In this document: one piece after another, positions 1 to 64,000 of the stretch
Layout: every line of letters begins with the position of its first letter
Position numbering within the stretch: position 1 is the stretch's first letter
IMG/VR virus record: IMGVR_UViG_3300048444_000173
Span: 18,363-82,362 of that record
DNA length: 64,000 nucleotides
Origin: a virus
Direction: 5' to 3' (one strand)
The notes under the pieces: model-generated
What the model saw: only the letters and a program-made list of their open reading frames with translations
Databases searched by the model: none
Told to the model about the DNA's origin: nothing
Translations under genes and position numbers: made by a program

Positions 1-293
1 TTCTCCATATCAAAGGTTATGACCCTGAAGCTGTGTTGAAGATTGTTAACGACAGCAACTTTAGCAAGTTCTGTAATAGTGCAGAAGAAGCTAAGGCAAG
101 TGTGAGAGCATATATGGGCAAGAAGCGGTACAAGAAGGTCAATTACAAGAAAGTGGGCGCTTACCGTATCGTATTTGGCGATGATGTGGTTAACAACACT
201 AAGGCCAAGACATTGAAGAGTATTCATTTCAAAGAACCTTGCTTCTTAGATATGATTAAAGAAGTTAACCCTGAATTAATGGAGGAAATTTAA
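1..293 (+). CDS. MazG-like/NTP pyrophosphohydrolase, C-terminal part (5' truncated by window)
   Basis: Frame is open from nt 3 (LHIKGYDPEAVLKIVNDSNFSKF); the V-x-x-SN-x-SK motif is typical of phage all-alpha NTP-PPases. Confidence 0.55.
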   Translation, partial: LHIKGYDPEAVLKIVNDSNFSKFCNSAEEAKASVRAYMGKKRYKKVNYKKVGAYRIVFGDDVVNNTKAKTLKSIHFKEPCFLDMIKEVNPELMEEI

Positions 294-295
294 TT

Positions 296-667
296 ATGGA
301 ATTCAAACGAGAAGAGCGTTATATTGTAATCAAACGTAAGCATTTACCCTTTTGGAAAGAATCCCAACTACGTACGGTCATGGAGGATTTTGGTATAGAA
401 CCTTTAGAATGTGTTGTCGTAGAAAAAGGATTACCTAACTACGAACAAACGTGGAGAGATTTGGAAAAAGTTTACCACGGTGAATATGCTGATAATGAAA
501 AACGGGATTCACTCTTAGCTCATGTAGAACAGCTCTTAGATGAAATTTCCGCTGAGATTTTCAACAATACTGATATTACACAGCAGACTGGTAATCTATA
601 CCAATACGCCATCCTTGCCGATAAGCTAGTAGAATCAATCAGAGAGGAGAACCTTAATGCTAAATAA
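296..667 (+). CDS. hypothetical protein
   Basis: GGAGG RBS; packed in the operon. Confidence 0.75.
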   Translation: MEFKREERYIVIKRKHLPFWKESQLRTVMEDFGIEPLECVVVEKGLPNYEQTWRDLEKVYHGEYADNEKRDSLLAHVEQLLDEISAEIFNNTDITQQTGNLYQYAILADKLVESIREENLNAK

Positions 668-1694
668 TTATCCAGAATGGCTACCACAAGCTATTGAGCT
701 ATTAGATACAGGCATGAGTAAACGTGCTATTGCTCGTGAGCTAGATATTGGGCGTACATCCTGTCGTGAATGGTTGAGTAAGTTTGAGGATGGGTTGATT
801 GGTGAGGTTCGTGTTGCCGAGCCTGTTGAGCCTAGAATTGTAGAAGAAGTTACTGCAATCAATATCACCAAAGATGTTTACCCTATTGAAACGACAAAAG
901 TGGTTGAACCTGACGTAACTCACTTAATGATACCTGACACGCAATGTAAACCAAATATTGACATGACTTATTTAGACGTGCTTGGGCAATATATTGTCGA
1001 TAAGCAACCAGAGGTTATTGTTCATATTGGCGACCATGCTGATATGCCGTCCTTGTCCTCTTACGATAAAGGTAAACGTACTGCCGAAGGTAAACGAGTG
1101 CAGCATGATATTGAATCATCCATTGAGGGTATGAATCGTTTACTTAAACCCTTGCATGACTTACAACAGCAACAGTTAGAGCAATTTGGGCGAGTATTGT
1201 ACAAGCCTAAGATGGTACTGACACTCGGTAATCACGAACAGCGTATTGAACGTCACGTAGATGCTAACCCAGAGCTTCACGGTTTCTTATCTTACGATAG
1301 TTTACGCTATAAAGATATGGGGTGGGAGGTCTACGACTTCTTACAACCAGTAATCATAAATGGCGTGAGTTATGTGCATTACATGGCTAATCCTATGTCG
1401 GGCAAGCCATACGGCGGTCAGGCTATGAATGTGTTAAAGAATGTAGGCGAGTCATTCTGTATGGGACATAAGCAAACATTGGATATTGCCACACGTTTCT
1501 TACCCTCATCTGGCAAACAACAGTGGGCTATTATCGCTGGTGCATATTATGAGCATGAGGAAGCATATAAAGGTCATCAGGGTAATCACCATTGGCGTGG
1601 TATTGTTGTTAAGCACAATGTTCGTGACGGTACATTTAACCCAATGTTTGTTAGCTTAGAATATTTGAAGAATCGTTATGGAAAAGAAATTTAA
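657..1694 (+). CDS. calcineurin-like metallophosphoesterase with N-terminal HTH
   Basis: Motifs IPDTQ, GDHAD, GNHE, H, GH; N-terminal MSKRAIARELDIGRTSCREWL HTH. Confidence 0.85.
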   Translation: MLNNYPEWLPQAIELLDTGMSKRAIARELDIGRTSCREWLSKFEDGLIGEVRVAEPVEPRIVEEVTAINITKDVYPIETTKVVEPDVTHLMIPDTQCKPNIDMTYLDVLGQYIVDKQPEVIVHIGDHADMPSLSSYDKGKRTAEGKRVQHDIESSIEGMNRLLKPLHDLQQQQLEQFGRVLYKPKMVLTLGNHEQRIERHVDANPELHGFLSYDSLRYKDMGWEVYDFLQPVIINGVSYVHYMANPMSGKPYGGQAMNVLKNVGESFCMGHKQTLDIATRFLPSSGKQQWAIIAGAYYEHEEAYKGHQGNHHWRGIVVKHNVRDGTFNPMFVSLEYLKNRYGKEI

Positions 1695-2463
1695 TTACTT
1701 GAAGCGACTTAGGCATCACAATACAGACAAGCACGGAAGCTACTCTGTATATGAATGTTGTATTTGTGGTAATACAAAGACTATATGTGACTATAGCGTT
1801 AAGAGTGGCGCAACTAGGTCTTGTGGGTGCATGGCTAGATTAATTCCAGTAAATGATTACACAGGTGAAATGGTCAATGGCGTCGAGATAATAGGTTACA
1901 TTGGTAAATCTTTATGGCGTGTTAGGTTCTCCTGCGGTCACTATGGGGACGTCCAAATAGGCTTAGTTAAAAACAGGAAGAATCCAGAATGTAATCACTG
2001 CGTTAAAAGTAAGCTAGTAATCCAAAGAAACACCAAGCATGGTTGTTGCAATAAAGGTAACTTAACTTATACATCTTGGCTATCAATGAGAAGGAGATGT
2101 TACGATAAGTCTAACAATAGGTATCAAGAATATGGAGCAAGGGGTATATCCGTATGTGAAGAATGGCGCAATGACTTTTCTAAATTCTTAGAGGATATGG
2201 GTGAGAGACCTAGTGTAAACTATTCTATTGACAGGATTGATACCAATGGTGACTACACACCAGAAAATTGCAAATGGTCTGATAGGGTAGAACAAGCAAA
2301 TAACAAGCGCAATGTTAGGTTAATAACAAATGGCGCTGAGAGTAATAGTCTTATGTATTGGTGTAAACGACTCAACATTGACTACAAAAGGGCTTGGTAT
2401 TTAACTAAAAATAAAGGTGTTGACATTAAAGAGGTGCTGGGTGAAAATTACAGATATGTTTAA
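1678..2463 (+). CDS. free-standing HNH homing endonuclease
   Basis: CxCG zinc repeats; RC...Y..YGARGI.VC.EW; SIDRIDTNGDYTPENCKW..QANN. Confidence 0.9.
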   Translation: MEKKFNYLKRLRHHNTDKHGSYSVYECCICGNTKTICDYSVKSGATRSCGCMARLIPVNDYTGEMVNGVEIIGYIGKSLWRVRFSCGHYGDVQIGLVKNRKNPECNHCVKSKLVIQRNTKHGCCNKGNLTYTSWLSMRRRCYDKSNNRYQEYGARGISVCEEWRNDFSKFLEDMGERPSVNYSIDRIDTNGDYTPENCKWSDRVEQANNKRNVRLITNGAESNSLMYWCKRLNIDYKRAWYLTKNKGVDIKEVLGENYRYV

Positions 2464-2510
2464 CAAACTAACAGTGTCTAACATATCTTCCCAACCTCAG
2501 AATAAAGGAG

Positions 2511-2693
2511 GTGGACTTGATTGAATTAAGATGTATAATGGAAGCTGAAACTGGTGATGATTCTGTGACAAAATCATACAGTCGAAAGTTTCCGCAAGAA
2601 CATATCACCAAAGAAGATTTGCGAGATTTCTTCAAACGTGCTGAGTTAGAATTTACAGGCGAAGAAGATGTTGACGAAGATTCTGGTGAATAG
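2511..2693 (+). CDS. small acidic hypothetical protein (start uncertain)
   Basis: AGGAGG RBS; followed by a terminator. Confidence 0.6.
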   Translation: MDLIELRCIMEAETGDDSVTKSYSRKFPQEHITKEDLRDFFKRAELEFTGEEDVDEDSGE

Positions 2694-2703
2694 TAGAATG
2701 AAC

Positions 2704-2729
2704 GCCGCTTGAGATACAGCGGCTTTTTT
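2704..2729 (+). terminator. intrinsic terminator
   Basis: GCCGCT-loop-AGCGGC followed by TTTTTT. Confidence 0.75.
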
Positions 2730-2754
2730 GACAATGGAATAGGAGAAGTAATTT

Positions 2755-5261
2755 ATGATTGAAACCGTTGTAAAGCGAGATGGAACAGAAGAAGCGTTTG
2801 ATGCAGGTAAGCTAAATAAGTGGGCGGAGTTTGCAACAGAACAAGGCGGCGACTGGTCGGAGATTGCACGACAAACCTTTAAGAAATTACCAGCTAAATG
2901 TACGAGCAAAGACATTCACCAGACGATGATTGACGTATGCTTATCTAAACAAACTATTGAATACAGCCGTGTAGCTTCACGCTTAGAGCTTGCTGAGCTA
3001 CGTAAAGCGATGAATTATTTACTTAACATCGACCCGTTTGATAATTCATTCAAAGACATTATGCAAACTTATGAGGACTTAAATATATGGGATAGTGGCG
3101 TTATGCCTGAATATAACCCAGAGTGGGAGAACTGGTATAATGAATTGAAAGAATATCGTATGGAGTTTTGGCGTATAAAACAGTGGACGGATAAGTATTC
3201 ACAGCAACTTGATGATAACCCTGTTGAGACTCCTGCACTTGGTTATATGGGTATCGCTCTAGCGTTATTTGGCGACTCTGAGAAGGCTTATGAATTTGCT
3301 AAGGGTCTTACACTCGGTAAGATTAGTTTGCCTACTCCTGCTCTTAATGGTTTACGTAATGGTGATTGGGACACAATCTCTTGTTGTGTTATTTCAGCAG
3401 ATGATACAACTGAAAGTATTGGTGTGGCTAATTGGATCGCATATCGTATGACAGCTAAAAAGGCTGGCATTGGTATTGAATATACAACTCGCTCTAAAGG
3501 AGATAACGTCAAAGGTGGTCGAGTCAAACACTTAGGTAAACACCCTATTTATAAATGCTTAGACCGTGAGGTTAAGGTACTGACTCAGATTACTCGTGGT
3601 GGTAATGCAACAGTTACGGCATTAGCTATCGACCCAGAAATTGAGGATATTATCTTATGGCGTTCACAGCGTAAAGACATCGAGACTCGTATTGATAAGT
3701 TGGATAATGAATTTGGTTATAATGATGCGTTTGTTGATGCTGTTGTAGGTAATAAGGATTGGCACTTATTTAGTTATGGTGATGCGCCAGACGTTTACAA
3801 AGCATTTTATAAGGCTAACGTAGAGGACTATAACAAGGTTGTTGATGAGCATATTAAACGGGGAGTTAAGCACAAAACTGTTAAAGCTCGTGATTTACTT
3901 AAAACATTTTTAACTGTGCGTCAAGAAACTGGTCGATTTTATGACAACAACTTAACCCGAACTAATACGCATACGCCTTTTATTGATACAATTAAGCAAA
4001 GCAATCTGTAAAATAGTGCAGCCCTATTTAGGAATAGATAGGTGAAGAATCCTGTGAATTGCTGGAAACCTAAACGTGTTATGACGTAGGCAATCAGCAG
4101 CTAAGCTTGGAACATAGTTCCTTGAAAGTTCAGAGGTCATCTCGCAAGAGAGTAGGAGTCAAGTGATTCCGAAGCGCAGGACAACCAGAACGGTTGATGA
4201 TATGATCCGACACCCGTTGAAAAGCGGGAGAGACGTAACGAATCTCGTAACAGTGTGGCGAAGAAATTTGCTTACCAACAAAAGGTTATAAGTCAATGCA
4301 AGACCTTTATTCCCCAGAGAGTGAAGGTGAAACAGCATTCTGTAGCTTGTCTGCTATCAACGTTGCTAACGTAGCCTTAGATGAGTACGAGCGTGTTGCA
4401 GAGCTAGTATTAGAAGCTGTAGATATTATGATTGATAATGCCCCAATGATGACAGAATCAATGAAAGCGGATATTATGCGTAGGCGTAGTGTTGGAGTCG
4501 GTATCACTGGACTAGCAAGTGCTATGTATAGTAATGGTTACGATTATGATGGGAGTGACGAGTCCTTAGAGTTTGTGCAAAAAATAGCTGAACACCATTA
4601 TTTCTATTTACTAAAAGCTAGTCAGAAATTATCTGAACGTGATGGTTTTTGTGTAGAAGGTGTGAACTTAGATTGGCTACCAGTCGATACTGCTATAAGT
4701 AATTCTATAACAAATTTAGATTGGGAATCGTTGCGAGGGAAACCACGCAAGCACAGCGTACTTGTCGCTAATATGCCTACTGAGAGCAGTAGTCTTTTGA
4801 GTGGCAAAACCAATTCGTTGTACCCTGTGCGTAAGAAAGTCATCAATAAACGTAGTCGAAAAGGGCTGGTGCAATTCATTTGTCAGGAATTTGACCCAGA
4901 TAAACATTTAAGTGCTTGGGATGTTGATAATATTACTTTATCCAAGTACTATTCACACATTCAGGATTTCACTGACCAAGCGATTAGTGCTGACTTCTAC
5001 TTTAATCCTATGAAGTACGAGGATGAAAAAGCACCATTGTCAGTCCTGATGAAAGAGTGGGTTGCTCATGCTAAACTGGGTAACAAAACTAAGTATTACC
5101 TTAACACGAACGATGACAACGGTGGTTCTTTCCAAGACCAGACCAAAAAATCTAAAGGGGTCGAGTCTTACCTTTCGCCAGAAAAACCAATTAAGGAGAT
5201 CGTCAACGGTCTTGAGGTGGAAGCAGAAGAAGATGGTTGTCAGGGCGGTTGTAAATTATAA
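2755..5261 (+). CDS. nrdA: class Ia ribonucleotide reductase alpha subunit, join(2755..4009,4258..5261), 752 aa spliced
   Basis: ATP-cone start VVKRDG, PTP, SCCV; splicing restores SNLCEEI; MPTESSS, KTKYY and C-terminal GCQGGC. Confidence 0.95.
4010..4257 (+). ncRNA. group I self-splicing intron (phage IA2-like, no ORF) in nrdA
   Basis: Exon CUGU pairs with IGS GCAG (U.G at the splice site); P GAATTGCTGGAA, Q AATCAGCAG, R TTCAGAGGTCA, S GATATGATCC; terminal G at 4257; removal restores frame and the catalytic Cys. Confidence 0.92.
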
Positions 5262-5272
5262 GGAGTGAAAAT

Positions 5273-6346
5273 ATGACAGTATTTAATGCAAACAACAAAG
5301 GTTTTGAAACTAAGAAATATCCTCTCTTTTTCGGAGAGGAGCTTGGTTTATTTGATACGGTAAATGTTGCTTACCCAGAGGTTGATAAGCTATACCATCA
5401 ACAAATGAGCCAGATTTGGAATCATGCGGAGGTGTCACTAGACCAAGACAAGATGGATATGCAACGTCTGCCAAATGAAGTTGTTGACTTAATGGTTAAA
5501 ACATTGAGCTGGCAACACTTGGCTGATTCTGTTGCGGCACAATCAATCAGTACCCTATTGCTGCCCCATTGTACGAATAGTGAACTTGAAGCCATGTTGA
5601 CAGCACAGAGTTTGTTTGAGTGCATTCATGCCATGACCTATTCCCATATAGTTCAGCAGACGTTTTCTGATCCAAATAAAATGCTCAAAGATACCTATGA
5701 AAACACACATACACTCATTCGTTCACAAGCTATAGTTAAGGCGTTTGATGATGTCCAAGCATTACCTCAAGATGCTGACATTGAGGAAAAGCGTAAGGTT
5801 CTTATGAAAGCCTTTGTTGCGCTATTTGCACTAGAAGGTATTGCCTTTATGTCGTCCTTTGCTGTGACATTTGCTATTGCGGAGACGGATGTGTTTCAAG
5901 GGATTGGTGCATTGGTTGCGCTCGTATGCCGTGATGAGGTCCTTCATACAAGAATGGACTATACTGTTCTTGACTATATGCTTAAAGACTCTGACTGGCA
6001 AACAGCCTTGAGCGAGAGCAAGGATGAAATTAAACAGATATTGGATGACGTTACACAACAGGAGTTAGACTGGTCTGAGTATTTATTCAGCGAAGGTCGC
6101 CAAGTAGTGGGGTTAAATGAAACCTTACTAAAAGAATATGTTCAATTTATGGCTAAACCTATCTACGACTTCTTAGGCGTGGAATATAAATTTGAAAATA
6201 TTGCAGAAAATCCTTTACCTTATATGGAAAAGTATGTTGACCCTAGCCAGATGCAATCAGCCGCTCAGGAGATAAACATTACGTCCTACAAGGTTGGTTC
6301 AATTAAGGACGACACAACCGACCTAGACTTGGACTTTGACCTTTAA
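5273..6346 (+). CDS. nrdB: class Ia ribonucleotide reductase beta subunit
   Basis: W..EV.L..D, ADS, ECIHAMTY, LEGIAF, RDEVLH, QE...Y C-terminus. Confidence 0.95.
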   Translation: MTVFNANNKGFETKKYPLFFGEELGLFDTVNVAYPEVDKLYHQQMSQIWNHAEVSLDQDKMDMQRLPNEVVDLMVKTLSWQHLADSVAAQSISTLLLPHCTNSELEAMLTAQSLFECIHAMTYSHIVQQTFSDPNKMLKDTYENTHTLIRSQAIVKAFDDVQALPQDADIEEKRKVLMKAFVALFALEGIAFMSSFAVTFAIAETDVFQGIGALVALVCRDEVLHTRMDYTVLDYMLKDSDWQTALSESKDEIKQILDDVTQQELDWSEYLFSEGRQVVGLNETLLKEYVQFMAKPIYDFLGVEYKFENIAENPLPYMEKYVDPSQMQSAAQEINITSYKVGSIKDDTTDLDLDFDL

Positions 6347-6355
6347 CCCAAACAC

Positions 6356-6381
6356 AAGCCCCTTAATTGGGGCTTTCTTTT
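6356..6381 (+). terminator. intrinsic terminator after nrdB
   Basis: AAGCCCC-TTAATT-GGGGCTT followed by TCTTTT. Confidence 0.85.
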
Positions 6382-6445
6382 GCCCATATTCCATTCCGTT
6401 ATAACTTGCCCCAATTTCCTGCCTAAATTATTCTAAGCAAAATAC

Positions 6446-6474
6446 TTGTAACCTTAATCTTATTCCTCTAATAT
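6446..6474 (+). promoter_or_regulatory. sigma70-type promoter
   Basis: TTGTAA-N17-TAATAT upstream of 6506. Confidence 0.5.
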
Positions 6475-6505
6475 TAGTCATGTAATCACAACGGAGGAAT
6501 AACTT

Positions 6506-6802
6506 ATGAAAACTATCACACGAGAACAAGCGGCTAAATTAATTCGCTCAATTAAAGGCAATAGAGCATTCTCAGTTGAGTTCACTAAGAAGGACGGTTC
6601 GTTGCGACACATGAATGCCATTATTAAATGCACCAAACACCTTGCAGGAGGTAAGTCCACAATATCTCATAAGGATAATCTTATCGGGTGTTATGATATG
6701 CAAGCTGGTAAACAAGACAAGGGTAAAGGGTATCGCTGCATAAACATCGACACACTTAAAAAGGTGAAAGTTGGTGGCGTAGAATATCAGGTACAGGGTT
6801 AA
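6506..6802 (+). CDS. SH3/WYL_2-like beta-barrel phage protein
   Basis: FSVEFTKKDGSLRHM ... YD ... YRCI signature. Confidence 0.6.
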   Translation: MKTITREQAAKLIRSIKGNRAFSVEFTKKDGSLRHMNAIIKCTKHLAGGKSTISHKDNLIGCYDMQAGKQDKGKGYRCINIDTLKKVKVGGVEYQVQG

Positions 6803-6817
6803 TAGGAGGAATTATTT

Positions 6818-7192
6818 ATGAGTAACAATGGAACAATTAAATTGTACTATAACAACGAGAATATGGTTTTGAGTGGATTCATTATGCAAACTGACAAAGA
6901 GTTTTACAACGAAGATGAACGTGCAAAATCTATCACAATCAATTACAGCGACGGTTCGGGCTATACAATCAAGACAGAAGGTTATGCTCAAATTACTCGT
7001 GTGAATGATAAGCGTGAGTATAAATTGCACATTGACTATTTGCGTAAACCTGCTACAGTGAAGTCTAGTGCTGATTATCTGGTCAAAGAGCTTGAGTCAG
7101 TTAAGGAGCGCGTAGAGTTGAAGCTGAAAGATGTTAAGAGTATGAGTGTGCGTGAGGATGACCGCACAATTACTTTGACTAAGTTTAAGTAG
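6818..7192 (+). CDS. hypothetical protein
   Basis: AGGAG RBS, operonic. Confidence 0.75.
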   Translation: MSNNGTIKLYYNNENMVLSGFIMQTDKEFYNEDERAKSITINYSDGSGYTIKTEGYAQITRVNDKREYKLHIDYLRKPATVKSSADYLVKELESVKERVELKLKDVKSMSVREDDRTITLTKFK

Positions 7193-7204
7193 GAGGAATA
7201 AATT

Positions 7205-7774
7205 ATGCGAAATATTGAAGCAATTAATCAAGTGCTAAAAGTTGTTGATGAAAACCGCGAGGAATTATTGAAAGGTTATCACGCTCAAGATGCTATTCAA
7301 AAGTTAATTCTGGAAAAAGAGTTGGCTGAATTAGAGCAATTATTCCAAGTTGAAATCAAAGATGGCTACAACACTGATTGGATCGACATGGGTGATAATC
7401 AGCGCATCGGGTTATTCTTTGGTAATACTGGTCGTAATATTTCTTGGCCTGACGCTGACTATAATTTATCCGAAGAGGAGTATGTATATGTCGTTAGCTT
7501 CCCTACTGGTGCGTATATCTTTGGTGGATACATGGATGATAAATATCCTGTCAAAACTTTCAGTAAATTCTTTAACGAATTGAAGGCGCTAGGTGCTAAG
7601 TATGTTGACAGCCATAATCACTGCTTGTATTTTCCGCCAGAAAAAGCTAAACTTGTTCGTGATAAGTATACTGAACTATTCAACAAGTACAAAAGTCAGG
7701 TTGAAGATGAGATGAAGGAACAACGCAAGCAAAAGTTACAGGAAGAACTTGATAAATTAAACTCGGAGGACTAA
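7205..7774 (+). CDS. hypothetical protein
   Basis: AGGAGG RBS, 189 aa. Confidence 0.8.
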   Translation: MRNIEAINQVLKVVDENREELLKGYHAQDAIQKLILEKELAELEQLFQVEIKDGYNTDWIDMGDNQRIGLFFGNTGRNISWPDADYNLSEEEYVYVVSFPTGAYIFGGYMDDKYPVKTFSKFFNELKALGAKYVDSHNHCLYFPPEKAKLVRDKYTELFNKYKSQVEDEMKEQRKQKLQEELDKLNSED

Positions 7775-7776
7775 TC

Positions 7777-8016
7777 ATGCGGGTAGTAATGATGACAATT
7801 AAGGACAAAATTGATAAAGCTATTGACGAAAATGGTAAAGATATTTTTCGTATTGAGTTGACTAATAGTGAATTTGCTGATTTTATCTACAGCGGAGTAT
7901 CACCAGAGTTATATCGTACAAGCATTGTATTTAATGGTGCTGAGAATGGATATTCTGGTTCTCACGTAATGTACCGTGACGTATGTGTTCAAACGCATCA
8001 TTCTTACACAGAATAA
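7777..8016 (+). CDS. hypothetical protein
   Basis: GGAGG RBS. Confidence 0.7.
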   Translation: MRVVMMTIKDKIDKAIDENGKDIFRIELTNSEFADFIYSGVSPELYRTSIVFNGAENGYSGSHVMYRDVCVQTHHSYTE

Positions 8017-8029
8017 GGGAGGAATAACT

Positions 8030-8296
8030 ATGCCAAACGAATTTGACCAATTATCATGTGTAGACGCTTTACGTAAAGAATGTGAGAACCTACTAGCACA
8101 AGTACGTTTTCACCAGCGTCAGGAACAAGAGCTACGTAGGCAATTATATGAGGCTAAATTAGAGAGCCTGACGCAAGCATACGACGACTTATTCTTCTAC
8201 ATTGACCCATTCTCAGGGTCTAGGAAAGTAATGCCCGTGGCGCTCTCTTATGAGGACTTTTACGACTATATTCAGCGTGTGAATGTGGAGGGGTAA
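8030..8296 (+). CDS. hypothetical coiled-coil protein
   Basis: Start moved to the ATG after GGAGG. Confidence 0.7.
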   Translation: MPNEFDQLSCVDALRKECENLLAQVRFHQRQEQELRRQLYEAKLESLTQAYDDLFFYIDPFSGSRKVMPVALSYEDFYDYIQRVNVEG

Positions 8297-8299
8297 TTT

Positions 8300-8464
8300 G
8301 TGAAATACATTCGTAAGTATTTACCAGAAGTCACTGTGATAGAGCGCATAGAAGATACCGATGACCTGAGTGGTGTTGTTAAATACATTAACGAATTTGG
8401 TTCGGTTTGTGTTATGCTGACTAAACACTTTGACGAATTGTATGAACAGAAGGTGGAGGGATAA
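8300..8464 (+). CDS. small hypothetical protein (54 aa, not in ORF track)
   Basis: GGAGG RBS plus GTG start; fills the gap exactly. Confidence 0.6.
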   Translation: MKYIRKYLPEVTVIERIEDTDDLSGVVKYINEFGSVCVMLTKHFDELYEQKVEG

Positions 8465-8467
8465 CTT

Positions 8468-8947
8468 GTGAAAGATAAACACGACAAAGTTACTATGGAA
8501 ATGGATTTGGAGGAGAATGTTATGACGACTATCAGCAAAGAAAATACCAAAATGGAATCTACAAATGACTTCCTCAAAAAGTTAATACTGATGATGGTTT
8601 CGGAAGAATTGGCTATAGACTTCGACCATGAATCAGAACAGTGTTATTTGATGCAAGTTGAGGTAGGTGAGTTCGATAATTGCCGAGAATATGGTTACAC
8701 TTATCGCGTAGTCAATGGTGAACAAGATATTACCTTCTGTGTGTATGAACATCGTAACTCAGACGCTATTATTATCAATGGTTGTCGCACAAAAGATATG
8801 AAAGAACATGGTCCGTACAATGGGGAGTCTAAGTATGATTTCTTATTCGGATTCCGTTATAATCAACACCAAGATTGTGCAGACAAATTAGCAGATTGTT
8901 TGCGTGAATGTTATTTGGGTAAGTTTGATGAGGGAGTTTTGTTATAG
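8468..8947 (+). CDS. hypothetical protein
   Basis: RBS; 159 aa, possible alternative start at 8522. Confidence 0.75.
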   Translation: MKDKHDKVTMEMDLEENVMTTISKENTKMESTNDFLKKLILMMVSEELAIDFDHESEQCYLMQVEVGEFDNCREYGYTYRVVNGEQDITFCVYEHRNSDAIIINGCRTKDMKEHGPYNGESKYDFLFGFRYNQHQDCADKLADCLRECYLGKFDEGVLL

Positions 8948-8955
8948 GGGTTATT

Positions 8956-9969
8956 ATGGCTAAAGCATTAACTATAGAAGAAATTAAAAATAGAATAGAA
9001 GGTATATTCGGAGATAAGTATGATTTATCTTCTATTCATTTTGATCCTGAAAACAAAAGGAAAGTGGTTATTCAATGTAGGAAGCATGGTGTGTATAAAC
9101 CATATATAGTTAATATATTTAGAGGTCATGGTTGTAAGGAATGTGATAACGAGCTAAGAAGGATAAAATTTGCGGAGGGGTGTGGTATGTTGGATGGACA
9201 ACCTCTTTCTAAAGTGTTTGAACAGTCATACTCCAGATGTAAGTTTTTGAAGATAGACAACACAAAAATGATTCATTATTTTTGCCCACACAGGGGTTTC
9301 TCTCAAATCACAAGACAGTCTTTCATGGGACAAAGAAAACGTATTTATGATTGTTGCCCTATTTGCGACCAAAAAGAAAATTACAGAAAGAAGCATGAGC
9401 GATTGTTCATTCAGAATGCTACAAAAATACACAGCGGTAAATATAGCTATGAAAATGTAAAATACATCGAGGCAAAGAGAAAAGTTGAGATAATTTGCCC
9501 TAAGCATGGTTCATTCTGGCAAAGACCTAACGATCACACATCTGACAAAAATGGATGTCCTGAGTGTCATGCTGAGAAGTTGCCGTATGACTATGATAGT
9601 CGGGTTAACTTAGCTAAATGGAAGAACGCCTTACTTTATGCTTTAGTTATAAAATATGAAGGCGGTAAATGTGTGAAAGTTGGTGTAAGTGTGGATATTG
9701 AAAAGAGAATGACAGAGTTAACGTCCGATATAATCAGGCTGAATGTTGAGCAAGGTAATAAAGATGAAGTAACTGCAACTCTTGTCAGGGGTTATGTACA
9801 TGATGTAAAAACTGCTTACAGAAGTGAGAGAAGGTTACATACTAAGTTAAAGGACTTTAAATATAAACCAGAGGTTAAGTTTGGCGGTCATTCAGAGTGC
9901 TATAGGTTTGATGAATTAGATCAAATTTTAAAGCTAATGGATGAGTTCCATTTTGAAGTAAATGGTTGA
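8956..9969 (+). CDS. putative homing endonuclease (CxxHG zinc repeats plus C-terminal GIY-YIG/T5orf172-like domain)
   Basis: CRKHG, CPKHGSFWQRPNDH...GCPEC; C-terminal LY...VKVGVS....R....E..LH....FGGHSEC. Confidence 0.75.
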   Translation: MAKALTIEEIKNRIEGIFGDKYDLSSIHFDPENKRKVVIQCRKHGVYKPYIVNIFRGHGCKECDNELRRIKFAEGCGMLDGQPLSKVFEQSYSRCKFLKIDNTKMIHYFCPHRGFSQITRQSFMGQRKRIYDCCPICDQKENYRKKHERLFIQNATKIHSGKYSYENVKYIEAKRKVEIICPKHGSFWQRPNDHTSDKNGCPECHAEKLPYDYDSRVNLAKWKNALLYALVIKYEGGKCVKVGVSVDIEKRMTELTSDIIRLNVEQGNKDEVTATLVRGYVHDVKTAYRSERRLHTKLKDFKYKPEVKFGGHSECYRFDELDQILKLMDEFHFEVNG

Positions 9970-9993
9970 CACAGCGTAACTACCGTGTAGAAT
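9966..9993 (+). promoter_or_regulatory. sigma70-type promoter
   Basis: TTGACA-N16-TAGAAT. Confidence 0.6.
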
Positions 9994-10085
9994 CTACGGT
10001 GAGTGATTTCCGCAACACTTCGTTCAGAAAGTCGGATAAGGTTACGGAAGAAGTTATTGTGACTAATTATTAATGGAGGATTGAT

Positions 10086-10298
10086 ATGCCAAAGTTATCC
10101 CAACCACATTTCTTGCAACTATTATCTGTCGTAAACTCTTTCCACAAACGCTCACCAGAGCTAACATGGTCACAAGCGTTTATGAAAGTGTATCGTGCCA
10201 CAGTAGATAAAGGCGCAAGTAATCCTCGCCTATTATCCGTAGCAAGCCCGTCTGACGCATTTGATATTGCAAGGGAGATGTATTGTGAAGCTGAATGA
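10086..10298 (+). CDS. hypothetical protein
   Basis: GGAGG RBS. Confidence 0.7.
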   Translation: MPKLSQPHFLQLLSVVNSFHKRSPELTWSQAFMKVYRATVDKGASNPRLLSVASPSDAFDIAREMYCEAE

Positions 10299-10348
10299 GA
10301 TTTATCTTGAGAAAGTATATGCTTATAACAATTTGTTCTAATAAATTT

Positions 10349-10389
10349 AGCCCGTATTTATTGACGGGGTTTTCTTTATCCGCTATTCT
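10349..10389 (+). promoter_or_regulatory. overlapping terminator hairpin and sigma70 promoter
   Basis: CCCGT/ACGGG stem plus T-tract; TTGACG(10361)-N17-TATTCT. Confidence 0.65.
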
Positions 10390-10424
10390 GTCACTATATC
10401 GTTAACAAAGAGAGGACAAAGATT

Positions 10425-10616
10425 ATGCTAAAAACTTACATAGTAAATTATTCAGGATTATGGCTAGGCGGCACAGCTATTGTCCGAGCAGAGTCAGAGC
10501 AAGAAGCTATTGAAGAAGTACGTTCACATCGCTTTACAACGAATTTCACTCATGTAGACTGCCAAGAAATTAAAATTAAGCGTGGTGTTATCTACAACGA
10601 CAACGGCGACTATTAA
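10425..10616 (+). CDS. hypothetical protein
   Basis: GAGG RBS after the promoter. Confidence 0.75.
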   Translation: MLKTYIVNYSGLWLGGTAIVRAESEQEAIEEVRSHRFTTNFTHVDCQEIKIKRGVIYNDNGDY

Positions 10617-10627
10617 GGAGAATTTTT

Positions 10628-11098
10628 ATGACTAAATATAGCAACCCAAAATCATTACCCGATCCAGTTGGAATGTTTGAACCACCATTATCGGAAGAAG
10701 TACCTGCTGAGTGGATTGAGGATAACAAAGGCGAAATTATTGACGTACTCATTGACAAAGGTTTCCATGAAGAATTGATTGAGTGGTATGTGGACGAGTT
10801 CTATGACGATATGGAATGTCAAGATGAGGTGATGAATGGTCTTATCTATGATATTGCTCGAACTTACACGCTAGATAATCCGCTATTGGATTTGTCAGAG
10901 ATTGTTGGCGAGTATTATGACGAAATTGAGAAGAAGTTAATGCTACATAAGCGTACAATCACTGGACATTTCCTTAACGAACATATTATTGGAGCAGAGC
11001 ATTTGCCAGAGTTTGTTGGTACAATGATTGACCCAACGATTGACGAAGTGTATGCTGAATATGTTGAAGAGTGTGAGCTTAATGATGCTATTGACTAA
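10628..11098 (+). CDS. highly acidic hypothetical protein
   Basis: AAGGAG RBS; D/E-rich. Confidence 0.75.
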   Translation: MTKYSNPKSLPDPVGMFEPPLSEEVPAEWIEDNKGEIIDVLIDKGFHEELIEWYVDEFYDDMECQDEVMNGLIYDIARTYTLDNPLLDLSEIVGEYYDEIEKKLMLHKRTITGHFLNEHIIGAEHLPEFVGTMIDPTIDEVYAEYVEECELNDAID

Positions 11099-11261
11099 AG
11101 ACAGCATCAAAGCAGAGTGTCAAGGACTACCCCGAAAAGATTTGGCGTATCTCCTTGACATAGGTAACGACCGTATTATAGAGTTAGAACGTGAGCTTGA
11201 ATATTTGAAGCAACGTAGAGATTATATTCGTGAATTGATTAAGGAGAAAAGGTATGAGTGA
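11082..11261 (+). CDS. hypothetical coiled-coil protein
   Basis: Overlapping operonic ORF. Confidence 0.55.
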   Translation: MMLLTKDSIKAECQGLPRKDLAYLLDIGNDRIIELERELEYLKQRRDYIRELIKEKRYE

Positions 11262-11769
11262 ATTTAAAACTGGAGTTTGTTATGTATACAATGGTGTCAA
11301 CGGTAGCCATTACCACTTTAAGCATGGTGACACATTCTTTGTCACTAAGAGGCAGTGTGCTGGTAATTGGGTAACAACTTGTGGACACGAAATAGCAGAA
11401 CAAAGGCTTCTCAATGGTACTGTTAAAGAGCTTAATGAATATAAAACAGGGCGAAAGTTTGGTAAAAGTAATTTGAAAGATGGGTATAAGGTTAAACTTC
11501 GCAGCGGAGTTGAAAACCTTGTTATCAATGGGTGTTTATGGAGAGGTGACAACACATACAAATCAAACCGTTTTGGTATTGACAAGAATTATAGCGATGA
11601 TTTATACAAGGGTAGGGGTTGTTATTCTAAAAGCGACCCAGATGATATTATGAAAGTTTATGACAACGAGAATCGTCTGGTATTCCAACGCGAAGATGAA
11701 GCCAAAGAGGTTACGCTTAAATTAACACAGGCTCAAATTGATAGCCTAAAAGAACAGGGAGTAATTTAA
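11254..11769 (+). CDS. hypothetical protein
   Basis: AAGGAG RBS; C-terminal half resembles 33528..34316. Confidence 0.75.
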   Translation: MSEFKTGVCYVYNGVNGSHYHFKHGDTFFVTKRQCAGNWVTTCGHEIAEQRLLNGTVKELNEYKTGRKFGKSNLKDGYKVKLRSGVENLVINGCLWRGDNTYKSNRFGIDKNYSDDLYKGRGCYSKSDPDDIMKVYDNENRLVFQREDEAKEVTLKLTQAQIDSLKEQGVI

Positions 11770-11930
11770 TCATGAAAGTTACACCAGAATACTTACTTGG
11801 CTATAAAGCCGCTAAAGATTCGTACGTACTCTTGTCCGAGAACTATGAGCATGTAGAGCAAGAAGATGTATTGGACGAGATTTATGAGAGCTATGTGCCG
11901 TATATGTTGAATGAGATGGGAGAATAAATT

Positions 11931-12260
11931 ATGGGTAATATTTCTGAACAACGTCTGCGTCAATTAGAAAGAGCAGAACGTAAACTAAATGCACTTGAGT
12001 CAGGTGGTGTGGATAATTGGGAGTGGTACAGTGAATCCCTCAAGGATTATTTTAAGGAGGAAGAATTAGCAGAACTGCTTGATGATTCTACCCAACAACT
12101 TGAGGAAGATCTTTTTAGCGAACCCGATTTTTGGAATGTGGAGATACCAAGTGTACGAGAAGCAGGTTACAGTGTGTATTTAACAGAAGATGGTCAGAAA
12201 TTCCTGCGTCAATACTTAGAATCTTTCAAGAGCAAAATTGATGAACTGAATAAGAACTAA
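11931..12260 (+). CDS. acidic hypothetical protein
   Basis: L.ALE.GGVDNWEWY motif common in phage proteins. Confidence 0.8.
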   Translation: MGNISEQRLRQLERAERKLNALESGGVDNWEWYSESLKDYFKEEELAELLDDSTQQLEEDLFSEPDFWNVEIPSVREAGYSVYLTEDGQKFLRQYLESFKSKIDELNKN

Positions 12261-12291
12261 GATTCTTATAACAAATCATTCTAACCAAATT

Positions 12292-12332
12292 AGCCTGTCC
12301 AAGTTGACGGGCTTTTTATTATTCGCTATGCT
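12292..12332 (+). promoter_or_regulatory. overlapping terminator hairpin and sigma70 promoter
   Basis: AGCCTGTC/GACGGGCT stem plus T-tract; TTGACG(12304)-N17-TATGCT. Confidence 0.7.
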
Positions 12333-12370
12333 GTAATTGTTACGTTGGAAAATACAGGAGCAAATAAGTT

Positions 12371-12637
12371 ATGAAAATCATCGGAACATCATACACGACG
12401 CCACCAGAGTATGAACACAACCATGAGTGGTTGCGTGATATTATCGAAAATGCTGTCTATAACCTAGACGACGCTGGATTACTTGACGAGTTTCTTGAGC
12501 AATACTTTGGTGATGTCGATAGTTATGACGTGGATTTACGTAATAAGGATTCACTTATAGATTACTTCCACGATGGTGTAGGCTATGATGACGTAATAGA
12601 AATATTTGACGGTTATGAGGAATATATTGATGCGTAA
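12371..12637 (+). CDS. highly acidic hypothetical protein
   Basis: AGGAG RBS; D/E-rich. Confidence 0.75.
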   Translation: MKIIGTSYTTPPEYEHNHEWLRDIIENAVYNLDDAGLLDEFLEQYFGDVDSYDVDLRNKDSLIDYFHDGVGYDDVIEIFDGYEEYIDA

Positions 12638-12911
12638 AAAGATTAGCAAGCGATATTACGCCAAACTCAAGCAAGCCTTTGACAATGACAGGATAATGTT
12701 TGACGGAATAACTAGAGCCTATGTCTCTGGCATAAACTCTAAGTCAATTATGACCAAAGAGCAGGCTCGATATTTAGCTAAGCAAATTGGCGGACACTGG
12801 AAAGATTTGCAAACGCTATGTCCTATCATATACAAAGTTGAGGATAATTGGATGAAAGATCTTGACGAAGATAATTTGGCAAGCTATAGTGAAGAAGAAT
12901 TGAGCAAATAA
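12630..12911 (+). CDS. hypothetical protein
   Basis: Start moved to the ATG after GAGG. Confidence 0.65.
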   Translation: MRKKISKRYYAKLKQAFDNDRIMFDGITRAYVSGINSKSIMTKEQARYLAKQIGGHWKDLQTLCPIIYKVEDNWMKDLDEDNLASYSEEELSK

Positions 12912-12927
12912 CTAAGGAGAATATCTT

Positions 12928-13263
12928 ATGAAAACATTATTAAGGTTAACCGCAGCAATTACAGCAACAGCATTTATGACGTTATCACCTGTGGTGTTAG
13001 CTTCGGATAACTCTGGTGAAGAAGTTACGTGTGAACAGTTTGCACAAGTGTCTGCGGTCATCATGGAAGCACGACAAAAGGGTGTGCCAATGGTGGACGC
13101 AATGAAAGTGGCGAGTGGTACGCCAGTATTTGAAGAGATAATTAAGCAAGCCTATTCTGTTAGACGTTTTAGTTCGGATGAATACCGACAAGAAGCTATC
13201 ACGGAGTTTAGCAATATGATTTATCGTGCTTGTCTTGAATCGGATTATGGACATAAGGAGTGA
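12928..13263 (+). CDS. secreted/periplasmic hypothetical protein
   Basis: N-terminal signal peptide (VLA-S cleavage); paired Cys. Confidence 0.7.
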   Translation: MKTLLRLTAAITATAFMTLSPVVLASDNSGEEVTCEQFAQVSAVIMEARQKGVPMVDAMKVASGTPVFEEIIKQAYSVRRFSSDEYRQEAITEFSNMIYRACLESDYGHKE

Positions 13264-13266
13264 GGC

Positions 13267-13515
13267 ATGAAACAAATACCTTTACCAAACCCCTTCGACG
13301 CAGGTGACGTGCCAGATGACTTGCGCCCACACTTATCCATAACAGTTGACGGAGAAAAGGTGGAGAAATGCTTTGAGGTATATCTTGGCGAAAATGGATA
13401 CGCCTTGTGCTATACTGGCGAGTGGGATGAATCAGGTAATCTTGGTACAATTATCCATGACGGATTAGTTGAGCTATGGTATACTAACGAAAAAGTGGAG
13501 GTGAGTTATGAGTGA
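13267..13515 (+). CDS. hypothetical protein
   Basis: RBS, operonic. Confidence 0.7.
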   Translation: MKQIPLPNPFDAGDVPDDLRPHLSITVDGEKVEKCFEVYLGENGYALCYTGEWDESGNLGTIIHDGLVELWYTNEKVEVSYE

Positions 13516-13963
13516 GTTTACAGTTAATGCTGGTGATTATATCTACCAGCCAAGTTTTACATATAGCGAGGTTTCATTATTCATTGAATTGGCGGCGGAG
13601 AGTGGAGCAGAGGTTACTAACTTCAGAACTGGTGATTATGTCGCTTATGACAGTGAAGATGATATGATAGACAGTTCTTATAGTGGTCATCACAATGGTT
13701 TTGAGAGGAATATTACAAAGGCATTCCGTGAATACTTGGACAACAAAAAGCCTAAATCAAGCGTCAGCCCATCTATTCCACCTAAGCCTATTGTCGCTAT
13801 TCATAAGGAGGATAATGCCTCTGATAGCCGCTTATGCTATTACGCCAGAGATTTGAAGCATTTATTGAAGCAGATGGATAATGACCAAGAGAGCTTGGTG
13901 GATTATGAGCTATTTAATCTCGGAGAAGAATTGGAGCTGAGAGTAGAGGAGAAAGAGTTATGA
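13508..13963 (+). CDS. hypothetical protein
   Basis: GGAGGT RBS. Confidence 0.75.
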   Translation: MSEFTVNAGDYIYQPSFTYSEVSLFIELAAESGAEVTNFRTGDYVAYDSEDDMIDSSYSGHHNGFERNITKAFREYLDNKKPKSSVSPSIPPKPIVAIHKEDNASDSRLCYYARDLKHLLKQMDNDQESLVDYELFNLGEELELRVEEKEL

Positions 13964-14307
13964 CAGAACCAAATGACTTAAATATCTTAGCGTGGTATGT
14001 TGACGCTATTATGCAAAAGCATGGGACATATTGTACGGTACAAGTTAAGCCTAAGTTTGACCATGATTCTCACAAATATAACGGCGGTACAAAAATCACA
14101 ACTTATATTAGTGGATTACCTGATGGGGTAATGAGCCACATTGACCATGATAGTTATGAAGAAGCTGAGGCTAGGCTTAGGGAATACTTTAACGGCGATC
14201 CGCTCGATATGTACGAGGAGTTACGCCGAAAGAAGATTGCCGTTATTAATCAACAGATAGAATATTTGCAGGAACAGTTGGATGAGTTAGAGGGGGATAA
14301 GCTATGA
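13960..14307 (+). CDS. hypothetical protein
   Basis: ATGA overlap. Confidence 0.75.
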   Translation: MTEPNDLNILAWYVDAIMQKHGTYCTVQVKPKFDHDSHKYNGGTKITTYISGLPDGVMSHIDHDSYEEAEARLREYFNGDPLDMYEELRRKKIAVINQQIEYLQEQLDELEGDKL

Positions 14308-14582
14308 ACAGCAGCCTAGACAAAATGACCTTAGCAGAAATTAAGGACTACGTATCTGCTTTAGAGAAGAAATCATCTAAGAATGACTATAAGGCTCATT
14401 TGGCTGATATTTTCACACAACTTGTGCAAATGATTGATGACCAAGACGTTCGTGATATGAGGTTGGAGATAGATAACTCGGATAAAGCGCCCTTATTCGG
14501 CATGTATGATAGTCATGGTAATATGCCAGATATTAAGCCGAGACTAGGTTGGACAGAAATTACGATTAAAATTTTGAGCTAA
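14304..14582 (+). CDS. hypothetical protein
   Basis: ATGA overlap. Confidence 0.7.
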   Translation: MNSSLDKMTLAEIKDYVSALEKKSSKNDYKAHLADIFTQLVQMIDDQDVRDMRLEIDNSDKAPLFGMYDSHGNMPDIKPRLGWTEITIKILS

Positions 14583-14588
14583 ATAACC

Positions 14589-14617
14589 TTGACAGAATAT
14601 TCGGCTTAGATTATAGT
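14589..14617 (+). promoter_or_regulatory. sigma70-type promoter
   Basis: TTGACA-N17-TATAGT. Confidence 0.75.
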
Positions 14618-14651
14618 GGTGGTGATTTTATTTGGATGGATGGAGAGAGAT

Positions 14652-14966
14652 ATGGGTAACGAAAAATTTAACCAACCGTGGGAGCGGTCATCAACGACGT
14701 ACAAGTTCGGTAAACCTATTGGTTACACTTTTGGTTATGGATGCAACAAACATAACGACGGACCAAAAGGTAAAATTGCATACGTTGAAACTGACGACCC
14801 GAAAGTTGCTGACTTTATTCAGGCCGCGCCTGATATGTGTCGGGTTTTGAGTGATATTTCAAACCTTTTAGGTCAAGGATACCCTCACGAAAACCTTGTA
14901 GCAGAGCTAGAGGCTGTACATTCAGAAATAGATAAATCCCTAGCAAAAGCGCGAGGTGAGGTATGA
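14652..14966 (+). CDS. hypothetical protein
   Basis: Start after GGAG; IxAAPD...AKARGE phage motif. Confidence 0.7.
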   Translation: MGNEKFNQPWERSSTTYKFGKPIGYTFGYGCNKHNDGPKGKIAYVETDDPKVADFIQAAPDMCRVLSDISNLLGQGYPHENLVAELEAVHSEIDKSLAKARGEV

Positions 14967-15220
14967 ATATCGAACAAATAAAACAAGTGCTTGAGGGTGC
15001 TGAAGAAGCCGACAATCATTTTCTTGAATTAGACGGTAAACATACACGGTACACTAGGCTTGCTAGTGACCATCATTGTTTAGACGACCTACGCACAATC
15101 CTAGCCCAGCATGAGGAAATTCAGCTATTGCGTGAGCAGCTAGAAATACAAACCAAGCGCGGGGATATGGTTAGTGGAGCTATTGATACAGCTTTGGATA
15201 TAAAGGAGCAGAATAAATGA
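14963..15220 (+). CDS. hypothetical protein
   Basis: ATGA overlap. Confidence 0.7.
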   Translation: MNIEQIKQVLEGAEEADNHFLELDGKHTRYTRLASDHHCLDDLRTILAQHEEIQLLREQLEIQTKRGDMVSGAIDTALDIKEQNK

Positions 15221-15960
15221 GTGAATACAGAAACTACGGCGATGACTTTATTATTGAGTCCAACAATTACGGTAAGCACGTATCAGCCATGACAGGTGAA
15301 CAATTACATAGCAAGTCTGATATAGCCGCTGAATTGGCTTATCGTGATGACCGAATCGAGCAGTTGGAGCGTGAGAATGAATTAGCAACCAAAGAAGCCT
15401 TGTTAATGGTTCAAGCTATGCACAAAGACTTCTACTCGGATTCCGATGGTGCAGAGTTATTTGAGCCATTAGATACCACCTCTGGCTTACTTACTCAAAT
15501 TGACAATATGTACGCAGGTATTCGTAACCGTTGCCGTGAGTTGGAGCGGGATAATCGGGAATTAGCTGATAAAAACTCCATCCTGTGGAATAGGTATAAC
15601 GAAGCCAGTACAGTCACAGGAAAAGAATGGGGGTTAACAAAAGAAAACCAAGCGCTAGCGGCGCATGTTGAACGTTTAATTAAAGCGTGTGAATTAGCCC
15701 GTGATAACTACGGTAAAATGCTATTGACTGACCCGCCGCAAGAAGCGTGGAAAGCAAATCAAGTGACCACAAAGTTGGTTGATGCAATAGCTTCAACGCC
15801 CCGAACCAGCCTAGCCGAGCGTGATGCGGAAGTTGCTAATAAAGCATTATTGAAGCTGGCAGAATACATGGAAGAAGGTTTTGGTGTGCCAGTGACTATG
15901 GGTTGTGATGAGGTTAGAGATTACGCCGCCAAAATCCGCAACGAAGGTTCTGACCAATAA
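15217..15960 (+). CDS. Ead/Ea22-like mosaic protein
   Basis: [27 protein letters not shown] motif. Confidence 0.6.
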
Positions 15961-16039
15961 CTTCCCCACCCACCTATCCTCAGTATTCGCCCTAGATGCT
16001 GGGGACAATTCCCTCCCTAAAAATATTCCAACAATTAAT

Positions 16040-16068
16040 TTGACAATGATTCGGACGAGTGATATTGT
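16040..16068 (+). promoter_or_regulatory. sigma70-type promoter
   Basis: TTGACA-N17-TATTGT with extended TG. Confidence 0.7.
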
Positions 16069-16099
16069 TGCTGAAAGTTTTAAATTAGGAGACTATAAT

Positions 16100-17341
16100 A
16101 TGGACAAACAACAACAAGCCCTAGACGCTATTCATAATGGAGAGAACATATTTCTCACTGGTGTAGGTGGTACAGGTAAGAGTTATGTCATTAATCAAAT
16201 TAAAGATGATTCTACCATTATCTGTGCGCCAACAGGAATTGCAGCACTAAATGTGGGCGGCATCACTTGTCATAAAGCCTTTGGATTGCCAACAGAGGTA
16301 GCGACTAAACATCATCGATCTATACATGGTAACAAGAACGAACAGTTTAGAGAATTATTCTCTGGTAATATTGTTAAACGTATTGTTATTGATGAAATAT
16401 CTATGTTGCGCCTAGATTATTTCGAACTAATTGACCATAAACTACGTGCAGTGAGAAATAATGACCTACCCTTTGGTGGAATACAGATGGTAGTGGTAGG
16501 AGATTTCTTCCAATTAGAGCCTATAGTGAGCGTTAAGCACAAGAAATTCTATTATATGCTATATCCTAGCGCCTTTTGCTTTAATAGCTCTAGCTGGAGC
16601 TTTAAGACCATAGAACTGGACAAGGTATATCGCCAAGAGGACGCTAATCAAGTTGCTATGTTGTCTTGTGTACGTAAAGCAGATAAACACGCTAAGTTAG
16701 CCTTAGACACAATTCAGAAACGTGCTGACATTTATAGAAACTCACCACTTACCTTAGAGTTATTTTGTTATAATGCTGGAGCAGATAAGGTTAATAAGCA
16801 GTGGTATGATGAGCTAAGCACAAGGGAATACACATATTTTGGTAGTAAACGTGGTAAGTGGAGTCCTAGTGAATTACCTGTACCAGAAGAATTACGTATG
16901 AAGTCTGGCGCAAGAATTATGCTATGTGCTAATGACTTAGAAGGGCAATATGTGAATGGTGATAGAGGCTTTATCAAGCAACTTAGCTATACAGGTATTG
17001 TCGTAGAGTTAGATGACGGCAGAATGGTCAATGTCCAACCTTACACTTGGAAGAAGATTGATTATGAAAAGGTGGAGGGGGAGTTAGTACGTAATACTGA
17101 CAATGAATATACACAGTTTCCTATCAAACTAGCATGGGCAATATCCATTCATAAATCACAAGGTATGACATTAGATAAGGTTGCTCTTAATGTTGGCAGA
17201 GGTTGTTTTGCACATGGTCAATTATACGTAGCCCTTAGTCGAGTTAAGGACTTGAATAAACTACAATTAGCAGAGCCATTAGTTTATAATCGTGATTTAA
17301 TTGTCAAACAAGAGGTAAAGGAGTTTTATGAAAAAGATTAA
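16100..17341 (+). CDS. SF1B (Pif1/RecD-like) DNA helicase
   Basis: [55 protein letters not shown]; start at the ATG after AGGAG. Confidence 0.92.
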
Positions 17342-17510
17342 CTTAACACCAGAAGAAATAGATAACTTAGTATACAAAGCCACTGTAGCTAAATGTATCT
17401 TAGTTGAAGATGGTTATTCAGAGGAAGAAGCAAAGGATTTAGCTTATGCTTTAGTCGATTATTGGATGGGGAAATATGATGATGAAAAAGGTTCAGGAAA
17501 ATCCGAATAG
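17328..17510 (+). CDS. hypothetical protein
   Basis: AAGGAG RBS. Confidence 0.65.
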
Positions 17511-18273
17511 GTATTCTTATCGAAGTGATGATGATGGGAGTAAGACCGTAGTTATAACCGATTTAGGTAAGAACAAATTGGAGGACATTAGACAAGAGAT
17601 GGAATCACTAGAAATGGAATATAATATGTTAAAACGGGATGACGATGCCGATGTACAACTACGCCTGACAAAGATCAATGGTAAGATTAATTCATTACGA
17701 CAGTTTGCAGCAAGAATTAGACGTGGTGATAAAGTTAAGAATACTTGGGATAATCAGTTTGCTACAAATTGCCATAGTTATGTCCTTGATAACGCTGGGG
17801 CAAGTGTTAGGGAAGCATTAGATACAACTGCTATGCAGATGGGTAAGACAGAAGATTTTGTCAAAGATATGGAAAGACGTAAATACCCTAAATATGAACT
17901 GAATCATTTATTCCATGTTCTTAGTCATCACCCAATTTGGAACGACATGATAAACTATGACGAAATAGATAAGTCTGATATAAATACTGCTACAGATTTA
18001 TCGAACCAGTTAAATAAGGTAAGAAGAGCTAGGAAGAGATATCAGTGGCGTAAAGATACTGAAAGTAAATTGAAAGAACATGAGGTTAAGATAAAACAGT
18101 TAGAATTTGAAAGTAATCTTGCTAAGATAATGGAAGAGAAATACGGACAAAATGTTAAGCCAGATGATTTTGACATAGTATTAGCATGGAGAAACACTGG
18201 AATGAGTATTCGTCAGATATCTAAGCAAACAGGTATTAGTAAGAGTCGTGTTCAAAGGCTATTACAGGAATAA
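17476..18273 (+). CDS. DNA-binding protein with coiled coils and C-terminal HTH
   Basis: GMSIRQISKQTGISKSRVQRLL HTH. Confidence 0.75.
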   Translation: MMMKKVQENPNRYSYRSDDDGSKTVVITDLGKNKLEDIRQEMESLEMEYNMLKRDDDADVQLRLTKINGKINSLRQFAARIRRGDKVKNTWDNQFATNCHSYVLDNAGASVREALDTTAMQMGKTEDFVKDMERRKYPKYELNHLFHVLSHHPIWNDMINYDEIDKSDINTATDLSNQLNKVRRARKRYQWRKDTESKLKEHEVKIKQLEFESNLAKIMEEKYGQNVKPDDFDIVLAWRNTGMSIRQISKQTGISKSRVQRLLQE

Positions 18274-18280
18274 TATAACA

Positions 18281-18567
18281 ATGTCCCAACTATTAACGAA
18301 AGAATGCGGGCTAGAGAGGAGTCAAGGTTATTTTGACGTAATATATGGGACAGTTTTGGGACAACGTGCTTAAGAGACAATATAAGGCATAGTATGTGTC
18401 CCAAACTGATTATGTCACTATATCGGGTCGTATCGCTTTTACCCTAGTTTTGGACGGAAGAATGCGGCCTGTAGCTTGATTATGACTATTTTACCGATAC
18501 GATTTTGTCCAAGTGTGCTATAGAAACATTATAAGGGTATAATACCGTATCGGATAATTAAGTCATA
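18281..18567. repeat. two tandem hairpin modules (origin-like)
   Basis: Shared AAGAATGCGG(G/C)CT(A/G)(G/T)AG box and shared loop GTGCT-N10-TATAAGG, enclosed by module-specific inverted repeats. Confidence 0.7.
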
Positions 18568-18764
18568 GCTATTCTGGCGCAATATTAAGGCATAATTCTT
18601 AGGTATAGTTAGTTATGGCATAGGTAGTTATGCCTAAATATACTGTATAAGTGTACAGTTATGAAGTGCTTCTATAAATTCGGGTCATAATGTACTGTGC
18701 AATCTGTTTTAGCGATACACTAAGACATAGTGATTTTGACTAACACTTGGTCAAATTGACTAAT

Positions 18765-18985
18765 GCTGTATTTGGGCATAGGATTGTGGTGCTGTATAGG
18801 GCATAGAGTTATGGCTAGGTATAAGGCATAGGATTGTGACAATGTAATTTAGCATAGAATTGTGACTAGGTATTTTGGCAATGCTTATGGCGATGTATTT
18901 TGGCATAGTATTATGGCAATGTTTATGTCGATATTTATGGTGATGCTATTTGGCATAAGATTATGACAATGTTTACGGCATTGTA
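18765..18985 (+). repeat. degenerate tandem repeat, ~25-26 bp x 8-9
   Basis: Units such as GGCATAGGATTGTGACAATGTAATTT, GGCATAGAGTTATGGCTAGGTATAA. Confidence 0.75.
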
Positions 18986-19081
18986 TCTGCAAATGTACTT
19001 GAAAGGGTAGCCAGATCCAACTAACACAGTAAAATATACTTTACCGAACCTATTATCTCACCATAATTCTATGCTATAACC

Positions 19082-19402
19082 TTTTGCGTAATCATAAGTA
19101 CACATATTATGCCTAAGTTTCTGGCGTGATCTTTTGCTAAGGAATCTTACCCTTTCGGGTATACATAAGTACAGATATTTTGCCAAAGTGTTTTTGCGTA
19201 ATCATAAGTACAGATATTTTGCCAAAGTTTCGGGTATACATAAGTAGGCAAATCATTCAGACGTAATCATAAATACAGGAATTTCGCCAGAGTGTTCAGG
19301 TTTACATAAGTACAAGAATTATGACAGGATATACATAAGTACAGATATTTTGCTCAGGTTTACATAAGTACAGATATTGTCAGGATATACATAAGTAGGC
19401 AT
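19082..19402 (+). repeat. iteron-like array, 9 x CATAAGTA core
   Basis: Cores at 19093, 19164, 19203, 19239, 19268 (CATAAATA), 19305, 19334, 19363, 19390. Confidence 0.85.
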
Positions 19403-19506
19403 ATTTGTCCGAACCGTTTTCCGAACCATGCTGTGCCTAACACGTTCAACCTGTCGCTGTCAATACCCTTTGTATAGAATATTCTGCTATAACCTTATGC
19501 CAAAAA

Positions 19507-19805
19507 ATTATATACCTGAAGTATTGACAAGATTATTTTAACACTATCTAGCAATATAACCTTGCTGAATATATGCCATAATCTTTATTAATACTGCTGC
19601 ACTGGAGTAATTTATAACGGTTATAAGCAATCTTGTTTTAATAACAATATTGAATATATGCCTAAAACGCTCTATACGGCATTCTAAGCAATTTTAGCCT
19701 TAAGTAATACGTTGGGCTAGGGTATAGGCGGATCTCCATTTTCTATACAGAATGTTATATATAGCTAAATATTATATGCCTGAAGTATTGACAAGATCAT
19801 TTTAA
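19507..19805 (+). repeat. 35-bp direct repeat (19507-19541, 19771-19805) containing TTGACA
   Basis: ATTATAT(A/G)CCTGAAGTATTGACAAGAT(T/C)ATTTTAA, 33/35 identical. Confidence 0.8.
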
Positions 19806-19904
19806 TATGCTATTCGCGTGTGCGTGTATATAAGAGTGTATCTAGCCGATATTGCCATATAACAGAATAGAATAGTAATAACGTTTAATATAATAAATTA
19901 ATCC

Positions 19905-19932
19905 TTGCTAGTTTTCATTGATTCGCTATAAT
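19905..19932 (+). promoter_or_regulatory. early sigma70-type promoter
   Basis: TTGCTA-N16-TATAAT with an AT-rich UP element. Confidence 0.65.
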
Positions 19933-20098
19933 TGTTTACAAGTTAAGGCGAACAACGCAACGAAAGGGTAAAATATTATGAGCAAACGTAAACAGCAACG
20001 CATTCGCAACGAACGTATTAAAGCTACTTTATTGATTTTATCAGCGCTATTACTAGGTGCACTTGGTTATATTATGGTAGTGGTATAAGGAATTTATT

Positions 20099-20329
20099 AT
20101 GATTTACATTGTAAGAGATTCGAACGACAACTTCAGCGTTACACGTACGCCACCAATGGCGCATAATGTAGGCGTAGTATCTGACTTAGCATACGAGCGC
20201 AACGGTTCAAGTGATAATCGCACTATGTACGGTGTTTTAACGCTACATTGCGAACAACGGTTATTGCAAAATGAATTGGCGGATATTGCACTAAAAACTA
20301 AATTATTAAACTTCATTAACGGGATTTAA
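20099..20329 (+). CDS. early hypothetical protein
   Basis: AAGGA RBS. Confidence 0.65.
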   Translation: MIYIVRDSNDNFSVTRTPPMAHNVGVVSDLAYERNGSSDNRTMYGVLTLHCEQRLLQNELADIALKTKLLNFINGI

Positions 20330-20450
20330 TCATGTTCTTATTCATGCTTATTTCTTCTTTTATATTCTTTGGCGTATTGCTTCATATTGGAATATCGCTA
20401 AATACTATGACCAAAGAAACTTACCAACTATTAGAAAAGAGTATTTAATT

Positions 20451-20639
20451 ATGTTTTACAACGTACACATTGAAAACAACATCGCAAAAAATACAACCGC
20501 TTCAGGCGCTGAACGTATGTTAAAAGAGTTTGGCTTGACTTCTCAGCAAATAGAACGAGCTTTACAAGTTGGCGTTGTTCCCCGTTCTTTTTGTAATTCT
20601 AAAATCAAGCTAGTTTGGATCAAAAAGGTGGGGGAATAA
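20451..20639 (+). CDS. early hypothetical protein
   Basis: Operonic. Confidence 0.6.
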   Translation: MFYNVHIENNIAKNTTASGAERMLKEFGLTSQQIERALQVGVVPRSFCNSKIKLVWIKKVGE

Positions 20640-20641
20640 CC

Positions 20642-20881
20642 ATGAATAATACTTGCGTTATTTATTGCAACGGTTTTAACCAATGGATCGTTCAAGCGGG
20701 TTTTGAAATAATCGGTCGTTATGACTCATTAAAAGGCGCTAGAATTGCAGCAACAAAAAAGGGCTTTAATCATGCAAAAATTAAAACGTGCTTTACTGGA
20801 ATTTTTAGCTGCATCAAGCGTCACAGCTATTGGTTTATTATCTTGCTATATTGCATGGACAACAACGCTTTAACGGCTTGA
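20642..20881 (+). CDS. early hypothetical protein
   Basis: GGGG RBS, start adjusted. Confidence 0.55.
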   Translation: MNNTCVIYCNGFNQWIVQAGFEIIGRYDSLKGARIAATKKGFNHAKIKTCFTGIFSCIKRHSYWFIILLYCMDNNALTA

Positions 20882-20930
20882 CAGGCTTTATAGCGTACAA
20901 TTTAACACTAAATAATAAGGGTATATTATT

Positions 20931-21407
20931 ATGAAAACTTTACAAACTCTGATCAACACTATTAACGACAACCTTGTTTTAAAAACTCGCCCCGATGATA
21001 CGCAATTTTATTGTGTTGCTGATAATGCGCCTGAATATGTGCAAGATCTAGCGCATCACGTCCATGACGATATGATGCCGGATGACTACCGGTATAAATT
21101 TTTAACGGAAACAATCCGAGAGATAGCAGATTATGACGAACAAACGCTAACTGACATGCTGACAGGTGATTATGATATTTATGACATTATCGGTGAACCT
21201 GATGTTTACAATCATAGTCTTTTACAGTGGCAAGCGTCCAACCTTTCACGCATGGAATATGCGGATGATTGTTTAGCAGAGTACGAACCTCAGTCATTAT
21301 CACAGTTGTTAATGTCTGCACAACATAAGGAAATGGTAGAAGTGTTTAACCTAATTTTATCATGGTTGGAACAACAACAATATGAGATGTGGGAAGAAGT
21401 AGCATAA
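20931..21407 (+). CDS. acidic helical protein, putative Ocr-like anti-restriction DNA mimic
   Basis: Very D/E-rich; H...PDDYRY and PDVYNHSLLQW motifs; early-region position. Confidence 0.45.
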   Translation: MKTLQTLINTINDNLVLKTRPDDTQFYCVADNAPEYVQDLAHHVHDDMMPDDYRYKFLTETIREIADYDEQTLTDMLTGDYDIYDIIGEPDVYNHSLLQWQASNLSRMEYADDCLAEYEPQSLSQLLMSAQHKEMVEVFNLILSWLEQQQYEMWEEVA

Positions 21408-21583
21408 GCACGACAACAACCAATAGCTATAATTTTATGCCGTAGTTATGGCGCTATATTTAATGCAATTAATTAAAGGGTAAAGATTATGCACAAATTA
21501 AACGACAAGAAGTTACGCAAGAATCATAAGCAATGGCGGCAAGGTCGAAAGAATCCAACTAAAAAGCAATGGGGTGTGTAATT

Positions 21584-21865
21584 ATGAAGCATTATTCAAT
21601 AGACTACTTAAACGAGCACGGAACCAATGGCGGCGTTGTCGAGCTAGAATCCGGCGATTACTATCACGTTGTTTATATTGGAGCCGATCATGTTTGGGTG
21701 TTTGGTGCAGTGTGCAACGTGGGGTTATTAATGCAAGGGTATTATGACTGTGAAGAATACGAGAGCATCGATCAAGGCTTACAGGAGTTACTAACAGACC
21801 TCGAAATGCTAGAACGTGGCGAAGGTACTAGCGCTAACTTTTATGCATACAATGAGGCGGTGTAA
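21584..21865 (+). CDS. acidic early hypothetical protein
   Basis: ORF in the early block, start adjusted. Confidence 0.65.
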   Translation: MKHYSIDYLNEHGTNGGVVELESGDYYHVVYIGADHVWVFGAVCNVGLLMQGYYDCEEYESIDQGLQELLTDLEMLERGEGTSANFYAYNEAV

Positions 21866-22055
21866 CTTATGCTTAAATTTATAGCAGGATTAATAGTGAT
21901 GTTATCATTAGCGCTAGATCATGAGGCTCAGATAATAGCAATACTTACTAGCGCTGTTATCATGGCGATTGATTTATCCGAGTTTGTTGGCGTAGGAGTG
22001 AAGGCGAATAATCGGCAACGGTAATATGAGGTGAACAATTTGAGCATAGAGTTAG

Positions 22056-22089
22056 GGCTAGGATCTGTTATAGGGTTCTAGCCTTTTTT
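22056..22089 (+). terminator. intrinsic terminator closing the early block
   Basis: GGCTAGGATC...GGTTCTAGCC followed by TTTTTT. Confidence 0.8.
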
Positions 22090-22274
22090 ATTGGGCTAAA
22101 TAATTTTAGGCGATACACTGGCGCAATAGGTAAAGGCGATTAATTATGGCAAGTTTAATCTATATAGCTATATGGTATAACCCACCACACCCCTATAACG
22201 GGGAGGAATAAGCCTTCTTACCCAGCCTAAACAGCCACGGTAAATTTCACTTGCCAAAACTTACTCCCCCTCCT

Positions 22275-22508
22275 TTACCAAGAACCCCCGACCAAACAAT
22301 TAAGCCTAGCTCTCTCACGAAAACTAATTATTTCCTGCTTGTTCAACTTACTTTGCGCCATATTCACTTGCACCACACCACACTCGTTACAAATACTGTA
22401 ATGATTCTTGACCTCTCCCTTATAACCAAATGATGTTGTATGAACAACTCTGTCACAATGTTCTGTCAAACGCCCTTCTTCACACAAAGGACATAATTGT
22501 TTATCCAT
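22275..22508 (-). CDS. MqsA/YgiT-type zinc finger protein lacking the HTH
   Basis: CPLCEEG...YKG...YSICNECG....Q...NK....FR. Confidence 0.65.
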   Translation of the reverse strand: MDKQLCPLCEEGRLTEHCDRVVHTTSFGYKGEVKNHYSICNECGVVQVNMAQSKLNKQEIISFRERARLNCLVGGSW

Positions 22509-22598
22509 GCCTTAATAACCTCCCATATCCTTTCGCCCACTAACTCGATCAAACCCTTTGTTATAATCACTACCCAAGAACCTCTCCCAGAAATAATA

Positions 22599-23081
22599 TC
22601 AGCGAACCTCATAACCACGAAACGCTGACTTTTGATACCTACCTCCTTTCCCATTCATACCATTATGATCATGTCTCGAATAAACAACTACGCCAGTATT
22701 TTTAGCAACACTTGTGCTGAATATATCTTTACCACCATTCTTAGCCATACCATAACAGGAGTAGTCCGTGTGTTTATATATTCGATAAGTTACACCTTGT
22801 TTAATTACAATATCATCCATCTGAATACACTCTTGTAATTTCTTATCCCTCCATCCCACATCGTCTGTCCACACAACTTTACCACACTCTACTTCTACAA
22901 TTCCTCGTTTGAGTAATGAGCGCAAAGCTACACTCATGTCTTGGTCACACTCCCCATCGATATATACACTATAGTAATATTGCGTAGGTTTTAGCTCATA
23001 ATCCCCTCCCCCTATGATATAGTCAATACACTTTTGCTGATTATCACTTAAGATAGGATTGGTATAGCTGTCAGGACTCAT
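22599..23081 (-). CDS. hypothetical protein
   Basis: ATGA overlap. Confidence 0.7.
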   Translation of the reverse strand: MSPDSYTNPILSDNQQKCIDYIIGGGDYELKPTQYYYSVYIDGECDQDMSVALRSLLKRGIVEVECGKVVWTDDVGWRDKKLQECIQMDDIVIKQGVTYRIYKHTDYSCYGMAKNGGKDIFSTSVAKNTGVVVYSRHDHNGMNGKGGRYQKSAFRGYEVR

Positions 23082-23530
23082 TGCATTTCCTCCAATGCTT
23101 CCTTAGCCTTAAGATAATCCATAACAAGCTCAACGTTACGGTCTGAATACTCGAACGAAATATCCTCGCAATCATCGTATATGCTAATAGTGTTGTCAGC
23201 GTAGAATGAGATGTTCATGCTGGCGTTATTTGCTAACTGTATTAAGGCATCTTTGAGATTACCTACAATAATCCGCTTAGGTTTATAATCCACTCTGTTC
23301 ATCATAGCATAAGCTGCCTCATATTCTTCTTTCGTACAGATATATGTCCAGTATTCATTATCATCAACACCGCTCTTAGTGGCAGAGTCTACAATTAAAT
23401 AAGTGGGGTAATCGTAAGCGTCATTATCTGGTGTGGACTTAATGAGATACCCATCCTCTCCAAAGTTTAATGCTTTAATACTACCCCAATCACCACCTGT
23501 GTCCACCACTGCTTGTTCAATCTTGTTCAT
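23078..23530 (-). CDS. hypothetical protein (N-terminus related to 43931..44668)
   Basis: KIEQAV...G.W and ICT..E.E shared. Confidence 0.75.
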   Translation of the reverse strand: MNKIEQAVVDTGGDWGSIKALNFGEDGYLIKSTPDNDAYDYPTYLIVDSATKSGVDDNEYWTYICTKEEYEAAYAMMNRVDYKPKRIIVGNLKDALIQLANNASMNISFYADNTISIYDDCEDISFEYSDRNVELVMDYLKAKEALEEMQ

Positions 23531-23532
23531 AA

Positions 23533-24135
23533 TTAATGCTCCTTCTCAATATGCGTATTAAACTTCTTAGAATAACGTGTAATAAACCTTGCTGTGCGTA
23601 ATACAGCGTAACATACTCCTACAGATAATATCAACCATAGTGGCAGGAAGAATATTGTTAATGCTGTTACAGCTAACACGGCAAAGAACTTAGCACAGAA
23701 CATCACTTCTATAACACTACGCCTAACTGTTTTAGTCTGTCCTTTTAGCTCCTTAGCTATTCTACGTAAAGAGCTGACTCTATAATCACCCTCACAGTCA
23801 GCATATCCACTCCCAACTATATTTCTAACTAGCCTGTGGATTATCGGGTCACTCTTCATAACCCATCCTCTATGTGAACCATGCCATTTTAATATTCTTT
23901 CTAATGATAGTCCCACATCAACTTGCTTCTCATAAGATAATGCCGACCTAATCACCCGCCTTTGTTCTTTGTCCTCATTAACGTAACGTAAAGCATAATC
24001 AATGACAGTATCAATAAAGGCCAGAACAATACACGCGAGAGGAATAGCAACAGCAATAGCGCCAACCAGAATACCGATGACCTCTTGAGTAGAGTGTTGC
24101 ATAATCCACGCAAATAAATTATCCACTTCATACAT
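23533..24135 (-). CDS. membrane protein
   Basis: Hydrophobic segments; paralog of 24197..24637. Confidence 0.75.
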   Translation of the reverse strand: MYEVDNLFAWIMQHSTQEVIGILVGAIAVAIPLACIVLAFIDTVIDYALRYVNEDKEQRRVIRSALSYEKQVDVGLSLERILKWHGSHRGWVMKSDPIIHRLVRNIVGSGYADCEGDYRVSSLRRIAKELKGQTKTVRRSVIEVMFCAKFFAVLAVTALTIFFLPLWLILSVGVCYAVLRTARFITRYSKKFNTHIEKEH

Positions 24136-24196
24136 TTCTTACCTCCTATTGGGGCATATTTCAGCCCCATTGTTATTGCTTGGGTGGTCGTCAGAC

Positions 24197-24637
24197 CTAC
24201 CACTTAACGTCGTAATCGTCTTTGTCAGCATTTTCATGCAGCTTCTCTAAGTGCTTATCAAATTTACTCTTAAGCGTATAAGCAAAACGTGCTGTGAACA
24301 ATACCCCTGCAATAACTCCTACCAAGATATATACCCAAACTGGTGTGTGCCAGATAACTAAACCAATAGTTCCACCGAAAGCTGCTGCACCAAGTGACAG
24401 GAAGATGTGCATAAGTGAACCTGCTATCCAGTCACCCAAATCTGGGGAGTTTCCACAAAGTGACCTCACAACAGTATACTCATACAAATATGTCTTAGTA
24501 TTCTCACCACGAGTAACAAAGCCAGTGATACCGCCACTCAATATCGTCACAATCAAAGGTGTCAGTACAATTAGCCCAAGTGTTACACCAACAACTGTTG
24601 CGAATACATCTCTACTTCCAAAAATCATCTCTAACAT
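24197..24637 (-). CDS. membrane protein
   Basis: Three TM segments; GGAGG RBS. Confidence 0.75.
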   Translation of the reverse strand: MLEMIFGSRDVFATVVGVTLGLIVLTPLIVTILSGGITGFVTRGENTKTYLYEYTVVRSLCGNSPDLGDWIAGSLMHIFLSLGAAAFGGTIGLVIWHTPVWVYILVGVIAGVLFTARFAYTLKSKFDKHLEKLHENADKDDYDVKW

Positions 24638-24654
24638 AATTACTTCCTCCTAAA

Positions 24655-25059
24655 TTATTTATTACTGTCATCTTCAACAAGCTCACTACGCAAGTTGAAG
24701 TCAGGCACAATTACATCTGGTTTAAATGTAACACGATAATTATATGTGCTAATATCATGTGCTGTCAACTGTTCTGAGAAGTATGTCACGTTATCAGATA
24801 ACCCTAGCATATGTTTAACATACTTCCCTTCATCGTTCTTACATGTAAATGATACACTATTACCACTGTTCTGAACAGAGCATAATCCTTGCACAGATAG
24901 GATATAATCACCCGTTATGCCATTATAGAATACTACTCTGCGTGGAATCTCAAAGTTATCTGCTGCCTTAGATAAGTTGCGAGATGCTACGTCAGCGTCA
25001 TCACAACCAGTTAATGCCAATGTAGAACCCAATACAGCCGTTGCTAATAATTTCTTCAT
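24655..25059 (-). CDS. conserved phage lipoprotein
   Basis: Lipobox LTGC; ASRNLSKAADNFEI.RRVVFYNGIT. Confidence 0.75.
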   Translation of the reverse strand: MKKLLATAVLGSTLALTGCDDADVASRNLSKAADNFEIPRRVVFYNGITGDYILSVQGLCSVQNSGNSVSFTCKNDEGKYVKHMLGLSDNVTYFSEQLTAHDISTYNYRVTFKPDVIVPDFNLRSELVEDDSNK

Positions 25060-25206
25060 ATTATTCCATCCCCTCTATTTCTGCTTCTAATTCTTCAACC
25101 TTATCTTCTAACTCACTAATCTCACTTAGATGTTCCTTTTCCATGTCTTTGACGAAGTCCTCTATTGCCCAAACCATCGACAAGGTATCATTGAAACGAT
25201 ATTCTT

Positions 25207-25653
25207 TCATAAATGCTCCTCCAATATCTCCGTTGCTAAATTACGCATATCTGAATAACTGAATATATCACGTTGGTATTTCTCTTGCAACACTTCATTT
25301 GGAATAACCATTAAGGCATTAGTGAGGTCATCAATCTGATGCCTCTTTCTCTCTGCTTCAGCTAGTCCCCGAAACCATTGCTTTAAACCCTCTTTGTCGA
25401 AGTTGTCTGTTACATACACTACTGGAATGGTTAGGACAATCACTTCTTTGTTATCCTCGTAAGGCTCACAATATTCCACAGTAACCATGACATACTCCAT
25501 TCTCCCTGATTGTTGTACATTGGTAATGTCACCAAATCTCAACGTAGCGTCACACAAGTCATTGTTCTCACTGTCCTCTGCTAGAGTATTCATAATACCC
25601 TTTAGCGTACTGTACATCCAATCTTCGGTGTTAAAGTATTGCTGTATATTCAT
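25207..25653 (-). CDS. hypothetical protein
   Basis: Operonic. Confidence 0.7.
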   Translation of the reverse strand: MNIQQYFNTEDWMYSTLKGIMNTLAEDSENNDLCDATLRFGDITNVQQSGRMEYVMVTVEYCEPYEDNKEVIVLTIPVVYVTDNFDKEGLKQWFRGLAEAERKRHQIDDLTNALMVIPNEVLQEKYQRDIFSYSDMRNLATEILEEHL

Positions 25654-25865
25654 ACATCATCCTTATTCATAGCACTGTCTATTGCCCAGCCACACATTCC
25701 ACCAATAATTGCCCATAATATCTGAACAACTATAAAGCCCAATGTCAGACCAAATGTATTCCATTGTCTTATGTCCAAAACAATAGCAACAAGTATACCA
25801 CCAACTATCATGCCCACCACTGCGCCAACAATTACGGCGTATAATTTACGATAAAGAGTTTTCAT
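25650..25865 (-). CDS. small membrane protein
   Basis: Two TM helices. Confidence 0.7.
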   Translation of the reverse strand: MKTLYRKLYAVIVGAVVGMIVGGILVAIVLDIRQWNTFGLTLGFIVVQILWAIIGGMCGWAIDSAMNKDDV

Positions 25866-26049
25866 CTATCACCTCCTCTAACCTACGCTTATTCTCATCA
25901 GCAAAACGCATGAGTATAGTCTTACGCTCTACTTTAGCCACCTCGTCGTATCTGTCCAATAACTCCAGTTGTTTATGCGTGAGGTGTCCATAAATTTGTC
26001 CATTATCATCTACGACATAACAACTATTCTTGAATCTGTATTCTTTCAC
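25846..26049 (-). CDS. hypothetical protein
   Basis: GTG start after GGAGG. Confidence 0.55.
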   Translation of the reverse strand: MKEYRFKNSCYVVDDNGQIYGHLTHKQLELLDRYDEVAKVERKTILMRFADENKRRLEEVIDENSLS

Positions 26050-26293
26050 AAGTGTGCCTCCATTTCCCGTAATAACTAGCCCTATCTGGTAATTGTAGCG
26101 CAACAGTAGCAGGAACGTCAAGCGTCTGTTTATGCCCAAGTAGGTCGGTGTAATTTACAGCAACATTTCCTTTGTCAAAATCTGTCACCGTAACATTGGC
26201 ATGAACACTCGGAACAATGTAATTTTGCACAAGTATTAGCGCAGAAACAAAGCCCAAAGCGAATAGGCTAAGGACTAGGGTGATGCACCTCAT
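26024..26293 (-). CDS. membrane-anchored hypothetical protein
   Basis: N-terminal TM helix. Confidence 0.65.
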   Translation of the reverse strand: MRCITLVLSLFALGFVSALILVQNYIVPSVHANVTVTDFDKGNVAVNYTDLLGHKQTLDVPATVALQLPDRASYYGKWRHTCERIQIQE

Positions 26294-26475
26294 TGTTTAG
26301 TCTCCAGCAGGCGATAGATTTTGTCAATGATTTCTTCGACCTCAATATAATCCCTATCTGCGCCGTAAATGAAAACCCTACTGCGCCCATCTATCTCAAC
26401 AACCCTCTCTATGTCATCTACTTGCAGAATAACACGTTTGCCATCAAGTAGCGTCAATTTAATAAACTTACTCAT
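26290..26475 (-). CDS. hypothetical protein
   Basis: Start adjusted to MSKFIKLT after GGAGG. Confidence 0.7.
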   Translation of the reverse strand: MSKFIKLTLLDGKRVILQVDDIERVVEIDGRSRVFIYGADRDYIEVEEIIDKIYRLLETKQ

Positions 26476-26476
26476 A

Positions 26477-26764
26477 TTATTTACCCTCCACTTTGTCAGG
26501 AAACTCTGCCACAATCTCTTCTAATGCTTCTAGGAATGATTTTACGTCATGTTCTTCCTTTGCTTCATTAGCAATCTCGTAATGTAATATTCCCACTAAC
26601 GCTTGCTTGAGTGTACCGTAATAACGCTCAATGCTACGATGCCCTGCTTCCCTAACCTTACCCTTGTGTACGCCACTTTGTATAGTTTCCTGTTCAAACC
26701 AGCGTTCAGGGATGTAGTTGTAAGGGTCTGTGCGAATACGCCATTTGTCGTTAATTGTAATCAT
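26477..26764 (-). CDS. hypothetical protein
   Basis: Operonic. Confidence 0.7.
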   Translation of the reverse strand: MITINDKWRIRTDPYNYIPERWFEQETIQSGVHKGKVREAGHRSIERYYGTLKQALVGILHYEIANEAKEEHDVKSFLEALEEIVAEFPDKVEGK

Positions 26765-26766
26765 AC

Positions 26767-27138
26767 TTATAACTCCCGTTTTGCTATTGGGGTTATGTCA
26801 TCAAAGTCACATAAGTCTGTACGAAAACTCCACACCTGCCCAAAGTCGTCATGTTCATAAGTGTAGTTGTACTTATTGTAGTATGCTGTACTCCCACAAT
26901 CTTTCACTTTACCATACATAGTAGCCCACTCTGGTGCTCCTGACCAATCTACACCAGTAGAACTTGCTTCCACACTTTCCTGCGCCATATTTTCAGAATT
27001 TTCGCACTTTTCTGCACCTGAGTTATTCTGCTCATGATATTGCGCCATAATTGTCAGTGCTTGTGTCAGACTGTCACACTCTACGGTGAAACTCTGCGAA
27101 CAATCCCCTGCGTACTCATTTACTGTAATCTTAATCAT
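26767..27138 (-). CDS. hypothetical protein
   Basis: DWSGAPEWA phage motif. Confidence 0.7.
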   Translation of the reverse strand: MIKITVNEYAGDCSQSFTVECDSLTQALTIMAQYHEQNNSGAEKCENSENMAQESVEASSTGVDWSGAPEWATMYGKVKDCGSTAYYNKYNYTYEHDDFGQVWSFRTDLCDFDDITPIAKREL

Positions 27139-27325
27139 AGTTATGTCCTCCTAATGCTACTCCATCAAACGATATTAAATTTGGTGCATACATCTGCTTG
27201 TCCACTGTGCTGATATTAAATTTATCAGAGTAGCACACATCCGTCAATGATACACCATGATTTTCTTGGATATAATCATGTGCTTCTTGTAACACTTGAC
27301 GAATACTCTTAACTTGTTGTGTCAT
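27131..27325 (-). CDS. hypothetical protein
   Basis: GGAGG RBS. Confidence 0.65.
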   Translation of the reverse strand: MTQQVKSIRQVLQEAHDYIQENHGVSLTDVCYSDKFNISTVDKQMYAPNLISFDGVALGGHNYD

Positions 27326-27466
27326 AATTCTCCTCCCAATACTCTACTGTAATCTTGTGCATAATATCTGATACATATTTTGGTGTAAAGGTCTTATTCA
27401 AAGATAACATATCCTTCAATTTAGTTCCAATACGCCAGTGGTCAAATATCAACTGTTCATCTCTGT

Positions 27467-27709
27467 TCATATCCATTCGTCTATCCTCTTAATATAATTA
27501 TCAATCATTTCCTGTACCTCTTCTTCGGACAACTCACCATTACCAATTCGATGTGCATAGCTCCAGTTCCGTATCAGTTCCACAGCTTCACCAACTTTAG
27601 CGTTATTCATGCTAATACAATAGAGTTGAATTTGGTGGAAGAATCGCTCGTAAATCTCGACCTTCTTTTTATCAGAATATTTACTCTGCATCTTCACCAC
27701 CACTTCCAT
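27467..27709 (-). CDS. hypothetical protein
   Basis: Operonic. Confidence 0.7.
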   Translation of the reverse strand: MEVVVKMQSKYSDKKKVEIYERFFHQIQLYCISMNNAKVGEAVELIRNWSYAHRIGNGELSEEEVQEMIDNYIKRIDEWI

Positions 27710-28013
27710 GCCACGGACAACTCATGTTGTAATATCTACGTCCTGTACCTAGTGCGTCTAGCGAATCCATCTTGCCGCAAGTACACCCATCAACTTCCAT
27801 CCAATATCTGTGGTAATTACTGTCCAGAGGAAATCCCCACAATAACTGTAGCGCATATTCTATGCCCTCAATCACGTCATTACAATGCTGTGCGTCTTTG
27901 AAGTGTATATTAGGGCGTGATAGTAATTGCTCTAATTGCTTGTGCAATTCCTCTAGGGCAATAACTCTGCGCTCATCTAAGCCTTGCTTTTCTACTAAGT
28001 GTTCATTTAGCAT
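27681..28013 (-). CDS. Cys/His-containing conserved phage protein
   Basis: LQ.LWGF..D...H..W; CTCGKMD; CPWHG. Confidence 0.7.
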   Translation of the reverse strand: MLNEHLVEKQGLDERRVIALEELHKQLEQLLSRPNIHFKDAQHCNDVIEGIEYALQLLWGFPLDSNYHRYWMEVDGCTCGKMDSLDALGTGRRYYNMSCPWHGSGGEDAE

Positions 28014-28016
28014 AGA

Positions 28017-28964
28017 TTAAAATTCCTCATTATATTTTCCAACATCAATCACGTTCGGCATATTGATCAAATTCCAGAACCGAATCATCTGGCGACGGTC
28101 ATCTAGTACAGCACTTACGTTATAAATACCTTTGATGTGTTTTTGGTACAACTCATATTTAACAATATCATCCTTGCGCTTGTCATTAGGGTTCCTCATG
28201 TGCAAATCCCACTCAATATCTTCATGCCAATCGTTTGTGATATTATTCTCAATCCATTCTAGCGTATCATCATAACAAATGCCATCACGTCCAGATAAGA
28301 ATGTTACATGACCTGTACGAAAGGCTAGTCCTTCGAGCATAGAAATAATTTCGTAGCGAGGGCGGTCTAATCCAACCTTATTCCACTCAAATGGCTTACG
28401 AATACCTTTCATGTCCGCAACTGTACCATCAATGTCACAAATAATTGTTTGGTCTAGGCTGGGGTCATCACAATACTGCTCAAATTCACCAAATTGCTCG
28501 TTATACCGCTTATATTGCGACCATAGTATTGACTCAGATAACCCACCCTCACGTTGAGCGTTACGTTTAACTAATTCCTCCCAAGAACAAGGGAATAACT
28601 TTTCCTCATACTCATAACCATTCTTCTCAGCAAATTCCTTCCACTTGTTGCGGATTTTGGGATTGAGGTTAGTATCAGAAACAATGATGTTCTTATTATT
28701 CGCAACAGCTTCTTGTGCCATCTTATCAATGACCCCTGTAACCTTGTTCTCATTACTACGCTTGAACTTATACTGAGCCCAGTCACGAACGCCGTCACAG
28801 AATAGCTCAAAACGTACGTCATCACGATTTAAGTTTCGCCAGTTATTATAGCTGACTGGTTGGTCTAAGACTGTATCACGCACTTCTTGCTGTTCAATAA
28901 ATTCCTCAGCCCAAGTTGTTTTACCTGAACCACTTGCGGCAATAGTTAAGATTAATTTCTTCAT
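28017..28964 (-). CDS. pseT: polynucleotide 5'-kinase/3'-phosphatase (T4 Pnk-like)
   Basis: P-loop ASGSGKTT, NRDDVR; HAD motif DIDGT, SGR, RKDD..K, DDR. Confidence 0.92.
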   Translation of the reverse strand: MKKLILTIAASGSGKTTWAEEFIEQQEVRDTVLDQPVSYNNWRNLNRDDVRFELFCDGVRDWAQYKFKRSNENKVTGVIDKMAQEAVANNKNIIVSDTNLNPKIRNKWKEFAEKNGYEYEEKLFPCSWEELVKRNAQREGGLSESILWSQYKRYNEQFGEFEQYCDDPSLDQTIICDIDGTVADMKGIRKPFEWNKVGLDRPRYEIISMLEGLAFRTGHVTFLSGRDGICYDDTLEWIENNITNDWHEDIEWDLHMRNPNDKRKDDIVKYELYQKHIKGIYNVSAVLDDRRQMIRFWNLINMPNVIDVGKYNEEF

Positions 28965-29635
28965 AAACTTTCCCTCCAGTTGTTGTAATAGTAAACCTGC
29001 GCTAATTCTAACTCAGGTATGTCCTTCGCACCGACACAATATTTACTCATGTGACGAAACACATAAGGTTCTACACAATTTGGTAATTGTTTTGATGCTT
29101 CTCTCATGTTTTTATACTGTTGTTCTAAATCATCGCCCGTCTCAAAACTCACAGAGAAATACTCCAACATGTCTTGTACCCACTCAGCATAGGCAGTTGA
29201 CCACTTTATCTTCTTAAGCCTTTCGTCACCAGATAGTTTCTTAGCTTGCTTATAGTCCCTTTGCGCCACACCAATTAAAGATTTAGCAAGTTTGTATGAG
29301 TACAGTTCCCCGATGCCAATAAAATTGAGAATACTATACATAAACTCTGGTAACTTCTTGTTTGACGCTATTATTTCAAAAAGTATAGTGCTGCTGCCTG
29401 TTACTAATCCATTGATCAAGCACCGAGGTGTTGCATACACAAAGTCCTCCCCATTGGTTTCATCTTTGTAGAAAAAGAAATGGTCGTTATTGTGTAGAGC
29501 GCCATCCATCTGAATATTTGGCTCCACCACACATAACCAATCCCTGTCCTTACCGTTAGGATTTCCAAACTCAATCTTTTCTATTACATATTTGTCCAAC
29601 TTGTTCTTAAAACACTCTGTTATTTTAATGTTCAT
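28961..29635 (-). CDS. putative Pol-beta-like nucleotidyltransferase (RlaP-like)
   Basis: hFGN-x4-DRD-hhhh motif; translationally coupled between the RNA ligase and Pnk. Confidence 0.45.
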   Translation of the reverse strand: MNIKITECFKNKLDKYVIEKIEFGNPNGKDRDWLCVVEPNIQMDGALHNNDHFFFYKDETNGEDFVYATPRCLINGLVTGSSTILFEIIASNKKLPEFMYSILNFIGIGELYSYKLAKSLIGVAQRDYKQAKKLSGDERLKKIKWSTAYAEWVQDMLEYFSVSFETGDDLEQQYKNMREASKQLPNCVEPYVFRHMSKYCVGAKDIPELELAQVYYYNNWRESL

Positions 29636-30714
29636 ACAAATTCCTCCAATAGTCGGTACTGTGCCTTTCTGTTCAGCTTGTAAAAATATTGGTGTGGTTC
29701 ACCACCCTTACTTCTCATGCTAAATAAAAGCGGGGAATATGGCTTCTTCAATGCTTTATAAGCGAAATCCTTCTGTTCCACAGTATCTTTAATTCTTTCA
29801 TAGTAACTGTAGCAACTAACAAACAAATAATCAAGAGCATCCATATAAGGCTGAAACAAATCCTTGTCCTCTGGGAATATAGCTAAGTATTCATCCTGCT
29901 CATTCTCAATAACCAAGTCCATAATCCGTTTAGGTGTTGGTACACCCTCTCCACGAATCTTATGTGCTGAGACATAGGCAGGATTCTTAACCTTGAGGAC
30001 AGGAACACCTTGTTTAGTATATAGCACATAACCTTCTTCTAAATTAGGTAACTCAGAAGCGTTGCGTACACACTCGCTAATACTACTGAACCCATACTTG
30101 CGTGGAGAATCCCACTGACTACTTACATCGACGTATTCACCTGTACTATTCACACGTTCTGCAAGAATATACAGCTTCTCTTCGTCATATTTTGTCACAA
30201 CTCGATTCCACTGACTTACTAATTCAAGGATATATGTAACACCTTTTGCTAATAGTGCTGTATCAATGTGTTGCAGATTACGCTCAATAAGGTCTGTCCA
30301 CGTTAAGTCGTGACCATTTATGCCCATATCTTTAGGCATAATCATAGAGCGAGTACGATACAACCAACCATATTTGTCGTTATACCACAACCCAATCAGA
30401 CTACCGTCGATCTTTTCGTGTGCTACTAGCTGAGTAATATCATAGTTATGCTCAACCTCCCCATGATTAAAGAATCGGTCAAAACTACGACTTTCCACAA
30501 CAAATTCACCAGAATCTTCTTGGCGCAACACTAGGCTACGACATTCCTGCACAATATCCTCCAGTTTAGGACTGGCAATTTGGTCATAGTTTAGCACAAA
30601 CAAGTCAGGATAATCTTCATTCTGGCTAACTTTGATACCATACTTTTCTTTCAACCGATCTAACCCGTATTCATTTACATAATCAACTGCCAGCATTATC
30701 AAACTCCTCTTCAA
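29632..30714 (-). CDS. rnlA: RNA ligase 1 (T4 Rnl1-like)
   Basis: ECRSL, FDRFFN, motif I EKIDGSL, EGYV, KVK. Confidence 0.9.
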   Translation of the reverse strand: MKRSLIMLAVDYVNEYGLDRLKEKYGIKVSQNEDYPDLFVLNYDQIASPKLEDIVQECRSLVLRQEDSGEFVVESRSFDRFFNHGEVEHNYDITQLVAHEKIDGSLIGLWYNDKYGWLYRTRSMIMPKDMGINGHDLTWTDLIERNLQHIDTALLAKGVTYILELVSQWNRVVTKYDEEKLYILAERVNSTGEYVDVSSQWDSPRKYGFSSISECVRNASELPNLEEGYVLYTKQGVPVLKVKNPAYVSAHKIRGEGVPTPKRIMDLVIENEQDEYLAIFPEDKDLFQPYMDALDYLFVSCYSYYERIKDTVEQKDFAYKALKKPYSPLLFSMRSKGGEPHQYFYKLNRKAQYRLLEEFV

Positions 30715-31033
30715 ATTCCTCTAGCGTAATAATTTCAATATCAACATCGTCCTTAGAGTTTTCCTTAACTTGCTCTAACCAACCACCAGCGTATAAGCTC
30801 ATGCCATACATCTTCTCATCTACTTCGTAAACACTACCGCTACCACCGTAGAAGCGTATTTTGCCATTATCAGTACGTTCATATTTCTCTACACCACTAT
30901 TAAGCCGATAATAATCACCAGAAGCAAAGCCACCATACCATGTCCCCATGACTCGGTAATGAACTTCACCATCTTCTACGTCTGTAATTCTTACCATAAC
31001 ATATTTATCTGGATAATATTCACTCATAATCAC
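30683..31033 (-). CDS. conserved phage hypothetical protein
   Basis: Y.PD.....; W.GG...GD..RLNSG; G.SGS.Y. Confidence 0.75.
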   Translation of the reverse strand: MIMSEYYPDKYVMVRITDVEDGEVHYRVMGTWYGGFASGDYYRLNSGVEKYERTDNGKIRFYGGSGSVYEVDEKMYGMSLYAGGWLEQVKENSKDDVDIEIITLEEFEEEFDNAGS

Positions 31034-31369
31034 TCCTCCTGTATTTTTGACCTATTATTCCGTCATAATTTCATTATTGCACAGTTTGACGCAAATCTTT
31101 GTCAAAACTATCTCTGTTCCAATACTTAGACGTATCCCCTTTGCGATAATCCTTGTCCTTAGATTTCACCACTGTTCCCTCAAAGGTATTTTTACCTGTT
31201 CTCTTGCTAAATTTTACTGTCAATGTCTTTTGTCTATTGCTCAGAAGCATAATTTCCTCCTATTTCATGCCTAAATCAACCGTCAGCTTATTTATGTCCT
31301 ATAACCTATGCCATCGTATTGCTAAAGTAATTTAGCCTAGCTCACGGCTCTGTCAGGCTTGCACATACG

Positions 31370-31430
31370 AAAAAAGGCACAGGAATAAACCCATGCCTTT
31401 GATTGTAATTGATGATTGAGAGTATGTCAA
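31370..31430 (-). promoter_or_regulatory. sigma70 promoter whose start site overlaps the thyX terminator
   Basis: TTGACA-N17-TACAAT (31430-31402), then AAAGGCAT...GTGCCTTT TTT. Confidence 0.7.
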
Positions 31431-31434
31431 GCTA

Positions 31435-32106
31435 TTATTTAGTTAAAGCGTCCCAACCAACACGGAAATCGTCAGGAATTTGTTGCTCAAGCTCTTTAGC
31501 AAACTCTTGCGCCTCTAATTGTGCGTCAGGTTTAGCACGTAAGTTATAAACATGAGCGAATGCCAGCAAATTACCTGTCCAAATCCATGTTACGAGCATT
31601 GATTGTGGTAATACCATTCGAGCCATTTCTGGGGCTACGTTTGCTTCTAACATTCGCTCATATAAGTCGATGCAGTCATCAATATGCTCACCGTAAGCAA
31701 CCTCTGGTGGCATCATATATTCGTCTGATAGTTGTGGCAACCGTATTTGTTCAACATATTCTTCGCCACTACCCTGCTTAATACTCTTGTCGGGACGACT
31801 ACGCCACTTCTCTGGCTCATAAAACCCAACAGGTTCATCAAGGTAACGCATAGACATTTCATTCCATGTGAGTCCGACCTGATGTTTCATCAACTGCCTT
31901 GCTAAGAAAATTGGAGCAGTACACCGAAACTGTAAACAATTATGACGAAAAGGTGTGATGTGTTGGTTTCGACCTAAGAAATCGACCAATTTAGCATCTT
32001 TTTCGTCAAATTCTTCCTTCCATTTGTTGAATGAAGTTCGGGCAGAGTTCACAATAGATAAATCACCACCCATACTATCGACTAATTCTACGCTAATTCC
32101 TTTCAT
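31435..32106 (-). CDS. thyX: flavin-dependent thymidylate synthase
   Basis: ARTS, H.TPF.H, ARQLMKHQ...NEMSMRY, APEMARMVLP, R..PDAQLE. Confidence 0.93.
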   Translation of the reverse strand: MKGISVELVDSMGGDLSIVNSARTSFNKWKEEFDEKDAKLVDFLGRNQHITPFRHNCLQFRCTAPIFLARQLMKHQVGLTWNEMSMRYLDEPVGFYEPEKWRSRPDKSIKQGSGEEYVEQIRLPQLSDEYMMPPEVAYGEHIDDCIDLYERMLEANVAPEMARMVLPQSMLVTWIWTGNLLAFAHVYNLRAKPDAQLEAQEFAKELEQQIPDDFRVGWDALTK

Positions 32107-32642
32107 AACAACTCCTCCAATGTCTCAATGTACTCAACTTTGTCCAATCCTTTATTATAAGGATATTCAATCGCAATTACACGCTCGATTCCTGCGTCTA
32201 ACCCTTCTTGTAAATGTTTAGGACTATCATCAACGAAAATGTCAGGCTTAATCTCTTCCAAAATCTCTTGCTTAGACTCTTGCATACCCAACAGGAACAC
32301 ATTATTCAGGTCAAGCCCTAATAATACATTCTTGCGCCGAGTATTGGCTACTTCATCGTCAGAATAGCTCGAAATAACCACAATATCGTATTTTTTCTGT
32401 AATTTTGGCAATAAATCACGCAAATATCCATAGACAGGAGGGTGTTCAGAGCGATTATACTGGCGAATCAGGCTAGTGAACTCATGCTCAAGCATTTGCG
32501 TGAACCATTTACTCATGTTGTGCGTATCAAATTTACTGTTGATATTTAAGCCATAGCCTTGCTTAATAGCAAAGCCAATAAATCCGCTAGCGTAATCGAA
32601 CAATACTTGGTCGCCGTCTAGGGCTAGTAGTTTTTTACTCAT
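32103..32642 (-). CDS. HAD-family 5'(3')-deoxyribonucleotidase-like protein
   Basis: DGDQVL, K, FVDD, YPYN. Confidence 0.75.
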   Translation of the reverse strand: MSKKLLALDGDQVLFDYASGFIGFAIKQGYGLNINSKFDTHNMSKWFTQMLEHEFTSLIRQYNRSEHPPVYGYLRDLLPKLQKKYDIVVISSYSDDEVANTRRKNVLLGLDLNNVFLLGMQESKQEILEEIKPDIFVDDSPKHLQEGLDAGIERVIAIEYPYNKGLDKVEYIETLEELL

Positions 32643-32857
32643 TCATCCTCCAATTTATACGTAAATGTTGCCCCATTCTCACAAACTAATTCATCGTCAC
32701 GGTCATACGACTGTAATTCTGAACCAATATCTGTGCAATAATTCTCAATTTTGTGTTCGATTGGTGATAAGTTAGCATTATCATAAACATTAGCACCAAG
32801 AATAAATCCACAGGATAAGAACATAAACACCATTAGAGATATACCACTGTCACTCAT
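32639..32857 (-). CDS. small membrane-anchored protein
   Basis: N-terminal TM, paired Cys. Confidence 0.6.
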   Translation of the reverse strand: MSDSGISLMVFMFLSCGFILGANVYDNANLSPIEHKIENYCTDIGSELQSYDRDDELVCENGATFTYKLEDE

Positions 32858-33531
32858 ACCTCACCCTCCTTTGTCCATTCACTAATAACATCATCACACT
32901 TAGCAATAAATTCCTCAAGTGTCCCGTCATTATACACATCAACGGTATTCTTGACAACCCCATCTGGCACATATTGGCGTGAATCTCCGTCAAAATCACC
33001 TCTACCCTTGATTCGGATAAGAAGGATATTGTCCATACCAATCCGAGCAATCGCTGGCTTAATTTCATCGGCAGTACCAAAGCAGCTGTCATCAATGTAG
33101 ATATTATCGCCATTAAGTGTCGCTGCTCGACATTTGCCGAAGTAATCCTTGCCGAATAATGGCTTACAGATTAGCTCAGATACATAAATGAGGCTTTCTC
33201 GCACCGATAACGCTGTGCGAGGGCTACCGTTACGCTGATTATGAGCAACAGATATAAGCAAGGTTTCTTTACCGAGTAATTTACCCAATTTATACGCCTC
33301 TTCATTTGGCACAGAGAATGCGGATAAAGGTGTTTCCTTAATATCTCGGTTCTCATATATCTCAAAGAACTCTTTCTCAGGAATATTGAACAGGTTTTGC
33401 GTCAATGTGAACAAGTGATCCTTACAGCGTGATTCGATTAGACCATACTTACCTTTTAACACATTCACTATCTCCGTCTTACCTGCCCCAATAGGAGCAG
33501 ACAAGAGGATTAGGCGTGGTTGTTGTGTCAT
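32854..33531 (-). CDS. deoxynucleoside monophosphate kinase
   Basis: P-loop APIGAGKT; KE.P; SVRE.LI..SE...KP.FG.DYFG; NDGT. Confidence 0.8.
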   Translation of the reverse strand: MTQQPRLILLSAPIGAGKTEIVNVLKGKYGLIESRCKDHLFTLTQNLFNIPEKEFFEIYENRDIKETPLSAFSVPNEEAYKLGKLLGKETLLISVAHNQRNGSPRTALSVRESLIYVSELICKPLFGKDYFGKCRAATLNGDNIYIDDSCFGTADEIKPAIARIGMDNILLIRIKGRGDFDGDSRQYVPDGVVKNTVDVYNDGTLEEFIAKCDDVISEWTKEGEV

Positions 33532-34316
33532 AGACTTTCTCCAAGTTTATTTGCCTGAGATTGTAACTCAGCAATTTGACGCTGTAATTGTTCATATTCT
33601 TCTCGGCGTTTATCTGCTTCGTTATCACGTTTCCAGATTAGTGTTAGGTTTTTATTAGTATGTTGTGTTAATAAATTTAATGCCACTGTTTGACTGGGGC
33701 ATTCGATTTCATAAACACATTCGATGTTATCACTAACCTTTGGAAGAAGTTCCCACCCATTAAACTCTCCAACGTTTGCATACTTTACATTTAAATATAA
33801 TAACGCGTCCCCCGCCAAAACCAATGCCTCTCTACCATCTTTCATTTTAACAACGTGTTTACCCGCCTCTAGCTTAGGCATTTTATTTGACTGCATAGTA
33901 ATTTCCTCCTCATTTACGTTGATTAGTTTTACTGAGTTAAATGCTTTTAAAAATCCATCTAAATTATATCTATGTGAAATTAATTCACCGCAATATACCC
34001 AGTGAGCGTTTTCGCCTATCTGATAATAAGCATGAATTAGTGATGAATCAGTCTTAAACAACCGACCAGTATCATCACCAGTGAGAATTTGAAGGTAGTG
34101 TACTTGTTTATGATTATGTTGGTTGAAATACTCTTGGTCAAAACCACCCTGAGTCATTTTTAATGAATCATCCACATATAAATATTTCTCGCCTTCATGT
34201 CTCACTGAAGCGCTCCCTGCGTATCTCCAACGAACACCATGCTCAAACAATTTCTCCTGAACCATTCGGCTAATCTCTGGCGTAGGTACTTTCACCTTGA
34301 TATTTCGATATTGCAT
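33528..34316 (-). CDS. hypothetical multidomain protein
   Basis: GGAGG RBS; C-terminal domain similar to 11254..11769. Confidence 0.75.
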   Translation of the reverse strand: MQYRNIKVKVPTPEISRMVQEKLFEHGVRWRYAGSASVRHEGEKYLYVDDSLKMTQGGFDQEYFNQHNHKQVHYLQILTGDDTGRLFKTDSSLIHAYYQIGENAHWVYCGELISHRYNLDGFLKAFNSVKLINVNEEEITMQSNKMPKLEAGKHVVKMKDGREALVLAGDALLYLNVKYANVGEFNGWELLPKVSDNIECVYEIECPSQTVALNLLTQHTNKNLTLIWKRDNEADKRREEYEQLQRQIAELQSQANKLGESL

Positions 34317-34508
34317 AATTTATCCCTCCAATTAAAACTTATATTCAGCATATAACTTATTATTGCTCTCATAACACTGTGTCACTGGTTTAGGCTCAAC
34401 ACTTGGTGCATTAACTTGGTGATAACTCCACTCTAACCCTAGCGCAACAACAGCAGCGGTAACACTGACCAAAGCATAATTCAATAATTCTTTCAAGTCA
34501 ATCCCTCC

Positions 34509-35054
34509 TTACAGAATAATTCCGTCAAAGTGTTTGTTGATAGCTATGGCGTGATTAGCTTGTGAAAGAGCGTCATCAATAGCTGAGTGGTGTGTACCAA
34601 CTCGTTCAATCTTGGGCGCACCTTTTAGGTTCTTCCACGTCCTGTAGCAAGCCTCATTCCAAAACTTCCAGAAAGGTTCTTGTCCACAAGCAAGGAAAGC
34701 ATTCTCAAGGATACCTAAGTCAAAACGTGCCGAGTTACCTACCATTGTAACGTTGTAGCTGTGTACGTTCTTGAACACGAAATTACGTAACTGTTGTAGT
34801 GCTTTATCAATGGGTACAGTTTTCTCATTAAATACTTTACGAGCATCTTCGTCCTGCTTCATCCAGAACTGAATTGTGCTACCGATAACGGTCATACCTT
34901 TATCCAAGCAACTTTGTATATCTACTGGCACATAGAATTTATCCTTAAATACCTTGTCAGCAGTAAATAGCACAACACCAATCGACGCAATAACCGCTGT
35001 GGGTTTTGTGTCCAAAGATTCTAGGTCAGTCATTCCGTAGATTTTATTTGCCAT
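34509..35054 (-). CDS. DEDDh 3'-5' exonuclease (DexA/RNase AS-like)
   Basis: DLES, IG.V.F, GN..FD, H.A.DDA..QA. Confidence 0.88.
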   Translation of the reverse strand: MANKIYGMTDLESLDTKPTAVIASIGVVLFTADKVFKDKFYVPVDIQSCLDKGMTVIGSTIQFWMKQDEDARKVFNEKTVPIDKALQQLRNFVFKNVHSYNVTMVGNSARFDLGILENAFLACGQEPFWKFWNEACYRTWKNLKGAPKIERVGTHHSAIDDALSQANHAIAINKHFDGIIL

Positions 35055-35057
35055 AAA

Positions 35058-35510
35058 TTATTCCTCCAATTTGTAAATGTAAACGTCATATTCTCCCAAA
35101 TACCACTCAATCAATTCTAGCACAATTTCCCAATCACCACCAGCCCTATCTGACGCAAATTTATAAGGAAAAGCTACTTTGACGTTAGGTGTTAGCTTAA
35201 GCTCATTACGAATATTAATTAGTCCCTGACATAATGCACCGTAACTAAGATGGCGTTTATCTGTGCCATAATAAAATTGTCCGTATAAATTCACCACACC
35301 ACCTTCGCTAAACCAAGCCGAGCCTAATTTATTCTTGCTATTATTGTAGCACCAAGTATCTAGCGCATAAGCGTCAGGACATTCGCGCTTAATTTGTCGT
35401 GCAATGCCGCTACCAAATTTATTTTGGCAATTACAACAGTGAACTAGCCAGTCAACATCGCCTCGTTTTACTGCTTTTACAGCATCGCCTTTGACGTAAG
35501 TAATGGGCAT
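35058..35510 (-). CDS. macrodomain ADP-ribose hydrolase (DarG/Tk.4-like)
   Basis: KGDA, HCCNC...GSGIA.QI, NLYGQ, AGGDW. Confidence 0.88.
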   Translation of the reverse strand: MPITYVKGDAVKAVKRGDVDWLVHCCNCQNKFGSGIARQIKRECPDAYALDTWCYNNSKNKLGSAWFSEGGVVNLYGQFYYGTDKRHLSYGALCQGLINIRNELKLTPNVKVAFPYKFASDRAGGDWEIVLELIEWYLGEYDVYIYKLEE

Positions 35511-35546
35511 AAGTTATTCCTCCAAGATCATTTCAACAGAGCCTAG

Positions 35547-35575
35547 AGTATAATTTAGTTATAGCGTTATGTCAA
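35547..35575 (-). promoter_or_regulatory. sigma70-type promoter
   Basis: TTGACA-N17-TATACT. Confidence 0.8.
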
Positions 35576-35785
35576 GCGATTAGGTCTACAAAAGGTGTAT
35601 AAATTTAGTAACGTAATGTAGACTAGGTGATACCATTGTAGCAATTATGGCGTAAAATAGGATATAATTACCACTATTGTAACAACTATGGGATATTTAG
35701 GTAGGTTTACTTAGGCAGGAATATGCGGTAATAATTGGCGTGAGTTTAGGATATAGTAAACTTTGGTACTGATAGTACGGTCATA

Positions 35786-35815
35786 AAGAAAAGCCCCAAC
35801 ATTGCGTCAGGGCTG
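35786..35815 (-). terminator. intrinsic terminator
   Basis: AGCCCTGAC-GCAAT-GTTGGGGCT followed by TTTCTTT. Confidence 0.8.
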
Positions 35816-35854
35816 ACCCGAGAGGAAATTTGTTAGATGTATTCTGTACTCATA

Positions 35855-35917
35855 TTAGGCTCCAGTAAATCCACCAACTAAAGGATCATCCCAAACACCC
35901 ACTTCACTCATTTTCAT
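35855..35917 (-). CDS. putative 20-aa micropeptide MKMSEVGVWDDPLVGGFTGA
   Basis: Strong AAGGAG RBS at ideal spacing. Confidence 0.4.
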   Translation of the reverse strand: MKMSEVGVWDDPLVGGFTGA

Positions 35918-35951
35918 ATTATTTCTCCTTAATTTATTTGCAAATAATTAA

Positions 35952-36117
35952 AGCAGGGACACTCGACCAAGAATACGCTCAATCCTTATTCCCTATTATC
36001 CTTACGGAAGTGGTATGACGTGTCTCTCTGACGTGATCTGCTAGGCCATACACCACAGCGTCAGATTTACAACATGACACTACTAGCTCTAATCGCTAAA
36101 TGTGAGAGGTTGTAAAT
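35952..36117 (-). ncRNA. putative structured ncRNA(s): three abutting stem-loops downstream of the tRNA
   Basis: Stems ATTTACAAC/GTTGTAAAT, TCTGACG/CGTCAGA, GACAC/GTGTC; no ORF. Confidence 0.45.
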
Positions 36118-36121
36118 ACGT

Positions 36122-36197
36122 TGGCGTTCCTACTAGGACTTGAACCTAGACCACAAACTTAGAAGGATTGTATGCTTTCCAATTACACTATAGGAAC
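36122..36197 (-). tRNA. tRNA-Arg (anticodon TCT), CCA encoded
   Basis: Acceptor GTTCCTA/TAGGAAC, T-arm CTAGG-TTCAAGT-CCTAG, anticodon loop CTTCTAA, 76 nt. Confidence 0.93.
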
Positions 36198-36279
36198 GAA
36201 TTAGCCCTACAGATTACGCACTGTAGGCTGCGGCATCATTACTGCGGAGGAGACAACGGCGATGCAACCGTGATTGATA

Positions 36280-36405
36280 TTAGCCCTCACCGCGTTTCGT
36301 CTTATTGTATGGGCGCTTATAATTCGCCCCAGAATTAGCACGATTACCCCATGCTTGATTGACGAAAACGTGTTCATAAGCCTTACGGCGTTCATCTTGT
36401 GTCAA
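36280..36405 (-). CDS. small basic protein (41 aa, TTG start)
   Basis: GAGGAG RBS; MTQDERRKAYEHVF... Confidence 0.5.
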   Translation of the reverse strand: MTQDERRKAYEHVFVNQAWGNRANSGANYKRPYNKTKRGEG

Positions 36406-36463
36406 AGTATTTGCTCCTCATTTGTTCGTGATGTTAGTTTGACAATGTTATTCAGGGTTAGTT

Positions 36464-37252
36464 TCATGCGTTGTTAATTCGTTCTTTGGCTATATTAAAA
36501 TAGTCTTGGTCAAGCTCAATACCAATAAAGTTTCGGTTTAAATTCTTAGCCGCTGCGCCAGTTGTTCCTGAACCCATAAATGGGTCTAAGACTACATCAT
36601 TACTTTCTGTCATTAGTTTGATAAAGAACTCTGGTAAATACAACGGGTAAACCGCAGGATGACCTATGTTAGCATTACTTGAGCTACCTGTTATGACATT
36701 AGATGGTCTAACCGTGTCGCTCGAAATCCTTTTACTCATGTTCATTCCAGACCCATTGTTAGTATTATGCTCGCCATTGTTCTTTCTGCGCTTTTCAGAT
36801 GCAAGCCACTTGGAATCTGATTTCACTAAAACTTTCTCTGGGTAAAACTTGTAAGACTTCGATTTGGAAAAATGAAGTACTCGCTCGTAGGCATCTTTCA
36901 ATCTCTTCTTGCTACCTGTTGGGAACGGGTTAGTCTTATTCCAAATGTATTCGTCAACCAACCTCCATCCATAGTTTTCAACCATTTCGATTATCAACTT
37001 ATACACGTATAGTTCGCGCTGACCATCTTTGCAATTTTCTTTTATGTTCAGAATCAACGAACCTGTTTCCTTTAACTTGTCTTTGCATAAATTCAATATG
37101 GGATGAAGGAATGAACCATACTCAGATACACTATAACCAGTGTAACTCCTCTGCTTTGCATAAGGAGGGCTTGTAACTATTAAGTCAACTGACCCATCAG
37201 GAATTTCTTTCATGACCTCTAAGCAATCGCCCTGCCGCAAATCTATATTCAT
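36464..37252 (-). CDS. orphan DNA methyltransferase, beta class (N4-cytosine/N6-adenine)
   Basis: TSPPY, HPA.YP, VLDPFMGSGTT. Confidence 0.92.
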   Translation of the reverse strand: MNIDLRQGDCLEVMKEIPDGSVDLIVTSPPYAKQRSYTGYSVSEYGSFLHPILNLCKDKLKETGSLILNIKENCKDGQRELYVYKLIIEMVENYGWRLVDEYIWNKTNPFPTGSKKRLKDAYERVLHFSKSKSYKFYPEKVLVKSDSKWLASEKRRKNNGEHNTNNGSGMNMSKRISSDTVRPSNVITGSSSNANIGHPAVYPLYLPEFFIKLMTESNDVVLDPFMGSGTTGAAAKNLNRNFIGIELDQDYFNIAKERINNA

Positions 37253-37362
37253 AATACTCCTCCATATTAATTTGTCTCAAGTATAGCACACTAACATTTC
37301 TAATGATACATTTATAGCACATTATTGGGCGAAATACTGGTTAATGTGCTGTTTAGGGTACG

Positions 37363-38178
37363 TTATGCTTTAGTCCAGTCTTTATCTGGCGCATATCGTT
37401 CTCGTAATGCTTTAGCAACACGTTCGTCTGATTGTTCATCAGCAAGTTGACAAGCGAGTTCGTGTTTGCGAGCTTGCCATACTTTGTGTGCTTCCATTGG
37501 GTCGTCGAAAGCACCCAACCGCTCAGCTTTACCAGTGAACGGGTTACCACACCTTGCAATAAATCTATTTTCTTTTTTACATAAGCTCGCACCAATAGGG
37601 TAAACTCCTACATTAGAAGGATATATGGCGAATAAGTTAGTTTTGGTGTCTACAAAAGCACAGTAATCTGGACAATAGACCTTGTTTCCTCTTTTTATAA
37701 TATCTTTGTCTAAAGCCAACCCTTCCCATTCTCTTTTTGTGACCCAATCCCTGAATTTTGTGAAATAAAGCCACTCGTCACAAACTGTGACATCTTTATA
37801 CACTGGTGCTGTTTTAAGACCTTTCTCTGAATAACAACGTCTTATCATTCCTCTCCATTTGTCATAGATAGGGCAGCTTTTCACTTCACCATCTTGATAG
37901 AACCGATTCTTGTGTTCCGTATCACAAATACCGACTCCGTGTATTTTATTCAACCCTCCGTTCGCATTCTTTTTGGTTTTTATATAAGGGTCTTTGAAGC
38001 AGCCGTTTTTAAAATGCCTACAGTCAACGATATAACGGTGTCCACTCTCGACTTCTATTAAGCAATTTTTAAAGTTGATATATTCGACAAGTTTGCCAAC
38101 GGAACCATTGTGGGATTCAACCACCATGCCTTCTCTTTCTGATTTCTGTTTAAGTCTACGCTCTTCTCTCCAGTCCAT
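37363..38178 (-). CDS. free-standing HNH homing endonuclease with AP2-like C-terminus
   Basis: Y..W..M.RRCY, V.VCDEW..F..F, LDKDI...GNKVYCPD.C.FV...N, LG.F....EA. Confidence 0.88.
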   Translation of the reverse strand: MDWREERRLKQKSEREGMVVESHNGSVGKLVEYINFKNCLIEVESGHRYIVDCRHFKNGCFKDPYIKTKKNANGGLNKIHGVGICDTEHKNRFYQDGEVKSCPIYDKWRGMIRRCYSEKGLKTAPVYKDVTVCDEWLYFTKFRDWVTKREWEGLALDKDIIKRGNKVYCPDYCAFVDTKTNLFAIYPSNVGVYPIGASLCKKENRFIARCGNPFTGKAERLGAFDDPMEAHKVWQARKHELACQLADEQSDERVAKALRERYAPDKDWTKA

Positions 38179-38182
38179 AATA

Positions 38183-38242
38183 AAACTCCTTAGTTATAAA
38201 AGTATCTCTACCAATATAATCTAAGGAGTTTGTATTTGTCAA
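38183..38242 (-). promoter_or_regulatory. sigma70 promoter plus RBS-sequestering hairpin for the HNH gene
   Basis: TTGACA(38242)-N18-TATATT; inverted repeat AAACTCCTTAG.TTATA / TATAACTAAGGAGTTT covering the AAGGAG RBS. Confidence 0.7.
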
Positions 38243-38248
38243 CAACTT

Positions 38249-39857
38249 TTATAAAATAAATTGTTTACGAGTAGTAAAGTTACTATTTTTGATAAGACCA
38301 TCTACAGCGAAACCAAGCGCATCAACATGGTTAGGGGAGCGCCCCTTGCCATCGAAACTAATCATCTCATTCTCAAGCTCGCCAAGATCTGCGTTAGTGT
38401 CATGGAAAACTATTCCAGTTTCATAGAACTGAGCGCAAGTTATTGCTCTAGCATATTTCTTATTCACTGACGAAAATTCTTCCATAGGCAAGAAGGGGTG
38501 TTCTCGCTTAATCATGCTCTTATACATCCCTCCGATTCCGTTGGCTTCAATTCTCACCTTAGTCGGACAGAAGTTGCTGTATTTACTGTGTAACGAATGT
38601 ATAGTTTTAATACAAGTGTCACCAGACATTCTAGCAGTCTTATCTTCAACCACAAGAATCTTGTCAGATTCAGTTAGTACAGCAACGATTATACCAGTTT
38701 CGTCAGACGCTTTTGATGTAGATTCACCAGCAGGGTCTAAGCCTATAACAGCCTTCTTCCAATATTTAGGGTGAAACTCACCCATTTTTGTTGCTCTGCA
38801 CTTGTCTAAAAGGTCAGGATTCCAAGCCGCCATGTCATTGGCGAGAATAAGTTCACCCTCAACCTCTTGCATACCTAGCTTAGTTTTCCTTGTCCTTTCA
38901 GCGTTAGCAAGCATCTGGGGTGAAAGGTTGTCCGAGTTCTCGAAACTACTACCTGTCACAATCCTTACGTTACTATCTTCTTCCTCTGATTGTTTCTTTA
39001 ATTCAATCATCAAAGGTGTTGCTTTGGGTGTTGTTACAATGATACCCTGAGAAATACCCAGTCGTAAACCGTATAGCAAGTTATGATAGAACTCTAGCGC
39101 ATCGCCGGACCAAGCCGCTGCTTCGTCTGATAAAAGCACCTCCGAATTTATGCCCCTGCTACGCTCGCTGGACTCACTACTAACCAAACGGGCTACAGCA
39201 CCATTTTTATGCTTAAGTACACCATAGTGAGGCATATACTCTGGCTTGTTTGGGTCATTGTCTGAATAAGCGTTCAAGACCCCAGATTCACCTCTCACAA
39301 TTGTGTTCACAAGGTCATTGTTGCTCGGTGCAGCAATAGTGAGATGCTTTACCCCAAGCTCTTCAACATAATATTTATACATCCTTGCTAGACAGAAAGT
39401 TTTACCAACAAATATGTTCAACGTAGGTCGTTAATCTACGCCAGCGACATTACTCGCATCTCTATGTTACCATAGAAGTTCAGACTATATCTTCAAGGAA
39501 TATTATTCCAAGCTCCTCGTTTCCACCCACTTGGGCGTACGCCTCCCAGCTAGTCGTTACACACGGCTATTAAGCCTTGCTCGGTATTGTCCATTTAGGA
39601 GTTCCACCGAATTAGAGGAGTTTTACGTGAGCAAGGTTTTACCCACGACCTGCCAATACAAGGCAGATGTTTCTTTCTAGGTCAACAGGGATAAACTGTT
39701 TACGTCTAAGATGTATGATTGGATCATAAGCAAACTCTTCACGTTGAGCCGCCGTAAGATTATCAATAAATGCCTGTTTATCTTCTTTTGGCATCTGTTT
39801 TAACCGCTCACCTAAGTCCAATCTCTGCTCAGGTGTTAAGTCCGATAGTTTTTGCAT
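38249..39857 (-). CDS. terL: terminase large subunit, join(39857..39641,39408..38249), 458 aa spliced
   Basis: Splicing restores Walker A LAGRGFGKT; RSRG, SDEAA Walker B, TTP, nuclease GLDPA...DETGI, SPNHVDA. Confidence 0.92.
39409..39640 (-). ncRNA. group I self-splicing intron (no ORF) in terL
   Basis: P1 CGUGGGU/GCUCACG with U.G at the splice site; P AATTCGGTG, Q AATACCGAG, R GTAACGACTA, S AAGATATAGTC; terminal G at 39409. Confidence 0.93.
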
Positions 39858-39896
39858 AATTTACCTCGCCGTATCTATGCGTAAATGTCTAGCCCC

Positions 39897-40124
39897 TTAA
39901 TGCAGGGGCGTATCTTCTTCCACATTAGACACAGCCATATCAATCTTCGCATTAACTCTCGTCATCATTTTCCCGACAGCATCAGCATCCATAAGAAATT
40001 CTTGCACAGCCATTAGCAATAGATTAGCGCCAGATAAGCTGTCCTCATTATCAAAGTCAAACTTTACGCTCTCAATTTCTTCCGTAGCTTCATTACTCAC
40101 TATTGTCATTGAACACTTGCTCAT
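39897..40124 (-). CDS. hypothetical protein
   Basis: AAGGA RBS. Confidence 0.7.
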   Translation of the reverse strand: MSKCSMTIVSNEATEEIESVKFDFDNEDSLSGANLLLMAVQEFLMDADAVGKMMTRVNAKIDMAVSNVEEDTPLH

Positions 40125-40320
40125 AATTATCCTTATATTCTTCGCCTAGTTTGCTGGAAATATGTCCTAAGTAAATTACTGCTGGAACTGTTACGACAGA
40201 CCACCAGCCAAATGTTGCGATAGATGTTCCGACCAGATATGCTACAAGCAGAATAAATATCCCTAATATTCCGCCAACGTGTTTCAGCACCCACCTTCTA
40301 CGCTCTTTATTCGTCACCAC
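40093..40320 (-). CDS. small membrane protein
   Basis: Two TM helices. Confidence 0.65.
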   Translation of the reverse strand: MVTNKERRRWVLKHVGGILGIFILLVAYLVGTSIATFGWWSVVTVPAVIYLGHISSKLGEEYKDNYEQVFNDNSE

Positions 40321-40582
40321 TCTTCTCCTTATCTTCTGTGAAAATTACATCACAGTTATCTTTAACGCCACGATAGATGCAGTACCACTGGGCAAATCTG
40401 TCACCGTACTGATTGGTGATAACTCCGCCCATACAATCAAGCATAAATTCCGTAGCCTTAGCTTGTTGCTCATCTGTGGCACAATGGTATTCGTAGAAGC
40501 TATGGCGATGCTCCTCTTGTGCAAAAGCAACCACTGGCGCAAATACTAAGCAAGCTAATAATGTTTTAATCTTCGTCATCAT
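40307..40582 (-). CDS. secreted hypothetical protein
   Basis: Signal peptide AFA-Q; four Cys in the mature part. Confidence 0.65.
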   Translation of the reverse strand: MMTKIKTLLACLVFAPVVAFAQEEHRHSFYEYHCATDEQQAKATEFMLDCMGGVITNQYGDRFAQWYCIYRGVKDNCDVIFTEDKEKSGDE

Positions 40583-40898
40583 CTCGCTCCAATTCCTCGA
40601 CCAATTCCTTTACAGCCAAGTAACCCTGCTCAGAATATAGTTGCTGATATTGCGCCATCTTCTCGCTAATATCTTCTTCAATGATTCCGTCCCGAATGGT
40701 ATAACCCAAGACGAAATAAGTGAGAGGGTTCTGCCCCATTTGTCCTGCCTCAAACCATTCCATCCAACTCTTATACACTTCAAGCTCCTCAAGAGGATTT
40801 GTAGCGTCTTTTGGGATAAGGTAATGGTAACAGTCAGCCCAAGCTAATTTAAGGCTCTCACGGATTGCTGAGGCTTGTTTATCGCTATTATTCTGCAT
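40566..40898 (-). CDS. hypothetical protein
   Basis: Start adjusted to MQNN. Confidence 0.7.
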   Translation of the reverse strand: MQNNSDKQASAIRESLKLAWADCYHYLIPKDATNPLEELEVYKSWMEWFEAGQMGQNPLTYFVLGYTIRDGIIEEDISEKMAQYQQLYSEQGYLAVKELVEELERDDDED

Positions 40899-41118
40899 TA
40901 TCTTCATCCTCTTTAGCTTTGTCCTTAGATTCACTCTCTAAATATGACCGAACTAGCTGTGCATACATTAGCATAGCTTCTTCGTCCGAAAGGAATAGTT
41001 TGATAGCACCTGACATAATGTGCATAGCACGATCATCGCCAGCATTATTCTCTACAACAGTTTTGATGTTGTCATCGTCTTGCTTAGTAATTTTGATAAT
41101 GATTTCTGAATTGCTCAT
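40888..41118 (-). CDS. hypothetical protein
   Basis: GGAG RBS. Confidence 0.65.
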   Translation of the reverse strand: MSNSEIIIKITKQDDDNIKTVVENNAGDDRAMHIMSGAIKLFLSDEEAMLMYAQLVRSYLESESKDKAKEDEDNAE

Positions 41119-41749
41119 TAAATTGCTCCGTTACTTGTTTGTCAATCTTGCGTCCAACTTTCGATGAAATAGTTTTTACAGTCCAGTAGCTTAACCCTAA
41201 TGTTTCAGCCGCTTCCTTTAGGCTAGTATCATGTGCATCACGAGAGTAGTAGATGAGTTGCTCTCGTTCAGGATATTGTCCGACTACTTGTTCTTCAATG
41301 CTAAGGTACATATCCGCCACTTCTGCTACGTCAATGCTCTGGAATGCGTCTGTTAAATCTTCTACCTGTGATTCATTAAAAGAGAACTCTTGTTCATGGC
41401 TATGTTCAGCAATACTGTAAAATAGAAAATGGAAATCATCCTTGTCTTGGTCTGTGATATAATTCGGCTTACGATAACGAAATTGGTTAATGTATCTTGT
41501 CCGAACAATCGTGTAGAGATATGTTGTGAATGATGCCTTAAACTCAAATGATTGCTTAATGTATCGTGCTGCTGTTGACCAAACCTCTTGTGTAATATCG
41601 TCTATCTCTTCTTTGTCATGCTTTACGAGCTTATTTAGCCTTGCCTTAACCATTGGGTTGTAGCGTTTGTACAAAGCTGTAAAGGCGTGTTCATCTCCGT
41701 CTTTGTATGCTTGACAAAGCTCATTGGCTGTCATTTTGGTGTAATTCAT
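41084..41749 (-). CDS. ECF-type (group 4) sigma factor
   Basis: GDEHAFTALYKRY, DDITQEVW, F.TYLY.I.R...I...R (region 2); SLKEAAETLGLS..TVK (region 4); start MNYTK. Confidence 0.85.
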   Translation of the reverse strand: MNYTKMTANELCQAYKDGDEHAFTALYKRYNPMVKARLNKLVKHDKEEIDDITQEVWSTAARYIKQSFEFKASFTTYLYTIVRTRYINQFRYRKPNYITDQDKDDFHFLFYSIAEHSHEQEFSFNESQVEDLTDAFQSIDVAEVADMYLSIEEQVVGQYPEREQLIYYSRDAHDTSLKEAAETLGLSYWTVKTISSKVGRKIDKQVTEQFNEQFRNHYQNY

Positions 41750-41761
41750 TTCATATATCAT

Positions 41762-41921
41762 CCCGTTATAATTGGCTATGCTTACTATGACAATTTGGAA
41801 TAAATATAGTTCAAAATTAGTAGTGTTATAATGTAACAAAATAGGGGTCATTTTCGAAATGCTCTAGCCCATGTGTGGCGTAGCCTGTAGCTCGATTTTC
41901 GCTCTTAGATCCGTTATAATG
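41762..41921. promoter_or_regulatory. intergenic control site: 3 x GTTATAAT plus inverted CTCTAGCC...GCCTGTAG
   Basis: CCGTTATAAT at 41763 and 41911, GTGTTATAAT at 41823; GCCTGTAGCTCGAT matches 18467-18480 at 13/14. Confidence 0.5.
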
Positions 41922-42022
41922 GGGGGATTTCTGCCATGATTTCCTTGTTATAGTATTAGTAATGATCTATACTACAGATATTATGTAATAGATTATGTCA
42001 TAGACATTAGGAGTAAATAGTT

Positions 42023-43276
42023 ATGTCAGTAGAGTTAATAATGGATAGTAGAGTACACAAGGATAGTGATTACCTAGTTAATCTTATCTATGATTCTGTC
42101 ATAGGTTCTTTCAAGAATACTAGGACAAGAACAAGTAAGTCAAAAGTAAAGGGTTGTCTACAGTGTATTGTTAAAACATTACTCTACATGGACAAGGAAG
42201 GATACGGTTATGCTTCTGTTAGCCTAGATGAGTCTGACTACACTGGTAAAGCAAAGATAAATGGTGAGGACAAAGATATTCTACCATCGTATTCTTACAT
42301 GATTGACTTACTTCCACTCCTGCATGAGTTAAAATGGATTAAGTATAAGAAACATGACCAACTAGATTATGCCGAATACTCTGCCAGAATTATGAACCAT
42401 GGGTTTGACATAATTCCGTTAAAGGTTACTGACAGATGTTCTACCATTAGGCGAGGTAAGCGTTGGAAGCAACAACGTAAACGTAAGAAACATGTAAAAG
42501 ATATTAAGCCAACATTATCGGTTATAGAAATTAGGGACATGAATAAGAACTTATTACCAGTACCAGATACAGAGGAGACAAGACAGTTGAAGAAAGATAT
42601 GTTTGCATTAAATGACTGGATGAACAGTAACAAGGTTGTGCATCAAGGTGAACGCCTGTTTATTTGGCTTAAGCGTATCTACCAAATGGACTTTGAACAA
42701 GGTGGTCGATACTACTCTGAAAAAGGTACTGTGCAAAGCATTCCTAAGCAAGAACGATTCAATATTACTATTGCAGGTGAATCCATAAGTGAATTGGACT
42801 ATGTTTCATGCCAATACCGAATCCTTGCTGATTTCAATGCGGTAAATTTGGAACAAGGTTTTGACCCATACTTCATTCCAGAGCTTCCTCAAGTGAGCAG
42901 GAGTATGCTTAAAAAGTGTAGCGTTGTGATGCTTAACACAAGTGGAAGAAAGTCTGCCTATGGTGCTGTCAGGAATGAATTAAAGCATTTAGGCGTAAAA
43001 CCTAAGCAAGTATTTGACGCGCTAATTGATCACAACTGGTATGTTAAAGATTATGCGTTCAAACAAGTAGGAATGAAACTGCAAAAGATAGAGTCAGAGA
43101 TATGTGGCATGGTGTTGGATATTTGTATGCGTGATAATGTACCTGTGTTCCCTATCCACGACAGCTTCTTATGTCGAGCTAAGGACAAGGAATTATTGCA
43201 TGAAATTATGTTGCAATCTTGGCGTAATGTGTTAGGATTGAACATGAACTGTAAGATTAAGGAGGAAACACTATGA
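42023..43276 (+). CDS. minimal family-A/T7-RNAP-related polymerase (TV-Pol-like)
   Basis: GGRYY; Q.I.K..R..I.I.G; motif A ELDY; K....LN; LQKIES; motif C IHDSF. Confidence 0.65.
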   Translation: MSVELIMDSRVHKDSDYLVNLIYDSVIGSFKNTRTRTSKSKVKGCLQCIVKTLLYMDKEGYGYASVSLDESDYTGKAKINGEDKDILPSYSYMIDLLPLLHELKWIKYKKHDQLDYAEYSARIMNHGFDIIPLKVTDRCSTIRRGKRWKQQRKRKKHVKDIKPTLSVIEIRDMNKNLLPVPDTEETRQLKKDMFALNDWMNSNKVVHQGERLFIWLKRIYQMDFEQGGRYYSEKGTVQSIPKQERFNITIAGESISELDYVSCQYRILADFNAVNLEQGFDPYFIPELPQVSRSMLKKCSVVMLNTSGRKSAYGAVRNELKHLGVKPKQVFDALIDHNWYVKDYAFKQVGMKLQKIESEICGMVLDICMRDNVPVFPIHDSFLCRAKDKELLHEIMLQSWRNVLGLNMNCKIKEETL

Positions 43277-43524
43277 TTGACTTTACTGGTTACGACATGG
43301 ACTTAATCATTGATCGGTATCAGTGTGCTGGAGAACAACTAGACCGTGTTGAAGAAGCATGTGGTGATGAAGGAAAGATGTATGATCTTGCCTGTGAATT
43401 GGCTTGGGCAGAAGAATTGTTGTTTCAGCTTGAGATGGAGCTTATTGACGAAAAGGGTTATGAGCAAGACAGAGAATACCATACAATTAAGCAAGCATAT
43501 GGTGATGTTATTATTAAGAAATGA
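43273..43524 (+). CDS. acidic hypothetical protein
   Basis: AAGGAGG RBS, ATGA overlap. Confidence 0.7.
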   Translation: MIDFTGYDMDLIIDRYQCAGEQLDRVEEACGDEGKMYDLACELAWAEELLFQLEMELIDEKGYEQDREYHTIKQAYGDVIIKK

Positions 43525-43533
43525 GGATTAGAC

Positions 43534-43734
43534 ATGAGTAACAAATCACTTGCTGTTCTCGACAATGCGATTCGGTCTAAGAAGTTCAGGAATAAACCCT
43601 ATGTCATTATTCCTAAAGTAGAAGCTAAGGTCATATTATCGACACAGGCTCAGCAAAAGGTTTTGTTGGAAGAACAACAAGCATACATTGAAGAATTAGA
43701 AATGAAACTCAGGACAATAGGAGAGTTACTATGA
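43534..43734 (+). CDS. hypothetical protein
   Basis: GAGG RBS. Confidence 0.65.
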   Translation: MSNKSLAVLDNAIRSKKFRNKPYVIIPKVEAKVILSTQAQQKVLLEEQQAYIEELEMKLRTIGELL

Positions 43735-43928
43735 CACACCTAATCTTAGGCGCAATATCAGGCATAGTCATTTACTTCCTAATGCTATGCTTCATGTTCT
43801 GGCAAATACCACCAGACTTAGGTTCGCTGCAAGTTTATGACAGAGTGTTTATTTTTATATTCGGCTTGATATTTGCTGTAGCAGGTGGTATGGTTGGATA
43901 TGCAACTTTGAAAAATATGGAGGGATAA
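43731..43928 (+). CDS. small membrane protein
   Basis: Two TM helices. Confidence 0.65.
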   Translation: MTHLILGAISGIVIYFLMLCFMFWQIPPDLGSLQVYDRVFIFIFGLIFAVAGGMVGYATLKNMEG

Positions 43929-43930
43929 TT

Positions 43931-44668
43931 ATGACTAAACGAGAGAAGATTGAACAGGCAGTTGAGACATTACAAGGTAAATGGCCTGATGATTCTGTTG
44001 AAGGTGAGGATGTGTTACATCAATTCTACACTGGTAGATATGTTGCAGGTGTCTGCGAATCAACAACAGTTGATATGATCTGCACTCGCAAGGAATTCGA
44101 ACAAGTAGCTAAAGAACTAGGCTGGGTGAATGGCTGTAAGTGGGGCGTTGAATACCCGACTAATGGCGAGAAGCCTGAATTACCTGATGATGTTCAGGTG
44201 GCAATCAGGAATGAGAATGGAAGATGGCTCTCTTATGGCAATGAGGCCGATCAAGTTAAAAACTGGGAATGGGAACTAATTGAGTCATTTAAAATTATAG
44301 ATAAACGTTATAAACCTGAATCGGAATCAAACTGGCATTGTCGTGGTGAATACCCGCCCGTGGGAAGCAAAGCAAAACTAAATATAGATGAAAAGATGTG
44401 TGAAGTTGAAGTTATAGCATATCACGGTCATGGTGAATGTATGAGAGCATGGGTTTACAATATAGGTCGTGGTTACAGAACGACACTTCCCGATAGCTTA
44501 CGCCCAATCCAATCCGAGCAAGATAAATTCACCAATAACCTCGCAGAGCATATCAAGGACGTTGGTGATTCAGTTAGTTTTGCCGTTGAGGGCTATGAGT
44601 TTGCGGCAAAAGAAGTGATTAAATTCTTTGAAGAAAATGGATGGGAGAAACCTTATGAAAATCAATAA
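43931..44668 (+). CDS. hypothetical multidomain protein
   Basis: GGAGG RBS; YPPVG motif. Confidence 0.75.
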   Translation: MTKREKIEQAVETLQGKWPDDSVEGEDVLHQFYTGRYVAGVCESTTVDMICTRKEFEQVAKELGWVNGCKWGVEYPTNGEKPELPDDVQVAIRNENGRWLSYGNEADQVKNWEWELIESFKIIDKRYKPESESNWHCRGEYPPVGSKAKLNIDEKMCEVEVIAYHGHGECMRAWVYNIGRGYRTTLPDSLRPIQSEQDKFTNNLAEHIKDVGDSVSFAVEGYEFAAKEVIKFFEENGWEKPYENQ

Positions 44669-44900
44669 TGCAGCTTTGTCAGCAATGCCTACACAGGTCA
44701 ATGGTGGCGATTTATTTGGTGGACTGACTAAGCGTGAACAAATTGCTATGGTGGCATTACAGGGTATTTTGTCTAGCCCATATTATGCTGACTTTTGTGA
44801 CCAACCTAATTATGACCAAAAACCTAAAGCAGCAGCAATTAGCGCAATTAAACACGCAGACGCTTTGCTAGAAGAATTGGACAAAACCAATGACGACTAA
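44655..44900 (+). CDS. conserved small phage protein
   Basis: GLTKRE..A..ALQG....A...ADALL. Confidence 0.7.
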   Translation: MKINNAALSAMPTQVNGGDLFGGLTKREQIAMVALQGILSSPYYADFCDQPNYDQKPKAAAISAIKHADALLEELDKTNDD

Positions 44901-45192
44901 ACTATGTACACCAGAACTCGCCAGCGGAGGGCAGCAATACCCTTGCGCCAATTGTGGATTACCGCCAACACCAGAAGGACATGATGGATGCTTGGGTACT
45001 TTGCAAGGTAACATTAAAAATTCTTGCTGTGGTCATGGTAATGATAACCAAGCCTACATTCAATACGATGGTGACGTGGGTGTTGGCGAAGATGACGGTT
45101 GGGGTAATAGTTGGATTGGTGGAGTTGAGGCAAGAATTGAGCAGAAACGATTAGTGGAGGAACGTGAAAATGGAAAAAGATATACTAGATGA
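44890..45192 (+). CDS. Cys/His-rich hypothetical protein
   Basis: CANC, EGHD.CLG.L, N.CCGHG. Confidence 0.7.
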   Translation: MTTKLCTPELASGGQQYPCANCGLPPTPEGHDGCLGTLQGNIKNSCCGHGNDNQAYIQYDGDVGVGEDDGWGNSWIGGVEARIEQKRLVEERENGKRYTR

Positions 45193-45433
45193 GCTTAACA
45201 TCCAACGGGAGAGAGCTTGTCACTATGACTCGGTTGATCCTGAAGTCATTGATAGCGCCTACTTAGTAATAGAAGCCTGTCGTAAAAGAATTGACGACCT
45301 AACCTTTGACTTATCAGCGGCACATAGAGATATTAATGAACTTGAACGTGAATTATCACAAGCTATTGACATCATCGAGGATAGTGGTGTAGACTATGAT
45401 GAAATTGTTAAGGCAAGAGAAATTGGAGGATGA
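45170..45433 (+). CDS. hypothetical protein
   Basis: GGAGG RBS. Confidence 0.65.
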   Translation: MEKDILDELNIQRERACHYDSVDPEVIDSAYLVIEACRKRIDDLTFDLSAAHRDINELERELSQAIDIIEDSGVDYDEIVKAREIGG

Positions 45434-45720
45434 ATTATGAACGAAGAAATCTTCAACGAACATAACCGAGAATTAGAGCGAACCATCGCACGAATTGATT
45501 ACCAGATTGCTATGCTAGAGAAAGAGCGTAATGACTTGAAGAAACTATTATGGCATAAAGATTCGGATACAGGTGAATGGACAAGAACTTCAACATAATC
45601 CTTTCAGGCAAGACTTAGGGCAAAAATACTCCCTTATCCTATCCCCATTGGAACTATCCTGAGTCTTGCCACTCTAATCTCCATTACGTGTCAAAAATCT
45701 AGCACAAGGAGAACACTTCT

Positions 45721-46302
45721 ATGACAACAATCGCTATCGACCAATCCCTTACAATGGCAGCAGATTCCCAAGCTACAGTTGGCGACAGACGAGTTCAACA
45801 ACCCGTTACAAAGATATTCCAGACAAACGGTTATACCATTGGTGTTGCTGGTCGATACTCAGAAGCACTAGCATTCGTAGATGCTTTAGAAGATGCACTA
45901 GAGCGAGTTAAGCTACAACAAACCACCTACATAGAAATTGAACAAGGTGTTATCGAAGAAATGGACAACTTCCATGCGCTTATGATCACACCAGAAGGCG
46001 ACATCCTAGAGTACGAGGGAAGTCGTTTCACAGTACCCGTAGAAGCTCCTGTAGCGATTGGTAGTGGCGCTGACTATGCCCTAGCAGCTATGGAGTGTGG
46101 TAAGAACGCGATTGAAGCCGTAGAAGTTGCAATTAAATTTGATGTATATTCTGGAGGAGAAGTCCAGTTTGCATCAACCCCTGAGCCTGAGCAAGTACCT
46201 AGTCGAGAGGATTGGGAGAAGAAACCTAAACGTGAAATCCTAGACGAGATATTTGGTAAAAAAGATGAGCAACAGAAGCCCCTCCCCAGATCAGGTACAT
46301 AA
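45721..46302 (+). CDS. HslV/proteasome-beta-like Ntn peptidase
   Basis: N-terminal MTTIA, AADSQ, K, G.AG, AIGSG..YA, AV..A...D.YSGG. Confidence 0.8.
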   Translation: MTTIAIDQSLTMAADSQATVGDRRVQQPVTKIFQTNGYTIGVAGRYSEALAFVDALEDALERVKLQQTTYIEIEQGVIEEMDNFHALMITPEGDILEYEGSRFTVPVEAPVAIGSGADYALAAMECGKNAIEAVEVAIKFDVYSGGEVQFASTPEPEQVPSREDWEKKPKREILDEIFGKKDEQQKPLPRSGT

Positions 46303-46627
46303 CGACTTAAAGAAATTAGAAGCAAAGGTAGATGAGATGGTGTCTGTGCAAAGTGATATGCGCGATAACATTCTCATCTTAACTGAGAACCAGAAAGAGA
46401 TTAAACGTCTGCACGAAACACAGGCCGAACAAGGGCGTAGCATTCAGGACATGAATTTACGCCTTACTTTAACAGAAGCGGCTACAGCTAATCACAAGGA
46501 GAAACTGAAAGGAGTCTCTGAATCTAAGCTGGTGAATCGTGCAGTAATATTTATAGCAGGTGTTATCGCAACAGGATTGATAGGACTTGTATTTAAGGTA
46601 GCATTCCAATGGTTAACACAATCTTAG
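46265..46627 (+). CDS. coiled-coil protein with C-terminal TM (possible holin/lysis protein)
   Basis: Heptad region plus a single TM helix. Confidence 0.45.
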   Translation: MSNRSPSPDQVHNDLKKLEAKVDEMVSVQSDMRDNILILTENQKEIKRLHETQAEQGRSIQDMNLRLTLTEAATANHKEKLKGVSESKLVNRAVIFIAGVIATGLIGLVFKVAFQWLTQS

Positions 46628-46959
46628 AGTTATTTGTTCTAATACTTAGTTGCCTGTCTATATTCATTGGTATACTTGGACTAATAACTGTAGCTAAGTG
46701 TAAAGTCAAACGAATTAAACCAGCCATCATATCCGTACAAGTTGTTGCTGTATTACTAGCAATAGCTCACGCCGCATTACAATATACAAAAGGTATTGAC
46801 CTAGAATACACTATAGTGATTTATCTTGCCCTAAACTCTAGCTTCTTGTTATTAGTACAGGTTGTGGCGCTATTATTATGTCAGCCTAAGAGTGAGGTTA
46901 AGGATTGCCCTAAACTAAAGGCTAGGGTAAAAGTTTCAGGTAATAGTATTCTAAAGTAA
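46609..46959 (+). CDS. three-TM membrane protein (possible holin)
   Basis: Three hydrophobic helices, basic C-tail. Confidence 0.4.
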   Translation: MVNTILELFVLILSCLSIFIGILGLITVAKCKVKRIKPAIISVQVVAVLLAIAHAALQYTKGIDLEYTIVIYLALNSSFLLLVQVVALLLCQPKSEVKDCPKLKARVKVSGNSILK

Positions 46960-46990
46960 CAGTCCATCCAACAACACAAGGGTAGTCTTA

Positions 46991-47737
46991 ATGGCTAAAT
47001 CTGGTGCAAAGCGTAAACGTACACAGAAGTTCAAAGCTGAATTAAACTTAGTGAAAGACAGTAAGCACGATACGGATTGGAAGCTAAATTGGTATTGTCC
47101 ACAAGGGAGGCAGAATGACATTATTGACGCTATGGACAATCACGACCTAACGATTGTTAATGCGCCGAGTGGTTGCGGTAAAAGCTCCACAGTCATTTAT
47201 AAGGCGTTACAGGATTATCGTAAAGGTACTTACCGTAAGGTTGTCCTGATTAAGAATGCGACAGAATCCGCAGATGAGTGCATAGGATTTCTTGTTGGTG
47301 GCAAAGACCAGAAATTAGAGGCTCACATGGCTTCTATGAAGAAATTATTTCAACAATTTATGTCAAATAACAAATTAGAAAACGACATCTCCAACGGCAA
47401 TATCGTCCTTGATATTCCTAACTATCTGCTTGGCTCTACCATTGACAACGCCTTAATCCTTATCGAAGAAGCACAAACAATGTCCCCTCAAATACTTAAG
47501 CTATGTATGGAGCGTGCTGGACAGAATAGTAAAGTCGTAGTTGTTGGCGATAGTCGTCAACGATATTCTGCTAAGAAACGTAGCGATGGTTTAGCCGATT
47601 TAATCCAACGTACAACATACGATAACTACGGTGCTAAGTTCAGCAATAATGAAATGGTTGGTTACGTTGAAATGGACTCTAGCCACAATATGCGAAGCGA
47701 CTTGTCGAAGTATATCACTGAACTGTACGTAGACTAA
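46991..47737 (+). CDS. phoH: PhoH-like ATPase
   Basis: APSGCGKS, IGFL.G....K, LIEEAQ, L...R.G..SK.VV.GD..Q, RS. Confidence 0.88.
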   Translation: MAKSGAKRKRTQKFKAELNLVKDSKHDTDWKLNWYCPQGRQNDIIDAMDNHDLTIVNAPSGCGKSSTVIYKALQDYRKGTYRKVVLIKNATESADECIGFLVGGKDQKLEAHMASMKKLFQQFMSNNKLENDISNGNIVLDIPNYLLGSTIDNALILIEEAQTMSPQILKLCMERAGQNSKVVVVGDSRQRYSAKKRSDGLADLIQRTTYDNYGAKFSNNEMVGYVEMDSSHNMRSDLSKYITELYVD

Positions 47738-47796
47738 CACCACCAAATAAAAATATCCCGTGTCTAATGCCTAGTATTGGAATATAGGAGCATAGA

Positions 47797-49281
47797 ATGG
47801 CAGTCAATACACCCTTACGTGCATACAGAGAGATGGCTTCTAAGTGGGATCTACCTCTCGCCTTAATGGGCGGTACAGCGCGTATGCGTAGAGAATCAAA
47901 AGAATGGCTGCCACAACTCCCTAACGAGAGTGACGAACTGTACCAAATTCGTGTAGAGCGTTCATTCTTATTCAACGTGTACCGTCGTACAATCCTGTCA
48001 ATGGTTGGTAATGCTTTCAATGATAATATCACTGTCAGCGGCATACCCAAAGAGTTAGAGTACCTTGAGTATAATGCCAACGGACAAGGACAAAGTTTAA
48101 CGGAACACGCTGCTGAGTTATTCGAGGATGCTCTTATATTCGGCAAGTGTCACAACTACGTTGATTTCCCTAACACGGAAATTGAGCGTGTTAATTTAGT
48201 TGAATACAGTCGCATGGGCTTACGTCCATATTTAGCACGTATATCTCCTATCAACTTAATTGGTTGGGAATTATCGTATAATAACGGCTTTGAGAATGTA
48301 GAGCATATTCGTATCTTGGACTCAGACTTTCGTTTGAATGAGCATTTCCAAGAAGAAGAGCGTGAGATTGTACGAGTTATCCGTCCAGATAGCATTCAAC
48401 TATACGCTCGTGAATACTCTAGTGTTAGTTCAATGCAGCCACGCCCTTATGGTAAGAAGCTATCTGTTGTAGATCGTGCTGGCGAAGGTGACTTTGAACT
48501 GATTGACGAAGTACCGAATGCGTTAGGTTATGTACCTATTCAAAGCGGTTACGCCAATAAACGTGGCACATTTGTAGCTGACCCAACTCTTGAGGACTTG
48601 GCTTGGCTTAACCTACAACATTTCCAAAGCTCTAGCGACCAGAACAACATTCTTCATATCACTCGTGTCCCATTCCTCTTAGGAACAGGATTTGATGAAG
48701 AAGAAGTTGACAACATCACTATCGCTGCAAACAACATGGTCATATCTGGCAATAAAGATGCCGATATAGGTTACGTTGAACACAGTGGTACGTCAATGCA
48801 AGCTGGTCGTCAGCATGGTAAAGATTTAGAAGAACAGATGAAGCAAAGCGGTGCTGAGATCCTATTTGCTAAGTCTGTATCTCGACAAACTGCAACATCT
48901 CGTAAGATTGACCAAGCAGAAGCTCTTAGTGTAGCACAAATTAGCCTACGCTCTATCGAGCAAATGCTTGAGCAGAATTACAAGGTGGCAGCGGATTGGT
49001 TAGATATTGACGACGATTTTGAGCCTATTGTCAGTATTGGTGCTGATCTGAACTTAGCCGATGACCCGAACCCAGTTCAAGGATTTATTAGCCTACACGA
49101 ATCACTAGGCTTTGACCCTGAAACTGCTCTGTCAGAAGCTAAACGTAGAGGTCTTATTGCCCCACATGTTACCGTCAACGACATAGAAATGATGGAACGT
49201 AATCAGCAAGAGCCTCTATTTAATAACGAACCGTCTGATTCAAATGATGATGACAACAATCAAAACGAGCCTGAACAATAG
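47797..49281 (+). CDS. portal protein (DUF4055-type)
   Basis: GG...MR.....LP....E....Y..R; L.DLA.LN..H.Q..SD; position. Confidence 0.85.
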   Translation: MAVNTPLRAYREMASKWDLPLALMGGTARMRRESKEWLPQLPNESDELYQIRVERSFLFNVYRRTILSMVGNAFNDNITVSGIPKELEYLEYNANGQGQSLTEHAAELFEDALIFGKCHNYVDFPNTEIERVNLVEYSRMGLRPYLARISPINLIGWELSYNNGFENVEHIRILDSDFRLNEHFQEEEREIVRVIRPDSIQLYAREYSSVSSMQPRPYGKKLSVVDRAGEGDFELIDEVPNALGYVPIQSGYANKRGTFVADPTLEDLAWLNLQHFQSSSDQNNILHITRVPFLLGTGFDEEEVDNITIAANNMVISGNKDADIGYVEHSGTSMQAGRQHGKDLEEQMKQSGAEILFAKSVSRQTATSRKIDQAEALSVAQISLRSIEQMLEQNYKVAADWLDIDDDFEPIVSIGADLNLADDPNPVQGFISLHESLGFDPETALSEAKRRGLIAPHVTVNDIEMMERNQQEPLFNNEPSDSNDDDNNQNEPEQ

Positions 49282-49296
49282 TCGTGAGGACGAAAC

Positions 49297-50091
49297 ATGA
49301 GTGAACAAGAAGTACAACACGGTGAGCGTGACCAACAAGTAGAAGAAGATCAAGAGAACCTTGACACACGAGATCAAGACCAAGTTGAAGAAGATTTAGT
49401 CAAGATCCCCAAAAAGGATTTTGCCCAAATCAAGAAGCAGCTAAAGTCGGCTAATCAAGAAGCCAAACAACGCCGTGAAGAATTAGAGCGTTACAAAGGC
49501 TACGGATTAGAGCCTGACGAAATTGAGGAGCTAATTAGTTTGCGTGAGAAGCAAGACCAAGAACCTCAAGAGCAGGACGAGAATCGTGTAGACCGCAAGG
49601 AACTAGACAAGCAGCGTAAGAGCCTAGAACAGAAATATCAACAACAGATCCAGCAATATGAGTCTGAAAAGTCCGAGATGCAAAAGCGTCTTGAAACTAC
49701 GTTGATTGAATCTTCTGCTCGTGACGCTATTCGTGCAGAGAAGGGTGTTCCTGAACTTCTTTTAGACCAAGTTACCAAAGCATCGAAGTTAGTGCAGAAT
49801 GACCGAGGCGGTTATGACGTGCGTATTGTCGATGAAAATGGTGAACCAGAATTTAATGATCGTGGCGAGTACATGACCATTAACGACCACATTAAACAGC
49901 TTAAGAATCACGAAGTATTTGGTCGTGCATTTGAGACAGAAGTTAAGAAAGGTGCAGGTATTCAAGGTCAGCAAGGTAATCGTAAACCTCGCACCGACGT
50001 TACCAAGTCACAACTTAAATCTGATCGTAAAGCTAAGATGGAATTTATTGCTAAGAATGGTATTTCCGCATATAACGAATTACCAGAATAA
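49297..50091 (+). CDS. head scaffolding protein
   Basis: Charged coiled coil, basic C-terminus, directly upstream of the capsid gene. Confidence 0.8.
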   Translation: MSEQEVQHGERDQQVEEDQENLDTRDQDQVEEDLVKIPKKDFAQIKKQLKSANQEAKQRREELERYKGYGLEPDEIEELISLREKQDQEPQEQDENRVDRKELDKQRKSLEQKYQQQIQQYESEKSEMQKRLETTLIESSARDAIRAEKGVPELLLDQVTKASKLVQNDRGGYDVRIVDENGEPEFNDRGEYMTINDHIKQLKNHEVFGRAFETEVKKGAGIQGQQGNRKPRTDVTKSQLKSDRKAKMEFIAKNGISAYNELPE

Positions 50092-50169
50092 GTGATGAAT
50101 ACAACTTCACGTTGGAAGCCGTGAGGGTTTCTACAATAAAATAGAAAACTCTACTAAGGAGAGATTATA

Positions 50170-51204
50170 ATGCCTATCGGTAATAAGACAGATTTTGTCA
50201 TCTATCAAGACGGCTTCCAAACTGGTATGTTGGAGGCTTTAGAGCAGGAAGTTAGCGTACTAAACGCTGGTCCTCGTGGTATCGTAGTAGTAACTGAAGC
50301 AACTCGTGGTGAGTACCTTGAGTCTGCATTCTTCCAGAATGTTGATGGCTTGGTATCTGATCGTGATACTACTTCAACTGCTGACGCACCAGAAACTAAA
50401 CTGAACCAACAAAATGTCAAGGACATCCTTGTAAACTATCGTGTTGGCCCTAACTCTAACACTATTGACGGTTTCCGTAAAATCGCTGAAAGCCCAGATG
50501 TAATGTCTATGCTATTAGGTGAAGCGGCTGGTCAACAGTTAGCAGAGAAATTCCTGAACGGTGGTCTTGGCGCACTTGTTGCGGCTATGTCAACTGAAGC
50601 AGGTATGGTATTCGATACTCGTGGTGCTGCTGACGCGCTTAACCCTAAAGCTGACTCGACTTCAATTACCCTGCGTAACTTGAACCGTGTGCTTGGCTTA
50701 ATGGGTGACAAACGCGCACGTACACGTATGTGGGTAATGCCTTCTGCACCTTTCACCGAATTGGTTGATAACCAGATCGTTGAGAAGTTGGGCGAAGTAT
50801 CTGGCGCTGTCGTTTACGGCGGTAATCCGGGTACTTACGGTTTGCCAGCATACGTGACTGACAGCCCTGCATTGTCGTTCACCCAAGACGTATCAGCGGC
50901 TCAAGACGGCTCTGACGAAATCACTCGTCACCGTATCTTAGGTCTGACTGAGCAAGCGTTGGTTATCCAACAACAGCCTTACTTCGACTTAGAAGTTGAG
51001 CGTAAAACTGGTAAACAAAACCTGTTAGTAACCTATCAAGGTGAAGGTTCTTACCTAGTACGCCTGAAAGGCTTTAGCTGGACTGGTAGTGAATCACCAA
51101 CTGACGGCGAACTTGCTACTGACACTAACTGGAGCTATGTATTTAGTTCTGTTAAATCAGGTCCGGGCGTAATGCTGATTGTTGATGACGAACCTGCTGC
51201 ATAA
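50170..51204 (+). CDS. major capsid protein
   Basis: 344 aa, strong codon bias, G.P..VTD.P, KGFSW...P..W; followed by a terminator. Confidence 0.88.
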   Translation: MPIGNKTDFVIYQDGFQTGMLEALEQEVSVLNAGPRGIVVVTEATRGEYLESAFFQNVDGLVSDRDTTSTADAPETKLNQQNVKDILVNYRVGPNSNTIDGFRKIAESPDVMSMLLGEAAGQQLAEKFLNGGLGALVAAMSTEAGMVFDTRGAADALNPKADSTSITLRNLNRVLGLMGDKRARTRMWVMPSAPFTELVDNQIVEKLGEVSGAVVYGGNPGTYGLPAYVTDSPALSFTQDVSAAQDGSDEITRHRILGLTEQALVIQQQPYFDLEVERKTGKQNLLVTYQGEGSYLVRLKGFSWTGSESPTDGELATDTNWSYVFSSVKSGPGVMLIVDDEPAA

Positions 51205-51221
51205 GCTACACTAAATTAAGC

Positions 51222-51248
51222 GGAGGGGTTTTTGCCCCTCCCTTTTAG
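51222..51248 (+). terminator. intrinsic terminator after the capsid gene
   Basis: GGAGGGG-TTTTTG-CCCCTCC followed by CTTTT. Confidence 0.75.
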
Positions 51249-51315
51249 CTTAGGGTTTTGACTAAAGCGTTTACGTTTTAATGAGAGCCTTGATCCAATG
51301 ACGGAGAGATAAATA

Positions 51316-51813
51316 ATGAGTAATGTACGCCCAACTTTAATTGCATACACAACTAAGACTAAAGGTTATCCAGAGTTTGACCAATTCCGTGTCACATTCT
51401 CTAACCCTACATTCTTCCAAAATGCGACCCCAGAAGGTCGTTATGATTATTTCTATACAGAATCAGATGCAATTCGTGAAGTGTATGCTATTCAGAACCC
51501 TACTATTAAAGAGTTTACGCTAGATTTTAAAGAGAAACCTAAGCGCCAATCCAATGCGATTGAAACGAAAGTGGAAGAAGCACTCAAGGAGAAAGCAGAT
51601 GCCGAACAAGAGTCAGAAGAAGAAACCGTACAACAAGAACAAAAAGAAGAAGTAAACGAGCCTGTAGAAGCCGAGAGCAAGCCTGAAATCCCTGACGACT
51701 ATAAAGACCTTAGTTGGCCTAAGTTACGCTCTCTGGCTTCACAATTCACTGACGAAAAAGGTATCAACAAGGAACGTGCATTGGAAATCTTAGCAGAAGC
51801 TAAAGGTGAGTAA
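51316..51813 (+). CDS. virion-associated protein with C-terminal HeH/Rho-N-like helical motif
   Basis: LSWPKLRSLA...INKERA..IL. Confidence 0.5.
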   Translation: MSNVRPTLIAYTTKTKGYPEFDQFRVTFSNPTFFQNATPEGRYDYFYTESDAIREVYAIQNPTIKEFTLDFKEKPKRQSNAIETKVEEALKEKADAEQESEEETVQQEQKEEVNEPVEAESKPEIPDDYKDLSWPKLRSLASQFTDEKGINKERALEILAEAKGE

Positions 51814-51815
51814 TT

Positions 51816-52331
51816 ATGTACGACTTCCTAGTTGAAGATGGCACGGGTGTAGTTGGGGCAACCAGTTACGCCACAGTTGCTCAAGCAGATAGCTTTGCGT
51901 CCTTTTGGGAATATCCCGACTGGGCGCTTTTAGGCGTAGAGGATAAGGAAAAGTTACTTATTCGTGCGTCACGCTTATTGGACGAACAGTTTACTTGGCG
52001 TAGTCACATGTTAACAAAAGAACAAGGGTTATTGTTCCCTCGTATGCCTTTTGTTGATACAGAGAATCGTAAGGTTGAAGGTATACCTCAAGACCTAGTT
52101 GAAGCTACCGCTGAAATTGCTATTTTGCTTGAAGATCATAACCCTGATGACCTAGACAAAGTTAAGACGTTAGTGAGTCAAAGCTACGGTGATTCGAGCG
52201 AAGAATACTTAGGTGGATGGCAAGAGAATGTCACCCCATTCGTATCTGCGTTCCAAAAGATTGCAGCACGACTTAAGCGCTTTGGTTACGGTGGTAAGAC
52301 GTTAAAACAAGTTACTCTTATTCGAGGATAA
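51816..52331 (+). CDS. head-tail adaptor (DnaT-like)
   Basis: VEDGTG...A.SY, L.RA...LD, Q.L.FPR, IP.....A..E.A. Confidence 0.8.
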   Translation: MYDFLVEDGTGVVGATSYATVAQADSFASFWEYPDWALLGVEDKEKLLIRASRLLDEQFTWRSHMLTKEQGLLFPRMPFVDTENRKVEGIPQDLVEATAEIAILLEDHNPDDLDKVKTLVSQSYGDSSEEYLGGWQENVTPFVSAFQKIAARLKRFGYGGKTLKQVTLIRG

Positions 52332-52334
52332 GTT

Positions 52335-52652
52335 ATGAATAAACATCCTCAAAAAGCAACCTTGTGGAAGTATGGTGGCGTAGACTTTAACAACGTACCC
52401 GCCTATGAAAACTTAGGCACATTTGATGTTAGGTGGGAAGAAGAAACTCGCCTTATTATTGACAGTGATGGGCGTGAGGTTTTAGGTAACGGTACAATCT
52501 ACTTCCCTGAGAAAGTATTTGACGTAGGTTATTACGTTGCTAAGGGTGAGGTAGCAGATACTAATCCACCTAGTAGCTCATACGAGATACAGAACGTAAG
52601 GTCTATTTCAAATTTGTCTGGTACGCAATATGAATATCGGGCATTAATATAG
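52335..52652 (+). CDS. head closure/stopper protein
   Basis: RWEE......DG.E; position. Confidence 0.65.
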   Translation: MNKHPQKATLWKYGGVDFNNVPAYENLGTFDVRWEEETRLIIDSDGREVLGNGTIYFPEKVFDVGYYVAKGEVADTNPPSSSYEIQNVRSISNLSGTQYEYRALI

Positions 52653-52737
52653 TTGTTGAAAGGGATGCCTGTTTATCTCACTCGGATCAGGCTCAGGGTA
52701 GGTGGGTGTCTCTTTCACTTTAGTTCGAGGTAAGGTT

Positions 52738-53190
52738 ATGTTCAACACGTCAGACATAGACTCTTTCGTAAATGAGTTAAAAGCAGGTGTTGAGCAAGTA
52801 CATAAGAACTCAATTCAGGCTGTGGAAGAATATCTTAAATTAATTGAACAAACGTCACAGAGTTATGTGCCGATTGATTCAGGTGCTTTACGAGATTCTT
52901 TCTTTGTTGAAGTCAAGGTGAGCAAGAATAGGATAACTGGTATAGCTGGTTATGATAAAGATAACTCCCTAGCACACTACGCTAAGATTATGCACGAAGG
53001 TGTATGGCCTGACGGATTCTGGCCTAATGACTTTAACAGTAGCGAAGGCACAATACGGCTTAATGGTGAACCTATCAGTTATAAAACTGGTAAACAGGCT
53101 ACACCTCGTTCTCACTTCCTTGACAGAGGTATATTAGAGAATGAGCCACAATGGAATACTTTACTTAAGGGGATATTAGATGGCTTATAA
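52738..53190 (+). CDS. neck/tail-completion protein (HK97 gp10-like)
   Basis: VPIDSGALRDS, YA...HE, FL; start after GAGGT. Confidence 0.75.
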   Translation: MFNTSDIDSFVNELKAGVEQVHKNSIQAVEEYLKLIEQTSQSYVPIDSGALRDSFFVEVKVSKNRITGIAGYDKDNSLAHYAKIMHEGVWPDGFWPNDFNSSEGTIRLNGEPISYKTGKQATPRSHFLDRGILENEPQWNTLLKGILDGL

Positions 53191-53617
53191 TCACCCACCA
53201 CAGGAGATTGCCCAATACCTCGTTACAGAGGGTGACGCAACTATGGGTGAGATATTTGTTGACAATATCCCGTCCGAAAATGAATTGCAGAATGACCCTG
53301 ATTACATTCTCATTGTGCGAATGATTGCTGGTGTCCCTAATCCGAGATGGGCTAGGGATAATATCACAATCCGATTACAAGTTGTCAACTATAAACGTAC
53401 AACGCTAACTCAAGCACGAGATTATATCTGGGGTGTCTATAACAAACTATTAGGTGCGTATAACATTGAATTAAACGGTTATACATACTTTCAATTTACA
53501 AGTCAGGAAATGCCTAACCTTGTAAGTATAGATGGCGAAAAGTCGCTATACACATCGTCATTAAGTTTTGTGCGTGAGGCTCAAACAAAAGAAGGCAATC
53601 GAGACGTAATTTCTTAG
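53180..53617 (+). CDS. tail terminator protein
   Basis: Size and position before the tail tube gene. Confidence 0.6.
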   Translation: MAYNHPPQEIAQYLVTEGDATMGEIFVDNIPSENELQNDPDYILIVRMIAGVPNPRWARDNITIRLQVVNYKRTTLTQARDYIWGVYNKLLGAYNIELNGYTYFQFTSQEMPNLVSIDGEKSLYTSSLSFVREAQTKEGNRDVIS

Positions 53618-53636
53618 AATTAAGGAGAGAAAATAA

Positions 53637-54677
53637 ATGTCAGCCAAGATTTTTGAAGTCTCACCAGATGGCACTAACTGGGCGGTAATGCCCGGTAATG
53701 ATGCCTCTGTTGACTTAGAAGGTGAGGACTTAGATACAACTGTATTTGGTTCTGATTTCAGTTCAAGTATCACTGGTATCATCAACCACTCATTTAGTGG
53801 TAATGCCATGTTCCGTGAAACAGCGGGTTATAACGGTCGTATTCGTAAAGAGGGCGACGCTGTTGCATTCACTGACGAAGCTACTACAGCTAATGGTGAC
53901 TGGTACGAAATCACAGACCGCACTAAATCGCTATTTGATTATAACACAGAAGTCGTTGTAGAAGATGATGCAACACCTGTAGCAGATGCCGATATTGAAG
54001 AAATTGATTACTTACATGGTCGTGTCAAGTTTGTTGACGCATATACTGTCACTGGTCCAATTACCTTATCGGGTGACTATAAGCCACTTAGCACATTTGG
54101 TTGCTTCAACAGCTTAGACCTAACTCAATCGTCTGAAACTATTGAAACAGGTTGCTTTGAAACTGTTGGTGCTAATGGTGGTTATCAAACATATAAGCCA
54201 ACTTTACGTGACGTATCTATTGACGCAGAAGGTTTCTACCAAACTAGCTCTGACTTTGCTAGTCAATTACAGAATCGTGAACGCTTCATTATTGAAATTG
54301 ACATTGAGGGTGATGGTGAGAACTTAGCACGTGGTTACTTCCGTATTGGTACAGATGGCTACTCAGGTGGTCCGGGCGGTGACGAAACCGAATCTGTTAG
54401 CTTCTCATTGTTCGTACCAGAAGGTGTTAAACCTTTCTCATGGCGTTTCGGTGCTAACACTAAAGCACCACAAGGTCTAATCTGGACTATTGAAGCATGG
54501 GAGAATAAGACGAATCTGCACTACCGTTACTTCCCAGAGGGTCGTGACAATAAAGGTTTTGAAGCTGAGTCTGTCGTAACTGACTGTTCAATTTCAACTG
54601 CTGTGGATGCCTTAGCAGAAGCAAGTGTGTCGGGTCAAGGTACTGGTGCGTTCACCATCCTTAACGATACGCCATAA
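53637..54677 (+). CDS. major tail tube protein
   Basis: Acidic beta-rich protein, DTTVFG, S..GQGTG; position. Confidence 0.78.
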   Translation: MSAKIFEVSPDGTNWAVMPGNDASVDLEGEDLDTTVFGSDFSSSITGIINHSFSGNAMFRETAGYNGRIRKEGDAVAFTDEATTANGDWYEITDRTKSLFDYNTEVVVEDDATPVADADIEEIDYLHGRVKFVDAYTVTGPITLSGDYKPLSTFGCFNSLDLTQSSETIETGCFETVGANGGYQTYKPTLRDVSIDAEGFYQTSSDFASQLQNRERFIIEIDIEGDGENLARGYFRIGTDGYSGGPGGDETESVSFSLFVPEGVKPFSWRFGANTKAPQGLIWTIEAWENKTNLHYRYFPEGRDNKGFEAESVVTDCSISTAVDALAEASVSGQGTGAFTILNDTP

Positions 54678-54735
54678 TAATTCGTCTGATTGTAAATAAC
54701 TAACCGTCTATTCGTAGACAAACTAGGAGTGTTAA

Positions 54736-55098
54736 ATGAGCCAAAACATCCGCAAATCATATCGTGATAAATTACTAGCTAATAGTAGCAAAGGTGGTCG
54801 TAAGTTTGAGTATGAGGGTATGGAACTATTCTTTCGTTTTCCTACTCGCCGCGATAAGCGTGAAATCTTAGCGAAGTCCACAGATAAAGATGGGCAAGTT
54901 AATAACGCTTTGTTAGAGGTTTGGGCAACCATTCAGTTAACACAAGTTGCTGAAACTAAAGAAGCCGTATTCACCGAAGATGATTTTGATATTATTGATG
55001 GATTAGAAATGGGTAGTGATTTTGACAAGGTTTGTGTTGAGGCGGTCTTAGCACTGCTGGGAGAAGAAACCGACCCAAAAGAATTGCCGCAAGACTAA
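54736..55098 (+). CDS. tail assembly chaperone (gpG-like)
   Basis: Between tail tube and tape measure genes; slippery CCCAAAA at 55074-55080. Confidence 0.75.
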   Translation: MSQNIRKSYRDKLLANSSKGGRKFEYEGMELFFRFPTRRDKREILAKSTDKDGQVNNALLEVWATIQLTQVAETKEAVFTEDDFDIIDGLEMGSDFDKVCVEAVLALLGEETDPKELPQD

Positions 55099-55295
55099 AA
55101 AGCGACCCTGAAACTTATAACGAACTACAACTAGCCGAACACTTAGGAAAGTTTCATTATGAAATCTTAGATATGCCTGAGTCAGAATTTAACCTTTGGA
55201 TGGGTTACCTTACGCTTAAAGCTGAGGAAGCAAAGAAAGAGGCTAAAAAGGCTGGTAAGAATAAGAATAAGGGTAAGCGTTCAGGGGGCTTCTAA
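54736..55295 (+). CDS. tail assembly chaperone gpGT-like, -1 frameshift product
   Basis: -1 frame is open from the slippery site to TAA at 55293-55295 (..LAEHLGK...I..MPESEFNLW..Y..). Confidence 0.75.
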
Positions 55296-55312
55296 TCGGA
55301 GTCCCCTTTTTT
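55283..55312 (+). terminator. intrinsic terminator/attenuator before the tape measure gene
   Basis: GGGGGCTTC-TAATC-GGAGTCCCC followed by T-tract. Confidence 0.7.
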
Positions 55313-55331
55313 GTTTCTATGTGAGGATATT

Positions 55332-58300
55332 ATGGCATCATTACAGGGTAGCGTTAGCATAAATACGAAGAGTATTCAGGACGCTGTTAATAAGTTAAAT
55401 AAGTTAAGTGCTAAACTCAAAGAAGTTTCTAGCGCTACTTCAATGTATGAGCAAGCACAAACTCGCAAGGCTCAATCAGATAATAAAGCAACCAAAGCCG
55501 CTAAAGATCAAGAACGTGCTGAAAAGGCCAAGTCCGACTTATTACAACGCAACGCCAACTTAGTTGAACGTGCGGCAAACCAATTAGCTAACTATACACA
55601 ACGAGTTAGTGCGAATGTTAAGGACGAAGCTAAGCGAGCACAAATGCTTGAGCGTGTAGAAAATGCTATGCAGAACTATGCTGCTCGTGTTAAAGCTGCT
55701 CAAGGTGATACTACTAAATTAGCTGCTGCAAAAACCCGCCTGTCTACTGTCACTGGTAATCTCTCTCGTGAATTAAAAGAGCAATCTTCCTCACAAGGCT
55801 CTAGTCAAAAGTCTGCTGTTGCTACTGAACGAGCATTGGGTAGTCTTGAGGTTCAGTATAAGCGTTTTGCCACAGCGATTGAGAACTCTACTATCGAAGA
55901 GAAAATACAGCAGAATGTACTGAAAGAGGCTAAGCAAGAATACCTTGCGGCTAGAGCAGCTATAAAGCAATACGGCGCTGGTACACTTCAAGCAGTACAA
56001 GCCCAAAATAAATTCAGAATATCCTTAGCTGACACGGCTAATAATATGCGTAACCAATTCAAAGGGGTTGGTCGTGGTGCTGGTCAAGCTGGTATTCAGG
56101 TGCAACAATTTGTTGGGCAGATACAAGGCGGTGTTAACCCAATGGTTGCGTTATCACAACAAGCTGCTGACTTAGGTTTTGCTTTAGGCGTACCCTTAGC
56201 AGGTGCTATTGCTGGTTTGGCTTTCTCATTCGGTAGCTTCCTTAGTCCCGAAATGTTTGAAACAGCAACAGCCGCAGAAAAGCTAGAAGAAGCACTTAAT
56301 AATGTTGATGATGTATTGACAGATACAGACGAAGGTGTAGTCAGATTATCTGACAAAATACTAAGATTAGCTGAGGTTAGTGAGTTAGCGGCAGAGGCAA
56401 GTTTAATCCTAGCTTTGAGGGAAGCACAAGAAGAGTCTAGGAAAGCTGCCGAGGGTATTTCTGACCTAACTGGTAATATAGGACTTATACAGCAAAACGA
56501 AGGTTTCACTGGGCGCATACAAAATGAAATGCGTGAACTTGGCGAGTCTTTTGGTCTATCAGGGCTAGAAGCCCAAAAAGCTGGTCAGAGGTTATCAGGG
56601 CTAATAGAAGAGACACGCAGGGAGCCTAGCACCGAGAACCTTACAAAGCTCTTAGACACTATGGGTAACATGGTTAAAGTCGCTGGTGATGATTTAACCC
56701 CAGAAATGGAATCACTATACAGAGAAATAGAAGAGCTTTCACTTGGCGCAATACTCCTTAATGAAGATGCTACTAAGTTGGAAGAAAAATTAAACAACTT
56801 AGGTGAGGCTTTTGAGGATAGTTCTGAGTCATCACAAAAGGCTTCTCGGAACCTACGCTCTTTACTAGATGGACTACAGGAGCAAGTTGCTACTTTAGGT
56901 ATGTCTGAAAGGCAAATGGCTATTTATGAGGCCAGAAGAAACAAAGCCACAGAAGCGGATATACTTTTCATAAATGCCCAGTATGAACTAATCGAAGCCG
57001 AAGAAAAGAAAGCTGCTGCAACTAAGAATGAGGCACAACAATTACGTATATTAAGTGGCTTAACTAATAAAGTCAATGAGATGCGTGGTAAGGCTACAGC
57101 TTATGCCAATGCAAACTCTAAGGCTGACTTAGATGCTGCACTTGCCGCTGCTAAAAATGCTTCTGAGATAGAAAAACAGCGAGATAAGATTGAAGCATTA
57201 TCCTTTGCTAACCAGAAGATATTAGCACAACGTCTTGGGTTATCTACACAAGGTAAAACTCAGGCACAAGTTGAGAATGAAATAGCTAGAGCTTATCAGA
57301 ACCAAGCAGATGCAGCAAGTAGAGCACAACGTGGCGCTAAGGCACTATTTGATTTTCGTCAACAATCACAGAAGATAGAGGGTTCAGCTACAGGAATTTC
57401 TGGTATTCAGGCTGATTTCTCACAACAAGAAGAACAACAGCGTCAAGCATTTGGTCGGTTGCTACAGGCAAATGATTTCACAGATGAGCAACGTCAACAG
57501 TATATAGACCAGTATGTTACAAATATGCAGGAGCTAGAGAAACAGAAGAATGTTGCTCTTAGTGAAGCTATGCGATCTGGCACTGACGCTGCTCAAATTT
57601 CACCGTTGTCTGATACAGAAAGATTACGTCAGGATTTTGAACAACGTAAGCAAACGTTAGGTGAAATATTTGGTGAAGAAAGTGAGATGTATAAATCACA
57701 CCTTGCTAGTCTGAAGAACCAATATGAGCAACAAAACTTCCACATGGAATTTGCTAAACAAGCCCAAGCTGCTAACGGAATACTTGGCGGTGCTATGGAC
57801 ACCATGCAAGCTCTAGGTAAAGAGAACTCGAAAGAGTATCAGGCTATGGCTATTAGTCAAGCACTCATCCAACAAGCTATGGCTGTAAACTCCGTGTGGG
57901 CAGACCCTAGCATACCGTTCTGGGGTAAAATTGGTTTGTCAGCTATGGCTGGGATGCAAGTTGCTGGTCAGATTAAGCAAATTAAGTCACAATCATTTGC
58001 TACTGGTGGCTTTGTCTCAGGAGCAGGTACAGGTACATCTGACAGCATCCCTGCCCGACTCTCTGACGGCGAGTATGTCATAAACGCCGCTGCAACACGT
58101 ATGCTTGGTAAAGGATACTTAGACCAACTTAACAGTGGGCGTGTTCCTGCTATGAATCGTGGCGGAAGTGCTGGTCGAGTTCCTGCTATAGCTATGTCTA
58201 ACCCAAGTCAAGGTTGGGGTGATTTAAGTGTCCAAGTAATAAACGAAGGTAATAGTGAAATGGAAGCGACTCGCACAGAACAAGGCTATGACGAGAACGG

Positions 58301-58418
58301 ACAAATGCAAATGCGTATATTCGTTCGTCAAGTTGTTCGTGAAGAAATGGACTCAGGTAATATGGACAAATCAATGGGTCGTAACTATGGTGTCACTCGT
58401 AAACCGACAAGGAGATAA
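55332..58418 (+). CDS. tail tape measure protein (1028 aa)
   Basis: Ala/Gln-rich helical protein; QF..Q..GG.NP..A..QQ; FATGG...GTGTSDSIPARLSDGEYV; start after GAGG. Confidence 0.92.
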   Translation: MASLQGSVSINTKSIQDAVNKLNKLSAKLKEVSSATSMYEQAQTRKAQSDNKATKAAKDQERAEKAKSDLLQRNANLVERAANQLANYTQRVSANVKDEAKRAQMLERVENAMQNYAARVKAAQGDTTKLAAAKTRLSTVTGNLSRELKEQSSSQGSSQKSAVATERALGSLEVQYKRFATAIENSTIEEKIQQNVLKEAKQEYLAARAAIKQYGAGTLQAVQAQNKFRISLADTANNMRNQFKGVGRGAGQAGIQVQQFVGQIQGGVNPMVALSQQAADLGFALGVPLAGAIAGLAFSFGSFLSPEMFETATAAEKLEEALNNVDDVLTDTDEGVVRLSDKILRLAEVSELAAEASLILALREAQEESRKAAEGISDLTGNIGLIQQNEGFTGRIQNEMRELGESFGLSGLEAQKAGQRLSGLIEETRREPSTENLTKLLDTMGNMVKVAGDDLTPEMESLYREIEELSLGAILLNEDATKLEEKLNNLGEAFEDSSESSQKASRNLRSLLDGLQEQVATLGMSERQMAIYEARRNKATEADILFINAQYELIEAEEKKAAATKNEAQQLRILSGLTNKVNEMRGKATAYANANSKADLDAALAAAKNASEIEKQRDKIEALSFANQKILAQRLGLSTQGKTQAQVENEIARAYQNQADAASRAQRGAKALFDFRQQSQKIEGSATGISGIQADFSQQEEQQRQAFGRLLQANDFTDEQRQQYIDQYVTNMQELEKQKNVALSEAMRSGTDAAQISPLSDTERLRQDFEQRKQTLGEIFGEESEMYKSHLASLKNQYEQQNFHMEFAKQAQAANGILGGAMDTMQALGKENSKEYQAMAISQALIQQAMAVNSVWADPSIPFWGKIGLSAMAGMQVAGQIKQIKSQSFATGGFVSGAGTGTSDSIPARLSDGEYVINAAATRMLGKGYLDQLNSGRVPAMNRGGSAGRVPAIAMSNPSQGWGDLSVQVINEGNSEMEATRTEQGYDENGQMQMRIFVRQVVREEMDSGNMDKSMGRNYGVTRKPTRR

Positions 58419-58420
58419 CA

Positions 58421-58768
58421 ATGGCTACATGGCCTAGTGAATTACCGCAATATCCATTAGTCGAGGGGTACAATCGTACTCCTCAGTCTAGTTTATTGCA
58501 ATTTAATACGGACACAGGGCGAGCTAAGGAGCGTAATCGTGCTACCGCCATGCCTGAACAAATCACCGAAAATTATGTCATAGAAGATAACTTATACTCT
58601 GTACTAGATAGCTTCTTCAAGAATGATGCGGGCAGAGGTACTATCCCGTTCTTTAAGACCGAACCTGAAACTGGACTTACTAAAGAATACCGATTCCGTA
58701 GTCCGCCTAAGTTTGAGAAGCGCGGTACGTTATATAAAGTAACTTGTGAATTAGAACTTTTACCATAA
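58421..58768 (+). CDS. distal tail protein
   Basis: WP..LP..P; D.G....R.R; position after the tape measure gene. Confidence 0.7.
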   Translation: MATWPSELPQYPLVEGYNRTPQSSLLQFNTDTGRAKERNRATAMPEQITENYVIEDNLYSVLDSFFKNDAGRGTIPFFKTEPETGLTKEYRFRSPPKFEKRGTLYKVTCELELLP

Positions 58769-58777
58769 GGAATACCT

Positions 58778-59281
58778 ATGCCTGATCTTAGCCCCGAAAC
58801 CTTAGAAGAAGTATTTGCTCAATATATGCCGACTACGCTATTACCGTTGATTCGTTATAGCGGCGTAGACAACAACGGAGACCCTGTAGAGCGATTCTAC
58901 GTTAATAATTGGGAGAATATCACCAGTAACAGACAAGTGTACCAAGCTGCTGCGTTTAAGATGTCATTAGGCTCAGATGAGTCTGATAATATGCCAGCAG
59001 TAACATTGACATTTGATAGTGGCGATAGACAAGTTATCAACGAGTTACGTCAATTCAACGAAGCACCTAAGATATACTTATCCGTAATTGTTGCTGAACG
59101 TCCTGACGAAGTAGAGCTTCCTGAGATAGAGTTTCAGGCTAAGGATTGGACAGTGAAGGACAGTGCTGTAACTATCAACCTAGAATCTGAGCCTGTCCTT
59201 AATGAGCCTATTGTTGGCGACATTGTTACGCCACAATTATTCCCGCTACTATGGGAAAACGTCACAGTGACAGGACAGTAG
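58778..59281 (+). CDS. minor tail protein (DUF1833/gpL-like)
   Basis: VNN.E.ITS...Y.A..F; P..TL; TP..FP.L. Confidence 0.7.
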   Translation: MPDLSPETLEEVFAQYMPTTLLPLIRYSGVDNNGDPVERFYVNNWENITSNRQVYQAAAFKMSLGSDESDNMPAVTLTFDSGDRQVINELRQFNEAPKIYLSVIVAERPDEVELPEIEFQAKDWTVKDSAVTINLESEPVLNEPIVGDIVTPQLFPLLWENVTVTGQ

Positions 59282-59284
59282 GTT

Positions 59285-59701
59285 ATGGAAAAGTTTATTC
59301 CCTATATTGGGCTAACATATAAGCCTAGTGCAAGAAACCATGACGTAGTAGATTGCTGGGGTTTGATCGTAACTTTATACAAAGACTTATACGATATTGA
59401 CTTACCAAGCTTCTCAGAATGCTCCTATGCAAAGAATGGTATGCAAGGTACAGCCCAATTCATTGCGGGTACTGACCTATATAGCAAGTGTCAAAAATTG
59501 AGTATTGAACAAGAACCACAAGAGGGTGATTTAATTCTCCTCACGAACGCTGGTCAACCTACTCACATAGGCATGGTTGTGGACAAAGACCACATGATAC
59601 ACGCCTTTGACAAAGCTGGTAGCGTCATAGAATCATTCAGGAGCAATAAGTGGAAAAGCAGAGTAAGGGCAATATACAGACACCCACATTTCCTCTCTTA
59701 A
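59285..59701 (+). CDS. NlpC/P60 tail tip protein (gpK-like)
   Basis: YIG..Y, DCWGL, GD, HIG, HA. Confidence 0.85.
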   Translation: MEKFIPYIGLTYKPSARNHDVVDCWGLIVTLYKDLYDIDLPSFSECSYAKNGMQGTAQFIAGTDLYSKCQKLSIEQEPQEGDLILLTNAGQPTHIGMVVDKDHMIHAFDKAGSVIESFRSNKWKSRVRAIYRHPHFLS

Positions 59702-62700
59702 TTCAGGAACACCCTCTAGCCGAGCCTACGGTACACAATATTGCCGTAGGTGTTCGCGTATCTGACATCCTCAAAAATGCCCCTAAACATTCTGGCGCTG
59801 AACCCCAAGTCCTAGTTAATGGCGAGAAAGTTCACGGTAATTATAAGCCCAAAGAAGATGACATAGTTTATGTGACCTTAGTACCGGGCTTTACTGGTGC
59901 TTATGCTTGGTTGAACTGGGTTATAGTTATGGTAGCTTCTGCTGCTATCTCTTATGCCCTCATGCCTGATATTGGCGACCAGCAGAACGGAATGACTGAC
60001 GAGAATAAGTTTGAGCGTATATCTGGACTAAAGAATAAATCCCCGTTATACGAACCATATCAAGCTATCTTAGGTAAGCGTAAAGTCGCACCTGTCTATA
60101 TTTCACGCCCATATACTACTGTTGAAGGTGACAGAGAATACTTTCATGCTCTAATGTCAGCAGGGTACGGTCCTCTTAAACTGGAGAACTTTCGTATTGG
60201 TGAAACAGCTATTGAGGACTTTGATGACGTAGAAATTACTGTCTTAGACCAATACGAAAACTCTGATGAAAATGCTATCCGTGAAGTATGGCAACAAGAC
60301 ATTTCACAGCAGCAGATTCAGATTGAATTACGTGAAGAAGAGGGCTGGACTAACCGTACTACTGAAACCAATCCTGAAACTATTGTTAGTAACTTCTTGT
60401 TTCCGTCTGGCGTGTTTGGGATGGACGATGAGGGTAACAATGTACCTGAGAGCGTTAAAATAAGACAAGATATACAAGATGGTAATGGTGATTGGTGGAC
60501 TGTCGTAGTAGAACATCAAAGCAACCAGTTTGGGAATATATCACCAAACTTGTATGGTGTAGTTAAGTTCGAGGATGGTTACTATCGCTGGAATAGTGAT
60601 GGACTTGATGGCATATGGGGAGCATTAGACCTTCTATTCCTAGATGAGTACAGTGACCCTCTTAGTTCTTTTGGTAATTTTGAAACTATAGAAAAAGATG
60701 GTTTACTATTTATCAAGAACTTCCCAGAAAATGAGAAGATCACTTCTTTCCAATATACCGCTGCGACTAGGGAGCCAAAACTTAAGTCACTGAGCATACC
60801 GAGTGTTGATGAAATATGGCAAGGTACAACAGCAATAAACATCAGAACTCGTAAAGAAGGCCCTACTCAAGAACAAGTAGAGGATAATCGTGGTACTGCT
60901 AATGTTAGTTGGGAAAACCTACAAACAATTCGCCCATTAACTGACGAAGGTTTCAAGGAAGCTATTGGCTATAATCGCCCTAAGTTGCGCTATGACGGAA
61001 ATGTTGTACGTAATTTCCGCCCTACGCTCATCCATGTTCGTATGCGAGCAACAGGCCAGCTTAATGGTAACTTAGACAACTTCTTCTGTGATGCTACAAT
61101 GGTTGTACCACAGGACAAGAATGCTGACTGGAGAAACTGGCCTAACCTCACATTAGAGCCTAGCGTGAACCCTGCTGATGCTTATAAGTGGCTAATGCAA
61201 GGCGCAATGAATTACAGCCCAATTCCTATCGACAAGATCGACCATGACAGACTTGCGGATTGGCGCAGTCGTTGTGTATCTGAGAACTGGACAATATCCG
61301 CATTGCTGGATTATGAATCAACACTTTTGGCTGAGTTACAGAACGTAGCTTATACAGGACGTGCTGAGTTCCAATTTAATGAGGGTAAGTTCGGCGTTGT
61401 CGAGAAGATTGAACGTACAGTACCTCGTCAGATATTCACACCTAAGAACTCTGCTAACTTCCAGAGCAAGCGTGTATACCCAGAAGTTGTTGACGGTGTT
61501 AAGTTTCAATTTGAATCTGCTGCTGTTGATTATGAGAAAGATGAGGGCGTATTCCTAGACCCTGCCAAAGACCCCGATAACGGTGGTGACGCAAGTTTAC
61601 TCAAAGGTCGTTACACCACAAATGAGTTGTGGGGTATTGATAACTTTGACCAAGCCTATCGTCTAACTCGTTTTGAATACTATGAGCGATTCTTACAGCG
61701 TGAAATTTACACCCTAGACTTAGACGCGGAAGTATTAGCAAGTCAACGTGGCGACCTTGTGCGAGTACAGAACGACATAATTAATGTTGGGCTTGGTGCT
61801 GGTCGAGTTAAGGCAATAGACGGCTCTGTTGTAACCCTAGACGAAACAATTAATACAGATAATTTGCCACAGAATACAGGCTTACAATTCCGTGATGACG
61901 TTGGTGTAATCACTACAACCACAGCTTCATACTTAGGTGATGGGAAATGGGATTGTGATAATCTTGACGCTAGTGTGTCTATTGGTGATTTAGCTATTTA
62001 CGGGGAAACTGGCAAAGAAGCTATTGACTGTATTATCCGTGGTATAAAGTACAACGAAGATTTGGGTGCTAGTCTTACACTTGTTAATGCTGCTAATGAG
62101 ATATACAACCTTGATGGTAATCCTATACCTGAGTATAATCCGTCAATAGCTTTACCAACTGATACGACACAACCCCCTAATCCAATCGTATCGGCAAATG
62201 CGTCTAAAGGCGTGATTAATGTCATCGTAAACAGTCCTGACCAAACCTATCCGACTAATGACTATCGCGCTTATGTTCAAGCTCGACAATTTCCTATTGG
62301 TCGTACCGTAGAGAATTATTTTGAGAACGACAATGAAGGTTGGGGTTATATTGCTCAAGGTGATGTAGCACAATCTACGTTCCAGATACAAGGACAACAG
62401 CGTGGGTTCAACTATGAACTAAGGGTACAATACCGTCGTGGTGATGGTGCGAGTGGTGGCTGGTCAAATACTCAGGTCGTAACGCTTGAGTATGGTGAGG
62501 GCTTACCTCTTATTCAGAACCTTAACTATGTCCACCAGAAGGATGGCACATACCTAACTTATAGTCCTGTCTCTGACCCTGAGTTTGATCGTTATGAGAT
62601 AAGATTAGACCAGAACTTTGGCACGCAAGATAGTAACTATGTTGGAGCAACTAAAGATAATAGTTTTTTCTTAGGCTTGTTAGAGTCAGACCAAGATTAC

Positions 62701-64000
62701 TACGTTGCTGTGAAGAATGTCTATAGCGCTTACAGTGAACCCAGTTTCATTTCTGTATTACAGAATGTACCAGCAGAGCCTGTAAACTTTATAGCCACTA
62801 ATGAGGGCTTAGGTGTACGCTTAACATGGTCTAAGCTCAACACAGGCTACGAAATAGATTATTTTGAAATACGCTTCACCGAAGCTGGTGTTGGTGATAA
62901 CTTTAGTCAATCTATTGAGTTAGGTTCTGTTAGTGGACTATCTACAACACATTCTACTATTAGTACTGGTCTATATACTTATTATATACGCGCTGTTGAT
63001 ATTGCGGGTAATGTTTCTGAGTGGGTTAATGATAATGTTGACGTTGAAAGAAGTTCTGACGCTATTGACGAAGAACTTGCTAATATAAACACCATCATCA
63101 ACGACATCAACACCACACTTGACGATGTTGAGTTCAGCATCACAGAGAACAGTACTAACTTTGAAGATAATGCGCTGTCAACGCTGGATGCTATCACACG
63201 ACAAGCAGCAAGCCGTGAAGAATTACGTAGTCGCATTGAAAATGACGAAGTGCTGATTGACGCAGCGGTGTACGTTGACCCCGAAAGCGGCACAATCGTT
63301 AATCGTGCATTTAACTATGCTGATGACCGATTTACCGAAGCACAGTTAGCCATTAACGGTGTTGACGCTCGAATTACTGCTACAGTGCAAGACGTTGAGC
63401 TAATTGATGGTCGTGTCAATGACTTGTCATCAGAGCTTGAGCTAGTACCCGGTCAAATTACAGCAACAGCGAATGCCGTAGTTGCCGAAGCGATACAGGC
63501 GCTTGACCCTGCTCACAGTTTTAACTTCTTTGATTCTGCACAGGGATGGGTTGCGGTAAACGGCACAATCAGTACAGCCGTACCAAATGAGATTAGTGCG
63601 ACATGGGGTGACATTGAGAACAGCAACCTAACCTTTGTCGCAGAAGATAACCCCGTTATTCGTGTCACTATTGAGCGCACATCAGGTACAGGGTGGACAG
63701 GTGACTTAATCATTGAGCGTGACGATGCAACGACACATACGTTCAGTGGCATCATTGAAGATATACTTAGCGGTGGCGAGATTGTACGTTCGATTGACTT
63801 ACGCGGAAGTGACGATTGGGTAGGAACAATCAACCGTGTTCGTTTAGTGTTAGGTGCGTCAACGTCTGACGAGTTTACGATTAAGCAAATCGTTATCGGC
63901 AAACCTGATGCGGCACTGCTAGAGCTTGAAGATATTAGCCAACGTGTTACTAGCGCAGAAGTTGAAATTAACGCTATCGACGGACGTGTTAATACAGTCG
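59650..64000 (+). CDS. tail tip/host specificity protein J-like (3' truncated, >=1450 aa; absent from the ORF track)
   Basis: AGGAG plus GTG at 59650; in frame at spot checks to the window end; GYGPL, NPA..Y, Q.FTPKNS.NF, FN3-like YIRAVD.AGN.S, C-terminal coiled coil. Confidence 0.85.
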   Translation, partial: MEKQSKGNIQTPTFPLLIQEHPLAEPTVHNIAVGVRVSDILKNAPKHSGAEPQVLVNGEKVHGNYKPKEDDIVYVTLVPGFTGAYAWLNWVIVMVASAAISYALMPDIGDQQNGMTDENKFERISGLKNKSPLYEPYQAILGKRKVAPVYISRPYTTVEGDREYFHALMSAGYGPLKLENFRIGETAIEDFDDVEITVLDQYENSDENAIREVWQQDISQQQIQIELREEEGWTNRTTETNPETIVSNFLFPSGVFGMDDEGNNVPESVKIRQDIQDGNGDWWTVVVEHQSNQFGNISPNLYGVVKFEDGYYRWNSDGLDGIWGALDLLFLDEYSDPLSSFGNFETIEKDGLLFIKNFPENEKITSFQYTAATREPKLKSLSIPSVDEIWQGTTAINIRTRKEGPTQEQVEDNRGTANVSWENLQTIRPLTDEGFKEAIGYNRPKLRYDGNVVRNFRPTLIHVRMRATGQLNGNLDNFFCDATMVVPQDKNADWRNWPNLTLEPSVNPADAYKWLMQGAMNYSPIPIDKIDHDRLADWRSRCVSENWTISALLDYESTLLAELQNVAYTGRAEFQFNEGKFGVVEKIERTVPRQIFTPKNSANFQSKRVYPEVVDGVKFQFESAAVDYEKDEGVFLDPAKDPDNGGDASLLKGRYTTNELWGIDNFDQAYRLTRFEYYERFLQREIYTLDLDAEVLASQRGDLVRVQNDIINVGLGAGRVKAIDGSVVTLDETINTDNLPQNTGLQFRDDVGVITTTTASYLGDGKWDCDNLDASVSIGDLAIYGETGKEAIDCIIRGIKYNEDLGASLTLVNAANEIYNLDGNPIPEYNPSIALPTDTTQPPNPIVSANASKGVINVIVNSPDQTYPTNDYRAYVQARQFPIGRTVENYFENDNEGWGYIAQGDVAQSTFQIQGQQRGFNYELRVQYRRGDGASGGWSNTQVVTLEYGEGLPLIQNLNYVHQKDGTYLTYSPVSDPEFDRYEIRLDQNFGTQDSNYVGATKDNSFFLGLLESDQDYYVAVKNVYSAYSEPSFISVLQNVPAEPVNFIATNEGLGVRLTWSKLNTGYEIDYFEIRFTEAGVGDNFSQSIELGSVSGLSTTHSTISTGLYTYYIRAVDIAGNVSEWVNDNVDVERSSDAIDEELANINTIINDINTTLDDVEFSITENSTNFEDNALSTLDAITRQAASREELRSRIENDEVLIDAAVYVDPESGTIVNRAFNYADDRFTEAQLAINGVDARITATVQDVELIDGRVNDLSSELELVPGQITATANAVVAEAIQALDPAHSFNFFDSAQGWVAVNGTISTAVPNEISATWGDIENSNLTFVAEDNPVIRVTIERTSGTGWTGDLIIERDDATTHTFSGIIEDILSGGEIVRSIDLRGSDDWVGTINRVRLVLGASTSDEFTIKQIVIGKPDAALLELEDISQRVTSAEVEINAIDGRVNTV

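Follow-up and report, generated by a model that had tools for sequence, protein, structure and literature searches.

What does the small polymerase-like protein encoded at 42023-43276 of this viral DNA do, and at which site would it do it? The window that we analysed, 64,000 nucleotides long, covers bases 18363-82362 of a virus record of 82,362 bp, which is rated as complete; the sequencing runs with this phage are seawater metagenome contigs only. The preliminary description had seen here a T7-RNAP/PolA-like polymerase and, on account of matching words ahead of its gene, had proposed a system of two loci, with the polymerase priming or transcribing at distant hairpin modules (18281-18567). 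The features of the polymerase locus, in window positions, are as follows.

41825 to 41832, plus strand: GTGTTATAAT, an extended -10-like box (TGnTATAAT), by consensus match alone.
41856 to 41896, plus strand: bipartite DNA element, with unit 1 (TGCTCTAGCCC) at about 41860-41870 and unit 2 (GCCTGTAGCT) at 41883-41892.
41915 to 41920, plus strand: TATAAT box, a consensus match 24 nt after unit 2.
41980 to 42003, plus strand: tandem 12-mers ATTATGTAATAG and ATTATGTCATAG, directly ahead of the ribosome-binding site.
42023 to 43276, plus strand: 417-aa ORF, member of phrog_4756, with a winged-helix-like domain and a predicted minimal family-A (TV-Pol-like) polymerase.
42023 to 42502, plus strand: N-terminal winged-helix-like domain (aa 1-160), followed by a basic low-confidence linker (RRGKRWKQQRKRKKH).
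42512 to 43273, plus strand: predicted polymerase core (aa 164-417), from Foldseek against PDB, VIA Z scores and invariant columns.

The ORF is real, and GGAG stands 9 nt ahead of its ATG. The gene opens a rightward arm, and across the 261-nt A+T-rich gap at 41762-42022 a sigma gene runs leftward, which the NCBIfam and Pfam searches confirmed to be of the ECF type (TIGR02937, E 8e-18; Sigma70_r2, E 3e-10), so that the divergent arrangement first reported is correct. Contigs from other samples did not reach over this gap. The 83-aa product encoded downstream is acidic and was read as helical from sequence alone.

Searches of Pfam, NCBIfam and PDB sequences with the protein gave no usable match and no exonuclease or helicase, as had been claimed; its N-terminal part is winged-helix-like. 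The 81 relatives have no Pfam match either, including to DNA_pol_A (PF00476), the 10 longer members likewise, and PF00476 has no match anywhere in the phage genome. The AlphaFold (AF2) model of the 417-aa protein has a pLDDT of 91.1 and a pTM of 0.87, and family-A DNA polymerases rank first when it is compared with PDB by Foldseek (E 1e-7, probability 1.0). Residues 164-417 gave VIA Z scores of 14.3 with the apicoplast polymerase (apPol), 13.6 with yeast mitochondrial RNAP, 12.9 with Pol nu, 12.8 with Klenow and 12.7 with T7 RNAP, and the Z score for N4 RNAPII (gp15/gp16; PDB 6dt7) was 7.8. The modelled fold matches DNA and RNA polymerases alike and does not separate the two. As modelled, the protein is a minimal family-A/T7-RNAP-type polymerase with the full set of catalytic residues present, which bears out the class originally assigned to it (Z 12-14).

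The four motifs on which that assignment had been built, GGRYY (227-231), ELD (257-259), LQKIES (353-358) and IHDS (378-381), correspond to the T/DxxGR-like hairpin, motif A, the fingers helix and motif C, and all fall on invariant or near-invariant columns of the family. The core residues are the hairpin Arg R229, D259 of motif A, DPY281-283, R293/K297/N305 of the O-helix and H379-D380-S381 of motif C. In an alignment of 81 sequences, G228, R229, R245, D259, Y283, K297 and D380 are invariant, G227, Y231, E257, L353, S358, H379 and S381 are conserved in at least 90%, and R293 (at least 90%) and N305 are near-invariant together with H379 and S381. In the model the beta-hairpin strands 216-221 and 227-232 bear the invariant G228-R229, the palm with its two invariant catalytic Asp (D259, D380) superposes on family-A polymerases, and the fingers carry the Asp and RxxxK motif (D281-P-Y283; R293, K297). 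The thumb of TV-Pols is built on two antiparallel coiled-coil helices; in the model, one long helix (184-201) precedes the hairpin. A specificity loop of the T7 type would find little space in a core of 250 aa.

Position 264 is His in at least 90% of the family alignment and Gln in the phage protein. We aligned motif A (DYVSCQYRILA) by eye to DYSQIELRVLA of Pol I, whereby the steric-gate Glu would be replaced by Gln or His, and the counterparts of the O-helix residues R293-K297-V301-N305 are presumably R-K-F-Y (Pol I) and R-K-M-Y (T7). By the same alignment we take the equivalents of Klenow E710 and F762/Y766 to be absent, with Q264 (His in the family), V301 and N305 in their stead. Sugar selectivity is not readable from the residues, because the gate Glu is replaced by Gln/His and the fold overlaps with both DNA and RNA polymerases; the bulky gate would lean to dNTPs.

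The protein could also be a minimal single-subunit RNA polymerase whose sole promoter is the bipartite element and which transcribes its own operon, as N4 RNAPII and T7 RNAP do. The structural match to T7 and mitochondrial RNAP equals that to DNA polymerases (Z 12.7-13.6), DPY283 and GGRxY recall the DIY and RGRVY motifs of T7, and a neighbouring ESM Atlas cluster is auto-named 'DNA-directed RNA polymerase family protein'. However, motif A (DYxxxH/Q..IL) resembles that of Pol I and has a bulky His/Gln at the Gly of T7 RNAP, and the very small thumb speaks against processive transcription. Nor does the genome contain repeated T7-like phage promoter words; the element is unique in it and inverted in several lineages, and the phage sigma factor is available for transcription driven by the host RNAP. 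We consider such an RNA polymerase decidedly unlikely.

A probable relationship is that to the TV-Pols, which are predicted primase-polymerases and include Ma-LMM01 MAP_030 and Sputnik V13 (Iyer, Abhiman and Aravind 2008, PMC2579912). One of them, CCPol, has been shown experimentally to form a dNTP primase with its partner MP (PMC7581432). [quoted passage not shown] A targeted hhalign against this TV-Pol, the one compared, gave E 1.3e-4 and a probability of 54% over 168 colinear columns, which start at the hairpin and take in motifs A, B and C. The steric-gate His of the family and the O-helix Asn are common to both. The TV-Pol kinship raised in the preliminary description is therefore backed by the colinear alignment and kept marginal by its probability, and the phrog_4756 family is probably a phage branch of the TV-Pol assemblage, judged from these alignments. 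Like the TV-Pols, the protein is virus-borne and combines a minimal family-A core lacking a nuclease with the hairpin Arg, two catalytic Asp and Asp + RxxxK fingers. Unlike them, it has a winged-helix-like N-terminus where TV-Pols have an all-helical module or a D5 helicase fusion, no helicase, resolvase or transposase recurs as its neighbour, and its thumb appears reduced.

An A-family core is also shared with CCPol-MP of SCCmec (PMC7581432) and the Pol-SSB pairs (PMC10061031). CCPol makes primers de novo for a mobile element and favours an initiation site by its own operon. It requires a small OB-fold partner encoded downstream and a neighbouring helicase, whereas no conserved partner is found here, and it retains the Pol I steric-gate Glu, which is His in the family and Gln in the phage protein. 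As for the single-subunit RNA polymerases, T7 RNAP is the priming enzyme of the T7 primary origin, and mitochondrial RNAP has this part at OriH/OriL. They belong to the same superfamily and supply the primer for a replisome of a gp4-type helicase and a family-A-type polymerase; unlike the 417-aa protein, they are processive enzymes of 880-1200 aa with a specificity loop, a different DNA-binding module and a motif A that is not Pol I-like. N4 RNAPII is likewise a very small T7-like polymerase, and it depends on accessory DNA-binding functions, but it is a heterodimer without a winged-helix fusion and its structural match is the weaker one given above.

The N-terminus has structural matches of its own. 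In the whole model this part matched eS19, Nse3, Zb and IclR at Z 5.2-6.6, and in a model of the domain alone (pLDDT 74) nearly all of the best rows were winged-helix domains at Z 4.7-6.2, the matches of aa 1-160 comprising eS19, ADAR1 Zb, TFE, Fur, CodY, CtsR, MarR and Orc. The family profile has a weak PadR match (E 0.52). With moderate support from these models, residues 1-160 form a winged-helix-like, putative DNA-binding domain. A winged helix, a direct-repeat site by their own gene and an A+T-rich stretch are found in iteron-binding initiators as well (plasmid Rep/RepA, Orc/Cdc6); the winged-helix similarity to initiators of the Rep/Orc type reaches just Z ~4.7-4.9, and those proteins have no polymerase domain and recruit helicases or primases instead.

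The protein falls in phrog_4756, a family of 'unknown function' (E 1.2e-60). An exhaustive search yielded 4263 representative clusters with a cutoff of E <= 1e-3 and 1152 with one of E <= 1e-10, and tblastn detected homologues in 248 phage records, including phages of Rheinheimera, Vibrio, Aeromonas, Pseudoalteromonas and Shewanella. Among the matches listed, all homologue records are hypothetical or unannotated; one Barba31A entry in BFVD carries the name 'DNA polymerase'. A word-indexed homologue search returned the query protein as its sole match, and no near relative at the DNA level was found in the phage collection, nor in IMG/VR by single protein. We rejected a plasmid replication family, as the plasmid collection gave one weak match, on a Neorhizobium chromid. 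The gene gp100 of phage ICP1 (58.3-59.9 kb) is a full-length member, and some phages carry two to three full-length paralogues, which do not all lie at strand switches. The literature does not mention phrog_4756, nor gp100 in connection with ICP1.

No conserved partner gene surrounds the polymerase gene in 7 phages or in 38 loci, nor does the sigma gene stay beside it across the 38 loci. The only recurrent neighbour is an HNH homing endonuclease (phrog_953), in 11 of the 38. These observations, together with the paralogues and the IS605-type transposases beside the Ma-LMM01 TV-Pol, could point to a polymerase gene that is selfish or mobile after the manner of the TV-Pols and over-replicates or mobilises its own locus in co-infection; this would account for the patchy distribution, the paralogues and the HNH neighbours. 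However, in the regions with annotation no integrase, resolvase or transposase adjoins the phage copies, and none recurs across the 38 loci, homing endonucleases typically flank conserved core genes, and the main strand-switch position is stable across lineages. A selfish gene is hence very unlikely in our opinion. Using crude ORF maps of the relatives, we counted ~14 of 33 loci in which the gene is the first one behind a divergent switch, and ~26 of 33 in which it is at most four genes off. The strand-switch position is also found in Barba19A, KLEP7 and ICP1, and in many phages the gene sits amid arrays of small early or accessory genes.

The intergenic gap holds a conserved element. Its units CTCTAGCCC and GCCTGTAGC are 23 nt apart, start to start, and an A+T-rich stretch follows. 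The alignment of the relatives gives the consensus AAATGGCTnTAGCC, ~12 nt, GGCCTGTAGC and ATTT, in which the units are pseudo-palindromic. We trained a two-unit PWM on the relatives alone and then scanned the whole 82-kb genome with it. The top site is 41856-41896, with a score of 24.0 versus 10.4 for the next unrelated site, and the scan found no second bipartite copy in the genome. In leave-one-out scans, which took the best match within each 10-14 kb locus, 16 of 39 loci have the element ahead of the homologous gene, at a distance of 20-290 nt, and they include distant homologues whose proteins are just 24-31% identical. KLEP7, the 2L372X group, L016, L022 and L013 carry it in the opposite orientation. 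In four relatives of 85-89 kb each, the strict unit pattern is confined to the polymerase locus. The same scans did not find the element upstream of ICP1 gp100, PH357 and 277E43-1, and the ICP1 region has no comparable bipartite element, just TTAAAGTGT repeats 330-400 nt upstream of gp100.

The centre dinucleotides of the two units co-vary as direct repeats (GT/GT, AC/AC, CT/CT). An RNA hairpin between the units was thus rejected, since the AC/AC centres in L021 and L024 are unpairable and the fold z is ~0; the covariation points, on sequence grounds, to the element being a candidate double-stranded protein-binding site. The structured hairpin site previously proposed for this region does not agree with these data, the upstream fold being insignificant (z +0.2 and -0.3).

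The words that had linked the gap to the distant modules can all be located: GCCTGTAGCTCGAT at 41883 has one mismatch to 18467, GGGCTAGAG at 18308 has its reverse complement at 41862, and GTTATAAT occurs at 41765, 41825 and 41913. The three GTTATAAT copies are no special word, since the window shows no enrichment (8 seen versus 4.8 expected), and they read as -10-like TATAAT boxes on the plus strand. When 41762-42022 was aligned locally with 18274-18700, the best result was one match of 14/15, whose score was reached in 42 of 500 shuffles and equalled or beaten by 10 unrelated chunks of the window, and a 12-mer background check found matches of the same kind, 13-14 nt long, in the genomes of the relatives. 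The resemblance of the upstream site to the modules is therefore at the level of chance. What is functional-looking in the two words is that they are conserved as bipartite units, not their match to modules or hairpins, and in many distant phages it is this element that accompanies the gene.

In favour of the two-locus model, the 14/15 match joins 41883 and 18467, module B resembles unit 2 of the relative L023 (TGCGGCCTGTAGC), and module B folds better than its shuffles (z -2.9). Module A does not (z -1.25), the single-unit PWM carries too little information to tell the modules from noise, no bipartite copy lies at the modules, the upstream site is not a hairpin and the strict unit pattern of the four relatives occurs only at the polymerase locus. 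Priming or transcription at the modules is thus hardly credible. Two iteron arrays, at 18764-18972 and 19086-19420, stand in a separate non-coding region of 2.6 kb in the window; in a scan with a 24-nt iteron PWM the region upstream of the polymerase gene came 47th, by which a link to the arrays was rejected, and the ATTRTGNNAWWG pattern as such a link is post hoc and weak. With neither a statistical link to the modules, nor a second bipartite copy, nor a fitting iteron model, the two-locus system is not supported. It is still plausible that priming or transcription takes place at a specific site, for which the adjacent double-stranded element would be the candidate.

The element might be a promoter or operator only, serving autoregulation or another phage or host regulator, while the polymerase acts elsewhere and independently of any site, such as in gap filling, lesion bypass, recombination-dependent synthesis or the making of an anti-defence nucleic-acid product. 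By position arithmetic from the sequence, the TATAAT box at 41915-41920 would set the unit centres near -40 and -63, and the relatives have TATA(T/A)(G/A)G boxes at the matching place. The small-gene arrays, the paralogues and the lack of a conserved partner gene agree with such a view. Against it, the element is found in either orientation to the gene, and an activator and promoter of fixed geometry would seldom allow this; the winged-helix fusion favours site targeting, and the co-location with the ICP1 origin would be a coincidence. We regard a purely regulatory element, together with the site-independent roles of the polymerase, as unlikely on the whole.

The replication genes may leave a job to a site-specific enzyme. 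The genome encodes, outside the window, a T7 gp4-like primase-helicase (phrog_239, E 6e-122), a 744-aa DNA polymerase (phrog_1252) and an exonuclease, and within it NrdAB, a Dda-like helicase, ThyA, polynucleotide kinase, RNA ligase and a methylase, in a layout similar to that of the Rheinheimera Barba phages (PMC6715854). The gp4-like protein is present in all five relatives tested. No T7-like RNA polymerase was found in this phage with its T7-type replisome. The mapped theta origin of ICP1 adjoins gp100, at a mapping resolution of only a few kb. The element lies within ~1 kb of a minus-to-plus GC-skew switch in 4 of the 4 complete genomes examined, but GC skew and strand switches track transcription and the coding strand, and are not independent evidence for an origin.

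Our best reading, which is tentative and falls somewhat short of an even chance, is that the protein is an initiator polymerase, which would bind the element next to its own gene and make primers specifically at that site. In favour of it are the conserved fold and active site, the link to TV-Pols, the winged helix, the cis element, the gene position and the replisome. The stand-alone protein would join a winged-helix-type domain to the smallest workable family-A (TV-Pol-like) core. Its winged helix would bind the bipartite element, which occurs once in the genome and lies next to the gene where the strands switch divergently, and the core would make a short primer or primer-like transcript there, from which the T7-type replisome (gp4-like primase-helicase and DNA polymerase) could start leading-strand synthesis. 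The polymerase may in this way fill the job of origin priming, no T7-like RNA polymerase being found, and binding of the element would also permit autoregulation.

Several observations count against an initiator. The gp4-like protein already brings a DnaG-type primase domain, some phages have two to three paralogues that are not all at strand switches, and the separate iteron-rich region at 18.3-20.9 kb, a rival origin candidate, looks more like a classical origin. The element is at a sigma-70-type activator position and may be a promoter or operator for another factor, and it was not found upstream of ICP1 gp100, PH357 and 277E43-1.

Extended to the family, the initiator reading would make phrog_4756 a widespread and undescribed group of origin-specific initiator-primases that, in phages with T7-type replisomes, replace the origin priming of T7 RNAP, with ICP1 gp100 as the missing initiator of the theta origin, which we consider possible though rather doubtful. 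To our knowledge, CCPol-MP is the one biochemically studied case of a minimal family-A polymerase acting as a primase; phrog_4756 is a far larger family, with its 4263 representative clusters, and is phage-borne. With a putative DNA-binding domain of its own and a conserved, genome-unique cis element, both the enzyme and its candidate site are in hand. For ICP1, a model phage of the cholera bacterium that is well suited to genetics, the gp100 protein is a concrete candidate for the initiator of its theta replication, and a small sequence-targeted polymerase could serve as a tool enzyme. Even if the role in replication is wrong, the family would represent an unannotated polymerase, with intact catalytic residues as read from the sequences, in hundreds of sequenced phages.

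Our analysis points to the 2.6-kb stretch at window 18273-20931, which has no ORF of at least 90 aa and is the G+C minimum of the genome, as a candidate origin or regulatory array. A Dda-like helicase gene and the gene of an HTH protein directly precede it, and it holds two iteron-like arrays. The HTH protein and the arrays are at:

window 17476-18273 (+), protein of 265 aa whose HTH is C-terminal, adjoining the non-coding region on its upstream side
window 18764-18972, iteron-like array 1, ~8 copies of a 25-26-nt unit
window 19086-19420, iteron-like array 2, 7-9 copies of xCATAAGTACAGATATTTTGCC

The HTH protein gives a weak sigma-70 region-4-like match (TIGR02937, E 0.005), and may bind the adjoining non-coding region. 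The preliminary description had placed two hairpin modules, A and B, here. Module B (window 18440-18570) contains a long imperfect inverted repeat at ~18473-18570, the folding of which beats 200 of 200 shuffles (z -2.9); for module A no such fold was found against shuffles (z -1.25). At the genome ends, the start of L001 (the DNA outside the window) and the window end share an exact repeat of only 27 nt, and the label 'direct terminal repeats' may stem from an overlap in the assembly of a genome that is circularly permuted.

We found two group I introns and at least six HNH/endonuclease-type, homing-endonuclease-like genes within this single 82-kb genome:

window 3998-4229 (+), group I intron (Rfam RF00028, 64.7 bits)
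window 39460-39703 (-), group I intron (RF00028, 65.3 bits)
window 1678-2463, 8956-9969 and 37363-38178, HNH/endonuclease-type genes
L001 4560-5300, 7742-8629 and 14437-15726, HNH/endonuclease-type genes

The first intron interrupts nrdA (pieces 2755-4011 and 4296-5261), and the second appears to interrupt a gene in pieces 38249-39421 and 39639-39857, which we take to be the large terminase. In the relatives, a phrog_953-type endonuclease gene is a recurrent neighbour of the polymerase gene. Two other genes of the window are:

window 36122-36197 (-), tRNA-Arg(TCT) gene
window 45721-46302 (+), HslV/Ntn-hydrolase-like protein, as read from the sequence alone

An annotated HslV protease is encoded close to the polymerase homologue of phage KLEP7.

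Various sites lie upstream of the polymerase gene in the relatives. In ICP1, three repeats containing TTAAAGTGT (L008 10647-10727, between gp97 and gp98) are found 330-400 nt upstream of the polymerase homologue gp100, within the mapped theta origin region. In a 2L372X-type phage (L014/L015 ~5340-5400), the word TTATCCACA, a perfect DnaA box, precedes the second polymerase paralogue by ~60 nt, and may be due to chance (roughly 0.002 per locus). The GGCTGTAGCC-type bipartite element is absent upstream of the polymerase gene in the G+C-rich relatives L025, L028, L032, L034, L036 and L042. What these six have in common, 100-150 nt before the gene, is a conserved stem-loop, GAAGCCCG ... CGGGCTTC, after which come CTAAAT and a GCCTTGGCGGGC word; this arrangement may be a lineage-specific counterpart of the GGCTGTAGCC-type element.
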